NCBI GenBank assembly: GCA_963728565.1
Contig: CAVSLC010000020.1
Location: forward strand, 101,605-165,604
Source of the DNA: an uncultured delta proteobacterium
GTDB lineage: Bacteria; Desulfobacterota; Binatia; UBA9968
Direction of reading: 5' to 3'
DNA: 64,000 nucleotides
Shown here: in pieces, positions 1-64,000 of the stretch
How positions within the stretch are numbered: the stretch's first letter is position 1
Layout: each line of letters starts with the position of its first letter
Notes under the pieces: model-generated
Told to the model about the DNA's origin: nothing
Databases searched by the model: none
Seen by the model: only the letters and a program-made list of their open reading frames with translations
Program-made: the position numbers and the translations under genes

Positions 1-398
1 TGGTTCATATCGTCTTGAAAATAAGTGATGCCGACCAGTTTTTTCATTCCTAACGCTCGGAACGCATCGACCTGAGCGATCGTAGCCACAGTGACGGGAA
101 TTTTGTATTTCTTGGTCAGCGAATCGGCGATCGCACGATCCGCACCATGGCCGCGCACCATTGTCGGCGGCGCTCCCATGATCATCACCACATCCGCGCC
201 CAATTCCGCCAAGCGCGCGACTTTCTTTTCGGCAACCGTCAAAGCCTCCTGCAGCTCTTCTTCATTCCCGGCGCGAATCCCGGCATGAGCGGGAATAAAG
301 CCAACCCCTTCCGGCATGAGCTTGATGAAACTTTCCATCGATCCCGGACGATATGTGGGCTTTACCAACCCGACGATTCCGCGCGCACCGTAGTACAT
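1..398 (-). CDS. Asp/Glu racemase superfamily protein (arylmalonate decarboxylase / maleate isomerase-like), runs off the window edge
   Basis: Manual translation (not in the ORF track): MYYGARGIVGLVKPTYRPGS...GADVVMIMGAPP...IPVTVATIAQVDAFRALGMKKLVGITYF; AAGGAG RBS upstream of the ATG at 398. Confidence 0.75.
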   Translation of the reverse strand, partial: MYYGARGIVGLVKPTYRPGSMESFIKLMPEGVGFIPAHAGIRAGNEEELQEALTVAEKKVARLAELGADVVMIMGAPPTMVRGHGADRAIADSLTKKYKIPVTVATIAQVDAFRALGMKKLVGITYFQDDMN

Positions 399-433
399 TC
401 GTTGTTTTCTCCTTAACTCTGCAGCTGATCTTT

Positions 434-2149
434 CTATGCCGCCGCCTGGAGCCCGTGGCCGTTGCCGCTGCCCAGCACGCTGCCTGGCAGCGCCCCAGTG
501 TGTTTGCCCTTATCCACCAGGACCTCGCCGTTGACGATCGTCATTTCGATACCCGTTGCTTTTTGGATGAAGCGTTTTTCGTCACCTGGCAAGTCTTGCA
601 CCATTTCCGGGTCGCACTCACGGATCGTCGCCGGATCGAATAGAACTAGATCTGCGGCCATGCCGCGGCGCAGCAAGCCGCGGCCCTGCAGGCCGAAGAT
701 TGACGCAACCATGAACGTCAGTTTGCGCACGCCTTCTTCGAGGCTCATGATTTTTTTCTCACGCACCCAGTAACCAAGCAGGCGGGTCGAATAACCAAAC
801 CCGGCATCGTAGATCAGATGCGCGCCGGCATCGGACTGCCCGACGAGAACATAGGGGCTGCGGATGATCTCGGCCACCGCTTCTTCGTCACCATTGGTGC
901 TGGAGGTTTGAAACTCGGTGTCCAACCCTTCCTCGAGCGAGAGATCGAGGAAGGCGTCGATCACATCCTGACCGCGCATTTTGGCGATCTCCGCCACGCT
1001 CTTTTTTTCCAGATATTTATTCGCCGGAGTGGCGGCGTTGATCAGATACACGAGATCCCAGCGTCGAGAGAAACGCGACGACTTCTTCTCCTCGACCGCT
1101 TCATAGCGCATTTTCTTGCGCGTATCCGGATCTTTGATCGCTTCGATGCGCGCTTCCAGCGGTAAGAATAGAATTGTCTTCCAGGTCGGCAGGTCATCGA
1201 ACACCTGGGCGTTCTTCATCGTGAGCCGGTTGTTGAACAAACGGGCATTGCACAACGGATAGGACTGCACCCCTCGGTCGATCGATTCTTTGGCGAGATC
1301 CAAAAGCTGGCGCCATTCATTGGGCTTATCCCAGCGATGCGTGATGCTCTGCCAGATCACCGGCCGGCCGGAACGGCTGGAAATTTCGTCGAACAGCTGC
1401 ACGCTCTCCCGCATCGGCACCGAAACACCCAGTGAGCCCCGGGAGATCTGCACAGCGCCCTGGTTGATCTCGCCCAGCGCGCAGGCGAGCTCGATAATCT
1501 CTTCGTCGGTGGCAAAGCGACTCTGGATTGGCGTGCCGTCGGCATACATGTGCACGGGATTCTGATTGGTCGAAAAACCGGAGGCGCCCGCGCGCACGCT
1601 GGCCTTTAACACTTCTTTCATCTGATGAATCTCCGCCGCAGTCGCAGCGCGCTCGATGGACGCCTCGCCCATTACGAATTGGCGCAGCGCGCAGTGGCCC
1701 ACCAGCGATGCGACGTTAATACCCAGGTGACCGCGCAGAGCGTCGAGGTATTCGCCGAAGGCAGTAAAGCCCCACTTCACTCCGGCTTTCAGAGCCGGCA
1801 GCGTAATCGCTTCAACGCGCTCGAAGCTTTTCAGTATCGTCTCACGGTCCTGTTCCTTACAGGGCGCCAGCGACAGCCCGCAATTTCCGGGTATGACGGT
1901 GGTCACACCGTGATAGCAGGAAGAAGTGGCCAAGGGATCCCATAAAAGCTGGGCATCGAGGTGCGTGTGAAAATCGATGAAGCCCGGCGACACGGCAAGA
2001 CCATCGGCATTCACGATTCGCTGCGCGCTGCCGCTGATCCGCCCCATTTCAACAATGCGACCATCCTTAACCGCCACATCACCGAGGTAGGAAGGCAATC
2101 CACTGCCATCGTAAATGCGGCCGCCTTTGATGAGTAAGTCATACGACAT
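434..2149 (-). CDS. N-acyl-D-amino acid deacylase-like amidohydrolase
   Basis: YDLLIKGGRIYDGSG, PGFIDFHTHLD, HGVTTVIPGNCG, SDAGAH and GMAADLVLFDP motifs. Confidence 0.9.
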   Translation of the reverse strand: MSYDLLIKGGRIYDGSGLPSYLGDVAVKDGRIVEMGRISGSAQRIVNADGLAVSPGFIDFHTHLDAQLLWDPLATSSCYHGVTTVIPGNCGLSLAPCKEQDRETILKSFERVEAITLPALKAGVKWGFTAFGEYLDALRGHLGINVASLVGHCALRQFVMGEASIERAATAAEIHQMKEVLKASVRAGASGFSTNQNPVHMYADGTPIQSRFATDEEIIELACALGEINQGAVQISRGSLGVSVPMRESVQLFDEISSRSGRPVIWQSITHRWDKPNEWRQLLDLAKESIDRGVQSYPLCNARLFNNRLTMKNAQVFDDLPTWKTILFLPLEARIEAIKDPDTRKKMRYEAVEEKKSSRFSRRWDLVYLINAATPANKYLEKKSVAEIAKMRGQDVIDAFLDLSLEEGLDTEFQTSSTNGDEEAVAEIIRSPYVLVGQSDAGAHLIYDAGFGYSTRLLGYWVREKKIMSLEEGVRKLTFMVASIFGLQGRGLLRRGMAADLVLFDPATIRECDPEMVQDLPGDEKRFIQKATGIEMTIVNGEVLVDKGKHTGALPGSVLGSGNGHGLQAAA

Positions 2150-2453
2150 GAGAAATCCTCCTTGGTCGATCCAACCGGCTGGCTGAGCTTATAGATAGGG
2201 GTATACAAAAGTCAATCAAGAATCGCTAACCGAACTCCGGATCGAAGAATCCTCGTGACGACAATGATCTAACTTCTCTGTACTTTTGGTGTCTGGCGAC
2301 GGGAAGAGCCGATCGACTCACCGACAGCGCTTAGTCGGCGATACTCCGTAACCTCGGACCTCGGCAGCCTGTATGAATCGGATGCGGCATTGTGTAAGTC
2401 CAACCGTTATGAATGAGCTATGACTTAACTTTGAACCGTTAAGCAAAAAAGTT

Positions 2454-5400
2454 TCAGGAGAGTAAGAGCTCGAGATCTTCGCGGGTTAGGTTGTGCAGCA
2501 AGCTATTGTCCGCGGTAATGATGGCATCTGCCAGATCGCGTTTACTTTTCTGCAGCTCCAACACCTTTTCTTCGACGGTGTCGCGCGCAATCAGACGATA
2601 AGCAAAGACCTGGCGGGTTTGGCCGATGCGATGGGCGCGGTCGATGGCCTGAGCTTCTACGGCTGGATTCCACCAGGGATCAAGAAGGTAGACGTATTCA
2701 GCGGCGTGTAAATTGAGACCCAGCCCGCCTGCCTTAAGGCTGATGAGGAACAACTGGATGGTTGGATCGTTCTGAAACTCCTCGACTCGCGCCTCTCGGT
2801 CGCGAGTCCGGCCATCCAGGTAGGAATAAGGGACTTGGTCACGATCGAGCCGATCACGGACAATGGCAAGCAAACTGGTGAACTGTGAGAAAACCAGCGC
2901 TTTATGTCCCTCCTCGCGCACTTGCTCGAGTTGGCCCATCAAAGTGTCGAGCTTGGCGCTGGGTTCGGCAACTTTGCTCTTATCGATCAGACCGGGATGG
3001 CAAGCGGCCTGACGCAGACGCAGCAGCGCCTCGAGCGCCTGGAACTTGACGCGGCTACGGTCTCCATTTTCGAAGTCCTTCAACAACCGCGCGCGGTAGT
3101 AGGCGCGCAACTCGTCGTACTGTTTTTTTTCGCGCCCCTCCAGATCACAAAAGATAGTTTGCTCGGTCTTATCCGGAAGCTCGCGCGCCACCTGGCTTTT
3201 CGTGCGCCTAAGCACAAAGGGCCGCAGCGCGCGCGCCAACAAACTACGGGTGGCGGGGTCGGGATTGCGCCCGGCACGGCCAAATACCGTGGCACTGCCG
3301 AAGAGACCGGGATTGAGAAACTCGAATAAGCTCCAGAGCTCGCCCAGATGGTTTTCCACCGGGGTGCCGCTCATAGCCAGGCGGTGGTCGGCGCGTAGCA
3401 AGCGCGCCGCTTTGGCCGATAATGTTCCGGCATTTTTGATCGCCTGCGCTTCATCAAGAACACAATAGTCGAAACATTGTGCTTTAAATTCCACGGCATC
3501 GCGCCGCAGCGTGCCATAGGTGGTAATGACAACATCATAGTCGCCGAAATGTTCGCCCGGCTTTGCGCGCAACGATCCGGTATGATCAAGGAATCGCAGT
3601 TCAGGCGTAAACCGCGCAGCCTCTCTCTTCCAATGAAAGACCAGCGAACGTGGCACCACGACTAATGAAGGCCGCGGCGCTTGACGCTCGCCACGGGCAT
3701 ACGAGTCGCGACGCGACTCCAACAACGCTAATACCTGAACTGTTTTGCCGAGCCCCATGTCGTCGGCCAGGCAACCACCCAAGCCGAAGCGCTGCAGAAA
3801 ACCGAGCCACCCCAGGCCCTCGCGCTGATAGTCGCGCAAGTGCCCAACGAAATCAGCTGTCGGGTCGGCAGCCTTGAGACCGGCGAATGAGTAGAGTTCT
3901 TGCCGTACGCGCTCGAACCCGGCATCGACAGCCACATTCTCTTCACTGGCAATTAGCGCATCGATCAAGCCGACTTGCTTTCGGCTAAACCTCAGCTGAT
4001 CGCCATGCATGCTGCCCAGGCCGGCCAGCAGCCGGTATTTTTCCAGCCAATCTTCGGGCAAAATGCCGAGGGTGCCGTCATCGAGCCGGACGGTCTCTTC
4101 GCCACGCTTTATGGCGCGCAGCAATTTCGGCAGCGCCAGTTTGACTTGATCAAATTGGGCGCCGCCCTGAAGCTCAAACCAATCAACTCCCGACTTGACA
4201 TTGAGACGCAGAGCGCTCGCCGGACGATAAATTTTCCCTTCGGCCTCGACTCTCCATCCGTCGCCGCTTAGCGCGCGCACGACGCTCGGAAGACGGTCCG
4301 GTGAGAATTCGAATTCGCTCTCAGAGCCGGGCCAATGCCGGCTGGCGAAAGCCAAGCTCTTTCAAGCGATTCACCGCCGCATCTTCCACGGCAAAGTCGC
4401 GATTGATCAATCGGCGACGATTTTGTTGATGTATGGCCTGTCCGGGGTACCTGTGCGGCACCAGGGTGCCGTCATACTCAAAAGAAAGATTACCGATCAG
4501 ACGAGCATTTACTGATTTGCGCTCACTTGGAGAGCTTATCGTTAAACCCGGATTAGGACGGCAGGTGACTTCTTCGAAGCTAAACTCCTGCGGTAGTTTA
4601 AGCCGTGGCCGGCGCGGCATACGCAAGATCTCATTGACGAATTCATCGCCCTCTGTTTTGGGGACAGACATCGGTCCATGATCTCGCAGAAGCTCAATCC
4701 AGCTAAACGCGCCGAAATTGTGCAAACGAGCGATGCGACCGTCATAAACCAGCAGGCCGCCGGCAACGATGAGCTGCGGGTTTTTGAGGTCCATCTCTAC
4801 GTCTTCGCGCCGTCAACACGCCCCGCACAGAGTACTCTTCTCCGGATTTATCGACGGTCATTTCCACGCCGAAGTCCCAGCGGCTCGCCTTCGTCCCATA
4901 CCAGTGGCTTCTGAGCCGGGTCACTTGAGAGACCGAGTACGAATCGCTCTGTGGCGCACATCAGCGGCAACACCAGATCCCATGAAGGCTCCGCTAGGCT
5001 GAAGGTCGACTGAACTGAATCGTAGTACGGCGAATAACCGTAGCTGGTTTCTTCCCGCGCTCCAGCCAATAGCGCGAGAATTCGTCTGTCGGCGGGATCG
5101 GGGAGAGCAGCGATCTCGTTGAGACGGATTTTTTGACTCTTGAGCTTGCCCCAACTACCATCGGCTTTTCGAACGCGCTGCGCCACTTGGATCGTCAACC
5201 GTTCGCTGTCGACGCAACCCTTCATATCGATGGCATAGATGAAGTAGCGCTCGGGGCCGTCATCCAAATTGAACCGGCGATCCTGTGCCGCCATGACCCG
5301 CATTAAGCCGCTGAAGTTGCTGCTTCCAACTTACCTCAGGTGAACGCGAGGTTCGGCTCCGCTCAGCTGATGATAATTGAACAATCCTGGTATTTCTTCT

Positions 5401-5723
5401 CTGATTTCGCCGGGAGCGGGATCACCTAATCCGTCGAGAAACCCACTTTGCTCGGCTGCCAAAAACACCGCCCATATGTGTTTGCAGGTGACCAGCTCGC
5501 GGTCGTAAAGGGGGCAGCTGCACGAGACTTGGAAAAAATCCTGGGCCCGAAGAATGATGACTTCGTAGCGTCGCGTACCTTGGACCGTCGCCGCGACCCG
5601 CCAAGCGCTTCCTTCGATGATGTTGACGGCGCCGTCCAGATAATACCGTTCGCCTCGCTCGCGAAAAGTCCGGCTGACACACCCGGATACTGCTGAGGTC
5701 AGGGATTTAAACGAGTTTTTCAC
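2454..5723 (-). CDS. SWIM zinc-finger SNF2/DEAD-like helicase, split by three frameshifts
   Basis: Four collinear ORFs: 5331-5723 (SWIM CSCP...CKH), 4848-5303, 4321-4794 and 2454-4355 (LADDMGLGKT, DEAQ, SGTP, QAIDRAHRIGQ). Confidence 0.88.
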
Positions 5724-6178
5724 AATCGATCACTAATTACCGGTCGCCCTGAAACGCCGACGGCGTTGTTGGACGCGCTTTCATCGCGATGAAGTTGTTT
5801 GATCGCAGTTGTTAAAGCCTCATAAGGACGACGAATTGATGGTACTCGCCGCCATGATTTGGATGTTCGGCACAGCGCTCGGGTCAATGTCGAAGTCGCG
5901 TACTGAGTTTGAAAGACCACCCATCAAGGTAACCTTTGAGATTAACAGCCGCAAGCAGGAAACCACAACTCCCGGGCATCGGTTTTTTAAGCGCGTACCG
6001 GGAGACTGACGAGCGATTATAGAGGAATTATAGAAATGCGCTCGCGCCCTGAACCATGCTTTAGCTCCGTTGATGCCGCACGAGTGCTGGCAACGCGAAA
6101 TTGCGGTCACGGCTCGGCCAGGCAGCGTGGAAGGTCTCGATGGATCGGAATGTGGGAGCTGATCGCAAGCGGCCGTCA

Positions 6179-7188
6179 TCAACGCTCTGACAGCACCGCT
6201 TTTACAAAGCCGCTTTGATCGAGCTCTCGTACCAGGCGGCTATCGGAAAAATCTTCGGGCTTTGCACCTTTGGCCTTAGGGTTTTGTTTCTCCAGTCCCT
6301 GCAGCAAGCTGGCAATGCCGCTGATGGATGGATACGGCGGAATCGCAAAGTTGGATTTGACCACGGCATTATAACTCTCCTCGAGGATTTCCCGGTCGTC
6401 GGTTCTGAAATATTTGGCTCATTGCCTTTAGGGCAAAGTTCTTGTCCTTCTGCGCTCGCGCCGCGCCTTCGATGTATGCCCGCAAGAAACGTCTCACCAT
6501 ATCTTCGTTGGTTTTTAGATATCGCCGCGTCGTCACCACTCCGTTGATGTGATATTCCGCATCCAGCTTGGACATATCCAAAAGCTCTTTAAGCTTGACT
6601 TTGCGCGCCTGCAAGGTCGCGGGAGGAGTGATTGCCGCCGCGTGGACCTTTCCTGCCGCCATCGCGGTTACTGTTTCTGCCGGTCCTCCCGTCTGAACCA
6701 TAGTTATGTCGCGTTCAGGTTCAATCCCATAGGCGCGCAGGGCGAATCTGGAAGCGAGATCGGAAAGTGTTCCAAACCGGGTTGCGCCAAATACCTTTCC
6801 TCTTAGATCCTCCATTTTTTCGATGCCCGGCCGGGCAAAGATCGAGAACAGAAACTTACGCACGATCGTCGCGATAATCACAGTGTCAGCGCCGGAGAAG
6901 TTGGCTTGGATTGAGGCAGCGCCGCCAAGCTGGATAATCGGCAACTCACCTGCGAGCATCGCCTGAAGAGCCAGGGAACTGCCGGGAATGCTGATCGTCT
7001 CGGCGTCCAAGCCGTGCTTCTCGTAATAGTTTCCCTCCTTGGCAAGCCACATGGTCATCTGCGTCGCCGACGCCGAGCCTCCGCCGAGCCGAATTTTGTC
7101 GAGTTTCTTTTCTTGCGCCGGTGCAGCGCCGAATAGAGCTAAGGTGATGAACACGGCGCAAGGCAATATCAGGCGATTGACTGTTCAT
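6179..7188 (-). CDS. NitT/TauT-family ABC substrate-binding protein, frameshifted
   Basis: Main ORF 6369-7166 plus C-terminal piece 6179-6364 (PYPSISGI...DQSGFV); the ATG at 7188 has an AAGGAG RBS but is out of frame with the main ORF. Confidence 0.8.
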
Positions 7189-7289
7189 GTGACTCTCCTT
7201 CTCGCAGCTACAAGTCGTGCCAAAATAGAGAGACAGCAGCCTAGGTGTCAAGCGATCCGGCTGGGCGGTCGCTAAGCCGAGGGCAAGGA

Positions 7290-8081
7290 CTATGAGCGGT
7301 GGGTCTCTTTCTGTAGAAGCGCTTTTAGGGTTGCGGCGTTTTTTAGCGCATGGCCATGCAAATCATTATTGAAGTAGACGTAAGCGTCCAGTCCGGATTC
7401 TAGATAGCCTTTAATTTCTCGGGCGTAAACACCAAGGGTTGCATCATCGTAGTTGCCGTCGTAATGGCCGCCGTGAAATCGCATGTAGACCCAATCGGCG
7501 GTAACCTCTCGGGGGTGCTCGGGGATCATGTCGTGGATGCACAAAGCGGCGCGATAGCGACGCAGCACCTCATACACTTCGTTTATCAACCAGCGCGGAT
7601 CGCGAAACTCCACCGTCCACCGATGTCTCCGCGGAGCGGCTGCAAGAAAGTCTGCTAATCGTTCTACGTTGACATCCCATCTTGGCGGCAGCTGGACGAG
7701 AATCGGAGCCAAGTGATCCGCAAGGCGCTCGGCGCGTTCGGTGAATCTACGGATGGTGTCCTCGGCATTCTTCAGTTTCATGACGTGCGAACCGTAGCGG
7801 CTGAATTTCAGGGCGAAACAGAATCCGTCCGGGGCGCCGGCCCTCCAGGCATCGAAGTAAGTTTCCGGCGGCAGGCGGTAGAAGGTGTTGTTGAGCTCAA
7901 CCGTGTCGAACTGCGCGGCATAGTAAGCGAACCATTGCTTGGAAGAAAGATTCTCAGGGTAGAAGATTCCCTTCCAGTGCTTGTAGTGAAAACCGGAGGT
8001 GCCGATACGGTAGTGACCGGAGCGTCTACCCGTCCGGGCTTGCTTTGATGCAAGGTCTGTCATCGGCGGAGTTGCCGTCAT
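7290..8081 (-). CDS. DUF72 family protein
   Basis: IGTSGF.Y..W.G.FYP, FDTVELNNTFY, VEFRDPRW, YMRFHG and YVYFNND motifs. Confidence 0.9.
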   Translation of the reverse strand: MTATPPMTDLASKQARTGRRSGHYRIGTSGFHYKHWKGIFYPENLSSKQWFAYYAAQFDTVELNNTFYRLPPETYFDAWRAGAPDGFCFALKFSRYGSHVMKLKNAEDTIRRFTERAERLADHLAPILVQLPPRWDVNVERLADFLAAAPRRHRWTVEFRDPRWLINEVYEVLRRYRAALCIHDMIPEHPREVTADWVYMRFHGGHYDGNYDDATLGVYAREIKGYLESGLDAYVYFNNDLHGHALKNAATLKALLQKETHRS

Positions 8082-8174
8082 CTAGATCGATGTGCTGTGG
8101 GTAAAATTCCTATAAAGAGCGTAACCTCCACAACGACTGAGTCAACCGAGACCCTCATAGACTAAACCTAGGGA

Positions 8175-9695
8175 TCATGCCGGCGGGTAAACAACTCCTG
8201 AGCCGGGACCAAGCGGAATCCCCAGGAGTAGCCAGGCAATCAGCAGAAAGGTCCAGCCGATCGCGAAGCTAACCGAGTACGGCAGCATCAGCGTCAGCAA
8301 AGTTCCAAGGCCGATAGATGGTTGATATTTTTGCGCGAACGCGATGATCAACGGCATGTAGGGCATGAGAGGCGTGATAATATTGGTAAAGGAATCGCCG
8401 ATTCGATAAGCGCCTTGGGTCATCTCAGGAGAGAAACCGAGAATCATCAGCATCGGCACAAACACAGGTCCGATAACGGCCCACTTGGCCGAGGCGCTGG
8501 CGACAAAGAGATCGATGGCGGCGCAAACAAAAATAAATAAAACGATCAGTGGGATCCCCGACAAGCCCGAGCCACGCAACAAGTCAGCGCCGCTGACGGC
8601 CAGTATCAAGCCGAGATTGGACCAGCCGAAGTAGGCGACAAACTGGCTTGCCGCAAACGCCAACGCGATGTAGCTCCCCATGGTGCCAAGGGTCTCTTCG
8701 ATCATGCGTGCGACGTCGCGGTTGCTTGTGATCGTTCCTGCCGCCAAGCCATAGGCAAGCGCCGGCAGCAAGAACCCCACAGCCATCAAAACCACCATAC
8801 CTTGAAAGAACGGCTCGAGAGTGCCGTTGGCATCGCGCAAGAGTGCGTCCTGCGGCGCTACCAGGAAGAGCAATATGACGAGCTCGGAAACGAGAGTGAT
8901 CCCCGCAGCCTTCAAGCCGCGCTTTTCTTGGATCTCCAGGACTACCGAACCGGGCGCCTCTTGCATTCGATACGGACCCAATCTCGGCTCGATAATCAAG
9001 TTGGTTACGAGCGCACCGATGCCGGTCAGCAAGAAAGTGGAGGCGATCATCAAATAGTAATTTGCGCTGGCTGGAACCACGTACTTCGGATCATAGAGTC
9101 TCGCTGCCTCCTGGGTAAGGCCAGCCAGAAGCGGATCGAGCGGCGTGAGAAACAGGTTGGCGCTGAACCCTCCCGATACTCCGGCGAAGGCGGCAGCCAA
9201 CCCGGCAATCGGATGGCGGCCGACTTGCGCAAATAGGACCGCCCCAAGTGGTATGAGGATGACGTACCCCGCATCCACCGTGAGACTGGCGTTGACCCCG
9301 GCAAATACCAACGCGGTCGTAATCAGCCAAGACGGCACACTCCGTACGAATCCTTTGAGGGCGGCGGAAAAAAGGCCGCTCCGCTCCGCCACACCTACCC
9401 CGATCATCGCGACCAGCACCGTGCCTAATGGAGCAAAGCCGGTAAAATTTCCCACAGCCTTGGTGACGATGTTCTGGATGCCCTGGCGATCGAGTAGGTT
9501 AACGGCGGCGATCTGTTTCCCTGTCACGGGATGAACTACCGCGAATCCCAAAACATGGGCGAGGAATGAAAAAATCAGAACTATAAGGGAAAAGAGTATA
9601 AATAGATTGAACGGATGCGGCAGCTTGTTACCCCAGCGCTCAATCCTGTCGAGCAAGCCTGCAGTAAAGCTTCTCGGACGCAGCTTGGTCATCAT
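8175..9695 (-). CDS. AbgT-family transporter
   Basis: IERWGNKLPHP, GRHPIAGLAAAFAGVSGGFSAN and YRIGDSFTNIITPL motifs. Confidence 0.92.
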   Translation of the reverse strand: MMTKLRPRSFTAGLLDRIERWGNKLPHPFNLFILFSLIVLIFSFLAHVLGFAVVHPVTGKQIAAVNLLDRQGIQNIVTKAVGNFTGFAPLGTVLVAMIGVGVAERSGLFSAALKGFVRSVPSWLITTALVFAGVNASLTVDAGYVILIPLGAVLFAQVGRHPIAGLAAAFAGVSGGFSANLFLTPLDPLLAGLTQEAARLYDPKYVVPASANYYLMIASTFLLTGIGALVTNLIIEPRLGPYRMQEAPGSVVLEIQEKRGLKAAGITLVSELVILLFLVAPQDALLRDANGTLEPFFQGMVVLMAVGFLLPALAYGLAAGTITSNRDVARMIEETLGTMGSYIALAFAASQFVAYFGWSNLGLILAVSGADLLRGSGLSGIPLIVLFIFVCAAIDLFVASASAKWAVIGPVFVPMLMILGFSPEMTQGAYRIGDSFTNIITPLMPYMPLIIAFAQKYQPSIGLGTLLTLMLPYSVSFAIGWTFLLIAWLLLGIPLGPGSGVVYPPA

Positions 9696-10010
9696 CGCCC
9701 TTTGAATAATACTCTCCGCTTGAATCAGTCAAGTAGATAGCCTCTTGGCCTGCCCGCTGCCGGCGCGGACCAGCTCAGCCAATTGAACGAATATCATCAA
9801 AGCATCGATCACCGTGTGCGGCGATCAAGCGATCAATTCGCGTGTATTGCAGATTTGCCGCCGCAGCAGATTTCATCAGGCTCGGCTAACAAGTGGCGAC
9901 GGTTAACGCCGCTTGCTGGGTAAATGGGCGCTTCACAGTGAGCAAAGAGCGCTGTTCAGCTTGCCAAAGCTGATTGAAGACCCAGGGGATAAATGTTAGA
10001 CGGAACACCT

Positions 10011-12080
10011 ATGGCAAAGCACCGAGTAACGGTTGACACGGGAGGAACATTTTCCGACTTTGTCTTTTTTAATGAAGAGACCGGCGAAATCAGCATCACC
10101 AAGTTGCCGTCAACGCCAAGGGAACCGTTTCAAGCGGTGCTAAACGGCGTCAAGGAATTACTCGCAGGCGGAGTGGCGGCCGGAGATGTTTCATTTTTCT
10201 GCCACGGCACCACCGTCGGCACCAATGCTCTCCTCGAAGAAAAAGGCGCCAAGACCGGCTTGCTCGTGACCCAAGGCTTTCGTGGCATTTATGAGGTGAT
10301 GGAGCAAACCCGAGGTTACGGTCCCGCTACCTACGATTTATTTTTTGAAAAGCCGCGGCTCCTGGCTCCTCCCTATTATACCGAAGAAGTACCCGAACGG
10401 GTCGACTTTCGCGGCAACGCCTTAAAACCCATCGACGTCGAAGCCGCGCGCCAAGCGATCAGCCGCTTGAAGAAAAAGGGCGTGCAGTCGGTCGCGGTTT
10501 GCTTCCTGTTTTCATTTTTAAATCCGGATCACGAGCTCAAGATCAAAGAGCTCTTCGCCGCAGAATTTCCCGAGGCGCAGCTCTCGCTTTCTTATGAAGT
10601 GCTGCCGCAGATTCGCGAGTTCTATCGAATGAGCACCACCATCATCAACGCGTACATCCAGCCGGTGATGGCCAACTATTTGGGCAGTCTTGAGAAGCGC
10701 ATGCGTGAAATGGGGATCACCACGCCCAAGCTTTATATCATGCAATCCAACGGCGGCGTTTCGACGTTTGCAGGCTCAGCCAAAAAGCCGGTGGCTACCG
10801 TTCTTTCCGGTCCCGCCGGCGGCGTCATCGCTTCAATGGGAACTTGCGAGCGCGTTGGCATCAACAACATCATCACCTTCGACATGGGCGGTACCAGCTG
10901 TGACGTGGCGTTGATTCATCGGGGTAATCCGGTCATCACGACTCAAGGGAAAATCAACTTGCGGCCAATCGCGCTGCCAATGCTCGATATTCACACAGTC
11001 AGCGCCGGCGGCGGCACCATCGCCCGACTTGACGCGGTTGGCGGTTTACAGGTAGGCCCGGATAGCGCCGGCGCCGATCCGGGCCCGGTCTGCTACGACC
11101 GTGGCGGCGAAAATATCACCATCACCGATGCCAATATGGTGATCGGTGTTTTGGACCCTGAACACTTTCTCGGCGGCCGCATGAAGCTTGATAAAGCAAA
11201 AGCCCAGCGTCTGCTCGAAGAAAGCATTGCCAAACCGTTGACAATGGATTTGATGGAAGCGGCCCACGGGGTGCTCGACATCATCAATGTCAAGATGGAA
11301 GAGGCGATCAAGGCAGTATCGTCCCAGCGAGGTTATGACATACGTGATTTTACTCTAGTGGCCTTTGGCGGCGGCGGGCCCATGCATGCTGGCAGGATGG
11401 CTCTGGATTTAGGCATTACTTCGGTGCTGATTCCGCTCACGCCCGGCGTTCACTCAGCGCTGGGCTTGCTCATGTCCGATGTCAAGCATGATTACGTCCG
11501 ATCCAAATTAGTCGGGCTTGATGATCTGGATTTGGACGAGATCAATCGGATGTTCGGCCAGCTCATCGATCAGGCAAAAGCCGATCTTCACGGCGAAGGT
11601 TTTGGCGATAGCGAAATCAAAATGGAACCCTATCTGGATCTGCGCTATGCCGGTCAGGGTTACGAGCTGACCGTTCCCTGTCCCATGCCGCCGCTGACCA
11701 AGGATGACTTGGCGCTGATGCGGGCTCGCTTCGATACGGTCCACGAGCAAAACTCCGGGCATAAAGCCGAGACCGAACCGGTCGAACTGGTGAGCCTTCG
11801 CTTGATTTCACTTGGCATCGTTCCTCAGGCCAAGCTTTCACCCGGTAAAGTTTCCGGCCGCACGGTGGAACAAGCAACAACGGGAACGCGAAAAGTATTT
11901 TTTGGCAGGCAGCATGGGATGTTGAACACCCAGGTATATAGCCGGGAGGCGCTCGAACCGGGGCACAGGCTCAGCGGTCCGGCAATTGTCGAGCAGTTGG
12001 ATACGACAACTGTCATTCACCCGGAGCAGGAAGTCACGGTCGACGATTACCGAAATCTAATCATGAGAAACAAGCAGTAA
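10011..12080 (+). CDS. Hydantoinase A / 5-oxoprolinase ATP-binding subunit
   Basis: VDTGGTFSD, HGTTVGTNA, SGPAGG, DMGGTSCDV and SAGADPGPVCY motifs. Confidence 0.92.
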   Translation: MAKHRVTVDTGGTFSDFVFFNEETGEISITKLPSTPREPFQAVLNGVKELLAGGVAAGDVSFFCHGTTVGTNALLEEKGAKTGLLVTQGFRGIYEVMEQTRGYGPATYDLFFEKPRLLAPPYYTEEVPERVDFRGNALKPIDVEAARQAISRLKKKGVQSVAVCFLFSFLNPDHELKIKELFAAEFPEAQLSLSYEVLPQIREFYRMSTTIINAYIQPVMANYLGSLEKRMREMGITTPKLYIMQSNGGVSTFAGSAKKPVATVLSGPAGGVIASMGTCERVGINNIITFDMGGTSCDVALIHRGNPVITTQGKINLRPIALPMLDIHTVSAGGGTIARLDAVGGLQVGPDSAGADPGPVCYDRGGENITITDANMVIGVLDPEHFLGGRMKLDKAKAQRLLEESIAKPLTMDLMEAAHGVLDIINVKMEEAIKAVSSQRGYDIRDFTLVAFGGGGPMHAGRMALDLGITSVLIPLTPGVHSALGLLMSDVKHDYVRSKLVGLDDLDLDEINRMFGQLIDQAKADLHGEGFGDSEIKMEPYLDLRYAGQGYELTVPCPMPPLTKDDLALMRARFDTVHEQNSGHKAETEPVELVSLRLISLGIVPQAKLSPGKVSGRTVEQATTGTRKVFFGRQHGMLNTQVYSREALEPGHRLSGPAIVEQLDTTTVIHPEQEVTVDDYRNLIMRNKQ

Positions 12081-12095
12081 TAAGGCTCCGAGGAG

Positions 12096-12160
12096 TGGAA
12101 CGACTTGAACCATTTGAAGTGCTAATTCCATCAGTTTCAGTGGGTCCAATCGTTCCAGCC
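12096..12160. repeat. 9-bp-periodic (T/G)GAAC / GTTC(C/A) intergenic repeat, inverted arrangement
   Basis: tggaacgac-ttgaaccat-ttgaag followed by gtccaatc-gttcca. Confidence 0.6.
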
Positions 12161-12173
12161 GGATCTACTAGCA

Positions 12174-13922
12174 ATGAGTTCGAAATCTATGAATGTTGAT
12201 CCAGTAACCCTGCAAGTGATTCAGGCACGTTTGGCCGGCATCGTCCAGGAGATGCAAAATTCACTCTTTCGCACAGGCTATTCAACGATCATCCGCGAAT
12301 CCCAAGACGCCAGCTGCGCGATCTTGAATCGCCAGGGCGAAGTCGTCGCCCAGCATGTGGTATTGCCGCTGCACATGGGCGCATTTCCCGCCTGCGCCGC
12401 AGGTATTTTAAAAAATTACAGCGCCGAGGAAATTCACCAAGGTGACGCCTTCATCACCAATCACCCATATCTCGGCGGCAGCCCTCACGCTCCCGACATG
12501 GCGGTGCTGTCGCCGATTTTCTTCCACGACGAGTGGGTCGGTTTCGCGGCAAATCTCGCGCATAAAAGCGATATTGGGGGTCCCGTGCCGGGAAGCTGCT
12601 GGAGCCAGGCCCGGGAAATCTATCAAGAAGGTCTTCACGTTCCGCCGATCAAGTTCGTTCACAGATATCAAACCAGTAAAGACATCGAAGCCGTTCTCGG
12701 CGCCAACAGCCGCACTCCGGAGCTGGTGGTTGGAGACCTGCGCGGCCAAGTCGGCGCCGCGCGGCTTGGCGAAAATCGCTTCCAAGAGATGATGGAGCGC
12801 TACGGCAAAGAAACGATCCTAAGCTCGTTCGAGCAACTGTTTGCATTGACTGAAGCCAAGGTGCGCGCAGAAATCGCCTCCTGGCCCGATGGCACCGGCG
12901 AGGGCGAGCGATTCGTCGACAGCGATGGGATCGATCTCGATACGCCCGTGCGCCTGCATGTGCGCATGGAAAAGAAAGGCCAGGACCTGCTCTTTGACTT
13001 TACCGGTTGCGCCGACCAAACCAGAGGTCCGGCGAATATTCGTCCGACCATTGTGCGCGCGGCCTGCTGTTATCTTCTCACCTGTCTGGTCGATCCAGCG
13101 CTGGCCATCAACTATGGATTGGCAAAGGTTATCAATATCAAAGTTCGCGAAGGCAGCGTCGTCAACCCGCGCTTTCCCGCGCCGGTAAACACTTATAACC
13201 CGACCGTCCATGCGTTGGTGGAATCATTACTGGAAGCGTCAAGCCAGATCACGCCCCATAAAAAGGTGGGCGACGGCTGCAGCAGCCGGTCCATCATTAT
13301 TGGCGGACGCAGCAATAAAACCGGCAAAGGTTACGTGCAGTATGAAATCTTCGGCGGCGGCTCTGGCGGTCGCAGCGGCAAAGACGGCGTCTCCGGCACC
13401 AACGTCAATCAATCCAACGCCAAGATCGCGCCGATTGAAATTATCGAGTCCGAGTTCTCTACGCGCTTGAGAAGATTCCAGCTGATTCCCGATTCGGGCG
13501 GGCCCGGAACATTTCGCGGCGGCTTGGGTTTTGTTCGAGAATACGAAGTCTTGGACAATGACGCGCGTTTTTCGCTGCGATCGACCAAGCATACGGTCGC
13601 CCCTAAAGGCATTGACGGCGGCGCCGATGGCAAGACCGGTCATTGTACGTTAAATCCAGGCAAGCCAGACGAGCGGGCGATCCCGTCGCGCTTCTCGGAC
13701 TACGTACTCCATCCGGGCGATGTGTTTAGCCTGGAAACGCCTGGCGGCGGCGGACTCGGCGATCCGTTGCAAAGAGATCCTCACCGAGTTCTCGGCGATG
13801 TGCGCAACGGTTATGTGACCCGAGAAAAGGCGCGAGAAGTTTACCGAGTGGCCATTGATGAAAAAGACAGCGACTTCATCCTCAATGAACGCGAAACCCG
13901 CGCGCTACGCCGACAGACATGA
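12174..13922 (+). CDS. Hydantoinase B / oxoprolinase family subunit (paralog 1)
   Basis: EMQNSLFRTGYSTIIRESQD, NHPYLGGSPHAPD, DSGGPGTFRGGLG and TPGGGGLGDP motifs. Confidence 0.92.
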   Translation: MSSKSMNVDPVTLQVIQARLAGIVQEMQNSLFRTGYSTIIRESQDASCAILNRQGEVVAQHVVLPLHMGAFPACAAGILKNYSAEEIHQGDAFITNHPYLGGSPHAPDMAVLSPIFFHDEWVGFAANLAHKSDIGGPVPGSCWSQAREIYQEGLHVPPIKFVHRYQTSKDIEAVLGANSRTPELVVGDLRGQVGAARLGENRFQEMMERYGKETILSSFEQLFALTEAKVRAEIASWPDGTGEGERFVDSDGIDLDTPVRLHVRMEKKGQDLLFDFTGCADQTRGPANIRPTIVRAACCYLLTCLVDPALAINYGLAKVINIKVREGSVVNPRFPAPVNTYNPTVHALVESLLEASSQITPHKKVGDGCSSRSIIIGGRSNKTGKGYVQYEIFGGGSGGRSGKDGVSGTNVNQSNAKIAPIEIIESEFSTRLRRFQLIPDSGGPGTFRGGLGFVREYEVLDNDARFSLRSTKHTVAPKGIDGGADGKTGHCTLNPGKPDERAIPSRFSDYVLHPGDVFSLETPGGGGLGDPLQRDPHRVLGDVRNGYVTREKAREVYRVAIDEKDSDFILNERETRALRRQT

Positions 13923-13938
13923 AGTGCGGCATTTCCTC

Positions 13939-14005
13939 CGAACAATTTGAACGTCTTGGCCGGTTTGAACGTTTTGAACCGCACGTTAAAGCGTTCGAAT
14001 GGTTA
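13939..14005. repeat. 9-bp-periodic TTGAAC repeat
   Basis: cgaacaat-ttgaacgtc-ttggccggt-ttgaacgtt-ttgaaccgc followed by gttaaagc-gttcgaat. Confidence 0.65.
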
Positions 14006-14026
14006 AGCTCTAGTCGCGCCGTCGTA

Positions 14027-15760
14027 ATGACCATCGATCCGATCACTCTCCAAGTCATCCAGGCGCGGCTTGCCGGCATCGCCCAGGAGATGCAAAATTC
14101 GCTGTTTCGGACCGGTTATTCCACCATCATCCGCGAGTCACAAGACGCCAGTTGTGCGATCTTGAATCGCCAGGGCGAAGTGGTCGCGCAACATGTCGTG
14201 CTGCCGCTGCACATGGGCGCGTTTCCAGCTTGCGCCGAGGCAATATTGAAGACCTACGCGCCGGCTGAGATTCATGAGGGCGACGCCTACATCACCAATC
14301 ACCCCTATCTCGGCGGTAGCCCGCATGCCCCGGATATGGGCGTGTTCACGCCGATTTTTTATCGGGGAGAATGGGTCGGCTTCACCGCGAATATGGCGCA
14401 CAAGAGCGACATCGGCGGGACGGTGCCGGGGAGCGGTTCCGGCAGTGCGCGTGAAATCTATCAAGAGGGGCTCCATCTGCCGCCGATAAAGTTGGTGTCG
14501 CGGCTGCGACCGATTCAAGAGATCGAGGCCATGATCGCCGCCAATAGCCGTACTCCCGGGGTGGTCATTGGCGATTTGCGCGGCCAAGTGGGAGCAGCCC
14601 GCCTGGGTGAGCGCAGAATCACCGAGCTCATGGAGCGTTACGGCAAGCAAACCATAATGGACTGCACCGCCGTGCTTTCATCGAACACCGAAAAGCGTGT
14701 TCGTCAGGCGATCGAAACATGGCCCGACGGCGAATCCCAAGGCGAGAGCTTTATCGATCACGACGGCATCGATTTAACCCGTCCGATCCGCATTCATGTG
14801 AAAGTAAAAAAGATCGGCGATAGGATTCACTTCGATTTCAGCGGCAGCAGCGATCAGACTCAGGGCCCGGCCAATATCCGGCCGCCGCTGGTGCGCGCCG
14901 CCTGTGTCTACTGTCTGGTCGCGCTGGTTGATCGTTTTTTGCCGATCAATCAGGGTCTCACGCGAGTGATGGAGACAACATTTCGCGCCGGCAGTGTCGT
15001 CGATCCCTATTTCCCCGCATCGGTGAACACCTACATGCCGACTGCATTGACGGTGGCCGAAGCGCTCCTTAGGGCGCTGGCGGCATTCGTTCCCGAGAAG
15101 CGGATTTCGGGGGGATCGGGAAGCGCCGCGCTGGTGCTTGGCGGGCGCGATGCAAAGACCCAGCGGTCCTACGTTCACTACGAGATCTTCAGCGGCGGCA
15201 CCGGAGCGCGCTGGAGCAAAGACGGCGTATCCGCAACCGCATTTCACCTGAGCAACTGCAAGACCGCGCCTGTCGAAATCATCGAATCCGAGTTTCCCAC
15301 CCGCGTCGAGCGATTTGAAATGATACCGGATTCAGGCGGCGCCGGCCGATGGCGCGGCGGTTTGGGCTTTGCGCGCGACTACCGGATCCTCACCGACGAG
15401 GTTCGCTTTTCAATGCGCACCGACAAACATGCCATAGCGCCCTTCGGCAGCGACAACGGATTGTCCGGCGCCCAGGGCTCCTGCATCGTCAATCCCGATT
15501 CCGATAAAGAGACGCGCTTGCCATCACGCTTTGGCGATCAGAGGCTCAACAACGGGGATCTCTTGCGGGTCGAGCGTCCCGGCGGCGGCGGCCTCGGAAA
15601 TCCCTTGGATCGCGCTGCCGAACAAGTACTCGAAGACGTGCGCCAAGGCTATGTGTCAGTCGAGCGCGCCAAGTCCGACTACAAGGTATCGATCTGTTAC
15701 AGCGATAGCGAGCCGTGCGTAGATTGGGGCGAAACGCAAGTTCTACGAGGGAAATTGTAA
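14027..15760 (+). CDS. Hydantoinase B / oxoprolinase family subunit (paralog 2)
   Basis: Same motifs as paralog 1; homology begins at MTIDPITL (14027); the frame is open back to the ATG at 13919. Confidence 0.9.
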   Translation: MTIDPITLQVIQARLAGIAQEMQNSLFRTGYSTIIRESQDASCAILNRQGEVVAQHVVLPLHMGAFPACAEAILKTYAPAEIHEGDAYITNHPYLGGSPHAPDMGVFTPIFYRGEWVGFTANMAHKSDIGGTVPGSGSGSAREIYQEGLHLPPIKLVSRLRPIQEIEAMIAANSRTPGVVIGDLRGQVGAARLGERRITELMERYGKQTIMDCTAVLSSNTEKRVRQAIETWPDGESQGESFIDHDGIDLTRPIRIHVKVKKIGDRIHFDFSGSSDQTQGPANIRPPLVRAACVYCLVALVDRFLPINQGLTRVMETTFRAGSVVDPYFPASVNTYMPTALTVAEALLRALAAFVPEKRISGGSGSAALVLGGRDAKTQRSYVHYEIFSGGTGARWSKDGVSATAFHLSNCKTAPVEIIESEFPTRVERFEMIPDSGGAGRWRGGLGFARDYRILTDEVRFSMRTDKHAIAPFGSDNGLSGAQGSCIVNPDSDKETRLPSRFGDQRLNNGDLLRVERPGGGGLGNPLDRAAEQVLEDVRQGYVSVERAKSDYKVSICYSDSEPCVDWGETQVLRGKL

Positions 15761-15831
15761 AAAATAAGTAGCAAAAATCGCGGGCCTCTGGTATAAGCAC
15801 CCTAATACGTGCGCCCCTTGAAGGAGGAAAA

Positions 15832-16107
15832 ATGGCGACAGCAAAGAAAAAGACCCGTAAACCGAATGCAGCGTTTATGAAACCCGTACAACCGGATGCA
15901 GCATTGAGCACGGTCGTCGGGACAAAAGCTATCCCTCGCACCGAGGTAACCAAAAAGCTTTGGGCCTATATTAAGAAGAATGGGCTCCAAGACAAAAAGA
16001 AAAAAACCAATATCAATGCCGACGACAATCTTAAAGTTGTTTTCGGTGGTAAGAAGCAAGTCACGATGTTTGAGATGACCAAGCTGGTCAGCAAACACCT
16101 CAAGTAA
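15832..16107 (+). CDS. SWIB/MDM2 domain protein
   Basis: AAFMKPVQP, PRTEVTKKLWAYIKKNGLQD and MFEMTKLVSKHL; GGAGG RBS. Confidence 0.92.
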   Translation: MATAKKKTRKPNAAFMKPVQPDAALSTVVGTKAIPRTEVTKKLWAYIKKNGLQDKKKKTNINADDNLKVVFGGKKQVTMFEMTKLVSKHLK

Positions 16108-16141
16108 GATAGTCCCTCCTTATTTCGCAAGAACATAGTTC

Positions 16142-16186
16142 TCAGTGATTAAGATCGGTGACTTTATCATCGATCTTGATCACTGA
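16142..16186. terminator. Long hairpin downstream of the SWIB gene (possible terminator)
   Basis: tcagtgattaagatcggtga / tcatcgatcttgatcactga inverted repeat; no clear U-tract. Confidence 0.5.
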
Positions 16187-16205
16187 TCGAATGCTGCGGC
16201 TTAGT

Positions 16206-16418
16206 GGTTCGGCTAACGCCTAGTGGCCGAGTCTTACTGTTGTCTGTTTTCAGGCAACCTGATCATCCGCGCCCAGCTGTCATCTACAGCAGCCTTGCCT
16301 GTCTTCTGGAAATCGCAAAGACTCACGATCATCTAACAGGCTTCACCAAACTCCCTGAGCGCGGTCAATTATCAAGGCGACCCGGCAGATTCGCTAGGCC
16401 ACCGGGATGCGCGGAACC
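16206..16418. other. Rod-like ~210-nt structured element (ncRNA candidate)
   Basis: Nested complementary blocks ggttc/gaacc, gcctag/ctaggc, cgagtct/agattcg, ccgcgcccag/ctgagcgcgg and gcctgt/acaggc. Confidence 0.4.
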
Positions 16419-16428
16419 AGGCTGATCG

Positions 16429-17859
16429 TTATAACCGATGCTGCAGCGCATCGAACAGGTGAAGTTGCCGTGTGTGCCCTTCGTCCTCGAAATGAACGGG
16501 GTAGTTGCCGCTGAAACAGGCGTCGCAGAAACCCTGCCGGTCTCCGTCGAAATAATCATACATGCCCTCGTTGCTGAGATAGGCAAGAGTGTCGGCTTCG
16601 ATAAAGCGGCGGATCTCTTCCAGCGAATTGGATGAGGCAATCAGTTCGGTACGGGTCGGTGTGTCGATGCCGTAGTAACACGGACCGGTGGTGGCGGGCG
16701 AGCTGATACGCATGTGAACTTCCTTTGCGCCGGCGTCGCGCAGCATGCGAATGATCTTCCGGCTTGTTGTGCCGCGCACGATGGAATCATCAACTACAAT
16801 GACGCGCTTGCCGTTGAGAACTTCCCGCTGAGCGTTGAGTTTTATCTTAACCCCGAAATGGCGAATGGTTTGCTGCGGCTCGATGAACGTGCGGCCGACA
16901 TAATGGTTGCGAATCAAGCCGAACTCGAGCGGAATCTTCGATTCTTCGGCGTAGCCGATGGCGGCAGGCACCCCGGAGTCGGGCACCGGGGTTACCAGAT
17001 CCGCGTCGACAGCGCTCTCTTTCGCCAGCTGGCGACCCATGGATTTCCGGACGTTGTAAACGTTGTGACCGTACAGCGAGCTGTCCGGCCGGGCGAAGTA
17101 AATGTATTCGAAAATGCATTTGGCGTGGGGCACCGGCGGAAACGGCTTTAGCGAGTCCATCCCGGCCGGACTGAAAGTAATGATCTCCCCGGGTTCGACC
17201 TCGCGCACATAGTCCGCCTCGATTAAGTCCAGCGCGCACGTTTCCGAGGCGACAACGTAGGCTCCACTATTCGGTCCCTCGCGAAATTTTCCTAGAACCA
17301 GCGGTCGGAAGCCATACGGATCCCGGGCGGCGATCATCCGATCCGGCGTAATGAAGAGCAACGAATAGGCGCCCCGCACGCGGCTGAGCGCTTCAACGAT
17401 CCGTGCCATGAGCGAAATCTCTTTGGAGGTGGCGATCAAATGAATGATCACTTCGGTGTCAGAAGTCGACTGGAATATCGAGCCTGAGCGTTCCAGCTCA
17501 TCGCGCAAGATCGCGCCATTAACCAAGTTGCCGTTGTGCGCGATGGCGATGGGGCCCTGCGAATACTCAACAACGAAGGGCTGCGCGTTTTTAAGATGAC
17601 TTTGGCCTTGAGTGGAGTAGCGATTGTGACCTATGGCGCTTTGGCCTTCCAAGCGTTTGATGACATCTTCCTTGAAGACATCGGCGACGAGACCCATTTG
17701 CCTGTGCGAAATGAGCGCCTTTCCATCTGAAGACACGATACCGCACGACTCCTGACCACGATGTTGCAGCGCATAAAGACCGAGATAGACCATGTTGGCC
17801 GCTTCCGGATGCCCATAGACGCCCATCACCGCACATTCGTCGTGAAATTTATCCATCAA
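16429..17859 (-). CDS. purF: Amidophosphoribosyltransferase
   Basis: Propeptide then CAVMG; QHRGQES, GHNRYST and VVDDSIVRGTTS motifs. Confidence 0.97.
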   Translation of the reverse strand: MMDKFHDECAVMGVYGHPEAANMVYLGLYALQHRGQESCGIVSSDGKALISHRQMGLVADVFKEDVIKRLEGQSAIGHNRYSTQGQSHLKNAQPFVVEYSQGPIAIAHNGNLVNGAILRDELERSGSIFQSTSDTEVIIHLIATSKEISLMARIVEALSRVRGAYSLLFITPDRMIAARDPYGFRPLVLGKFREGPNSGAYVVASETCALDLIEADYVREVEPGEIITFSPAGMDSLKPFPPVPHAKCIFEYIYFARPDSSLYGHNVYNVRKSMGRQLAKESAVDADLVTPVPDSGVPAAIGYAEESKIPLEFGLIRNHYVGRTFIEPQQTIRHFGVKIKLNAQREVLNGKRVIVVDDSIVRGTTSRKIIRMLRDAGAKEVHMRISSPATTGPCYYGIDTPTRTELIASSNSLEEIRRFIEADTLAYLSNEGMYDYFDGDRQGFCDACFSGNYPVHFEDEGHTRQLHLFDALQHRL

Positions 17860-17919
17860 TCCTCGAACCGTGAAATTCCGGGCTTTGTAACAGTTCGACA
17901 GCCGCAGTCGCTGAGCCGC

Positions 17920-20148
17920 TTACTTCAGACGATCGGCAAGCGTTGACGACCAAATCACCTGTAGCTCATCCACGGGCAATTGCAAAATCGGTTGAATCGA
18001 AAAACGCGAACCGCCGACTGCGCCGATCACCTGGAGCGGCACCGCATGCCGGGAGGCAATTTCTTGCAACTGACTTAAATCCTTCTCCTGCATCGACACC
18101 AGAATCCGCGACTGAGATTCGCTAAACAGTAAGGCATCGCCGCGGATCATTTCACGCATCTCGGCTCTAACTCCCAAGGCTTTATCCGGACCGCCGATAC
18201 AGCACTCCGCCAACGCCACAGCCAAGCCACCGTCGGATATGTCGTGCGCCGAACGGAGGATGCCGCTTTCAATAGCTTCGATGCAACAGTTCTGGATAGC
18301 CTGCTCCAGCTTGAGATCGATCCAAGGCGGTGTGCCCTTGACGATATTATGAATAAGCTTGAGGTATTCACTACCACCGAGTTCTTCACGCGTGCGACCT
18401 AGCAGCACCACGATATCACCAGCAGCTTTGAACCAGGGGGTTATGACTCGGTTAACCTTTGACAGAAGACCAACCATGCCGATGGTGGGCGTTGGGTAAA
18501 TGGGAATCCCGTCCGTTTCATTATAGAAACTTACATTACCGCTCACAACCGGCACTTTGAGCGCAACACAGGCGTCGCGCATACCTTGAATGACACGCGC
18601 AAACTGCCACATGACCGCTGGATTCTCGGGACTGCCAAAGTTCAGACAATCAGTGAGCCCGACCGGCCGGGCGCCGACACAGGCCAGGTTGCGCGCCGCC
18701 TCCGCCACGGCTAGAGCGCCGCCAACGTAGGGATCGAGAAAACAATAACGGCTGTTGCCGTCGACTGTCAGCGCGAGCCCTTTATCCGTCCCTTTGATGC
18801 GAACCACCGCCGCGTCGGCACCTGGCGCTACAACGGTATTGCTGCGCACGTAGCAATCGTATTGACGATAAACCCATTCCTTAGAAGCAATATTGGGCGC
18901 ACCCAGCATCAGCTTCAACGTCGCTCCGAGATCTCTCGGCTCTGCGATTGCCGATAAATCCAGTTGCTCGAGGTCGTCTTGACTCTTGGGCCGCTCGGCG
19001 GGCCGGTGATAAACCGGGGCCTCTTTGGTTAAAGCGCTGATCGGGATGCGCGCGACTTCGACGCCATTGAACAGAGCTCGGAACTGGTTGTCGTTCGTTA
19101 CCTGGCCGACGACCACCGCCTCAAGATCCCATTTATCAAAAATTCGCTTGATCTCCGCTTCAGTGCCCGCTTTGGCAACTAGAAGCATGCGTTCCTGAGA
19201 CTCGGATAGTAAAATTTCGTAAGGCGTCATCCCCTGTTCACGCAAAGGCACCGCCGATAGATCGAGCTCAATCCCGGCACCGCCGCGACCGGCCATTTCG
19301 GTCGATGAACTGGTCAATCCAGCGGCACCCATATCTTGAATACCGATCAGGTAATCGTGCTCCATCAACTCCAAACACGCTTCCAAAAGAAGCTTTTCAG
19401 TGAATGGATCGCCGACTTGCACCGTGGGTCGCCGCTGCTCTTTTTCTTCAGAGAACGATTCAGAAGCCATGGTTGCGCCGTGAATGCCGTCGCGGCCGGT
19501 CTTGGAGCCGACATACATCACCGGGTTGCGAAAGCCTTTCGCCACCCCGGTGTGAATGCGCTTCTTCTTGGCGATTCCTAACGTGAACGCGTTGACCACA
19601 ATGTTGGCGTCATAGCACTCGTCGAAATAAATCTCGCCCCCTACGGTGGGCACGCCGATGCAGTTGCCATAGCCGCCGATGCCCGCCACCACGCCGGAAA
19701 CTAGATACCGCGTGCGCGGATGATCGATGCGGCCAAACCGCAACGAATTCAATGAGGCGATGGGCCGGGCGCCCATGGTAAAAATGTCCCGCAAAATACC
19801 GCCGACCCCGGTAGCCGCCCCTTGGTAAGGTTCGATGAAAGATGGATGATTGTGGCTTTCCATCTTGAATGCCACTGCCAAACCATCGCCGATATCGACC
19901 ACGCCGGCGTTTTCACCGGGACCCTGCAGAACATGCGGCCCTTCGGTGGGCAGGCTTTTTAAGTATTGGCGCGAGCTCTTGTAGCTACAGTGCTCCGACC
20001 ACATAACCGAGAACACGCCGAGTTCGGTATAGTTGGGTTCTCGTCCGAGAATTTGAATAATTTTCTGGTACTCATCCTGCGTAATTCCATGGCTCGCAAC
20101 CAGCTCAGCAGTAACCACTGGCTGCTGAGAAACGCTCTGATCAACCAT
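17920..20148 (-). CDS. purL: FGAM synthase subunit PurL
   Basis: [38 protein letters not shown] and HDISDGGLA; start placed at MVDQS. Confidence 0.97.
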
Positions 20149-20851
20149 GCGCTGCGCTCTTTGAATCGCAGGCGGCCGCAATCGAGGAGAAAATCTTCAG
20201 TCCGTCATCGCTGCCGAGGAGCTTGTTGCAGGCATCTTCCGGATGGGGCATCAACCCGAACACGTTGCGTCTTTCATTGCAGACGCCGGCGATGTCATCC
20301 ACCGAGCCATTGGGGTTGGCAGCCGGCGAAGTTTTTCCTTTGGCATTAACATAGCGTAGGAGAACCTGACGATTGCGGTGTAATCGCTCTAAAGTCAGTT
20401 CATCAGCGTGATAACGTCCTTCGCCGTGTTTGACCGGAATTTTTAGCAGCTGCCCTTTTTTTAGCTGAGAGGTAAACGGCGCGTCGGTCTCTTCCACCCG
20501 CAGCCAGGTTTGTTGACAAACGAACTTCAGGCCGGCATTGCGCACCAACGCTCCGGGGAGCAGTCCCGCTTCACAGAGGATTTGGAAACCGTTGCAAATG
20601 CCGAGCACGAGGCCGCCTTCTTGAGCGAATTTCTCAACGCCGCGCATGATTGGTGAAAAGCGCGCCACCGCGCCGCAGCGGAGATAATCGCCATAGGAAA
20701 AGCCGCCCGGGAGTACCAGACAATCGAAATGTCCGGCAAGCTCATCCTTGTGCCAGAGAAACTTGACCTTCTGGCCCATCTCCCGTTTGAGACTATCGAA
20801 AACATCCTGGTCATCGCACGACCCTGGAAAAACAATCACACCCCAACGCAC
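20141..20851 (-). CDS. purQ: FGAM synthase glutaminase subunit PurQ
   Basis: [20 protein letters not shown] and GLMPHPE motifs. Confidence 0.97.
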
Positions 20852-20961
20852 CCTATAACTCCCCTATTTCAACCTTGAGACTATCGAAAACATCCTGGTC
20901 ATCGCACGACCCTGGAAAAACAATGACACCCCAACGCACCCTAGAACTCCCCTATTCAACT
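20787..20961. repeat. 88-bp tandem duplication of the purQ 5' end and its RBS
   Basis: Copies begin at 20787 and 20875 (ttgagactatcgaaaacatcctggtc...), with a few differences between them. Confidence 0.92.
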
Positions 20962-20996
20962 TTGAGGCCCCGAACCATCTCGATCCGCACGAACTA

Positions 20997-21242
20997 TCAG
21001 CCTTCAGATATTTCATAATGGAAATTTTCTATGACCGGATTTGCCAGCAGCTTGTCGCACATCTCACGGATGCGAACCTCCGCGACTTCTCGCGAATTAG
21101 CGTCTAAATTGAGCTCGACGAATTTGCCGACTCTTACATCCTGAACCTCTTGGTAGCCCAACGTATGCAGAGACTGCTCGACCGCTTTACCTTGGGGATC
21201 GAGCACGCCGTTCTTTAGTGACACAAATATTTTGACCCGCAT
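20997..21242 (-). CDS. purS: FGAM synthase subunit PurS
   Basis: LDPQGKAV, VRVGK and LLANPVIE motifs. Confidence 0.96.
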   Translation of the reverse strand: MRVKIFVSLKNGVLDPQGKAVEQSLHTLGYQEVQDVRVGKFVELNLDANSREVAEVRIREMCDKLLANPVIENFHYEISEG

Positions 21243-21276
21243 CAGCGCCTTCGGCCGGTCGTCTCCGGCGATAACT

Positions 21277-22569
21277 TTAACGGAATACCCTGCGAAAGAT
21301 GAAGTCTACATTGGCAAGATGATGCTTTAAACCCCACACCGCTTCCACCTCGCGCGCCGACAGATAGCTCGTGATCTCCCGGTCTTTTAGCAACTCATTT
21401 TTTAGCTCACCACCATCTCTAGCGATTTTCAAGGCATGGCGCTGAACCATGCGGTAAGCCGCATCTCGAGAGACGCCCTTATCGACCAGGGCGAGAAGCA
21501 CGGCCTCGGAGAAAACCGCCCCACCGCTTTTTTCCAGGTTGCGTTTCATATTCTCGGGATAGACACATAACTCTCCCAGCACATAGGTCATGCGCCGCAA
21601 CATAAAATCGAGCGCGATCGTTGCATCCGGCGCAATCACTCGTTCCACCGAAGAGTGGCTGATATCTCGCTCATGCCAAAGCGCCACATTTTCCAACGCC
21701 GCCAATGCATAAGAACGCATCAGCCGCGCCAATCCTGTTACGTTCTCGGACAAAATCGGGTTGCGTTTGTGCGGCATCGCCGATGAGCCCTTCTGCCCTG
21801 CCGTAAAGGGCTCTTCGGCCTCCTGCACCTCGGTCCGCTGCAGGTGACGGATTTCAACAGCAAACTTTTCTAGCGAACTGCCGATCACTGCCAATGTTGC
21901 AAAAAAGTACGCATGGCGGTCGCGCTGGATGATCTGATTGGATACCAATGCGGGTTTAAGTCCGCTCTTCTCACAAACATAGGCTTCAACTTTGGGAGAG
22001 ATCTGGGCGAAGGTACCGACGGCTCCCGAAATCTGACCGACGCTAATATCTTCCACGGCTTTCCTCAGCCGAACAAGATTCCTAACCATCTCTTCATACC
22101 AAAGCGCCAATTTTAAGCCGAACGTGATCGGCTCCGCATGCACGCCATGCGTGCGGCCGATCATCACCGTCGATTTATACTTGTAGGCCTGGCGGCGCAG
22201 GACCTTCATCAAGCTCTGCACATCTTCGACTAAAATCGCCGCAGCTTCTCTGAGTTGAATCGCCAGAGCCGTATCCATCACATCTGATGAGGTCATACCG
22301 AGATGAAGAAAGCGCGCATCATCGCCGATGGATTCGGCCACAGAGCTCAAAAATGCGATGACTTCGTGCTTTACCTCGCGCTCGATCTCGCGAATACGCC
22401 CGACGTCGAAGCGCGCGTTTTTCCTGATCCGGCTGATAGCTGCTTTCGGGACTTTGCCCATTTGTGCCAAGGCCTCGGCCGCCAGTATTTCGATGTCGAG
22501 CCACTTCTGAAAACTATTTTCCTCGGACCAGATCCGACCCATTTCCGGTCGTGTATAACGTGGGATCAT
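21277..22569 (-). CDS. purB: Adenylosuccinate lyase
   Basis: MIPRYTRPEM, GRTHGVHAEP and GSSAMPHKRNP motifs. Confidence 0.97.
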   Translation of the reverse strand: MIPRYTRPEMGRIWSEENSFQKWLDIEILAAEALAQMGKVPKAAISRIRKNARFDVGRIREIEREVKHEVIAFLSSVAESIGDDARFLHLGMTSSDVMDTALAIQLREAAAILVEDVQSLMKVLRRQAYKYKSTVMIGRTHGVHAEPITFGLKLALWYEEMVRNLVRLRKAVEDISVGQISGAVGTFAQISPKVEAYVCEKSGLKPALVSNQIIQRDRHAYFFATLAVIGSSLEKFAVEIRHLQRTEVQEAEEPFTAGQKGSSAMPHKRNPILSENVTGLARLMRSYALAALENVALWHERDISHSSVERVIAPDATIALDFMLRRMTYVLGELCVYPENMKRNLEKSGGAVFSEAVLLALVDKGVSRDAAYRMVQRHALKIARDGGELKNELLKDREITSYLSAREVEAVWGLKHHLANVDFIFRRVFR

Positions 22570-22633
22570 GCTTGCAGTAAGCCTGTAGTTTGATTATCGG
22601 CTGATGGTGAGTGGAGTGAAATTCGCCCGGGAC

Positions 22634-23099
22634 TCAACGTTTTCGGATCTCATCGGTATGGCCAAAGCCTCCCGCCTGCCGCTCGGAACGAGGCAATTCG
22701 CCGACTTCTTGCCAGAGCGCGCGCACAACCCGTTGAATTATCATTTGTGCGATCCTCTGTCCCGGCCGAATGATGATTGATGTCCGAACCCAAATTGATG
22801 GCGATGAGTTGGATTTCACCCCGGTAGTCCGCATCGATCGTTCCGGGGCTGTTGATTAGGGTTAGCCCTTCTTTCAAAGCAATCCCGCTACGCGGGCGAA
22901 TTTGCGCCTCGTATCCGAAAGGCAGCGCGATCGCAATTCCGGTCGGAATCAGCGTTCGCTGGAGAGGTCCCAATTGGATATCATGAGAAAGGTCGGCGCA
23001 TAGATCCATGCCGGCCGCCCCTTCTGTCATATAAGCTGGCAGTGAAGCCGGCGCGCCGCCGGGACGCACTCGCTTGATCGCTATCTGAATCTCTTCCAC
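22634..23099 (-). CDS. dut: dUTP diphosphatase, frameshift near 22780
   Basis: AAGMDL, RPRSG and [10 protein letters not shown] in one frame; RIAQMI...RQAGGFGHT in the 22634-22834 frame. Confidence 0.9.
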
Positions 23100-23126
23100 G
23101 GCGCGCGAACTCCGATCGAGGAGTGA

Positions 23127-24401
23127 CTACTGGCCGAGACCGAAGTTTTTGATTTTGCAATCTTCCTTGAAATCACCCAGCAGGGAAACTGCCATTGCCT
23201 CGGGCCGAAACAAGGCGCGCGCCAACTCGATGATTTCATCACGGGTGACAGAACGAATACGTTGACAGATCTCATCTGTGGTGATCGATTTGCCGAAGTA
23301 AAGCTCATTGCGAGCGATATGACTCATCCACGAGTCCGTGGATTCCAAGCCCAGCATGATATTTCCCACCAGTTGCCCCCGGGTGCGGCGAACCTCGTCT
23401 TCTTTAATCTCTCCGGCTGCCAGACATTTTAACTCCCTCAACACGAGATCAATGACTTCCTCAACCGCTTCTAAACTGGTGCCGGCATAGATGCCGAGAT
23501 AACCCGTATCGCTGTAGGTCGACATGAAAGAGTAAACCGAATAGGCCTTGCCGCGCTTCTCACGAATCTCCTGAAACAACCGAGAACTCATGCCGCCGCC
23601 GAGTATAGTGTTCAGGATATAGCCCGCATGTCGCTGCGGATGGGTCTGGTGAATGCCCGGCATGCCTAAACATAGATGAACCTGTTCCAACGGCTTAGCA
23701 TGGGTAAAAACGCCGCTTTTGGTTTGCGGCAAGAGCTCGGAATTGACTCGACTTGGAAGCGCTGAAACAGACTGTTTTGCGCCACCAAGACGCGCATTCA
23801 ACTCCTTCACCAGCTTATCGTGTTGGAAGTGGCCGGCGGCTGCGACAACGACTCTGCTCGGATGATATCGTTCGTGGAAGAAATTGACGAAGTGTTCCCG
23901 ACCAAACTTCGAGACAGTTCCAACATGACCGGCAATCGGTCGGCCTAGTGGGTGATTCTGGAAGAAATCCAAACTAAACAGATCGTGCACATAGTCATCC
24001 GGAGTGTCTTCAGCCTGGGAAATCTCTTGAAGAATAACCGATCTTTCACGCTCGATTTCTTCGGCGTCAAAACTTGAATTGAGAAAAATATCGGTCAGCA
24101 GATCGCTCGCCAGCGGCAGATCTTCGTCAAGCACCTTGGCGTAGTAGCAGGTGTGTTCCTTGGAAGTAAAGGCGTTCAGCAGGCCGCCCACGGCATCCAT
24201 CTCTTCGGCGATCTGCGCCGCCGTGCGTGTCGTCGTTCCCTTGAAAAGCAGATGTTCGATGAAATGGGATATGCCATTCTCATCCGGCAACTCATGACGG
24301 GAGCCATTCTCAACCCAGATCCCCAAACTCACCGAACGGTGATCGGTCATCTCTTGAGAGACAACTCGGATGCCATTATCCAAAACGCTTTTAGCAAACA
24401 T
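23127..24401 (-). CDS. M16 family zinc peptidase
   Basis: HFIEH (HxxEH), LNAFT and SSRLFQEIRE; usual position downstream of pnp. Confidence 0.93.
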   Translation of the reverse strand: MFAKSVLDNGIRVVSQEMTDHRSVSLGIWVENGSRHELPDENGISHFIEHLLFKGTTTRTAAQIAEEMDAVGGLLNAFTSKEHTCYYAKVLDEDLPLASDLLTDIFLNSSFDAEEIERERSVILQEISQAEDTPDDYVHDLFSLDFFQNHPLGRPIAGHVGTVSKFGREHFVNFFHERYHPSRVVVAAAGHFQHDKLVKELNARLGGAKQSVSALPSRVNSELLPQTKSGVFTHAKPLEQVHLCLGMPGIHQTHPQRHAGYILNTILGGGMSSRLFQEIREKRGKAYSVYSFMSTYSDTGYLGIYAGTSLEAVEEVIDLVLRELKCLAAGEIKEDEVRRTRGQLVGNIMLGLESTDSWMSHIARNELYFGKSITTDEICQRIRSVTRDEIIELARALFRPEAMAVSLLGDFKEDCKIKNFGLGQ

Positions 24402-24424
24402 AATAAAAGTACAAACCTGCAGGG

Positions 24425-26557
24425 TTATTCTTCAGGAGGGCCATCTGAGCCGCCGCCAAGGTTTGTTTGTCCCCCGCCGCTTTCTTGAAGAGCCTCTTTC
24501 CGACTAAGCCTGATCTTACCCTGGCGATCGACTTCAAGGACTTTGACCATGACCTCATCGCCCTCTTTAAGCACGTCCGCAACACGACGCACACGTTCAG
24601 GAGCAAGTTGCGAAATATGAATTAGGCCATCAGTGCCGGGGAAAATCTCGACAAAGGCACCGAAATCGACGATCTTCCGCACAGTCCCTTTGTAGATCTT
24701 CCCAACCTCCGCTTCGGCTGCGATATTCTGGACCATTTGTATAGCTTTTTGTGCAGCGGCTTCATCGCTCGAAGCGATGGTTACGGTGCCATCATCTTCA
24801 ACATCCATTTTGACACCGGTTGCTTCAATGATCCCGCGGATAACTTTGCCGCCCGGGCCGATGATTTCACGGATCTTCTCGGGTTTCACTCTGATAGTGA
24901 TGATTCGAGGCGCATGGCCCGAAACGTTCGTGCGCGGCACCGACAGAGTCTTGCCCATCTCGCCAAGAATGTGCATGCGTCCTTCCTTGGCTTGATAAAG
25001 AGCCTGGCGCATGATGTTACGATCAACACCGCTGATTTTGATGTCCATCTGGAGCGAAGTCACCCCCTCAGCGGTTCCTGCAACTTTGAAATCCATGTCG
25101 CCCAGGTGATCCTCATCGCCGAGAATGTCCGAGAGGATGCGCACATGCTCGCCTTCTTTAATCAACCCCATGGCGATGCCGGCAACTGGAGCGGAAACCG
25201 GCACACCGGCGTCCATCAAGGAAAGCGATCCTCCGCATACCGTCGCCATCGATGTTGACCCATTCGATTCCAATATCTCTGAAACGATCCGTAACGTGTA
25301 CGGGAAGCTCTCCTCCGGTGGTAAAACCGGCAGCAAAGCACGTTCGGCAAGATTGCCATGACCGATCTCACGCCGGCCCGGGCCGCGCAAGAACTTGACC
25401 TCACCGACGCTGAACGGCGGGAAATTGTAATGCAGCATGAATTTTTTGAAGTGCTCGCCGATCAAAGCGTCGACCCTCTGCTCATCGGAAGCGGTGCCGA
25501 GTGTGGTCACCACCAATGCCTGAGTCTCGCCGCGCGTAAACAGGGCGGACCCGTGGGTACGTGGCAAAACCTCGACCTCGCAACTGATCGGCCGAATATC
25601 CTTTAATCCACGGCCATCGATGCGCCGCTCCTTCTCTATCACCAAGTTTCGAAAACAATTTCTTTTAAGCTCCTCAAAGGCGCCTTTGATATCCTTAGCC
25701 TTGTCCGGATGCTCTGCCAATGCTAGCGGTACTACCTCGCCTTTCACTTCTGCGATGCGCTTGTAGCGTTCCAACTTTTCTGGGACCTCGAGCGCTTGCT
25801 TTAGTTTTGACAGAGCCAAACCTTCAAGCCGTTGGGCCGCGGCCTTATCGAGCTGCGCCAGGGGAACTTGACGTTTGGTCTTGCCGACCGCGCGCCGAAT
25901 TTCCTCCTGCATCTCCAACAACGGTTGAATCGCCTCGTGCCCGGCAAACAGCGCTTCTAGAATCTCATCCTCGGGGATTACCTGCGCGCCACCTTCAACC
26001 ATGACGATAGCCGAGCGACTCCCTGAGAGAAAGATATCCATATCGCTGTCTGAAAGCTGACTCTGCGTCGGATTCATGACTAGTTGGCCATTGATCCTGC
26101 CGATTCGGACACCTGCCAACGGACCGTTGAAAGGAATGTCCGAAACTTCTAGGGCAACCGACGCTCCAAGCATGGCGACAACGTCGGGATCGTTTTCGCG
26201 GTCGGCAGAAAGAACTGTGGCAATGATCTGGGTCTCGCAACGGAGTCCTTCCGCAAACAGCGGACGAATCGAGCGATCAATCAAACGACACGTAAGGATC
26301 TCCTTTTCCGACGGTCGCCCCTCGCGCTTGAAAAACCCGCCGGGAATTTTTCCGGCGGCAAACGTTTTCTCCTGGTAATCGACCGTCAGGGGAAAGAAAT
26401 CCGTGTCCAGTTTAAAATCTTTGGCAGCTACAGCAGTAGCCAAAACCACAGTTTCGCCGTAGCGAACCAAGGCCGCACCATCGGCCTGCTTTGCCACGCG
26501 ACCGACCTCGATGGACAAAGGTCGACCGTGAAAATCCAATTCAATTTTCTTGATCAT
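24425..26557 (-). CDS. pnp: Polyribonucleotide nucleotidyltransferase
   Basis: [31 protein letters not shown]; KH and S1 domains. Confidence 0.98.
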
Positions 26558-26625
26558 AGACGCTCCTCTAAAGTGAGAGGTGCTTGACGGAGGGTAAGGA
26601 TGGAGGGCAATCGGTTAGGAAACCG

Positions 26626-26895
26626 TTACTTCCTTATTCCAAGTCGTTGGATTAGAACCTGATATCGTTCGAAATCGGATTTCTTCAGATAATCAAGGAG
26701 CCTTCTCCGTTGGCCTACCAGCTTTAATAGGCCCCGACGGGAATGATGATCTTTAGCATGAATCTTGAAGTGCTCGGTAAGATATTCGATGCGCTGACTC
26801 AAAAGCGCGACTTGCACTTCAGGAGAGCCGGTATCGCTCTGATGGACCCTGAACTGCTCGATAACCCCCTGCTTTTGCTGTGGAGCAATTCCCAT
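26626..26895 (-). CDS. rpsO: 30S ribosomal protein S15
   Basis: [10 protein letters not shown] and [20 protein letters not shown]. Confidence 0.98.
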
Positions 26896-27100
26896 GTTCT
26901 CCGCTTTTTCTCTCTTTCCTTTTTATTATCGACATTTTCTAACATAGTGACCTGATATTGTAAAGCTGCAACTACGCCGAGCGGCTTGGCGGCGCGCAGT
27001 TGGCACGCATTGAGGTTTTTAGCCCGCAAATCGGCGGATCCGAGATCTAAAAACATATTAAAGACGTTTTTTTGTCAGATGGTTATGGTAAAATTCGTCT

Positions 27101-27712
27101 ATGAGAACTTCGATCGCTGCTGCGCTGTTACAAATTCTGCTCCTCGTTTTGATCTCTCGCTCGCATGCAGCGGATTTCTTTCGTTGGATCGACCAGAACG
27201 GGGTGGTCCATTTCACCGATAATATCCATAATATTCCGGAAGCACGCCGATCATCGGCAGTTCGAATCAAAGGGCAAAAGCCGGCCAGACCCGCGGCGCT
27301 TTCAAAGGTTTCGCCAGCAACCGCCGCCAAGGCATCCATCCCTTTTGAAAAACGTGGACAGGTGGTTGTCGTGGAGGTGATGCTTAATAACACGGTGCCC
27401 GTCAGATTGGTTGTCGATACCGGCGCCACCTATACAATGATTTCAGCGGCGACAGCCAAAGAGTTAAGCATCGATCCGCAGCGCGCTCAGCGCACGATGC
27501 CCTTTCAAACCGCGAACGGCGTCATCCAAGCACCCCTTGCCAATTTGGAATCGGTGATAGTGGGCGGAATGGAAATGAAAAACCTTACCGCAGCGATTCA
27601 CGACGCTGTGCCAAGCGCCCAAGTCGCCGGTCTTCTCGGTCTCAATTTCCTTAGCAACTTTCGATTGGATATAGATACCGAGAAAGGCATGCTCCATTTG
27701 GAGCGAAAATAA
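27101..27712 (+). CDS. Secreted DUF4124 + retropepsin-like aspartyl protease
   Basis: Signal peptide, FRWIDQNGVVHFTD, LVVDTGAT and GLLGLNFL. Confidence 0.88.
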   Translation: MRTSIAAALLQILLLVLISRSHAADFFRWIDQNGVVHFTDNIHNIPEARRSSAVRIKGQKPARPAALSKVSPATAAKASIPFEKRGQVVVVEVMLNNTVPVRLVVDTGATYTMISAATAKELSIDPQRAQRTMPFQTANGVIQAPLANLESVIVGGMEMKNLTAAIHDAVPSAQVAGLLGLNFLSNFRLDIDTEKGMLHLERK

Positions 27713-27813
27713 TCAGCGCCAGTCACATTAAAGTTCGGTCGATACTGGCCCGGGTATCATTTCTCCGGGTGACCGCGCTTGAATACCTGAAAGCGCTTAA
27801 CGGCCCGTTTCTC

Positions 27814-27845
27814 AAACAAAGGGGCGATGGATCAACCACCGCCCC
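27814..27845 (-). terminator. Intrinsic terminator of nrdJ
   Basis: ggggcgatgg / ccaccgcccc hairpin followed by TTTGTTT on the minus strand. Confidence 0.65.
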
Positions 27846-27875
27846 GTGTTTCTGCCATACCCGAGACAAGCAATC

Positions 27876-30647
27876 TCAGGAACAACCACTAACAGCACCG
27901 CAGTTCAGGCACTTATAGCAAGCGCCGCTGCGAATCATGATGGCACCGCAATCCGGACAAGGTGGCGCATCTTGCTGGTAAAGGCTGGTGACACTGCTGA
28001 TACTCGTCACCGGCGCCCCGCCTCGAGGCGTCTGAGGAACAATCGACACCACCTTCTTAGAAACCGCGACTTCCTTGTCTTCCGTCTCTTGCTTGACGAC
28101 ACCGATCTCCCGCTGGGCTTCGCCGTCGAGAAACTTGGTTGCCAGCCACCTGAAGATGTAATCCATAATCGACTTGGCCATCGGAATATCCGGATTTTTG
28201 GTAAACCCCGAAGGTTCGAAGCGCATATGGCTGAACTTGTCCACCAACCCTCTTAGCGGCACGCCGTACTGAAGTGCTATCGAAATCGCCGTGGCAAAGG
28301 AATCCATCAGCCCCGAAATGGTTGAACCCTCTTTGGACATGGTGATGAAGATTTCTCCGGGCTGGCCGTCTTCGTACATGCCGGCGATGATATAGCCCTC
28401 ATGACCGGCGATATCGAACTTGTGTGTAATCGAGCGCCGTTCGTCCGGCAGCTTGCGCCGCAGCGGCCGCGTCTCCTTGTTTTCAGCCGTGCCGCTTTTG
28501 GTGTCGTCCTTGTCCTTCGACGTATTGAGCGGCTGGGTGCGTTTCGAACCATCCCGGTAGATCGCCACCGCTTTCAATCCGAGCTTCCAGGACTCCATGT
28601 ATGCTTGAATGATGTCTTCTACCGTCGCCTCGTTCGGCATATTGATCGTCTTGGAGATCGCCCCCGATATAAACGGCTGCACCGCTCCCATCATTCTGAT
28701 GTGTCCCATGTAATTAATCGTACGAATGCCGTTGGCCGGCTTGAAGGCACAGTCGAAGACAGCGAGATCTTCGTCGTTTAGGTGCGGCGCGCCCTCAATG
28801 GTCTCATGCTCTTCAATGTACTCGACGATGTCTTGAATTTGCTTGACGTCATACCCCAGACGCTTAAGCGCCCGAGCCACTGTGTTATTGACGATCTTCA
28901 AGAGTCCGCCGCCTACCAGCTTCTTGTATTTGATCAGAGCGATATCCGGCTCCACTCCCGTGGTGTCGCAATCCATCATGAAGGCAATCGTGCCAGTGGG
29001 CGCGAGCACCGAGATCTGCGAATTTTTCACGCCATGCGTTTCGGCCTCTCCGCAGGTCTGATCCCACGACTCGCGCGCCGCCGTCAGAAGATCCAACGGC
29101 ACGTGCGCTGACGAGATCTTGTACGCATGAGAGCGATGTTTGTTGAGCACTCGCAGCATCGGCTCCCGATTGACGTCATATCCCGCGAAAGTTCCTGTGG
29201 CCCCAGCGATGCGCGCCGATTGAAGATACCCTTCTCCCGACATCAGTGCGGTCACGGCGGATGCGTAGCCGCGGCCGGCATCGGAATCATAGGGTAGGCC
29301 CAAGGACATCAGCAATGCGCCGAGATTAGCGTAGCCCAATCCCAACTCGCGAAAGGCATGGGCATTGGCGGTAATCTCCGGGGTCGGATAAGAAGAATTA
29401 TCGACCAGAATGTCTTGCGCGAGCACGATAATGTCGACCGCGCGGCGAAAAGATTCTGTGTCGAAAACGCCGTCTTCACGCAAAAACTTCAACAAGTTCA
29501 AGGAAGCTAGATTGCAAGCCGAATTGTCCAGATGCATGTATTCGGAGCACGGATTGGAGGCGTTGATCCTGCCGGTGCCGGAACAGGTATGCCAATCGTT
29601 GATGGTCGTATCGTATTGCATTCCGGGATCACCGCAGAAGTAAGTGCTCTCGGCAATCATGCGCATCAAATCACGCGCCTTATAGGTAGCGCTGACTTCG
29701 CCGCTTTTGACGAAGCGAGTCTTCCATTCACGATCGTCTTGCACGGCCTGCATAAAGTCATCAGTGACACGGACCGAGTTATTGGCGTTTTGAAAGAACA
29801 CGCTGCCGTAGGCCGGACCATCCAAGCTGGAATCGTATCCCGCTTCGATCAAAGCCCAAGCCTTCTTCTCCTCTTCAACTTTGCATTTGACAAACTCCTC
29901 GATATCGGGATGATCCACGTTGAGAACCACCATCTTCGCGGCTCGCCTAGTTTTGCCGCCTGATTTGATCACGCCGGCGGAGGCATCAGCCGCTTTCATG
30001 AAGGAGACTGGACCGGAAGCAGTGCCGCCGCCGGCGAGTTGCTCTTTAGCGGAGCGGATCTTCGAAAGATTCACGCCGGAACCAGAACCGCCTTTAAAGA
30101 TGATTCCTTCCTTGCGGTACCAATCGAGGATTGATTCCATCGTGTCATCGACAGAAAGAATAAAGCAGGCCGAGCACTGCGGCTTCTCCTCGATGCCGCA
30201 ATTGAACCAAACGGGGCTGTTGAAGCAGGCCTTCTGGTGGACCAGAATGTGAGTTAATTCATCGTGAAAGCTCTGGGCATCCTCCTCCGTGGCAAAGTAG
30301 CCATCTTTAGTGCCCCACCGCGTGATCGTATCGACCACCCGGCCGATCATCTGCCGGACGCTGTATTCCCGTTGAGGACTGCCGATCGGACCACGAAAAT
30401 ATTTTGAGACCACGACATTGGTGGCCATGAGCGACCACGTTTTCGGAATTTCTACATTGTTCTGTTCGAAAACCACCTTGCCCTTCTCGTTTGTGATCGA
30501 TGCGGAACGAATTTCCCAATCGATTTCGTCGTACGGATTGACACCCGCCCGGGTAAAATAGCGGCTAACCTTGATACCGCTTTTGCGCTTGAGCTGGGCC
30601 GGATTTAAGCTAGGAATATCGGTGCTTTGTGGCATCATGGTCGCCAT
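27876..30647 (-). CDS. nrdJ: Class II (B12-dependent) ribonucleotide reductase
   Basis: FNSPVWFN, CSACF, NASNPCSE, LGLGYANLG, APTGT; C-terminal CPDC...CLNC. Confidence 0.95.
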   Translation of the reverse strand: MATMMPQSTDIPSLNPAQLKRKSGIKVSRYFTRAGVNPYDEIDWEIRSASITNEKGKVVFEQNNVEIPKTWSLMATNVVVSKYFRGPIGSPQREYSVRQMIGRVVDTITRWGTKDGYFATEEDAQSFHDELTHILVHQKACFNSPVWFNCGIEEKPQCSACFILSVDDTMESILDWYRKEGIIFKGGSGSGVNLSKIRSAKEQLAGGGTASGPVSFMKAADASAGVIKSGGKTRRAAKMVVLNVDHPDIEEFVKCKVEEEKKAWALIEAGYDSSLDGPAYGSVFFQNANNSVRVTDDFMQAVQDDREWKTRFVKSGEVSATYKARDLMRMIAESTYFCGDPGMQYDTTINDWHTCSGTGRINASNPCSEYMHLDNSACNLASLNLLKFLREDGVFDTESFRRAVDIIVLAQDILVDNSSYPTPEITANAHAFRELGLGYANLGALLMSLGLPYDSDAGRGYASAVTALMSGEGYLQSARIAGATGTFAGYDVNREPMLRVLNKHRSHAYKISSAHVPLDLLTAARESWDQTCGEAETHGVKNSQISVLAPTGTIAFMMDCDTTGVEPDIALIKYKKLVGGGLLKIVNNTVARALKRLGYDVKQIQDIVEYIEEHETIEGAPHLNDEDLAVFDCAFKPANGIRTINYMGHIRMMGAVQPFISGAISKTINMPNEATVEDIIQAYMESWKLGLKAVAIYRDGSKRTQPLNTSKDKDDTKSGTAENKETRPLRRKLPDERRSITHKFDIAGHEGYIIAGMYEDGQPGEIFITMSKEGSTISGLMDSFATAISIALQYGVPLRGLVDKFSHMRFEPSGFTKNPDIPMAKSIMDYIFRWLATKFLDGEAQREIGVVKQETEDKEVAVSKKVVSIVPQTPRGGAPVTSISSVTSLYQQDAPPCPDCGAIMIRSGACYKCLNCGAVSGCS

Positions 30648-30673
30648 GGTAGTATCTCCCTTCGGTCGATAAA

Positions 30674-30720
30674 TATCAATATGTAGTATGAGACGCGGCG
30701 GAACGCACTAGATTTTGTAT
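30674..30720. promoter_or_regulatory. Tandem NrdR boxes
   Basis: tatCAATATGTAGtat (30674) and gcaCTAGATTTTGtat (30705), 31 bp apart, directly upstream of nrdJ; match the acaCwAtATaTwGtgt consensus with mismatches. Confidence 0.8.
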
Positions 30721-30867
30721 AGTTAAAATTTTTGTCAATTTTTGTCAAGGAATTTTTTTGATCGCTTGGTTTCACTAGAATTTACCGGACTTCTGTGACA
30801 CTGCCGGTAATAAAAACGTTATAATCGCAATTATGCTTTTGCTAAATTCGCGGCTGGGTTATCCAAA

Positions 30868-31341
30868 ATGGGAAGAAAAACACCGCCGACAATAGATCGG
30901 GTGGGCGAGGTTCTGGGCAATTCGTTGAAGCGCCTGGATCTCTCCCATCGACTCAATGAATACGGTGTATGGCCGATATGGAACGAAGTCGTCGGCAAGA
31001 CTATCGCCGTAAACGCGCAGCCCGAAAAAATCCGCAACGGCACATTGTTTGTCAAAGTGACAAGTTCCGTTTGGATGCAGCAGTTGCAGTTCATGAAAGA
31101 GATGATCGCGGAAAAATTAAATAACCGGCTCAACCGAGAAGTCGTCAAGAATATTTTCTTCGTCGTCGGCCGGATTGATTCACCCGGACCGGCAGAAACC
31201 CCGAGTACGGCTGCTGGACCCGCCATCGATGAGGAGCCGAAAATCGACGAGCAATTTCTCGAGTCGGTCTCCGACCCCGAGTTACGTCAAGCCTTTAAGA
31301 AACTGCTAAAGAGTTATTCGCGCCGGCGCGGGCGAGGGTAA
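30868..31341 (+). CDS. DUF721 / DciA-like protein
   Basis: WNEVVG..IA, GTLFVKVTSSVWMQQLQFMK. Confidence 0.85.
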   Translation: MGRKTPPTIDRVGEVLGNSLKRLDLSHRLNEYGVWPIWNEVVGKTIAVNAQPEKIRNGTLFVKVTSSVWMQQLQFMKEMIAEKLNNRLNREVVKNIFFVVGRIDSPGPAETPSTAAGPAIDEEPKIDEQFLESVSDPELRQAFKKLLKSYSRRRGRG

Positions 31342-31393
31342 GCAGCAGAGGCCAACTGCCGACAGCTGTTTCCAAGCCACAGGCTGATCCACT

Positions 31394-32227
31394 CTAGAAA
31401 GAACTCTTACGCCCGGCCGCTATCGCGTTCAGTTCCGCGCTATATTTCTTGGCGGAATCATAGATGATTAACGGCGGCAGGATATCGACGCCTTTTCGCC
31501 CGCCCTTAACGGCTTCGACCAGAACCATCGATGCCTTGGCATCGGAAAAAGCATGAACGCTTCGCAGGCGCTTCGGTTCAAGCCCGGCGCTTCGCATCGT
31601 GCTCACTAAATCGACCGTGCGATCTCCCAGATGAATACATGCAAAGCAGCCTTTATTCTTTGCCAAGAACGCTGCGGCCCTGACAAAATCATCGAGACTG
31701 GCTTTGATTTCGTGACGAGCAATTTGCTTTTCGCAAGAAAAGCTCAAACGGCCGCTACTGGTTTGCCGGTAAGGAGGATTACAGACGATTACGTCGAAGC
31801 TTTCAGGTTTGAAACGCTCCACGGTCATTGCAATATCGATTTGCGCGATTACGATACGATCTTCGTAGCCGTTGAGGCGAATGTTTCGCGCCGCGCGATC
31901 CGCCATCTGCCGCTGAATCTCGACTCCTGTAAGCGAGATCGACGGATAACGGTAGGCCAAGATCAGCGGCACCACTCCGTTACCAGTGCCCAAGTCGATC
32001 ACTTTATTTCCGGATCGAATTGTCACGAAATCGGCCAATAGAATGGAATCGATGGAAAATCGATAACCCTGCTTCTTCTGATATAGCTGCAGGGCGCCGC
32101 CGAAAAGCGCATCCAGTGTCTCATCACTTGCCGGACCCGCCGATGAAAACGCCGCAGCAGAGAATCGGCCGGGCCGCGCCGGTTGTGCGTCGGCATCTAT
32201 CTCGCTCGTACCAAAAATCTTTTTCAT
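31394..32227 (-). CDS. tRNA1(Val) A37-N6 methyltransferase family
   Basis: GYRFSIDSILLA, DLGTGNG, NPPY and IARHE; start uncertain. Confidence 0.88.
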   Translation of the reverse strand: MKKIFGTSEIDADAQPARPGRFSAAAFSSAGPASDETLDALFGGALQLYQKKQGYRFSIDSILLADFVTIRSGNKVIDLGTGNGVVPLILAYRYPSISLTGVEIQRQMADRAARNIRLNGYEDRIVIAQIDIAMTVERFKPESFDVIVCNPPYRQTSSGRLSFSCEKQIARHEIKASLDDFVRAAAFLAKNKGCFACIHLGDRTVDLVSTMRSAGLEPKRLRSVHAFSDAKASMVLVEAVKGGRKGVDILPPLIIYDSAKKYSAELNAIAAGRKSSF

Positions 32228-32296
32228 GCTTGCAAAGCGCAGCAGACTTCTATATTTAGTCTGAATCCACTAGCATCGTTCTTCCTCAACAAAAGC

Positions 32297-33067
32297 ATGG
32301 TTCCGTTCCTGGGCCGAATCGGCCGTTATGCCATCGATCAGATTGCCGGGATGGGAAGAATGTTTCTCTTTCTCATCTCAGCCATCCTGCAAGCCTTTCG
32401 CGCGCCGGCAAAACTTCGTCTGATCGTTTACCACATCAAGACCATTGGCGTGGATTCTCTTTCAGTCGTCTCTCTGTCAGGATTTTTTACCGGCATGGTG
32501 ATGGGCTTTCAAGGCTACTACAGCTTGAGGCAGTTCAACGCCGAGAGCTGGCTCGGCTCCGCCACCGCACTAAGTTTATTACGCGAGCTCGGCCCCGTTC
32601 TCTCAGCATTCATGGTCACCGGAAGAACCGGCTCGGCGATGGCCGCGGAGTTGGGCACCATGCGTGCCACCGAGCAGATCGATGCGCTTTATTCCATGGC
32701 GATCAATCCGATCAAGTATCTAGTTACTCCGCGCATCGTCGCCAGCCTAATCGCCATGCCGATGCTCACGGCGATTTTCAACGTCATCGGAATCTTCGGC
32801 TCGTATGCCGTCGGCGTCGGAATCCTTGGTGTCAGCTCCGGCAGTTTTTTTTCCGGCATGGAAAACAGTGTCGTTTTCCACGACGTTTACAGCGGAATGA
32901 TCAAATCGGTCTGTTTTGGTCTGATCATTACCTGGATCTGCTGCTACAAAGGATTTCATGCTCCACCGATGGCGACGGGAGTGAGCCAGGCCACCACCGA
33001 ATCGGTGGTTCTTTCTTTCGTTTTCATCCTGGTTTGGGATTATTTTCTTACGTCAATCATGTTGTAG
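32297..33067 (+). CDS. mlaE: MlaE lipid-asymmetry ABC permease
   Basis: RELGPVL and GSAMAAELGTMRATEQIDAL. Confidence 0.92.
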   Translation: MVPFLGRIGRYAIDQIAGMGRMFLFLISAILQAFRAPAKLRLIVYHIKTIGVDSLSVVSLSGFFTGMVMGFQGYYSLRQFNAESWLGSATALSLLRELGPVLSAFMVTGRTGSAMAAELGTMRATEQIDALYSMAINPIKYLVTPRIVASLIAMPMLTAIFNVIGIFGSYAVGVGILGVSSGSFFSGMENSVVFHDVYSGMIKSVCFGLIITWICCYKGFHAPPMATGVSQATTESVVLSFVFILVWDYFLTSIML

Positions 33068-33071
33068 CCCG

Positions 33072-33818
33072 ATGATAAAGGTCGTTAATCTGCACAAAAG
33101 CTTTGGCCGGCAGAAGGTTCTCAAGGGTGTGAACCTCGAGTTCGCCACGGGAAAAATCACCACCATCGTCGGAACCAGTGGTTGTGGCAAGACGGTACTG
33201 TTGAAACATTTGAACGCCTTACTCCTGCCCGACGAAGGTGAAGTTCTGATCAACGGGATCGACATCAGCAAGCTCGGCCAAAAAGAGTTGTACCGGATCC
33301 GGGCCAAATTCGGCGTGCTTTTTCAAGGCGCTGCGCTACTCGATTCGATGACCGTCTTCGACAATGTCGGTTTTCCGTTGCGCGAGAAAACACGGATGAA
33401 TGAGAGCGAAGTGAAGACCAAAGTCGCCGACCGGCTGGAGCAGGTCGGATTGGGCGAAATGGGACATAAGCTGCCAGCGGAACTGAGCGGCGGAATGAGA
33501 AAACGCGCCGGCTTGGCGCGCGCCCTGATCATGGACCCCGAAATCGTCCTGTTTGACGAGCCTACCACCGGCCTCGACCCGGTGCTGGCAACCGGCATTC
33601 ACCAACTCATATCAAGAACTCAAAATGATTTCGGCTACACGGGGATTATCGTCAGTCACACGATTCCACAGGTGTTCGATATCTCCGATTACATCGTTAT
33701 GCTTGCCGGCGGCGTTGTTGAAGAGGTCGCCCCGCCGCAAGCTTTCAGCGCGTCCGAAAATCCGATTGTGCAGCAATTTATTCACGGCAGAACTGAAGGG
33801 CCCATCGAGGTCTTGTAG
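33072..33818 (+). CDS. mlaF: MlaF ABC ATPase
   Basis: GTSGCGKT, LSGGMRKR and DEPTTGLDP. Confidence 0.92.
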   Translation: MIKVVNLHKSFGRQKVLKGVNLEFATGKITTIVGTSGCGKTVLLKHLNALLLPDEGEVLINGIDISKLGQKELYRIRAKFGVLFQGAALLDSMTVFDNVGFPLREKTRMNESEVKTKVADRLEQVGLGEMGHKLPAELSGGMRKRAGLARALIMDPEIVLFDEPTTGLDPVLATGIHQLISRTQNDFGYTGIIVSHTIPQVFDISDYIVMLAGGVVEEVAPPQAFSASENPIVQQFIHGRTEGPIEVL

Positions 33819-33827
33819 GAGATCGAA

Positions 33828-34289
33828 GTGAACCATTCACGCACTGACATCATCGTCGGTATTTTTGTGCTCGCCGGGGCCATCTGCCTCGGCTATCTCG
33901 CCATACGCCTCGGCAAGGTAGAATTGTTCGGCGCTACCGGCTACGTCGTCTACGCCGACTTCTCTTCGGTCGCAGGATTGAAAGTCGGTGACCCTGTAGA
34001 AATCGCCGGCGTCAGAATCGGCAAAGTAGAATCGCTCGGTTTGGTTGACGATCGCGCGCGTGTCGCTATACGGGTGGACCCCAACGTGAAGCTCCAGGAT
34101 GACGTCATTGCGTCGGTACGCGCTCGCGGTCTCATCGGCGACAAATTTGTCTTGATCGCACCGGGAGCTTCAGATAATATTATCGCGCCCGGAGGCAAGA
34201 TCAGAGAAACCGAATCGCCCCAAGACATTACGGATCTCATCGGCAAATTTGTCGGCGGAGATCTCACATCCAAAAAAGACGAACAATGA
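33828..34289 (+). CDS. mlaD: MlaD MCE-domain protein
   Basis: N-terminal TM helix, GLKVGDPVEIAGVRIGKV and GLIGDKFV. Confidence 0.92.
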   Translation: MNHSRTDIIVGIFVLAGAICLGYLAIRLGKVELFGATGYVVYADFSSVAGLKVGDPVEIAGVRIGKVESLGLVDDRARVAIRVDPNVKLQDDVIASVRARGLIGDKFVLIAPGASDNIIAPGGKIRETESPQDITDLIGKFVGGDLTSKKDEQ

Positions 34290-34900
34290 CGAAATCATTC
34301 TGGCATCTTGTTGTGCTTTCATCGCTGATGTTTTTAAGCGACCCCGGATCATCTATGGCGGGACCACCCACCGATCAGATCAAGGCGACGGTGGATAACG
34401 CTGTTGGGCTACTTAGGGAGTCCCGGAACACGACCGCGGCGGCTAAGGACCGTCGCGAGCAGCTGAGACAAATTCTCTTTACCCGATTCGACTTTTCTGA
34501 AATGGCCAGGCGCGCGTTAGGCGCTCATTGGCGCCGGCGTACTGCCACCGAGCAGCAGGAATTCGTCCAGCTATTCACTGAACTGCTCGAACGTCAATAT
34601 GCTGGCATCATAGAGTCCTACACCGATGAGAAAATCGTCTATGTCGGCGAAAGAACCGATGGCGCGTTTGCCGAAGTAAACAGCAAGATATTTACCGTCA
34701 AAGGTCAGGAGTTGTCGATCAACTACAAGGCCCAGTTGGTCGGCCAGGAGTGGAAGGTCTATGATGTGATCGCCGAAGAAATCAGCCTGGTCAACAATTT
34801 TCGCTCTCAATTTAACCGCGTAATCTCCAGCTCCTCCTATGAGGAATTGGTCCGACGGCTTAGGGAAAAGCAGGCGGACGTGATCCCCGTCAAGAATTAG
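34286..34900 (+). CDS. mlaC: MlaC periplasmic lipid-binding protein
   Basis: FDFSEMARRALG..W and WKVYDV...ISLVNNFRSQF. Confidence 0.9.
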   Translation: MTKSFWHLVVLSSLMFLSDPGSSMAGPPTDQIKATVDNAVGLLRESRNTTAAAKDRREQLRQILFTRFDFSEMARRALGAHWRRRTATEQQEFVQLFTELLERQYAGIIESYTDEKIVYVGERTDGAFAEVNSKIFTVKGQELSINYKAQLVGQEWKVYDVIAEEISLVNNFRSQFNRVISSSSYEELVRRLREKQADVIPVKN

Positions 34901-35068
34901 CGGCCGATCCGCTGTAATTTCACCACATCTCTTAAAGCCCAGGCACCCCGCCGCTTATCGCGCCTGCTGCTCTGCGCCTCTTTCACCGAATCACCCCATC
35001 CAGTATGCTTTGAGGGGTTGGTTTTTTCGAAGCAGCAGATTATAGATTTGACTGGAAGGGAGCCTCGC

Positions 35069-36004
35069 ATGACAATCAATATCGATTGGCATTCGCATCA
35101 TACGGCGCCGGAAGTCTCCGATCGGATCAAAGACCTAACCGGTAAGCGGCCGCATATCGACGCATTGGATTCACCGGACTTTTCCAAACGCGTCAGGGAA
35201 ATGGACGAAGCGGGTGTCGATCTGCAGCTCATTTGCCAGGGTGCCGGCGTTTATGCCGACCAATTGCCGCCGGAACAAGCGCTCGAGATCGTGCGCATGT
35301 CGAACAACGTGCTTGCCGAGCGACTCGCCGGTTACAAAGATCGGTTGATGGGGGTCACGGCTTTGTCGCTAAAAAATATTGCCGCGTCCGTCGCGGAAAT
35401 CGAACGAACGGCCAAACAAGGCTTTCGCGCTGTACTGCTCTATCCGCACGTCGACGGCAAGATGCTCGTGGACACGCCAGAAATGGACCCGATCTTCGCG
35501 AAAATTTCCGAGCTCAACCTGCCGATCTTTCTGCACGGCGCCGGTACCGCGCAAGATCCCTCCTTGGCGCGTCTCGAAGACGGCGGCGCGGGAGTCGCTT
35601 ATGCGGTTCTGTCTGATGGCGAGGTCGCGGAGTGCTGCCTGCGCATGATTGCCAGCGGCTTGTTCGATCGTTATCCAAATCTAAAAATCGTCATCCGCAG
35701 CTCCGGCGGCGGTATACCGCTATTGCTTCATCGCTTTTTCTGGAAGCATAAAGGGCCTAACGGGGAGCGGCGCTACTCGGAAATTTTTCTTGAGCACTTT
35801 CTCATCGATTGCGCCAGCTCGGATGACCGGACACTGTCGTTCTTGATAGACAAGATGGGCGAAAACAACATGGTTTTTGGCTCTGACTACTGCGGCGGGC
35901 TCGACCGGCTGAACAGAAGTTTTAATGCCATTCTGGCGCAGCCCAATCCCGATCACATCAAAGGCTTTATGGAAAAAAATTCCCGGCAGCTGTTACACAT
36001 CTAA
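35069..36004 (+). CDS. Amidohydrolase 2 family protein
   Basis: IDWHSH, IFLHG, FDRYPNLKIV and FGSDY. Confidence 0.8.
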   Translation: MTINIDWHSHHTAPEVSDRIKDLTGKRPHIDALDSPDFSKRVREMDEAGVDLQLICQGAGVYADQLPPEQALEIVRMSNNVLAERLAGYKDRLMGVTALSLKNIAASVAEIERTAKQGFRAVLLYPHVDGKMLVDTPEMDPIFAKISELNLPIFLHGAGTAQDPSLARLEDGGAGVAYAVLSDGEVAECCLRMIASGLFDRYPNLKIVIRSSGGGIPLLLHRFFWKHKGPNGERRYSEIFLEHFLIDCASSDDRTLSFLIDKMGENNMVFGSDYCGGLDRLNRSFNAILAQPNPDHIKGFMEKNSRQLLHI

Positions 36005-36074
36005 CTTGGACATCGAGCCTCTGCGGCTAGTCGGCCGGGCGTTAATCTCATGGTTTGCACTCCAATGAAATCCT

Positions 36075-37301
36075 ATGGCGTCTCTGTATGACCTGACGAT
36101 CATCGGCGGCGGCATTCTCGGTCTCGCCACCGCGTTGAAAATCACTGCCGTCCATCCCCGCCTGAGGCTATTGCTGTTGGAGAAGGAACCGGATCTCGCG
36201 CGCCATCAAACCGGCAACAACAGTGGTGTCATTCATTCGGGCCTCTACTACCGACCGGGGTCGCTAAAAGCGCGCACCTGCGTTGCCGGACGCAGAGAGC
36301 TGATCCAATTCTGCGACGAGAACGGCGTGCCCTATGAAATTTGCGGCAAGGTCGTCGTCGCCACGACTGACGAAGAGCTGCCGCGTTTGGAGGAACTGCG
36401 CCGCCGCGGAGAAGCCAACGGCCTGCGTGGGCTCGAAACAATCGGCGCGGAGCGCCTAAAAGAGCTTGAGCCACACGCCACGGGAATCAAAGGCCTCCAC
36501 GTCCCGGAGACCGGGATCATTGACTACAAGAAAGTGGCCGCCGCTTACGCCACTAAGATTCGCGATTCCGGCGGCGACATCCGGCTGTCGCAAAAAGTCG
36601 TAGGCATACTCGATCGGCCCGACGAAATCGTGCTGCAGACTTCCGGTGGGGATTACCGCACCAAGCATTTGATCAATTGCTGCGGGCTGCAATCGGACTT
36701 GATTGCAAAAATGGCTCGCGGGGCTCAGGACCATGAGCCGGAGCACCGCATCATTCCGTTCCGCGGCGAGTACTACAAGATCGCGCCGGAACGGCAGTCC
36801 TTGGTAAAAAATCTGATTTATCCGGTTCCCGATCCGACTTTTCCGTTTTTGGGTGTTCACTTCACGCGAATGGCCAAAGGCGGCGTGGAGGCGGGCCCTA
36901 ATGCGGTGCTCGCTTACGCGCGCGAAGGTTACAGCCACAGGCAGGTTAACCTGAACGATCTCTGGCAAACCGTTTCGTTCAGAGGATTTTGGGCGATGAC
37001 CGGAAAATACTGGCAAACCGGTTTCGGCGAGCTTTACCGCTCACTCAGCAAAACAGCTTTCGTGCGCGCGTTGCAACAGCTGGTGCCCGAGATCCGCGCG
37101 AGCGATCTGGTTGCCGGCGGCGCCGGCGTGCGCGCCCAAGCGGTCTCAGCCAAGGGCGCGCTGGTGGATGACTTTGTGATTGAACAAGGCCGCAACGCTA
37201 TCCACATACTCAACGCCCCGTCGCCCGGTGCGACAGCCTCCCTCGCTATCGGCCGGCAGATCTGCGAGATGGCGGAAAAAAATTTCGACCTTAGAAGCTA
37301 G
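36075..37301 (+). CDS. lhgO: L-2-hydroxyglutarate oxidase
   Basis: GGGILG, HQTGNNSGVIHSGLYY, FPFLGVHFT and NAPSPGATASL. Confidence 0.93.
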   Translation: MASLYDLTIIGGGILGLATALKITAVHPRLRLLLLEKEPDLARHQTGNNSGVIHSGLYYRPGSLKARTCVAGRRELIQFCDENGVPYEICGKVVVATTDEELPRLEELRRRGEANGLRGLETIGAERLKELEPHATGIKGLHVPETGIIDYKKVAAAYATKIRDSGGDIRLSQKVVGILDRPDEIVLQTSGGDYRTKHLINCCGLQSDLIAKMARGAQDHEPEHRIIPFRGEYYKIAPERQSLVKNLIYPVPDPTFPFLGVHFTRMAKGGVEAGPNAVLAYAREGYSHRQVNLNDLWQTVSFRGFWAMTGKYWQTGFGELYRSLSKTAFVRALQQLVPEIRASDLVAGGAGVRAQAVSAKGALVDDFVIEQGRNAIHILNAPSPGATASLAIGRQICEMAEKNFDLRS

Positions 37302-37360
37302 TTCAGCGTTGCGTTACACCTAATATCGCGCATCACTTCAGCAGCCTACCCTGTGTCTTC

Positions 37361-38425
37361 TCACTGCGCCGGCTTGAAGGTGTCGCGGAATAGGGTGACG
37401 TACTTGTCGAAGTCATCCATCACCGACTGCTCGAAGGGTAAAAGCTTGTATGGCTTCAGATAAGTCGCGGTCACATCCGGTCGGGTCGGAATTCGGCGGC
37501 TGGCGCGGATCGTTTCCATTCCCGAGCGCGACAAAAGAAAATCGTAAAACAACGCCGATGTGTAGACGTTTGCGCCCGTGCTGGTGATTGCCGCGGCGAC
37601 CTTCGAGATCGGAATCACTCCGTCCAGAACTGCCCATTCTACCGGCGCGCCCTGGGCTTTGGCGCGCTCGACTGTGTGTACCTGAAGCTCGGAAGCGATG
37701 GGAAACTCGCCTGCCGCCATCAGCTGGCCGATGAGCGAATGGCCTTTGCGCCACTGTATCTGCTGGGCCGCGAGTTTTTTCATGTAATCCAGTGCCGCCT
37801 CCCTGCCGTCTCGCCGTTCCAAAAAGTGCAACGAAACGACGAACCAGTTATACGGCTCCGTATCCATAGCGATTGAACCCTTCCATTTGGCGTTCAACAA
37901 ATCTTTATAGGTTTTCGGCGCTCCATCTTTATTCACCATTTTGGTGTTGTAAGCCGCTACCCACGCTGATGTGTAAAGACCCGTCCAATAACCGCCCGGA
38001 TCTTTGGCTTCCTCAGGATAAATCGAGTTTTCCAAACCTTCATAACGCGCCAATAGCTTGCGTTTGATCATGATCGACAGTTCCAGCTCGGGCAAGGCGA
38101 CGATGTCGGCCTTGAAAGCATTGGCCCGCGCCTCGGCGAGAATCCGTTCGAGTAATTTCTCGCTCGACGAGCGCAAATGCTGGATCTGGATCGACGGATG
38201 CTGCTCGTTGAATTTCTTAATCAAAGCCAGCGCATCTTCTGCGGTCGTGCTTGAATACCAGACCAATCCGCTCTCTTTTTTGCTTCCTTCGACAAGCCGC
38301 GCCTGTCGTTCCGCCGCCGGTAATTTCATCACAGCCGCAAGCGCCGCCTGACGACTTTGGGCATCTGCTACCAGGGGCAAGCTGGTTAACGACAGATAGA
38401 CAATTATCAACAACAAAGTTGGCAT
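37361..38425 (-). CDS. Extracellular solute-binding protein (Fe3+/thiamine-type ABC family)
   Basis: Signal peptide after the GGAGG RBS; LVWYSS and AYNT...PKTYKDLL..KWKG. Confidence 0.8.
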   Translation of the reverse strand: MPTLLLIIVYLSLTSLPLVADAQSRQAALAAVMKLPAAERQARLVEGSKKESGLVWYSSTTAEDALALIKKFNEQHPSIQIQHLRSSSEKLLERILAEARANAFKADIVALPELELSIMIKRKLLARYEGLENSIYPEEAKDPGGYWTGLYTSAWVAAYNTKMVNKDGAPKTYKDLLNAKWKGSIAMDTEPYNWFVVSLHFLERRDGREAALDYMKKLAAQQIQWRKGHSLIGQLMAAGEFPIASELQVHTVERAKAQGAPVEWAVLDGVIPISKVAAAITSTGANVYTSALFYDFLLSRSGMETIRASRRIPTRPDVTATYLKPYKLLPFEQSVMDDFDKYVTLFRDTFKPAQ

Positions 38426-38614
38426 GTTGTCGCCTCCGATTTTGATCTGAAATGTTCGCGCGGATAAAAGGCGGGAGTTCATAAAAGCTGCCACTGAATT
38501 AGCCAGCTTCGCCGAGTCTGTCAACTGTGAAGATCTTTGAATTCACGGCCAACCTTGATTTCCACTTGCTCGTCAAATATCGTGGCGAGATATTCTGCGG
38601 AGGAAACCATCTGA

Positions 38615-39142
38615 ATGATCATAGAATACAAGGGCAAGAAACCGGCTGTGTCTCCCAAAGCCTTCATTGCGCCCACCGCCGTGCTCATCGGTGACGTTAG
38701 CGTCGGCGACGACGCCAGCATCTGGTGGGGCGCGGTCCTGCGCTCGGATCAGGGCGGCTATCCGATCGTGATCGGCGCGCGCACCAGCATTCAGGACAAC
38801 TGCGTGATTCATTCGGGCGAAGCTACCACGATCATCGAAGAAGACTGCACCGTGGGTCACGGCGCGATTATGGAAGGATGCGTAATCAAGCGCGGCGCCA
38901 TAATCGGCATGAATTCCACAATTCTGGAAAATACCGAAATTGGCGAAGAATCGCTCATCGCCGCCGGCAGTGTCGTTGTTCCGCATAGCAAAATCCCGCC
39001 GCATGTTCTTGCCGCCGGCACGCCGGCAAAAGTGAAAAAGGAAATCGAAGGCGAAGCTCTCAAATGGATCAAGATGGGCGCATCGACTTACGTCGAACTC
39101 TGCCGCAGCTATCTCGGCGGCGACTACATAATCATTGGCTAG
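38615..39142 (+). CDS. Gamma carbonic anhydrase / YrdA family protein
   Basis: Hexapeptide repeats; IGDV, VLRSD, IQDNCVIH and G.PAK. Confidence 0.88.
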   Translation: MIIEYKGKKPAVSPKAFIAPTAVLIGDVSVGDDASIWWGAVLRSDQGGYPIVIGARTSIQDNCVIHSGEATTIIEEDCTVGHGAIMEGCVIKRGAIIGMNSTILENTEIGEESLIAAGSVVVPHSKIPPHVLAAGTPAKVKKEIEGEALKWIKMGASTYVELCRSYLGGDYIIIG

Positions 39143-39173
39143 TTTCCGAGATCATCGAATAGGGGGAAAAAGC

Positions 39174-40088
39174 GTGCGCATCATTTTGATTGGACAAGCA
39201 GCGTTTGCGGAAAAGACTCTCGATAAACTGGTCAGCAAAGGGGAAGAGGTGCTCGCCGTTTTTTGTTTTCCCGATACGCCCGGCGGAAAAATCGATCCGG
39301 TCAAGCAGAGGGCTCTTCAGCTGGGGATCCCGGTGCATCAGCACAAAACGCTCAAAACGCCTGAAGTCACCGAGCAGTTTGTTTCCCTGAAGGCCGACTT
39401 GGCGATCCTGGCATTTGTCAGCCAGATCATTCCCCCGCCGGTATTCAATGCGCCGCGCTTCGGCAGTATTTGTTATCATCCTTCCTTGCTGCCCAAATAC
39501 CGCGGCAGGACCGCGATCAATTGGGCCCTGATCCGCGGAGAAACCGTGACCGGTTTGACAATTTTTTGGTTGGACAAGGGCATCGATACAGGGCCCATTC
39601 TGCTGCAAAAAGAAGTGCGGGTTGAACCGGACGATACCACCGGCACGTTGTATTTCAACAAACTGTTTCCGATGGGAATCGAAGCGATCGGCGAAGCGGT
39701 GGACCTGATCAAGGCCGGCAATCCGCCGCGGATTGCGCAAGACGAATCAAAGGCGACTTACGATCCGCCTTGCGGTGAGGAACACGCTAAGATCGATTGG
39801 TCCAAACCGGCTCAGGAGGTTTATAATTTGATCCGCGGCTGCGATCCCCAGCCCGGCGCGCACACTACCTACCAGGGCAAAACTTTGCGCCTCTTCGACA
39901 CCCGGCTGCACAACAATCCAAACGGCGCCCAGGCGGGGCAAGTTACCGGTATCGGCGCCGAAGAGATCACCATCGCGGTTACCGGCGGCACGCTGACGGT
40001 TAAGAGAGTGCGCGGCGAAGCCGGAAAAATCAGCGGCGCGGAATTCGCCAAGCAGGTTGATTTGAAAGTCGGTGATCGGCTTGAGTGA
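39174..40088 (+). CDS. Formyltransferase family protein (Fmt / 10-formyl-THF hydrolase-like)
   Basis: YHPSLLPKYRG, DTGPILLQ and IRGCDPQPGA. Confidence 0.85.
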   Translation: MRIILIGQAAFAEKTLDKLVSKGEEVLAVFCFPDTPGGKIDPVKQRALQLGIPVHQHKTLKTPEVTEQFVSLKADLAILAFVSQIIPPPVFNAPRFGSICYHPSLLPKYRGRTAINWALIRGETVTGLTIFWLDKGIDTGPILLQKEVRVEPDDTTGTLYFNKLFPMGIEAIGEAVDLIKAGNPPRIAQDESKATYDPPCGEEHAKIDWSKPAQEVYNLIRGCDPQPGAHTTYQGKTLRLFDTRLHNNPNGAQAGQVTGIGAEEITIAVTGGTLTVKRVRGEAGKISGAEFAKQVDLKVGDRLE

Positions 40089-40138
40089 TTCACGAGCAGA
40101 GCCTTTCACCCGAGGGTTCACAGGTTTAACTGAGTTCA

Positions 40139-40228
40139 TCTCATCACGAAGCGCACCCAGGACACGAAGCTTAGAACAGAAGACTGATTGTTCTTAACTT
40201 CGTCCTCTTCGCGTCCTTAGTGGTGAGT
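40139..40228. repeat. Degenerate CACGAAG-type palindromic intergenic repeat
   Basis: tcatcacgaagcgcacccaggacacgaag ... cttcgtcctcttcgcgtccttagtggtga. Confidence 0.6.
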
Positions 40229-40263
40229 CCTGGTTCGCGCAAGTACTCTGGAAGCGGACACGC

Positions 40264-41286
40264 ATGAAATTGTCAGTACTCGATCAATCAACCGCGTCCA
40301 AGGACAGAACGCAGGACACTGCGATTCGTGAGACGCTCGACCTTGCGCGGCACTGCGACGCGTTGGGTTATCATCGTTACTGGGTCTCGGAACATCACAA
40401 CTCCGGCACCATCGCCGGCACCGCGCCCGAGATACTCATGGCCGCGATTGCGGCCACCACGGCTCGTATCCGGGTCGGCAGCGCCGGTATTATGCTGCCG
40501 CACTATTCCGCGCTGAAAGTTGCCGAGCAATTCCGCGTTTTGGAGGCCATCGCGCCGGGTCGCATCGATTTGGGAGTTGGACGCGCCCCCGGATCGGACC
40601 AGATGACGTCATACGCGCTCAATCCAAGTCCGCAGAACGTCCTCGACCAATTTCCCCGACAAGTGCAAGAGCTGCAACACTGGGTATCGGGGACTCCCCT
40701 GCCTGAGGGTCATCCCTTCAGAACGGTCGTCGCGCAGCCCACCGGTCCAAGCAGCCCTGACCTATGGATTCTCGGCAGCTCGGACTATGGCGCTCAACTC
40801 GCGGCCTATTTTGGCCTGCCTTACGCGTTCGCTTATTTTTTCAGCGAGGGCACCGGCGTGGAGCAAGCGCTCGAGCTTTATCGCAAGAACTATCGCCCGA
40901 GTGAAAGTAATCCCAAGCCGATCGCGACGATTTGCGTCTGGGCGCTGGCGGCAGATACGGAACAAGAAGCCTTGCATCAGTTAAAAACTCGCGAACGCGC
41001 GATTATCGATCGCAGACAGGGCATCCGTTTACCGCTTATGCCGCCCGAAGAAGCACAGCGGCCATATTCTTCCGCGGAGATGGCAACTGCGCAGAAGCTT
41101 CGTCGCAAGGCGATTGTCGGCTCCAAAGAACAGGTTGCCGAGCGATTGAAAGAACTTGCAAAGAGTTTAGAACTCGACGAACTGGTCGTCGTCACATGGA
41201 CTTACGATCCGGCTCCGCGCCGTCGCTCTTACGAACTACTGGCGCAAGCTTTTGCGATGGAACAAACAGACGGTCATTCGGCGTAG
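40264..41286 (+). CDS. Luciferase-like (LLM) flavin-dependent oxidoreductase
   Basis: YWVSEHH, RIRVGSAGIMLPHY and GRIDLGVGRAPG. Confidence 0.92.
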   Translation: MKLSVLDQSTASKDRTQDTAIRETLDLARHCDALGYHRYWVSEHHNSGTIAGTAPEILMAAIAATTARIRVGSAGIMLPHYSALKVAEQFRVLEAIAPGRIDLGVGRAPGSDQMTSYALNPSPQNVLDQFPRQVQELQHWVSGTPLPEGHPFRTVVAQPTGPSSPDLWILGSSDYGAQLAAYFGLPYAFAYFFSEGTGVEQALELYRKNYRPSESNPKPIATICVWALAADTEQEALHQLKTRERAIIDRRQGIRLPLMPPEEAQRPYSSAEMATAQKLRRKAIVGSKEQVAERLKELAKSLELDELVVVTWTYDPAPRRRSYELLAQAFAMEQTDGHSA

Positions 41287-41449
41287 TCGTTTAGTCGATA
41301 TCTGTTCAGATCCGTGTCAAGACGCGCTCACTAAGCGAAAAGAAGATTGACATGATCGAAGATTGGCGTTTACTCTCGCCCACTGACAGCGTGACGCCGT
41401 TCAGGGCGCGCGCTGTTTGAATTCAATCGACAACTCAGGAGGTGTTTCC

Positions 41450-42076
41450 ATGATGACGCTCTATTTCAGTCCTGGCGCTTGTTCGTTGGCCTCCCATATC
41501 GGTCTTGAAGAAGCCGGCGCGCCATACGAGCTCAAGCCGATCCTGCTGGCCAAAGGGCAGCAGAGAACTGCGGATTATTTGCAGATCAACCCGCGCGGGA
41601 AAGTCCCGGCGCTTAGCGTCGACGGCAAAATTCTGGTCGAGAACACCGCGATCCTCACATACCTTGGAAGGCGTTTTCCCGAAAAACGGCTGATGCCGAC
41701 GGACCCGACCGAGGAGGCGCGCTGCATTGGGACCATGTGCTGGTTCTCAAGCGTCGTGCATCCCTCGTACCAACGCTTCCACCGCCCCGAGCGTTTCGCC
41801 GAAAGCGAAGCCGCGCACGCGGCGGTCAAGGAAAACGGGCGGAAGTTGTTCTGGGCCAATCTCCAGGAGATCGACTCCATGATTCAGGCAAATGAATGGG
41901 TCATGGGCCCCGAGTTCACCGCGGTCGATCCCTACGCCCTGGTTTTCTACGGCTGGGGCGAACGCAGCGGATTTCCCATGAAACAGCTCGGCGCTTATAC
42001 GGCCTGGCAGGAGCGCATGATGAAGCGCCCGACGGTTAAGAAAAGCGTTGAGAGCGAGCAGAAAGCCGCGACGTAA
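41450..42076 (+). CDS. Glutathione S-transferase (beta-class-like)
   Basis: LYFSPGACSLASHI, INPRGKVPAL and EN.AIL.YL. Confidence 0.92.
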   Translation: MMTLYFSPGACSLASHIGLEEAGAPYELKPILLAKGQQRTADYLQINPRGKVPALSVDGKILVENTAILTYLGRRFPEKRLMPTDPTEEARCIGTMCWFSSVVHPSYQRFHRPERFAESEAAHAAVKENGRKLFWANLQEIDSMIQANEWVMGPEFTAVDPYALVFYGWGERSGFPMKQLGAYTAWQERMMKRPTVKKSVESEQKAAT

Positions 42077-42223
42077 TGTGATGACCGAATTAGGCGGGTA
42101 ACAGGGAGGACAACCGTCGGCGGCGGCCCCTAGCGGGGGCGACGTTCGCCGTTCGACCGCCATTGCTTCGCTTAACGGCTCAGCCGCAGATTTTTCCACC
42201 GAGTCAATTCTGCTTGCAGTAAA

Positions 42224-42787
42224 GTGGCGACGTCGATCCTGCGTCATGCACGGCTCGGCCAAGCATCATTGCTGGCGCGAGATGCTCAAACCGCTGAACG
42301 CGGGACTTGCAGTCGGCGGTTCATCGTGATCGAAGCGCACCGAACTCATCCGCTTACAAGCGTGACCGGGTTGTTCGCGCTGATCGTTTGGTCTTCTTAC
42401 GCGCTGTACGCCGCGTTTAGTTACCGGCGAGCCTTACCTGGGTGCGCGTCGGCGCCTGCTGCGGCTCGATCGCTTGCCTGGCCGTGATCGTCAATTTCGC
42501 CTATCGGCGCGCCGCGGTTTTACTGGCTTCATTTGTCTATTTGCTGCTCTACTTGATGCGCAATCGTCCGCATGATGGCGATCGCGAACCACCTGTCATT
42601 TTTCTCCCGGCTTTCCTTCTACCACAGCACTTCATGGCGCGTGACTGCCGGCTCGTTCGAAGAGAAGCTCTGCTGGGCGGCTTGCTCGATGCCTATGTGG
42701 AATTTGTCGCCCGCGCTGGATGTCGGTCTCCTCCTGCTTAATCTCATATCCTCGCGAGACAAGCGCAGCATTTCGTCAATCGGCTGA
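42224..42787 (+). pseudogene. Fragmented small membrane-protein gene
   Basis: Three overlapping hydrophobic ORFs in successive frames (42224, 42442, 42572). Confidence 0.4.
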
Positions 42788-43039
42788 AACAGAGAAAGAG
42801 ACACCGAGGCTTTGAGCAGTGATCGAGTTGTCTAAGTATACCGGCCGAGCCAAATGCCGCATGCCAACCTGCCGGCCAAAAAAATTCCTCCCATTCGCCA
42901 GAAGCCGCAATGACGAAATTATCACCGATTAGTTTGTTGCGAGGAGACGGCTATTCACACTGATCGTGCGATTGACCAACCGCCGGTTCGACGGTATAGC
43001 TCTCCTAAGCGATCCATCTCGCTATTCGTTTTCCTGCTC

Positions 43040-43651
43040 ATGGTAAATTCGTGCTCTCCACTGTTTTCGCTGCTGTTCTTCTTTGGTACGACTATGCTGA
43101 TCTTGGCTCAGGCGCCTGCCACGGCGGCCGCGTCCACTACCGATGCGTCCGCGAAGAAACTCAACTGGGACGAAAAATTCGACGGCGTGGTCCACGACGC
43201 CAACACCATCGCCGGGTTTGTCGCCGAGTACCGTTGGCTGAGTAATTATTATCTCTGCAGAGTGGACTGGGACGGCCGCGTCTACGGTTCGGCGGAGGCG
43301 GCCTACCATTCGGGCAAGTATCCGGTGGCGGACCGTGACGTGTTCACTCGGCTCGACCCCGATCGGGCGCGAAAACTGTCGCGCACCAAACCCTATGACA
43401 CCGCCGCCTGGGAGATGCGCAAGGTGCCGACGATGCGCGCGGTCGTATGGGCGAAATTTTCGCAGAATCCGGAGCTTGCGACAAAGCTCCTGGCGACCGG
43501 AAGCCGCTACCTTGAGGAAACGAATTGGTGGGGCGATAAAATCTGGGGCGTTTACCGAGGCGAAGGGCAGAACCTCCTTGGCAAAATCATAATGGAAACC
43601 CGCGCCCGGCTCGCAAAGGCGAGCGCCGCTGCGCCGGTCACCACGAAATGA
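43040..43651 (+). CDS. NADAR (YbiA-like) family protein with a signal-peptide-like N-terminus
   Basis: WLSNYY, SAEAAY, AKFSQNPEL..KLLATG, LEE..WWGDKIWG and GQNLLGKIIMETR. Confidence 0.88.
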   Translation: MVNSCSPLFSLLFFFGTTMLILAQAPATAAASTTDASAKKLNWDEKFDGVVHDANTIAGFVAEYRWLSNYYLCRVDWDGRVYGSAEAAYHSGKYPVADRDVFTRLDPDRARKLSRTKPYDTAAWEMRKVPTMRAVVWAKFSQNPELATKLLATGSRYLEETNWWGDKIWGVYRGEGQNLLGKIIMETRARLAKASAAAPVTTK

Positions 43652-43810
43652 TCTGCCGTCCGCGCGGCACCCTCTTTAGCTTCGTCCGCGTCGAGGGTAA
43701 TCACATCCGGTGTAGCCGGTCTGTCCTGTAGTATGAGTTGACCAGGAACACCGAACGCCTTTAACTGATTGAGTCAAGTCTACGAGGTTTTTCGGCAGCC
43801 GCTCAGCTCG

Positions 43811-45259
43811 TTACGGTAACGGCGTCTTCAATCCCAGCTCATCGGCCACCGCCTGCTCGACGACGGTGCCCTTGAAGAAATCCAGATTGTTGCGCGTGTG
43901 CAGACGCGCGGCGTTGCTAAACGTGAATTCCCGGAAATCCTGCTCGGTCACGAAGCCCTTTTCGATCAGCTCGAACGCTTCAGGCATCACCTGTCTGAAA
44001 TCGGGCACGTCGAAATGCGTGAAGTCGGAGCTGAACACCGGCCGAAGCCGGACACCCATGCGCGGATCGAAGGCCCACATCGTTGCGCGATCGTCCGCCT
44101 CGCAGCCGAAGTAAAAGTTGTTGGAGAATACCGCGCGCACATCCTCCTTTGAGTTGATTCCTGCGGCTTCAAAATCATCCGCAACATGCTCAGGCCGGCT
44201 CAGCTCTTCCAGGCTGCACTCGGGGCGGAATGCGTCCAAGTTGTTCATGATCGCGGCGGCGTTGGCTTTCAGTCTTTGATCGCCATATCGGTCGATCAGC
44301 CGGTGCATCTCGGCGGTGCTGGTTGCGCTCGGATACTGCAGCCCATCGCGGCGGCGCTTCTCCCAGTGTTCGATTAAGTCGAGACACAACTGACAGGCCC
44401 AGCTTACGCCGCCTTCCATGAAACCGAAATTGAGGGTTGGGTAGCGGCGCGCGAGGCCACCCAGAAAGACACCGCGGGCGAAGGCGTGATTTGATTCGGC
44501 GAAGTGGCCGACGTGATTGTAGGTGAAATTGCTGATCGAGGCGCGATCCTGCCAACGGCCGCTGCCGGCGTGTTGGGTTACGGCCACGCCGAGCTCGACG
44601 CAGCGCCGCCAGACCGGCTCATAGTCGTAGGGGCTGTCCAGAGCAATGGTATCGATGTACCAGGCGGCCTTCTGCCGGTCGATTCCCTCCGCCGCGCTTG
44701 GGATCGGTCGCTCCTCGTTGCCACGCAGCATGATCGCTTTGAAACCTCGCTCTCTGACCGCGTATTCCAACTCCTCAAGCGCTTCGTCCGGCGTATGGGA
44801 GGGAATCATCGCTACCGGCGCAAACCTTGCGGCAAATGGCGCGAACATGTCAGCCGTCATCATGTTGTAGGCACGCACGGCGGCCCTGTGCAGATCGTCC
44901 TGAGCAATGCCGTTGATGCTGAGCCCGAAGCTCGGATAGATCAACGCGAAATCGATACCCAATTCGGGCAGACGCTCATTCAACAAAGCCGGCAGCAGCG
45001 CCGTGGCTTTATCGAGCGTATTGCTGGTCACACCCCACCAGATCGTGCGACGCAGACGTTTGTGCTGCCGCTCCGGCCAGGTCGCTCGGTACCAACTTTG
45101 ATTGCGCTGCCACAGCCCTCTAATTTGATCGACAGATCCAGCGCCACCCACCTCGCGGAGGTATTCGAGAAAGATCGGAATCGGCTCCATCCAGTGGCCG
45201 TCGCCGTCAATCACCGGGTGGTTTAGTCCGTCGTGTATCTCTTCCGCTCGATTTTCCAT
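43811..45259 (-). CDS. Amidohydrolase 2 family protein
   Basis: VIDGDGHWME, TQH, FGFMEGGVSW, GCEADD and FSSDFTHFD. Confidence 0.85.
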   Translation of the reverse strand: MENRAEEIHDGLNHPVIDGDGHWMEPIPIFLEYLREVGGAGSVDQIRGLWQRNQSWYRATWPERQHKRLRRTIWWGVTSNTLDKATALLPALLNERLPELGIDFALIYPSFGLSINGIAQDDLHRAAVRAYNMMTADMFAPFAARFAPVAMIPSHTPDEALEELEYAVRERGFKAIMLRGNEERPIPSAAEGIDRQKAAWYIDTIALDSPYDYEPVWRRCVELGVAVTQHAGSGRWQDRASISNFTYNHVGHFAESNHAFARGVFLGGLARRYPTLNFGFMEGGVSWACQLCLDLIEHWEKRRRDGLQYPSATSTAEMHRLIDRYGDQRLKANAAAIMNNLDAFRPECSLEELSRPEHVADDFEAAGINSKEDVRAVFSNNFYFGCEADDRATMWAFDPRMGVRLRPVFSSDFTHFDVPDFRQVMPEAFELIEKGFVTEQDFREFTFSNAARLHTRNNLDFFKGTVVEQAVADELGLKTPLP

Positions 45260-45342
45260 GGTCACGGCTCCTGTCGCTATCTATCTCCTCTGTTAGCGCC
45301 AAGCCGGCAAGTGGTCAATCGCCATCAATTCGAACAAAGAGG

Positions 45343-45793
45343 GTTCCAACCGTTCCACCGTTGCGCTTCGTTCAACCCGGATTCCGCAGTTGGGATTGGA
45401 TAGGAAGCGCGAGGCAGAACCCTTGCGCAGCGAAGTCGATGGGTTTGTGCCTCTGAGCAGCGATCACTCAGCGGTGCTTCGAGGGATTGTGGAAGCCTCA
45501 TAGCAGCGTCGTGCGAGATCCGCAGAATAACCTTGAAACTTCACAGCCGGACACCTTCGCTGCTCCAGGATTCCACCTCGCTTCCGGCATTTTTGGTTCG
45601 ACTGCGGAATACGGGTTCAAACATTCCAATCGTTAATGAAACGATTCTGTCCGGTCTGTTGAAACGCCTGGTATGGTTTGAACTTAACAGGAGATAGTGA
45701 AGCGAGTGAACCGGCGCCGGATTAAGGTGTATCAACTGGACCGCAGTGCGGCATCGAGTTAGAACTTCTGGAACAACTGGAACTGTTGGAACG
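45343..45793. repeat. 9-bp-periodic GTTCCA / TGGAAC repeat element interrupted by the MITE
   Basis: gttccaacc-gttccacc-gttgc...gttcaa on the left; gaacttc-tggaacaac-tggaactgt-tggaacggg on the right. Confidence 0.65.
45376..45615. mobile_element. 240-bp MITE with 17-bp TIRs and 5-bp direct repeats (IS1380-like ends)
   Basis: ttcaa|CCCGGATTCCGCAGTTG ... CGACTGCGGAATACGGG|ttcaa; the TIRs match at 15 of 17 positions. Confidence 0.8.
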
Positions 45794-45801
45794 GGCCGCA
45801 G

Positions 45802-46908
45802 TTATAATACGATTTTCTGCCGTTGCCCGCTTTTTGAAGCGCGCACGATCGCGTCCAACGTCCGATGACGGCGCACGGCGTGATCGAAGTCGGTCTCGAT
45901 AGCCGAGCCGGCGCGTATTGCCTCGGCAAACTTGACCCACATCTGGCCCACTTCGTAGGCGGGACCGTCCGTGCGCACGGCTTCGGGCACCCACTTGAGT
46001 CGCTCCGGCACGGTCAACTCCTGCAGCGCCTTGTCGTCTTTCCGTCCGCCCATAATTTTACGCTGCTGCTCCCCGCCACCCTCGCCGCCGCCGATCATCG
46101 CCAGCGTGCCCTCCCTGCCGTAAATCTCCAGCCGATGCCCGCTACCGTGATACGGATGCACGCCGCAGTAGGCATTGACGATGGCGCCGTTTTCGAAGCG
46201 GCCGTGAACCGCGATGTTGTCGGGTGAGGTGACGTCCACGTATTTTTTGGTGTCGGTCTCGAACCATTGGGGAACCTGCGTACTGACCATCGCGGAGAGT
46301 TCGGCCAGTTCGCCGACCACCATGCACATGGCGTCGAACACGTGCGCAAACGTAATCGTCAGCGTGTTCGCGCCCAAGGTGACATCGCGCTGCCAGGTGC
46401 GGTCCGAAGGGCGGTTTAGCACACCGCTACCCATAAGCGTCATATTCACAGCCAGCACCTGCCCGACGTAATCTTGCTGAATCAATTCGCGCATGTACAG
46501 ATAAGCGGGCGACGCGCGGCGCTGCAAGCCGACCATGGTGCGAACGTTTTTCCGGCGCGCCAGCGCCGCCAGATCTTCGGCCTCTTTGGTATTCGCGCCG
46601 AGCGGCCATTCGCAGAAAACGTGCTTGCCCGCTTCAATGGCATGTTTCGTGAGCTCGTAATGCGCCGGCACCCGCACTGCGACCGCCACGACTTCGACCT
46701 GCGTATCCGCATTTAGCTCTTTGTCGTTGCCATATGCGCGCATCACGCCAAGCTTATCGGCCGCTGCCTGCGCGGTATCCGCATGCGCCGTGCACACGGC
46801 GTAGAGCTCGGCTTCGGGCACGCCCTTCAACGCCGGCGCATGCGCTCGCGGTCCCCATCTGCCCCCTGCTCCAATGAGTCCTACGCGGATTGGATTGAGT
46901 TGGGTCAT
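45802..46908 (-). CDS. Gfo/Idh/MocA oxidoreductase
   Basis: RVGLIGAG and AGKHVFCEWPL. Confidence 0.92.
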   Translation of the reverse strand: MTQLNPIRVGLIGAGGRWGPRAHAPALKGVPEAELYAVCTAHADTAQAAADKLGVMRAYGNDKELNADTQVEVVAVAVRVPAHYELTKHAIEAGKHVFCEWPLGANTKEAEDLAALARRKNVRTMVGLQRRASPAYLYMRELIQQDYVGQVLAVNMTLMGSGVLNRPSDRTWQRDVTLGANTLTITFAHVFDAMCMVVGELAELSAMVSTQVPQWFETDTKKYVDVTSPDNIAVHGRFENGAIVNAYCGVHPYHGSGHRLEIYGREGTLAMIGGGEGGGEQQRKIMGGRKDDKALQELTVPERLKWVPEAVRTDGPAYEVGQMWVKFAEAIRAGSAIETDFDHAVRRHRTLDAIVRASKSGQRQKIVL

Positions 46909-47155
46909 CGTTTTCCTCTTGGTAGTGAATTAAAGTTATCGGCGCAACGCAAGGAAGACCACAAAGATGTCCCAGCGACAGTTCAGAGTCTTACGTTATA
47001 TCAATCTTAGAAAAAAGTCTGAGCTAGACGCGCGCCCGTTACGTTGACTAAACTTCTCACAGATAGCGTGAGTTGTAGCTCGGCAGCGACACGGAACGAG
47101 CCCAGAAAATCGCATCGAAGTATTTGGCTAACCACCATAACGATAATGCGAACCG

Positions 47156-48148
47156 CTAGAACCGCCCTTCTTTCTCCATCCTGCGCACCGCGCTGTCTTC
47201 GATTAACTCTTCCGCTTTAAGGCGGCGAATCTTCTCGTTGTTGGCGCCCAGCAGACGAATGACATTACGAATGCCATCGGCGCTGGGGTAAATCTTACGT
47301 TCGTACAGATTGACCATCGTGCGATAGCCATCTTCGGCATCTTCGATCCGTCTAAAGCGCAGCGCCTTGGCGAGACTCTTGGTAACCTGGCTCTTGTTAT
47401 CAGGATTGCGGATGAACGCGACGCTATCCAATAATGCTCTGAGCACACTGTCGACTGCGGCGGGAGACGACGTGACGAAGCTCCGCCGCGCCATCAAGCC
47501 TGAGCCCTGATAGGGTATCGGCAACTTCTCGCTGTCGGCCAGGACGGTGAAGCCTTTGCCCTCGAGCATCTTGCCGAAGGTGTAACCGAGGAACGACGCA
47601 TCTACGGTGCCGTTGAGCACGCCCTGAGCCATGACCGCCTGCTCGCCCAACGTTCTGAATTGGATTTTGTCGCGCTCGGGGACCAACCCCCAGTAATCCA
47701 GCATCAACATGGAAAAAATCCATCCGCCGCCGCTCAAGCTGTTGACCCCGAGACTCTTGCCCTTTAAATCCGCCGGCGTTTTGATCTTTGGATTGGCCAC
47801 GAACATGCCTGACAGCCGGTTAATAAATCCGGCAACAAACACCAGGTCGGCCCCTTCGGCAATCGCGCCCAGGTTCGCGCCGGAAACCGAGCCCCAGTGA
47901 AATTGAGTTTCGCCCGAGCTCAGAGCCGACATCGCCACCGGCCCATTGCGAACCTGGACGAAACTCAAATCGACGCCGTGCTTGCGGAATAAGCCCTGGT
48001 CCTGAGCTACATAAACCGCGCCATCGCGCTCGCTGGCCGATCCCGAGGTCATGATGATCTTGTGTAGCGGCGCAGCGCTTTCAGCCGATTGAAAGGAAGG
48101 AATAAGAACAAAAAACAAGACGAGCAAATAAACCGATCGAGTTTTCAT
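47156..48148 (-). CDS. NitT/TauT-family ABC substrate-binding protein
   Basis: Signal peptide, GLFRKHGVD and DLKGKSLGV; paralog of 6179-7188. Confidence 0.85.
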   Translation of the reverse strand: MKTRSVYLLVLFFVLIPSFQSAESAAPLHKIIMTSGSASERDGAVYVAQDQGLFRKHGVDLSFVQVRNGPVAMSALSSGETQFHWGSVSGANLGAIAEGADLVFVAGFINRLSGMFVANPKIKTPADLKGKSLGVNSLSGGGWIFSMLMLDYWGLVPERDKIQFRTLGEQAVMAQGVLNGTVDASFLGYTFGKMLEGKGFTVLADSEKLPIPYQGSGLMARRSFVTSSPAAVDSVLRALLDSVAFIRNPDNKSQVTKSLAKALRFRRIEDAEDGYRTMVNLYERKIYPSADGIRNVIRLLGANNEKIRRLKAEELIEDSAVRRMEKEGRF

Positions 48149-48483
48149 GAATCTGCTCCCGTTTTAAATAGGATGATCAGAATCCGCCTGCTACTCTGCG
48201 ATCGCACCCGATCTTGGCAAAGAGTTTATCCTGCGGCAAGCGCTGAATGAGTGAATTTGTTAGCGGTTGAAGCCACAGCCAGCGCTCGCGGCATCGCGGG
48301 AGTTTTTATTATTAAGACGAGGCATAACTTCTTGGCAAGCCGCCTCTTTCATGCCATTGATCCATTAGATTTATATTCGGCGTATTCCGTTTACCATGTG
48401 CCGCCCATCGATCTATCGCTGTAGCTGTAATAGGCCTATCAGAGATTGTCAGCAGAACGCACGATCAAGGAGGAGCTTAAGCG

Positions 48484-49152
48484 ATGAAAACCCTTTATCT
48501 CTCGATCATAACAGTGACTGTAGCCGTGCTGGGTATCACATGGGTCACGGCTCAGGACCGAGACACATCGATGAGTTTTTTTGTCACCAGCGCTGGTCCT
48601 GGCAACGGCGCTGACCTCGGCGGACTGAAAGGAGCGGATGCGCTTTGCCAGAAGATGGCCGCGGCTGGTGGAGCAGCCAGCGGTAATTGGCGCGCCTATC
48701 TGAGCGTCAGCGCCAATGATGGAAAAGCTGCGGTAAACGCGCGTGATCGCATCGGCAAAGGTCCCTGGTACAATGCCAAAGGAGTTAAAATAGCCGACGA
48801 CGTCGAGAACCTTCATTCGGATAAGAACAATCTAAACAAGGAAACGGCCTTGGACGAAAAAGGTAATCGGGTTAATGCTCGCGGCGACAAGCCGAACAAG
48901 CACGACATCTTGACCGGCTCTAAGAGCGACGGCACCGCCTACCCGGCAAGTCCAAACTTAACATGCGAAAACTGGACAGCCGGCAATTCAACCAAGCTCC
49001 CCGGAGCCGCTCAAGTCGGCCATCATGACCGCGAGGGTAATTCGCCTGAGGGCGTGTCTTGGAATTCGGCGCATGCCTCCCGCGGCTGCGGTCAAGAAGA
49101 TCTCAGATCTTCCGGCGGCGATGGCTTGGTCTATTGCTTTCTTGGGCGGTAA
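48484..49152 (+). CDS. Secreted endostatin/C-type-lectin-fold-like protein
   Basis: Signal peptide; SFFVTS, GGLKGADALCQ, WRAYLS, HDILTGS, TCENWT and YCF. Confidence 0.75.
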   Translation: MKTLYLSIITVTVAVLGITWVTAQDRDTSMSFFVTSAGPGNGADLGGLKGADALCQKMAAAGGAASGNWRAYLSVSANDGKAAVNARDRIGKGPWYNAKGVKIADDVENLHSDKNNLNKETALDEKGNRVNARGDKPNKHDILTGSKSDGTAYPASPNLTCENWTAGNSTKLPGAAQVGHHDREGNSPEGVSWNSAHASRGCGQEDLRSSGGDGLVYCFLGR

Positions 49153-49234
49153 AAAATACAGACCGGACGCCTAGCAGGGCGTGTGACCGTTCTTAAAGAA
49201 TTTATTCAACTGAGCCTCTTGGGAAGTACGGGAT

Positions 49235-49430
49235 CTAGCTGAGTAGCTCGATGACCATTATAAAGGCAAAAGGCGCCATGGATGTTCCTCCGCCTGACTT
49301 CAGGCACGCCTCATACATTTCGCGGTATTCCTGCCACAGTTTTTCGGGCTCCTCGTCAGGCGCCAGACAGTCTGCCGGAGAAAATTGCCGTCTGACCGAA
49401 CTGATGCCGGTGTTAAAGCGTTGAAGATGC
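49235..49430 (-). CDS. C-terminal fragment of a hypothetical protein, truncated at the junction
   Basis: HLQRFNTGISSVRRQF...VIELLS* in moderate-GC sequence, with no start of its own. Confidence 0.5.
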
Positions 49431-49918
49431 TCCGCCTGCGACCAACCAAGCTCCCGGCGACGCGCCCGCACCGTGGCCCCGAGCGCGCCGCCGCCGGGCG
49501 CGGCGATCGCGGCCGTCGGCGGCGGGGTCGCGCAGGGCCGGACCCGCGCCGCCGCCGCGCCCGGCGGGCGCGCCGGGCCCCGCGTTGCGAGCCACTCCTC
49601 GGCCTCCTTCAGGCAGAGGCCGTCCCGGCCGTCGGGCCCCACCCGCGCGTTCGTCCTGGGGTCGACGAAGTAGTCGGCGCCGAAGTCGGGCCCGCGGGGA
49701 TCGCGGGTGCGCGACCGGCGCAGCGCATAGCCGTGGCGCTGGGCGAGGGAGCGGACCCGGGCCTCCAGGTCCGGTGCGCCGCTCCCGCTCGCCGATCGGA
49801 CAGTCCCGGCGAGCGCCGCGGCGGAAGCGTCCGACAGCGCCGCTCGCTGCGCCTCGGTCAGCCCCGGGAAGGCGGCCGCCGGCGGGCGGGGCGCGGGAGT
49901 GTCGTCGGGCCGGCGCAT
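49431..49918 (-). CDS. N-terminal part of an XRE-type HTH protein, truncated at the junction
   Basis: GGAGG RBS and ATG at 49918; ends LGATVRARRRELGWSQAE, the first helices of an XRE HTH. Confidence 0.6.
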
Positions 49919-50199
49919 CGGGCGGTCCTCCAGCCGGCCGGAAGGTACGCCGCGGCGGGGCGGCACGGCCGGGCCATCGTCTGGCAGCGCGTCGCGGTTC
50001 GGGGGTCCCGGCCGCCATTACTCCGCAGCCGAGCATCGTCCGGTAAGCACGCGCATACCCGGTTCGCGCGTACATTTGTCATCGAATCGACGACCCCTGC
50101 GCCCAGGTCCCGAACATCCGTGCCCAAATATCCCCGAGGCCGCTTGCGGAAACCGCGCCCGGGGAGTCGCATCCGCCGCGGATTTGCGTCTTCCGGGGG

Positions 50200-50401
50200 C
50201 GCCCGAGACCGCCAAGGCCGCCAAGCCGCTCTCGCCCAAGCGCGTCGCCTTCGTCGCGGCGACCAGCAGTACCGGACCGACCGGCTGATCGAACGCCAGG
50301 GCAAGCTGATGTGGATCGACTCCGAGCGGGCCGCCGACCCGTTCCTGCCCAAGGACCTGGGCAGCTCGACTGGCGACGTCGTCAAGCGGCGAAAACGGTG
50401 A
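50200..50401 (+). CDS. Hypothetical protein fragment, frameshifted, start not found
   Basis: Strong third-position GC bias in ETAKAAKPLSPKRVAFV and then DQQYRTDRLIERQGKLMWIDSERAADPFLPKD. Confidence 0.35.
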
Positions 50402-50733
50402 ACATGCGCATCGGGTGTCTCTTCCGCATCCATCGCCGGAGTGCCGTGAGCGGGGCCCGGGCTGACCGCCCGCCACCAGTCCGCGACCAGGCCCAGAGCG
50501 GCACATCCGCGAGACCGCTAATTTCACCGGCGGCTCTGGGAGGGGAAGGTGACATCCCCTCAGCACCGATCCATCTTCGGCGCGACACGCGGTGTGGCGG
50601 CCATCGTCGTTGTCGCGGGCCGAACGCTGTGCTATCGTCCGGCTCCCGACGGCGGATCGCTCCCCGCGTCCCGCGTCTCCCCGCGCGCTGCCCCGCCGCC
50701 GGCTGGTCGCCTGCCGAGCGCCCGGAGACGCCG

Positions 50734-51195
50734 ATGCCCAGGATCGTCGCCGACATCGTCGACGCCTACGTCTTCCGCAAGGTCAACGCGCGGATGCAGT
50801 TCCTGCTCTTGCTGCGCCGCGCCGACGCCACCTTCGGCCACTCCTGGCAGGGCATCCACGAGCAGATCGAGCCGGGCGAAACGGCCCTCGAGGCGGCCGA
50901 GCGGGCGGTGCTGAACGCGACCGGCCTGACCGTCACCGAAGCCTACTCGGCCGACTTCATCAACCAGGTCTACGACCACACCCGCGACGCGATCGTCCTG
51001 GCGCCCGTCTTCGCCTTCGCCGTGCCGCCGCGGGCTCCCGTCCACCTGAGCGAGGACTACGGCGACAGCGCCTGGTGCGAGCGCGAGGAGGCGACCGCCC
51101 GCCTGATGTGGTCCGGCCAGCGCTGGGCGATCCGCCACATCGACGAGGTGATCGGCCTCGGCGGCCCGGACGCGGAGTTCTATCGCGTCCGCTAG
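50734..51195 (+). CDS. Nudix-fold protein (NudB-like) with a degenerate Nudix box
   Basis: FLLLLR...WQ.....IEPGETALEAAERAVLNATGL; GGAG RBS. Confidence 0.8.
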   Translation: MPRIVADIVDAYVFRKVNARMQFLLLLRRADATFGHSWQGIHEQIEPGETALEAAERAVLNATGLTVTEAYSADFINQVYDHTRDAIVLAPVFAFAVPPRAPVHLSEDYGDSAWCEREEATARLMWSGQRWAIRHIDEVIGLGGPDAEFYRVR

Positions 51196-51244
51196 GCCAT
51201 TTGAGACGCGCGCCGGCGGTTCACCTGATGCCATTCCGGCGGAC

Positions 51245-51279
51245 TTGACAACCGCGCAATGAAGTAGTACATTAGTTCT
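51245..51279 (+). promoter_or_regulatory. Sigma70 promoter with an overlapping LexA-type box
   Basis: TTGACA-17 bp-TACATT; AGTAC-ATTA-GTTCT at 51266-51279. Confidence 0.75.
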
Positions 51280-51280
51280 C

Positions 51281-51567
51281 AAGCGGCACGTCCGGGATCG
51301 GGCGCGGGCCTGGGCAGCGCCTCACCGTCCCCGGGATGCCTTCCCGTCACCCACGGCCCTGGTGCTAACCCAGGTACAGAGAGCCCCTCCCCTTCGCTGG
51401 GTAGCAGCCCAATCCCTGTCCCAGTCGCGTATCTGCTCTCCGCCCCGCCGATCGGCCCGCGCCGGACGCCCTCGCCTCCGGGCCGCGCCGACCCGCTCGC
51501 CGGGGGTCAGCGATGCGAGCCCGCGGGGCCGCCTGGCGCGCAAGCGCCCGCGGCCCGCTCGGGAGGG
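51281..51567 (+). ncRNA. Candidate structured ncRNA, copy 1
   Basis: Homologous to 62414-62705 (-); compensatory substitutions in hairpins; no conserved sense ORF. Confidence 0.7.
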
Positions 51568-51639
51568 TCGAGTCCATCACGTTCTCGATCGGTTCGACAG
51601 CCTCCCCGTGCGCCCGCGGCGCCACGAACACCGCTCCCA

Positions 51640-51686
51640 GCTCCCCCTCTCTCGCGGTCGGGAGAGGGGGCTGGGGGGTGAGGGCA
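51640..51686 (+). repeat. REP-like CCCCTCTC...GAGAGGGG-GGGGTGAGGG element
   Basis: gctccccctctctcgcggtcgggagagggggctggggggtgagggca; second copy at 57327. Confidence 0.75.
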
Positions 51687-51689
51687 ACC

Positions 51690-51719
51690 CTGCGAAAACC
51701 CGCTCAAATGCGCTATACT
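51690..51719 (+). promoter_or_regulatory. Putative proximal uvrB promoter
   Basis: TATACT -10 at 51714-51719; weak -35 (ctgcga). Confidence 0.4.
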
Positions 51720-51775
51720 TCACCCCCTGACGCCCGCCTCCCGCGCGGGCTTCGCTGCCTCTGGGGGGTTCCCTG

Positions 51776-53794
<2,019 letters not shown>

Positions 53795-54041
53795 GAGCGC
53801 GGTGGTGGTTCCCGTCTGACATCGCCAGGGTGCGTTTCGTCGAACCATAGCCACGTACGATCCAACCTGATCGCCTTCGCGGCTACGCTCGGACGACTTG
53901 ATCGCCGCGAACCGGTTCGGGAGGAGTCGCGAATGGGGTTCGATCCTTGTGCCCCGCCGGTCAATCACCACCCGCCTCCGCTGGCCCTCGGCACAGCGTC
54001 GTGACGCTTCGACTCCATGCTCTCGCTGTCCGCTTCGTAGC

Positions 54042-54160
54042 AAGCTGAGCGTCGAGCAGGAAGCGGCCATCCGCGCCTTCGCCGGGACCAAGAGTCAGCG
54101 TGCATCGCCGCCGACTTCGGCGTCAGCCACGAGACGATCCGGGCGGTGCCGCGCGAGGCG
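54042..54160 (+). pseudogene. HTH fragment
   Basis: KLSVEQEAAIRAFAGTKSQRA, then after a frameshift AADFGVSHETIRAV; no start. Confidence 0.5.
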
Positions 54161-54355
54161 GGCAAGGTCAGCGTCGCACGACCAACCTGGAGCGCGCGAC
54201 ACAGACCAGCCCGTGCCGGTGGGCCGGCCGACCTGGGCCCAGACGGCGAAGCGGCTGCCCCGGGTCGGGGCAGCCGCTTCGGCCGAAATAGGTGGCAGCG
54301 AACGCCGGTTCCGCGTCACCAGCTCGGTCACCGGTCTCGCCGGGACCGCGCTAAT

Positions 54356-54676
54356 TCAGAGCGCACCTCCCTTGAAACAGGTCAGGTTGCAGCAGTCCCT
54401 GTTACCGTCGCACCGCTGGCCGCCCTGCCGACAACAGAATCGTGCCTCGGGCGGACCGCCGCAGGTGCGGTTCCGGCAACACGGGCGCCCATGGGGCCGG
54501 CAGGATGCCCGCAATTCGAGGCAGCGCTGCCCGTGGTGCCGCTTGTGCCTGGTTGCGTCGACCGGTAGTACGCCCATCAGCCCGAGGCTCACGCCACCGA
54601 GGGCGCCGAGCATCCCCCGCCGCGAGCGGCAGCCGCTGAGCCACCGCGCCAGCGCCACAACGCGATTACCTTCCAC
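54356..54676 (-). CDS. Small Tat-signal, cysteine-rich secreted protein
   Basis: GGAGG RBS and GTG; SRRGMLG twin-arginine motif; two C-x6-C-x5/6-CC-x3/4-C units. Confidence 0.7.
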   Translation of the reverse strand: MEGNRVVALARWLSGCRSRRGMLGALGGVSLGLMGVLPVDATRHKRHHGQRCLELRASCRPHGRPCCRNRTCGGPPEARFCCRQGGQRCDGNRDCCNLTCFKGGAL

Positions 54677-55485
54677 CGATGGCCTCCCGACGCGCTTCTC
54701 GCCCCGTTCGGAGTCCCGCGCCCCGAACACCGGTCCCATTGTCCCCGTGGCGTCCGGACCGGGCATCCTCAGAACTATGCAATTGGGGTGCGCAGATCCG
54801 CGGCCGTCCCTACCGATGGCGATTGCGGTGAACGGTCACGAACCGCGGTTTTCCAGCGGCTCGCCGCGTCGCTCGTCGTCATCTGCGTTGGAGATAGAAC
54901 CATTTCCGCAAGATCCTCTGCCCAAGCGCACCGATCAAGACCGACATTCGCGTCGCGAATGAGCCGTGTCGTTGGCATCAGCGCGGCAACCTTCGTGCCG
55001 TGCTCGGCGGCCAGCAACGGAGTTTTGATCGGCGCTCTTCGTTGTTCGCCGTCCGATCGAATCGGCGAATACGGTCAATCTGATTCCCCGTCCATCGGGG
55101 CAGGGCGGGGCACCTCCCCGGCGCGGGTTCCATTTCAACAGTCAGACGGGCTATGGGGTGTCAACGATTTGGCAGCCAGCCTGACAATTCGGGAACAGTG
55201 GGATGCGGCGCAGGGACCGCTGGCGCCGCCATCGCCGCCTCCCGCCCGTAGCAGGCGATCGTTCCGTCGAGAGTCGTCGCGCCGGAGTGGAGATTGACGC
55301 GGAGATGGAATGCCCCATCGCCCGCCGGACCCATTCGGCGCCGTATGTGGTTCCTCTCCCGGACGGGTTTGCGGGACGTAGGTCACGCGGACGTCGCCAG
55401 CGGGGCGATCCGATGCGAGCCCGTGCGCCAAGGGATCGGTGATCGGCACCAGGGTCGTCAGCATCGAACTTTGGCGCCGGATCAT

Positions 55486-55651
55486 GCGGGGCTGAACCTC
55501 CCTCATCCAGTCGGTGCTCTCACCCGGCGCTGATCCCGATAAGCCGGCTCAAGCCGACTGAGCACGAAAGCGCGGCCGATCTGCTACGATGACGTTCTCA
55601 GCCCTCTTCAGAGGGCTTATTGGGTTGAGCGCGGGGTCTTCAGCCCCGCGC
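55486..55651. repeat. Inverted pair of composite REP-like units
   Basis: gcggggctgaa...cccgataagccggctcaagccgactgag (+) against gcggggctgaagaccccgcgctcaacccaataagccctctgaagagggctgag (-). Confidence 0.6.
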
Positions 55652-55700
55652 GCCACCGGCGCGACGGTTCGATGGTGGCAACCATTGCGGGGGAAGGGGC

Positions 55701-56198
55701 GTGGCAAACCACCACCAGCAACACCAGGCCACGCCCGAACCATTGATCCTCGTCCTCCACGGCCCCAACCTCAACCTCCTCGGCCCCCGCGAACCCGCCA
55801 TCTACGGCGCGACCACCTTGCCCGAGATCGATGACCGGCTGCGCCGGCTCGCCGCTTCAGCAACACCGCCCGTGCGGGTCGAGACGCGCCAGTCCAACCA
55901 CGAGGGCGTGCTGATCGACACGATCCAGGAACTCGGACCCGGCGCGGCCGGCATCGTCATCAACCCCGGCGGGCTGACCCACTACTCCATCGCCTTGCGC
56001 GACGCGCTGGCCGCCGTCGGCATGCCGGTGATCGAGGTCCACCTCTCGAACATCCACGCCCGCGAGCAGTTCCGCCACCACTCGGTGGTGGCGCCGGTCG
56101 CGGTCGGCCAGATCGCCGGGTTGGGGGCGGACGGTTATCTGCTGGCGCTGCGCTATCTCATCGAGCGCTACACCGAGTCCAGTTTGGGGGGAGAATGA
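55701..56198 (+). CDS. aroQ: Type II 3-dehydroquinate dehydratase
   Basis: [21 protein letters not shown] and [15 protein letters not shown]. Confidence 0.96.
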
Positions 56199-57283
56199 TG
56201 GATCGACTCGACCGCCTGCGCGCGCTCCTGACCGAGCGCAACCTCAACGCGGCGCTGATCTCGCTGGCGGCCAACCGCTACTACCTGACCGGCTTTCCCG
56301 CCGACGACCACGGGACGGACGAATCGGCCGGGTTCCTGATCGTCGACCGCGAGCAAGCGACGCTCATCACCGGCGCCACCAACGCGCCGTGGGCGGCGGC
56401 GACGGTGCGGCCCGGTGTCACGGTCGTCGCCGCCGAGCGGCCGTGGGAGCGGACGGTCGGGGAACGACTGCGTGAGTTCCCGCAGGTCGGCTTCGAGGAC
56501 GCCGCGCTGACCGTCGCCGGCCTCCGCGCGGTGCGGGAGGCGGCCGGCGGCCGGATCGGATTCGTACCGCTCGGCGCCGCCGTCAGCGGGTTGCGGGCGG
56601 TCAAGGAGCCGGCCGAGCTCGACCTGATGGCGCGGATCATCCGACTGACCGACGAGGTCTTCGTCGCCGCCACCGCGGACCTGACCGCCGGCACGACCGA
56701 GCGACAACTGGCGAGGCGGATCGACCGCACGATGCTCGATCTCGGCGCCGACGGCCCCGCCTTCCCGACGATCGTCGCCGCCGGGCCGCACGGCGCCCGC
56801 CCCCACCACACCCCGACCGACCGCCCGATCGCCCCGAGCGAGCCCGTGATCATCGATATGGGGGTCGCCATCGACGGCTACGCCGGCGACCTGACCCGGA
56901 CGATCTGGGTCGGCGAGCCGACGGAGCGGCTGCGCGCCATTTACAATGTTGTGTACGATGCCCAGCGAGCGGCGCTGGCGGCGCTGCGGGCAGGCCTCTC
57001 GGGGAAGGAAGCCGACGCGCTCGCCCGCGAGCCGATCACCGCGGCCGGCTACAGCGAACAGTTCACGCACGGGCTCGGGCACGGCCTCGGGATCCGCGTC
57101 CACGAGGCGCCGTCGCTGGGCAAGAAATCGGAGGAAGCGCTGCGGCCGGGACAGGTGGTGACGGTCGAGCCGGGTATCTACATCGAAGATTGGGGCGGGG
57201 TCCGGATCGAAGACGTCGGCGTCGTCGAGGCCAACGGCTTTCGCAACTTGACCGCCGCGCCGAAACCGAGCCTGACGGCGTAG
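56195..57283 (+). CDS. M24 Xaa-Pro aminopeptidase
   Basis: [29 protein letters not shown] and GGVRIED. Confidence 0.94.
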
Positions 57284-57326
57284 CAGTCCTGGCTGTTTGG
57301 CCACCGCCGCGGGGGAACGCCGGCGG

Positions 57327-57370
57327 GCTCCCCGCTCTCGCGCACGGGAGAGGGGCTGGGGGTGAGGGCA
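57327..57370 (+). repeat. REP-like element, copy 2
   Basis: gctccccgctctcgcgcacgggagaggggctgggggtgagggca. Confidence 0.75.
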
Positions 57371-57412
57371 CTCCCACGGCAGCGTGAGGAAAACGTAGGA
57401 GCAGTTCAGGTC

Positions 57413-57976
57413 ATGATCGACACGGGCGACTTGCGCAAGGGATTGACGCTGGACATGGACGGGCGCCTGGTCAAGGTGCTCGACTACGCGCACAACAAAC
57501 AGGGGCGCGGCTCGGCCCAGGTGCGGATGACGCTGCGCGATCTGCGGACCGGGGCGATCACGCAGTACTCGGTCCAGGCCGGCGCCCGCTTCACCCCGGT
57601 CCGGTTGGAGCGGCAGCACGTCCAGTACCTCTACGCCGAAGGCGACCACTACCACTTCATGGACACCGAGACCTTCGACCAGATCGCCCTCTCGCGGCGA
57701 GGCGATGGGCGAGGCGGTCAAGTATCATCAAGGAGAGCGACGTCGTCGATCTGCTGACCTACAACGACGAGCCGATCGACATCGAGCTGCCGACGGCGGT
57801 CAACCTGACCGTCGCCGAGACCGATCCCGGCCTGAAGGGCGACACCGCCAGCGGCGCGACCAAGCCGGCGACGCTGGAGACGGGGCTGGTCGTCAGCGTG
57901 CCGCTCTTCGTCAACATCGGCGACATGGTCAAGGTCGACACCCGGACCGGCGCAGTACCTCGAGCGGGTGAGCTGA
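57413..57976 (+). CDS. efp: Elongation factor P, frameshifted
   Basis: [32 protein letters not shown], then [20 protein letters not shown] in another frame. Confidence 0.92.
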
Positions 57977-58511
57977 GTGGACGTCGACGGGCGACCGCCG
58001 CCTGGAACGCGGCGACCGGCCGAGCTTCGAGGCGCTCATTTCCTCCCTGATCGCGCTGATGCGCGACGGGCGGGATCGGCGAGCTCGACCTGTCGTTCGA
58101 GCGCGGTATCGATCCGGTTGCGGGCGCAGGCGGCGCCACCGCCGGCGGTGAACAACCCACCCTCGGCCGTCCCGGCAGAGGAGACGACACCCGTCGTGCC
58201 ACCCGCCGCCGAGCACATCATCACCGCGCCGATGATCGGCACCTATTTACGCCGCCCCGTCGCCTGGGGCGCCGCCGTTCGTCGCGGTCGGCGACGCGGT
58301 CGAGGTCGGGCAGGTGGTCGGCATCATCGAAGCGATGAAGATCATGAACGAGATCACCGCCGACCGGGCCGGGATCGTCGGCTCGCTGCTGGCCGGCAAC
58401 GCCCAGCCGGTCGAGTACGGCTCGCCCCTGATCCGGCTGACCATTCCCGCGGGCGCTTGGGATCTCATGAGCGCGCCGCAGGATCCGGGCCTCGGCGCGG
58501 GCGCGGCGTGA
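57977..58511 (+). CDS. accB: Biotin carboxyl carrier protein, frameshifted
   Basis: ITAPMIGT, then [11 protein letters not shown] and VEYGSPL in another frame; start uncertain. Confidence 0.85.
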
Positions 58512-59761
58512 CCAGCCAGGTCGTTCCCGTTTCGCTGCTGGCGTCGTACCTCCGGGAGGTGCTCGACGGCGACCGGTTGCTGGCCGACGTCTGGGTCGAG
58601 GGCGAGGTCTCGAACCTCTTCCCGGCGCGCTCCGGCCACGTCTACTTCACCCTGCGCGACGCCGAGAGCCAGCTCAAGTGCGTGCTCTTTCGGACCCACG
58701 CCGTCCGCCAGCGCGGTCTGCTCGGCCCCGGCGATCTCGTCGCCGCCCACGGCAATGTCTCGTTCTACGAGCGCGAGGGCACGGTCCAACTCTACGTCGA
58801 CATCGTGCAGCCGGCCGGGCTGGGGCTCGCGGCGCTGCAGTTTGAGCGATTGCGCCAGCAGCTGGCGGCGGAAGGGTTGTTCGACCCGGCGCGCAAGCGG
58901 CCGCTGCCGGCCGCCCCGCGGGCGATCGGCGTCGTCACCTCGCCCGACGGCGCGGTCTGGCACGACATCCAGCACGTCCTGCGCCGCCGCTACCCGCTGA
59001 CCCACCTGATCCTCTCGCCGGCGATGGTCCAGGGCGAGCGCGCCCCGACGTCGCTCGTCGCCGCCCTCGAGGCGTTGCAGCTCGACGGGCGGGCCGAGGT
59101 GATCATCCTCGCCCGCGGCGGCGGATCGGCCGAGGACCTGGCGGCATTCAACGACGAGGCGGTCGTCCGCGCCGTCTTCGCCTGCCGCGTCCCGGTCGTC
59201 AGCGGCGTCGGCCACGAGACCGACCAGACCCTTGTCGACGAGGTCGCCGATCTGCGGGCGCCGACCCCCTCGGCGGCGGCCGAGCTCTGCGCGCCGTCGG
59301 TCATCGACCTGCGAATCCGACTGGCCGACCACGAAGCGCGGCTGACGCGGGCGATCCGGCAGCGATGCGACGGGGAGAAGCTGCGCCTCCACCACATCCA
59401 GTCGCACCTGCGCCGCCTCGACCCGGCCCGCACGCTCGGAACGCGGCAGTCGCTGCTGCGCGAACTGGTCGCCCGCAGCGCCCGCTCGCAGCGCGCCGCC
59501 TTGGAAGCGGCGCGAAGCCGGCTGGCATTGCAACTCGGTCTGCTGCGCGCTCTGGACCCCTCATCGGTGCTCGCCCGTGGTTACGCGGCCCTTTCCGACG
59601 CCGAGACCGGGCGGCCGATTGGCCGGGCGGCGGGCGCGGCCCCGGGCATCGCGCTGCGGGCCGATCTCGCCGACGGTTTCCTGCTCGGCCGGGTCCACAC
59701 CATCCGCGCGATGCGGAATGCGGCCCAGCATGGCCAGACGCCAAACGGGCGGCGGCGATGA
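58508..59761 (+). CDS. xseA: Exodeoxyribonuclease VII large subunit
   Basis: VWVEGEVSN, SGHVYFTL, ARGGGSAEDL, GVGHETD and RAPTPSAAAE. Confidence 0.95.
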   Translation: MTSQVVPVSLLASYLREVLDGDRLLADVWVEGEVSNLFPARSGHVYFTLRDAESQLKCVLFRTHAVRQRGLLGPGDLVAAHGNVSFYEREGTVQLYVDIVQPAGLGLAALQFERLRQQLAAEGLFDPARKRPLPAAPRAIGVVTSPDGAVWHDIQHVLRRRYPLTHLILSPAMVQGERAPTSLVAALEALQLDGRAEVIILARGGGSAEDLAAFNDEAVVRAVFACRVPVVSGVGHETDQTLVDEVADLRAPTPSAAAELCAPSVIDLRIRLADHEARLTRAIRQRCDGEKLRLHHIQSHLRRLDPARTLGTRQSLLRELVARSARSQRAALEAARSRLALQLGLLRALDPSSVLARGYAALSDAETGRPIGRAAGAAPGIALRADLADGFLLGRVHTIRAMRNAAQHGQTPNGRRR

Positions 59762-60066
59762 ACGAGATCGATCGCCCTGAGGGCACCCGGCTCCGCCAGC
59801 CGGCGCCCTTCGCCGAGTGGGAGTGGGCGCTGACCGCCGGTTCCTTCGAGGAAGTCTTCGCCACGCTCGAGGCGGTCGTCGGCCATCTCGAGGACGGCCA
59901 GTTGCCGCTGGCCGAATCGATCGCCTGCTACGAGCTTGGGATGCGGCTGGCCGAACGATGCGAGCAGTTCTTGAGCGAGGCCGAGCTGCGGGTGAGCCGG
60001 TTGGAGGAATCGGTCGCCCGCTTCTACGACGCGACGGCGGCGGCATCGGACGACGACGATGATTGA
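59758..60066 (+). CDS. xseB: Exodeoxyribonuclease VII small subunit
   Basis: SFEE....LEAVV..LE.G.LPL.ES...YE.G..L. Confidence 0.9.
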   Translation: MNEIDRPEGTRLRQPAPFAEWEWALTAGSFEEVFATLEAVVGHLEDGQLPLAESIACYELGMRLAERCEQFLSEAELRVSRLEESVARFYDATAAASDDDDD

Positions 60067-60102
60067 TGCCAAGGGCGCAACTCGCGTCGGCCGGCGATCA
60101 CG

Positions 60103-61140
60103 ATGACCAACGCCGACGCTCCTCTCCCGCTCGGCAAGCTGCCGGGCGCGCTGCTGGGTCGGCTCTTGTCGGCCTACGGGACGGCCGACCCGGCGGTCCT
60201 GGTCGGCCCCGGCATCGGGCGGGACGCGGCGGCGATCGCCCTCGGCGAGGCAGTGCTGGTCGCGAAGACGGACCCGATCACCTTCGCTACGACGGCCGCC
60301 GCCGCCTACCTGGTCGACGTCAACGCCAACGACCTGGCCTGCCTCGGGGCGACACCGCGCTGGCTGCTGGCGACGGCCCTGCATCCCGCGGGGATCACGG
60401 CGAGCGCGGTCGAGGCGCAGTTCGCCGAGCTGACCGAGGTGTGCGCCCGCCGCTCCATCTCGCTCGTCGGCGGCCACACCGAAGTAACGGACGCGGTCGG
60501 GCGGACGGTCCTGGTTGGCTTGCTGCTGGGCGAGACAACCCGTGATAGGCTGCTGCGTCCTGGCCAGGCGCAAGCCGGCGATTGCCTCCTGCTGACCAAA
60601 GCGATCGCACTCGAAGGCACCGCGCTGCTCGCCCGCGAGATCGGCGACCGGCTCCGGCCTCTGGTCGGGGCGAGCGTCGTCGAGCGGGCGGCGCGGCTGC
60701 TGGTCGATCCCGGCATCTCGGTCGTGCCGGAAGCGCGCCGGCTGCTCGACGCGGGCGGTGTCAGCGCGCTGCACGATCCGACCGAGGGCGGGCTGGCGAT
60801 GGCCGTGCGGGAGATGGCCATCGCCTCCGGCCTCGGCGCCGAGATCGAGCGCGAGGCAGTGCCGATCCTGCCGGAGACGGCGGCGATCGCCGGCGCGCTC
60901 GGGCTCGATCCGCTGGGCATGCTGGCCTCCGGCAGTCTGCTGGCGGCGGCGCGGCCGGAGGCGGTCGCCAGCCTGCTCGCGGCGGGCCGCGAGGCCGGCA
61001 TTGCGATCGCCGCGATCGGCCAGTTGGTTCCGGCTGGGGAAGGTTTCGTGCTACGGAATGGGGATCGAGCAGATCAGTTGCCGGTGTACGAGACGGACGA
61101 GGTCAGCCGCGCGCTGTTGTCGGTCACGGAGGGAACATGA
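60103..61140 (+). CDS. AIR synthase-related (PurM/HypE/ThiL superfamily) protein
   Basis: GKLP, GPGIGRDAA, TDPIT, NANDLA, GGHTE and HDPTEGG. Confidence 0.88.
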   Translation: MTNADAPLPLGKLPGALLGRLLSAYGTADPAVLVGPGIGRDAAAIALGEAVLVAKTDPITFATTAAAAYLVDVNANDLACLGATPRWLLATALHPAGITASAVEAQFAELTEVCARRSISLVGGHTEVTDAVGRTVLVGLLLGETTRDRLLRPGQAQAGDCLLLTKAIALEGTALLAREIGDRLRPLVGASVVERAARLLVDPGISVVPEARRLLDAGGVSALHDPTEGGLAMAVREMAIASGLGAEIEREAVPILPETAAIAGALGLDPLGMLASGSLLAAARPEAVASLLAAGREAGIAIAAIGQLVPAGEGFVLRNGDRADQLPVYETDEVSRALLSVTEGT

Positions 61141-62187
61141 CCGGACTGGTCGTCGCCAGCGCCAACGGCAAGGTCGGTATCAAGCAGGCGATCGCGGTCC
61201 TGCGCGGCGGCGGCAGCGCGGTCGACGCAGTCGTCGCCGGCATCCGCCCGGTCGAAGAGAACCCGGACGACCACTCGGTCGGCTACGCCGGGCTGCCAAA
61301 CTTGCTCGGCGAGGTCGAGCTGGACGCCAGCCTGATGGACGGCCGCACCCTGGCTACGGGCGCGGTCGGCGCCTTGCAGGGCTATGCGGACGCGATCGAG
61401 CTGGCGCGGCGGGTGATGGAGGAGTTGCCCCACGTCCTGATCGTCGGCGACGGGGCGCACGCCTGGCCGGCGAGGTCGGGCTCGCGCCGCGGGATCTGCT
61501 GACGCCGGCGGCCGAGCGCGATCTGGCGGACGCGTCTGGAGGAAACGGGCGGCAGCACCGAAGCCTACATGCGCCCGGGTCCGCGAGCTGGTCGGCCCAG
61601 CTGAGCCGCGACCCCGAACTGCCGAACGACCGGAGCGAGATCCACGGCACGGTCAACTTCATCGCCCGCGACCGGGACGGCCAGCTCGCCTGCGGCGTCA
61701 GCACCTCCGGCTGGGCCTGGAAGTATCCCGGCCGCCTGGGCGACTCGCCGATCATCGGCGCCGGCAACTACGCCGACGATCGCTGGGGCGCCGCCGCCTG
61801 CACCGGGCGCGGCGAGATGGCCCAGCGCCTCTGCACCGCCCACGCGTCGTGACCTTCCTGCGCTTCGGGATGAGTCTGGAGGAGTCGCTGCGGACGGCGG
61901 TCGCCGATCTCCACGCGCTGGACGACCCCTACACGTCCGAGATCAACATCGTCGCCGTCGATCGCGACGGCAACCACGCCGCCGCCGCGACGACCCCCGG
62001 CCGCACTTACGTCTACATGACCGAGGAGATGGACGACTGGGTCGAGGCCGCGCGGACGTACCTGCCGCCGGAGCCGGCGCGGGAAGGGACCGCTGGTTGG
62101 CGCGCCCTCGGGCCTACCGCCGGCTCTCGCACCGGGACCTCGGTTGCGGTCGCCGCGCCTCCCGCCATCAACGCCGCCTGCTCCTGA
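61137..62187 (+). CDS. Asparaginase-2 family Ntn hydrolase, frameshifted
   Basis: SVGYAGLPN..GEVELDA..MDG, HGTV, STSG...KYPGRLGDSPIIGAG and TGRGE; 3' end uncertain. Confidence 0.85.
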
Positions 62188-62364
62188 TCCGGGACGACGA
62201 GGACGGCGACGATCATGTCGAGGCCGTCGAAGGCGGCGAACGACGCTCCTCCCTGCGCGATGAACTGCTCGCCTTCGCAGTCGTCGCCGGAGCGGTCGGG
62301 CAGCTCGAGGTCCGCCGAGCCCGGCCGGCTGACGATCATGCAGCGAGGACAAGCGTGTGCCCAT
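62114..62364 (-). CDS. Small hypothetical protein with a CPRC motif (needs a 1-nt correction)
   Basis: Strong third-position GC bias in MIVSRPG...; removing one G after the ATG at 62364 gives MAHACPRCMIVSRPG; end uncertain. Confidence 0.4.
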
Positions 62365-62413
62365 CGGCTTCTGGTACGACGTGGATACAGCCAGTGGCGG
62401 GAGACCTGGCCTG

Positions 62414-62705
62414 CCCTCCCGATCGGGCCGCGGAGGCTGGTGCCTCAGGCGGCCCCGCGGGCTCGCATCGCAGACCCCCGGCGACCGGGTCGGCGCGGTC
62501 CGGAGGCGCTTGGCGCGTCCGGCGCGGGCCGATCGGCGGGGCGGAGAGCAGGTACGCGGCTCGGCGGGGGTTGCGGCCCGCTACGTCACGAAGGGGAGGG
62601 GTTCGCGGTAACCCGGGTGAACGCCGGGGTCTTGGGTGACGGGAGGACGGTCCCGGGACGGTGAGGCGCTGCCCAGGCCCGCGCCCGATCCCGGACGTGC
62701 CGCTT
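62414..62705 (-). ncRNA. Candidate structured ncRNA, copy 2
   Basis: Reverse complement shares identical blocks of 51, 37 and 26 nt with 51281-51567. Confidence 0.7.
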
Positions 62706-62706
62706 A

Positions 62707-62740
62707 AGAACATTTGTATATACGATCGGGCGATTGTCAA
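62707..62740 (-). promoter_or_regulatory. Sigma70 promoter with an overlapping LexA-type box
   Basis: TTGACA-16 bp-TACAAA on the minus strand; AGAAC-ATTT-GTAT on the plus strand at 62707-62719. Confidence 0.7.
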
Positions 62741-62988
62741 GGGGGGGCCGGCCGCATTTTTTCAGACCGGATTCCCGATTGACGTCGGTATGGGACCGAG
62801 CATCGCGTACGTGGTCGGCCGCGAGGCGACGGCGAGGCTCGCGAATCGGGCGAGGCCGAACTGGTGCGGCCGGAAGGCGCCGCGGGAGAGCGGCGGGCGG
62901 GAACATGCCGGAGGCGGGATGGCGGGCTGAGGTGGTGAGCGCCAATGCCAAACTCCGAGTCCGGAATGCCCGTCGCGAGCGCGCCGCC

Positions 62989-63922
62989 TTACGGTTTCGT
63001 CTGCCAGTTGGGATCGAAATCCTCGGCGGGATTGCTGGTGAGCCGTTTCTGACCGCCGCCAATGTTGTTCATGACGTAGATGTTGGTGTTGCCATTGCCG
63101 GTATTGCGGTCGCTGGTGAAGGCGATCTTGCTCCCATCGGGCGACCAGGCGGCGTCGAAGTCCTCCGCCGGATGGTTGGTGAGATTGGCCTGGCTGCTGC
63201 CGTCGGCGTTCATCACGTAGATCTCGGCGTTGCCGTCGCGATGGCTGGTGAAGGCGATCTGCTGCCATCCGGCGACCAAGCGGCGTCGAAGTCGAGCGCC
63301 GGGTTATTGGTGAGATGGCTGGCTGCTGCCGTCGGCGTTCATCACGTAGATCTCGAAGTTGCCATCGCGCGGTGGCTGTGAAGGCGATCTTGGTCCCGTC
63401 CGGCGACCACGTCGGGTGCAGCGTCGTCTCGGCGTTGTTGGTGAGATTACGGGATGCCGCTGCCGTCGGCGTTCATCACGTAGATTTCGCGAGTCGCCGT
63501 CGCGGTCGCTGGCGAAGGCGAGCTTGGTGCCGTCGGGCGACCAGACGGGATAGCGGTCGTCGCGACGTGGGCGGTATGTTGGCCAGGTCGCTGCCGTCGG
63601 CGTTCATCACGTAGATCTCAAAGTCGATGCCGTCCGGTCGCTGCGTGAAGGCGATCTTGGTCCCGTCCGGCGACCAGGCGGGTTCGATGTCGTTCGCGGG
63701 GTTGTTGGTGAGCCGCTTGGTCTTCTTGCGCTTCTTGCCCAGTTCGCCCGTCGCCGTCATCGTGTAGATGTCGGTGCTCCCGGCCCGTTCGCTCCCAAAG
63801 GCGATGCGGCGGTTTTTGCGCCGGCACCACCGCCTCCGCGGTTGGCAGCATCGCGCCCAGCCAGCCGCCGGTCAGCAGGAGCAGGACGAGCAGTCGCGGG
63901 ATCGCATCGCTGTGTGTCGCAT
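62989..63922 (-). CDS. Secreted TolB-like PD40 beta-propeller protein, multiple frameshifts
   Basis: Repeated AWSPDG.KIAF.S.RDG..EIYVMNADGS..NLT units; signal-like N-terminus; GGAG RBS. Confidence 0.85.
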
Positions 63923-64000
63923 CGTTCGTCTCCTGGGTCGTGCGGTCGGCGATCGCCGACCAGGCTGACACACCCTCCAGCCGGAGGAGAGCGGCCGCGC

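Follow-up and report, generated by a model that had tools for sequence, protein, structure and literature searches.

Two paralogous copies of a GC-rich non-coding element, one upstream of uvrB: a candidate SOS-type promoter-leader module

Small RNAs linked to LexA are known from several bacteria. In Escherichia coli, IstR-2 is a LexA-controlled small RNA, and an SOS-linked small RNA of Klebsiella is said to regulate cell division. The 6C small RNA of Actinobacteria, in turn, is characterized by C-rich loops. In Mycobacterium tuberculosis, LexA ChIP peaks are located at the small RNAs MTS1082 and MTS2823, as a passage of PMC3381160 reports. The LexA motif of Gram-positive bacteria such as Bacillus subtilis and M. 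tuberculosis is the Cheo box, GAAC-N4-GTTC, according to a passage of PMC3323433.

The element described here occurs twice, as copies A and B, in a window of 64,000 nucleotides (the whole stretch of DNA that was analysed). Like the LexA-controlled small RNAs, both copies are short, non-coding and placed behind a promoter with a claimed LexA site, their transcript being presumed. Contrary to those RNAs, they are longer (~290 nt), they form two diverged paralogs and both face a downstream gene; there is no sequence or Rfam relation between the two types, and A and B are known from sequence alone. With the SOS promoters of the Gram-positive type they share a site over the -10/+1 region that resembles a palindrome and whose right half is a perfect GTTC, and one of the copies is found upstream of uvrB. 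However, the left half of the site is GTAC in A and ATAC in B, the consensus used for comparison is that of other organisms and may not be that of the host, and the start codon is 495 nt away from the site in A and 366 nt in B, whereas in Gram-positive SOS promoters the two are near each other. The structured 5' leaders and riboswitch attenuators represent another point of comparison, since A and B are promoter-proximal, conserved, GC-rich and untranslated, have a stable hairpin before a gene, and contain conserved blocks predicted to be able to pair alternatively; unlike these leaders, they have no U tract, no ligand candidate and no Rfam family, and only two paralogs exist. Lastly, G-rich ribosome-binding sites could be bound by their conserved C-rich run CCCCUCCCC in the manner of the 6C small RNA; size and architecture differ from 6C, however, the consensus fold predicts this run to be base-paired, and no match to an Rfam family reaches threshold.

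The duplicated unit and its promoters

The two copies and their promoter elements are as follows.

51245-51567, plus strand: copy A as a whole (promoter and non-coding part), from BLASTN and nhmmer
62740-62414, minus strand: copy B as a whole (promoter and non-coding part), from BLASTN and nhmmer
51281-51567, plus strand: presumed transcribed non-coding part of copy A (287 nt, 77% GC), homologous to copy B, with flat codon-phase GC and without Rfam or Pfam match
62414-62705, minus strand: presumed transcribed non-coding part of copy B (292 nt, 78% GC)
51245-51273, plus strand: promoter of copy A (TTGACA, 17 nt, TACATT), called by the promoter scan with 10/12 matches
62711-62740, minus strand: promoter region of copy B (TTGACA, 16 nt, TACAAA), read from the sequence and alignment
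51267-51278, plus strand: LexA (Cheo-box)-like site of copy A, GTAC-ATTA-GTTC, with one mismatch to GAAC-N4-GTTC
62708-62719, minus strand: LexA-like site of copy B, ATAC-AAAT-GTTC, with two mismatches to GAAC-N4-GTTC

A BLASTN search of the whole assembly (4.53 Mb) with copy A matches A and B only, at 82-84% identity (E 6e-85 to 6e-87), and nhmmer recovers the same two copies and nothing more. Both programs thus agree with the first-pass annotation, which had recognized the two stretches as homologous and called the element multicopy; repeated it is, but with two copies only in the assembly. These copies are inverted and lie 11 kb apart, and across the presumed transcribed ~290 nt they are 84% identical, with 47 of 292 alignment columns differing (42 substitutions and 5 gap columns). 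The limits of the unit are sharp: homology extends from the -35 box to the terminal GGGAGGG and so ends eight bases past the 3' hairpin, with identity in 25 of 37 columns of the promoter, and the flanks on both sides are at the background level of 33-34% (17/50 columns identical upstream, 33/101 downstream). The proposal that homology begins at the transcription start therefore has to be corrected, as it begins at the -35 box. In agreement with what had been noted before, the ends of the unit lack terminal inverted repeats, and no target duplication is seen in the flanks, which are unrelated to each other.

Identity between the copies is mosaic. It reaches 100% in alignment columns 1-51, drops to 69% in columns 52-154, returns to 100% in columns 155-191 and is 85% in columns 192-292; the identical blocks, whose positions had been given exactly, are 51281-51331 (51 nt), 51433-51469 (37 nt) and 51510-51535 (26 nt). 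When the 47 differences were placed randomly by permutation, a longest run of at least 51 columns arose with P = 0.0027, and the three longest observed runs were jointly reached in 0 of 20,000 permutations, so that random placement of the differences fails as an explanation. Since 1-nt shifts break the uvrB gene behind copy A where the contigs of other organisms are missing a base, the 5 gap columns may have arisen in assembly, an origin for which the 42 substitutions are too numerous.

Both copies are non-coding. GC content by codon phase is flat over the whole copies (0.79/0.74/0.78 and 0.76/0.80/0.78), and the phase spread in 90-nt windows is 0.00-0.20 inside them and up to 0.27 at their edges (in A, the 3' edge), compared with 0.4-0.77 in windows of the same size in the NUDIX gene, uvrB and the small ORF behind copy B. 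Given that the frameshifted uvrB keeps its coding signal, assembly indels do not account for the absence of this signal in A and B. The open frames of the element have no Pfam match at E <= 10, and the longer ORFs none at 0.01.

The promoter of copy A is the sole sigma-70-like site in 51100-51900, where 0.1 would be expected from shuffles; being also the only one between the NUDIX gene and uvrB, it leaves uvrB without any other recognisable promoter. The promoter of copy B is not called by the scan because the last base of its -10 hexamer is an A. The LexA-like box of A overlaps both the -10 hexamer (51268-51273) and the start site, and B shows the same layout by alignment. In the window, the relaxed LexA-like pattern is found 3 times against 1.4 expected, and is thus not rarer than chance, and the boxes of A and B share ancestry, so that they do not count as independent evidence for LexA control. 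Layout and uvrB context fit such SOS control and the box is degenerate; judging by the sequence, we would put regulation of A and B by LexA at about an even chance.

Neighbouring genes and origin of the contig tail

Each copy precedes a gene on the same strand, which is uvrB in the case of A and an orphan small ORF in the case of B, and another hairpin is found between A and uvrB.

51776-53850, plus strand: uvrB, starting 209 nt after copy A, with a UvrB-like N-terminus, an NCBIfam UvrB equivalog match (E 7e-80) at positions 289-441, and Pfam UvrB and Helicase_C
62013-62339, minus strand: small ORF, beginning 75 nt past copy B, of 108 codons as assembled, its true end being uncertain
51643-51670, plus strand: 12-bp hairpin in the gap that separates copy A from uvrB (dG -23.6 kcal/mol, z -2.47), with a second copy at 57329-57358, outside the A/B homology

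The identification of uvrB, a classic SOS gene, is secure. The gene is split across at least three frames by 1-nt shifts, and uvrB contigs of other organisms are missing one base at about 51870, 52270, 52338-52341 and 52403-52408, which suggests 1-nt insertion errors in the assembly rather than a true pseudogene. The small ORF behind copy B has the codon-phase GC typical of a minus-strand gene over 62120-62330; it has no homolog at E <= 0.001 and no Pfam or NCBIfam family, and it may not be a real gene. No homology is shared between the stretches of 209 and 75 nt that separate the two copies from the downstream start codons. Counted from the presumed transcription start, uvrB begins at +495 and the small ORF at +366, positions compatible with a 5' untranslated leader in both cases.

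Two other types of repeats are present in the segment. The 12-bp hairpin repeat (CCCCCTCTCTCG / CGGGAGAGGGGG type), together with the G-rich tail behind it, occupies 51643-51690 between A and uvrB and 57329-57375 between pepP and efp, and its pattern, with up to 3 mismatches, has 4 matches (two sites, on both strands) against 0.03 expected. Tandem repeats of ~135-141 nt, with 76-85% identity, lie at 63014-63712 near the contig end and coincide with the PD40 (WD40-like beta-propeller) repeats of a minus-strand gene upstream of B. The genes of this part of the contig (NUDIX, uvrB, aroQ, pepP, efp, xseA, AIR-synthase-like, asparaginase and PD40-repeat genes) are core housekeeping ones, with no transposase among the neighbours, and the segment is not a mobile island.

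The window has a GC content of ~55% up to ~49,440 and of ~70% from there to the contig end (14.6 kb). Around the junction (49,300-49,600), GC rises from ~52% to ~83% within 150 bases, and a minus-strand ORF (49235-49966) spans it. The assembly elsewhere has 53-56% GC, and its high-GC stretches are found only at or near the ends of five contigs, namely this one and four others (C6, C18, C21 and C25), in which they are probably chimeric joins to other organisms. The RecA of the MAG is 98-99% identical to proteins named Candidatus Binatia. The MAG's own lexA (contig C19, region of about 239,780-239,800 and 240,652) has TACTGAAAATATATTCAGTA, a CTG-N10-CAG-like palindrome, in front of it and a weak RecA-like (ImuA-like) gene behind it, and this LexA-box type differs from that in the high-GC tail. 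A uvrB belonging to the MAG itself lies on another contig and shares 69% identity with that of the tail, and the contamination of the MAG amounts to 5.84%. Taken together, the GC step, the second uvrB, the other LexA-box type, the Binatia RecA and the contamination make the 14.6-kb tail most likely a chimeric join to another organism, with indel errors. A useful result is that features of the tail, such as the duplicate of the single-copy uvrB, the other LexA box and the frame-shifting indels, should not be ascribed to the organism of the MAG.

The source of the tail was sought by means of its genes. The DNA of the tail uvrB is 69-77% identical to everything compared, and is uninformative in this respect. 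A 3.6-kb query covering pepP-efp-xseA had no match at E <= 1e-120 in 400 genomes of the class, a threshold too strict for ranking, and at E <= 1e-10 it matched five genomes, in pieces of 66-76% identity only. For the AIR-synthase-like protein, ESM Atlas points to Chloroflexota, the named sequence matches are to Gaiellaceae and Thermomicrobiales at 62-65%, and a 94%-identical partial protein is encoded on a 20.9-kb ENA contig. Chloroflexota had been suggested as the ground for homolog searches; by its RecA, though, the MAG is a Candidatus Binatia one, and the element lies in the foreign tail.

Predicted RNA structure and search for relatives

Four local features of the presumed RNA can be distinguished.

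51523-51558, plus strand: 3' hairpin of copy A (12 pairs; dG -29.4 kcal/mol, z -2.09; 8/200 shuffles fold equally well)
62425-62455, minus strand: 3' hairpin of copy B (dG -25.5 kcal/mol, z -2.67; 3/200 shuffles fold equally well)
51358-51374, plus strand: small hairpin CCUGG/CCAGG, with one compensatory change in comparison with B (CCCGG/CCGGG) and a local z of only -0.94
51384-51396, plus strand: C-rich island CCCCTCCCCTTCG, a conserved 13-column run within the region of 69% identity, complementary to the 3'-terminal GGGAGGG

The 3' hairpin is the sole solid structural element among those predicted for A and B. Between the copies it differs by two compensatory pairs (GGCGC/GCGCC in A, GAGGC/GCCUC in B) and a changed loop. 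These double changes, like the single one in the small hairpin, are real and had been correctly described. No U tract follows the hairpin in either copy, and the terminator scan calls nothing at either of them, which favours read-through.

Evidence for a conserved fold of the whole element is thin. The minimum-energy z of the complete copies (-0.38 for A, -0.90 for B) is not better than that of shuffles, and the reverse strands give -0.48 and -1.20. The two-sequence consensus contains 86 pairs, of which 75 are invariant, 6 have one-sided changes and 5 two-sided changes, and none is broken; at least five compensatory pairs were found in 12 of 300 column shuffles, and the consensus energy was reached in 3% of them. 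When the substitutions were re-drawn at the same columns, P was 0.06 for the compensatory count and 0.004 for the consensus energy. The reverse-complement alignment also yields five compensatory pairs, so that covariation does not decide the strand, nor between RNA and DNA hairpins. Covarying stems, which had been put forward as evidence, are therefore statistically borderline (P 0.04-0.06) and equalled by the reverse strand, and the differences do not cluster in hairpins as had been stated, since 31 of the 47 differing columns fall outside the predicted pairs and 16 within them.

The minimum-energy folds of A and B differ from each other. The two longest invariant blocks (1 and 2) are mutually complementary, and block 2 is predicted to pair with block 1 in the minimum-energy fold of A and with downstream sequence in the consensus fold. 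A 5' domain of ~185 nt had been proposed: its long-range closure is present as complementarity of the invariant blocks, and the closing helix CGTCCGG/CCGGACG is predicted in one copy only, its pair probability being about 0.85 for A and 0 for B. The consensus fold joins the C-rich island to columns 286-292 instead of leaving it exposed.

No known RNA family accounts for the element. Rfam 15 cmscan of the whole window gives no match at gathering thresholds, tRNA and tmRNA included, in line with the known-RNA signatures previously reported as missing. Relaxing the search to E <= 10 over 51200-51750 gives 9 matches (seven to animal microRNA models and one each to a plasmid antisense RNA and an lncRNA model) of 14-23 bits against thresholds of 55-100, which are chance matches. 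With Rfam below gathering thresholds throughout, a known RNA family was rejected.

The search for relatives was also extended to other genomes and contigs. BLASTN against 41 relatives of the MAG returned only GC-rich matches of 23-46 nt, of which those at L004, L005, L007 and L008 lie in coding sequence. Among 401 genomes from the class of a Solirubrobacteraceae MAG, 37 had matches of 30-85 nt to query positions 169-320, on both strands and none of them full-length, and 401 sampled Actinomycetota genomes had no match to the element at E <= 1e-7. An exact 20-base word found 12 loci in JGI metagenome contigs, five of them dehydrogenase gene starts and the others unrelated; an exact 22-base word found seven loci in GTDB genome contigs, none alignable beyond a short stretch around the word except L031, a weak 68% match to the element over ~130 nt in which the word lies at the 3' end of a gene. 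Two words of the element gave no match in viral contigs, plasmids and phages gave none either, and nhmmer over the collected loci added nothing new. As these searches consisted of genome samples (41, 401 and 401) and exact words, homologs are to be regarded as not found, rather than as absent. The term family, which had been applied to the element, is not borne out, as there are only two copies, with no homolog in anything searched.

A JGI metagenome contig of 1296 nt (L026) contains, at bases 264-320, 32 nt that are 94% identical to the start of the element; this stretch folds back (ACGTCCGGG ... CCCGGACGT) and seems non-coding, and the similarity ends by ~57 nt.

Public sequencing runs match only small shares of the stretch (at most 0.13). 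In the reads of four runs, conserved parts of uvrB are covered, from many organisms, and a few near-identical short contigs cover the NUDIX gene; over the element they give scraps, one of them explained by dehydrogenase-like words, and these bear neither way on transcription. A literature search by title and start of abstract found no paper describing an RNA upstream of uvrB.

Competing readings of the element

The reading that we tentatively favour, at somewhat less than an even chance, is that A and B are paralogous copies of a duplicated, self-contained, non-coding promoter-leader module of the SOS type. Such a module would consist of a sigma-70-type promoter, a Gram-positive-type LexA-like site over -10/+1 and ~290 nt of GC-rich untranslated RNA ending in the conserved 12-bp hairpin. 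The RNA would form the first stretch, next to the promoter, of a long 5' leader that is induced by damage and shares a transcript with the following gene (uvrB or the small ORF), and would act in cis on stability, processing or read-through; an RNA of ~280 nt may also accumulate, provided that transcription ends at the 3' hairpin or the hairpin protects the RNA. This module is favoured because uvrB has no other recognisable promoter and the 3' hairpin no U tract. It also agrees with the real substitutions of B, which retain the common fold better than re-drawn ones (energy P 0.004), with a 3' hairpin locally stabler than shuffles in both copies, whose pairing is kept through two double changes, and with the minus-strand coding periodicity that follows B. 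The duplication with its sharp limits, the mosaic identity, the lack of coding signal, the promoter of A and the position before a securely identified uvrB are shown and speak for the module, whereas transcription, LexA control, co-transcription and a function of the RNA are inferred. Against it stand the degenerate box, the uncalled promoter of B, whole-element folds no better than shuffles, and the disagreement between the minimum-energy folds, with a long-range helix in A only. In addition, the extra hairpin at 51643-51670 could end the transcript before uvrB, the segment carries indel errors and is probably a chimeric contig tail, and the small ORF after B has no homolog. A more elaborate version of the leader, distinctly improbable in our view, would make it a so far undescribed structured RNA common to a damage-inducible uvrB and the gene of an unknown small protein, acting as a riboregulator atop LexA control in an uncultured high-GC soil lineage, in which the complementary invariant blocks switch pairings and the C-rich island masks G-rich sites.

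A, B and their surroundings can also be read in other ways. It is possible, though unlikely, that the copies are two paralogous stand-alone small RNA genes, each running from the LexA-type promoter to the 3' hairpin and producing a ~280-nt RNA that would act in trans, for instance through the C-rich CCCCUCCCC island on G-rich ribosome-binding sites. Homology that spans exactly promoter to hairpin and then falls to background is what a duplicated gene unit would show, and the stable hairpin with its two compensatory pairs, the unequal and non-homologous distances to the start codons (209 and 75 nt) and the conservation of the C-rich island inside the variable middle point the same way, as does the existence of LexA-linked small RNAs in other bacteria, reported in part of PMC3381160. 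However, of the promoter and intrinsic terminator that would define such a gene, we found a promoter for A and hairpins for both copies, the U tract being absent and the terminator scan empty; moreover, both copies face a same-strand gene, which in the case of uvrB has no other recognisable promoter, no homologs appeared in the searched genomes and contigs, and the consensus fold engages the C-rich island in pairs. With a similarly low probability, the copies would be a relic without RNA function, left when a promoter region underwent segmental duplication, the identical blocks being due to patchy gene conversion between these inverted copies and the compensatory changes to template switching in palindromes. 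A relic would be consistent with only two copies, inverted and 11 kb apart, with no homolog anywhere searched, with a whole-element fold z near zero, with borderline compensatory counts equalled by the reverse strand, and with the disagreeing minimum-energy folds of A and B. It is harder to reconcile with limits of the unit that match functional landmarks (the -35 box and the hairpin end), with the mutual complementarity of the two longest identical blocks, which conversion alone does not predict, and with the substitutions that keep the common fold (P 0.004).

The remaining two explanations have very little in their favour. One is a small intergenic repeat, mobile or dispersed and resembling MITEs or REPs, with an outward-facing promoter: the element is indeed repeated and intergenic, is rich in GC and contains many internal inverted repeats, and another small repeated hairpin exists in the segment (51643-51670, 57329-57358). 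Yet there are two copies only, the unit termini are free of inverted repeats and the flanks of target duplications, no transposase is found among the neighbours, and plasmids, phages and viral contigs have no match, so that we consider this very improbable; a MITE or other transposable repeat was rejected, terminal inverted repeats, target-site duplication and many copies all being missing. We give hardly any credence to a decayed or mis-assembled coding fragment, such as the 5' end of a short-chain dehydrogenase gene, even though the first conserved block reads G-T-S-G-I-G-R-G in one frame and five of the 12 metagenome loci with the 20-base word are the starts of genes encoding G-G-T-S-G-I-G-R-G. 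In BLASTN these loci score 55.4 and 61.1 bits, more than almost any of 200 shuffles that keep the seed (maxima 56.8 and 51.1), a control that preserves base composition only, and the indel errors of the segment could conceal a reading frame. On the other side, no 90-nt window of A or B has the codon-phase GC signal that the frameshifted uvrB retains, the open frames have no Pfam match even at E <= 10, the relevant frame of B has no start codon after the promoter, and the promoter abuts the motif, leaving no space for the first beta-strand of the enzyme. A protein-coding gene or dehydrogenase fragment was rejected on the flat phase GC, the missing Pfam match and the missing start codon in B. 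The block at 51287-51320, read as the nucleotide-binding motif G-T-S-G-I-G-R-G of short-chain dehydrogenases, is probably a coincidence of GC-rich words.

The description of A and B as a structured RNA family with covarying stems is thus an over-reading, and the element, genuine as sequence, is a modest orphan candidate. As the promoter-leader module that we favour, and if real, it would be an addition to the known LexA-linked small RNAs and Cheo-box SOS promoters, unrelated to them. Should its RNA be real and damage-induced, it would represent an RNA layer in the SOS response of a poorly known high-GC soil lineage, and the small ORF behind copy B would be a second, unannotated SOS-linked gene.
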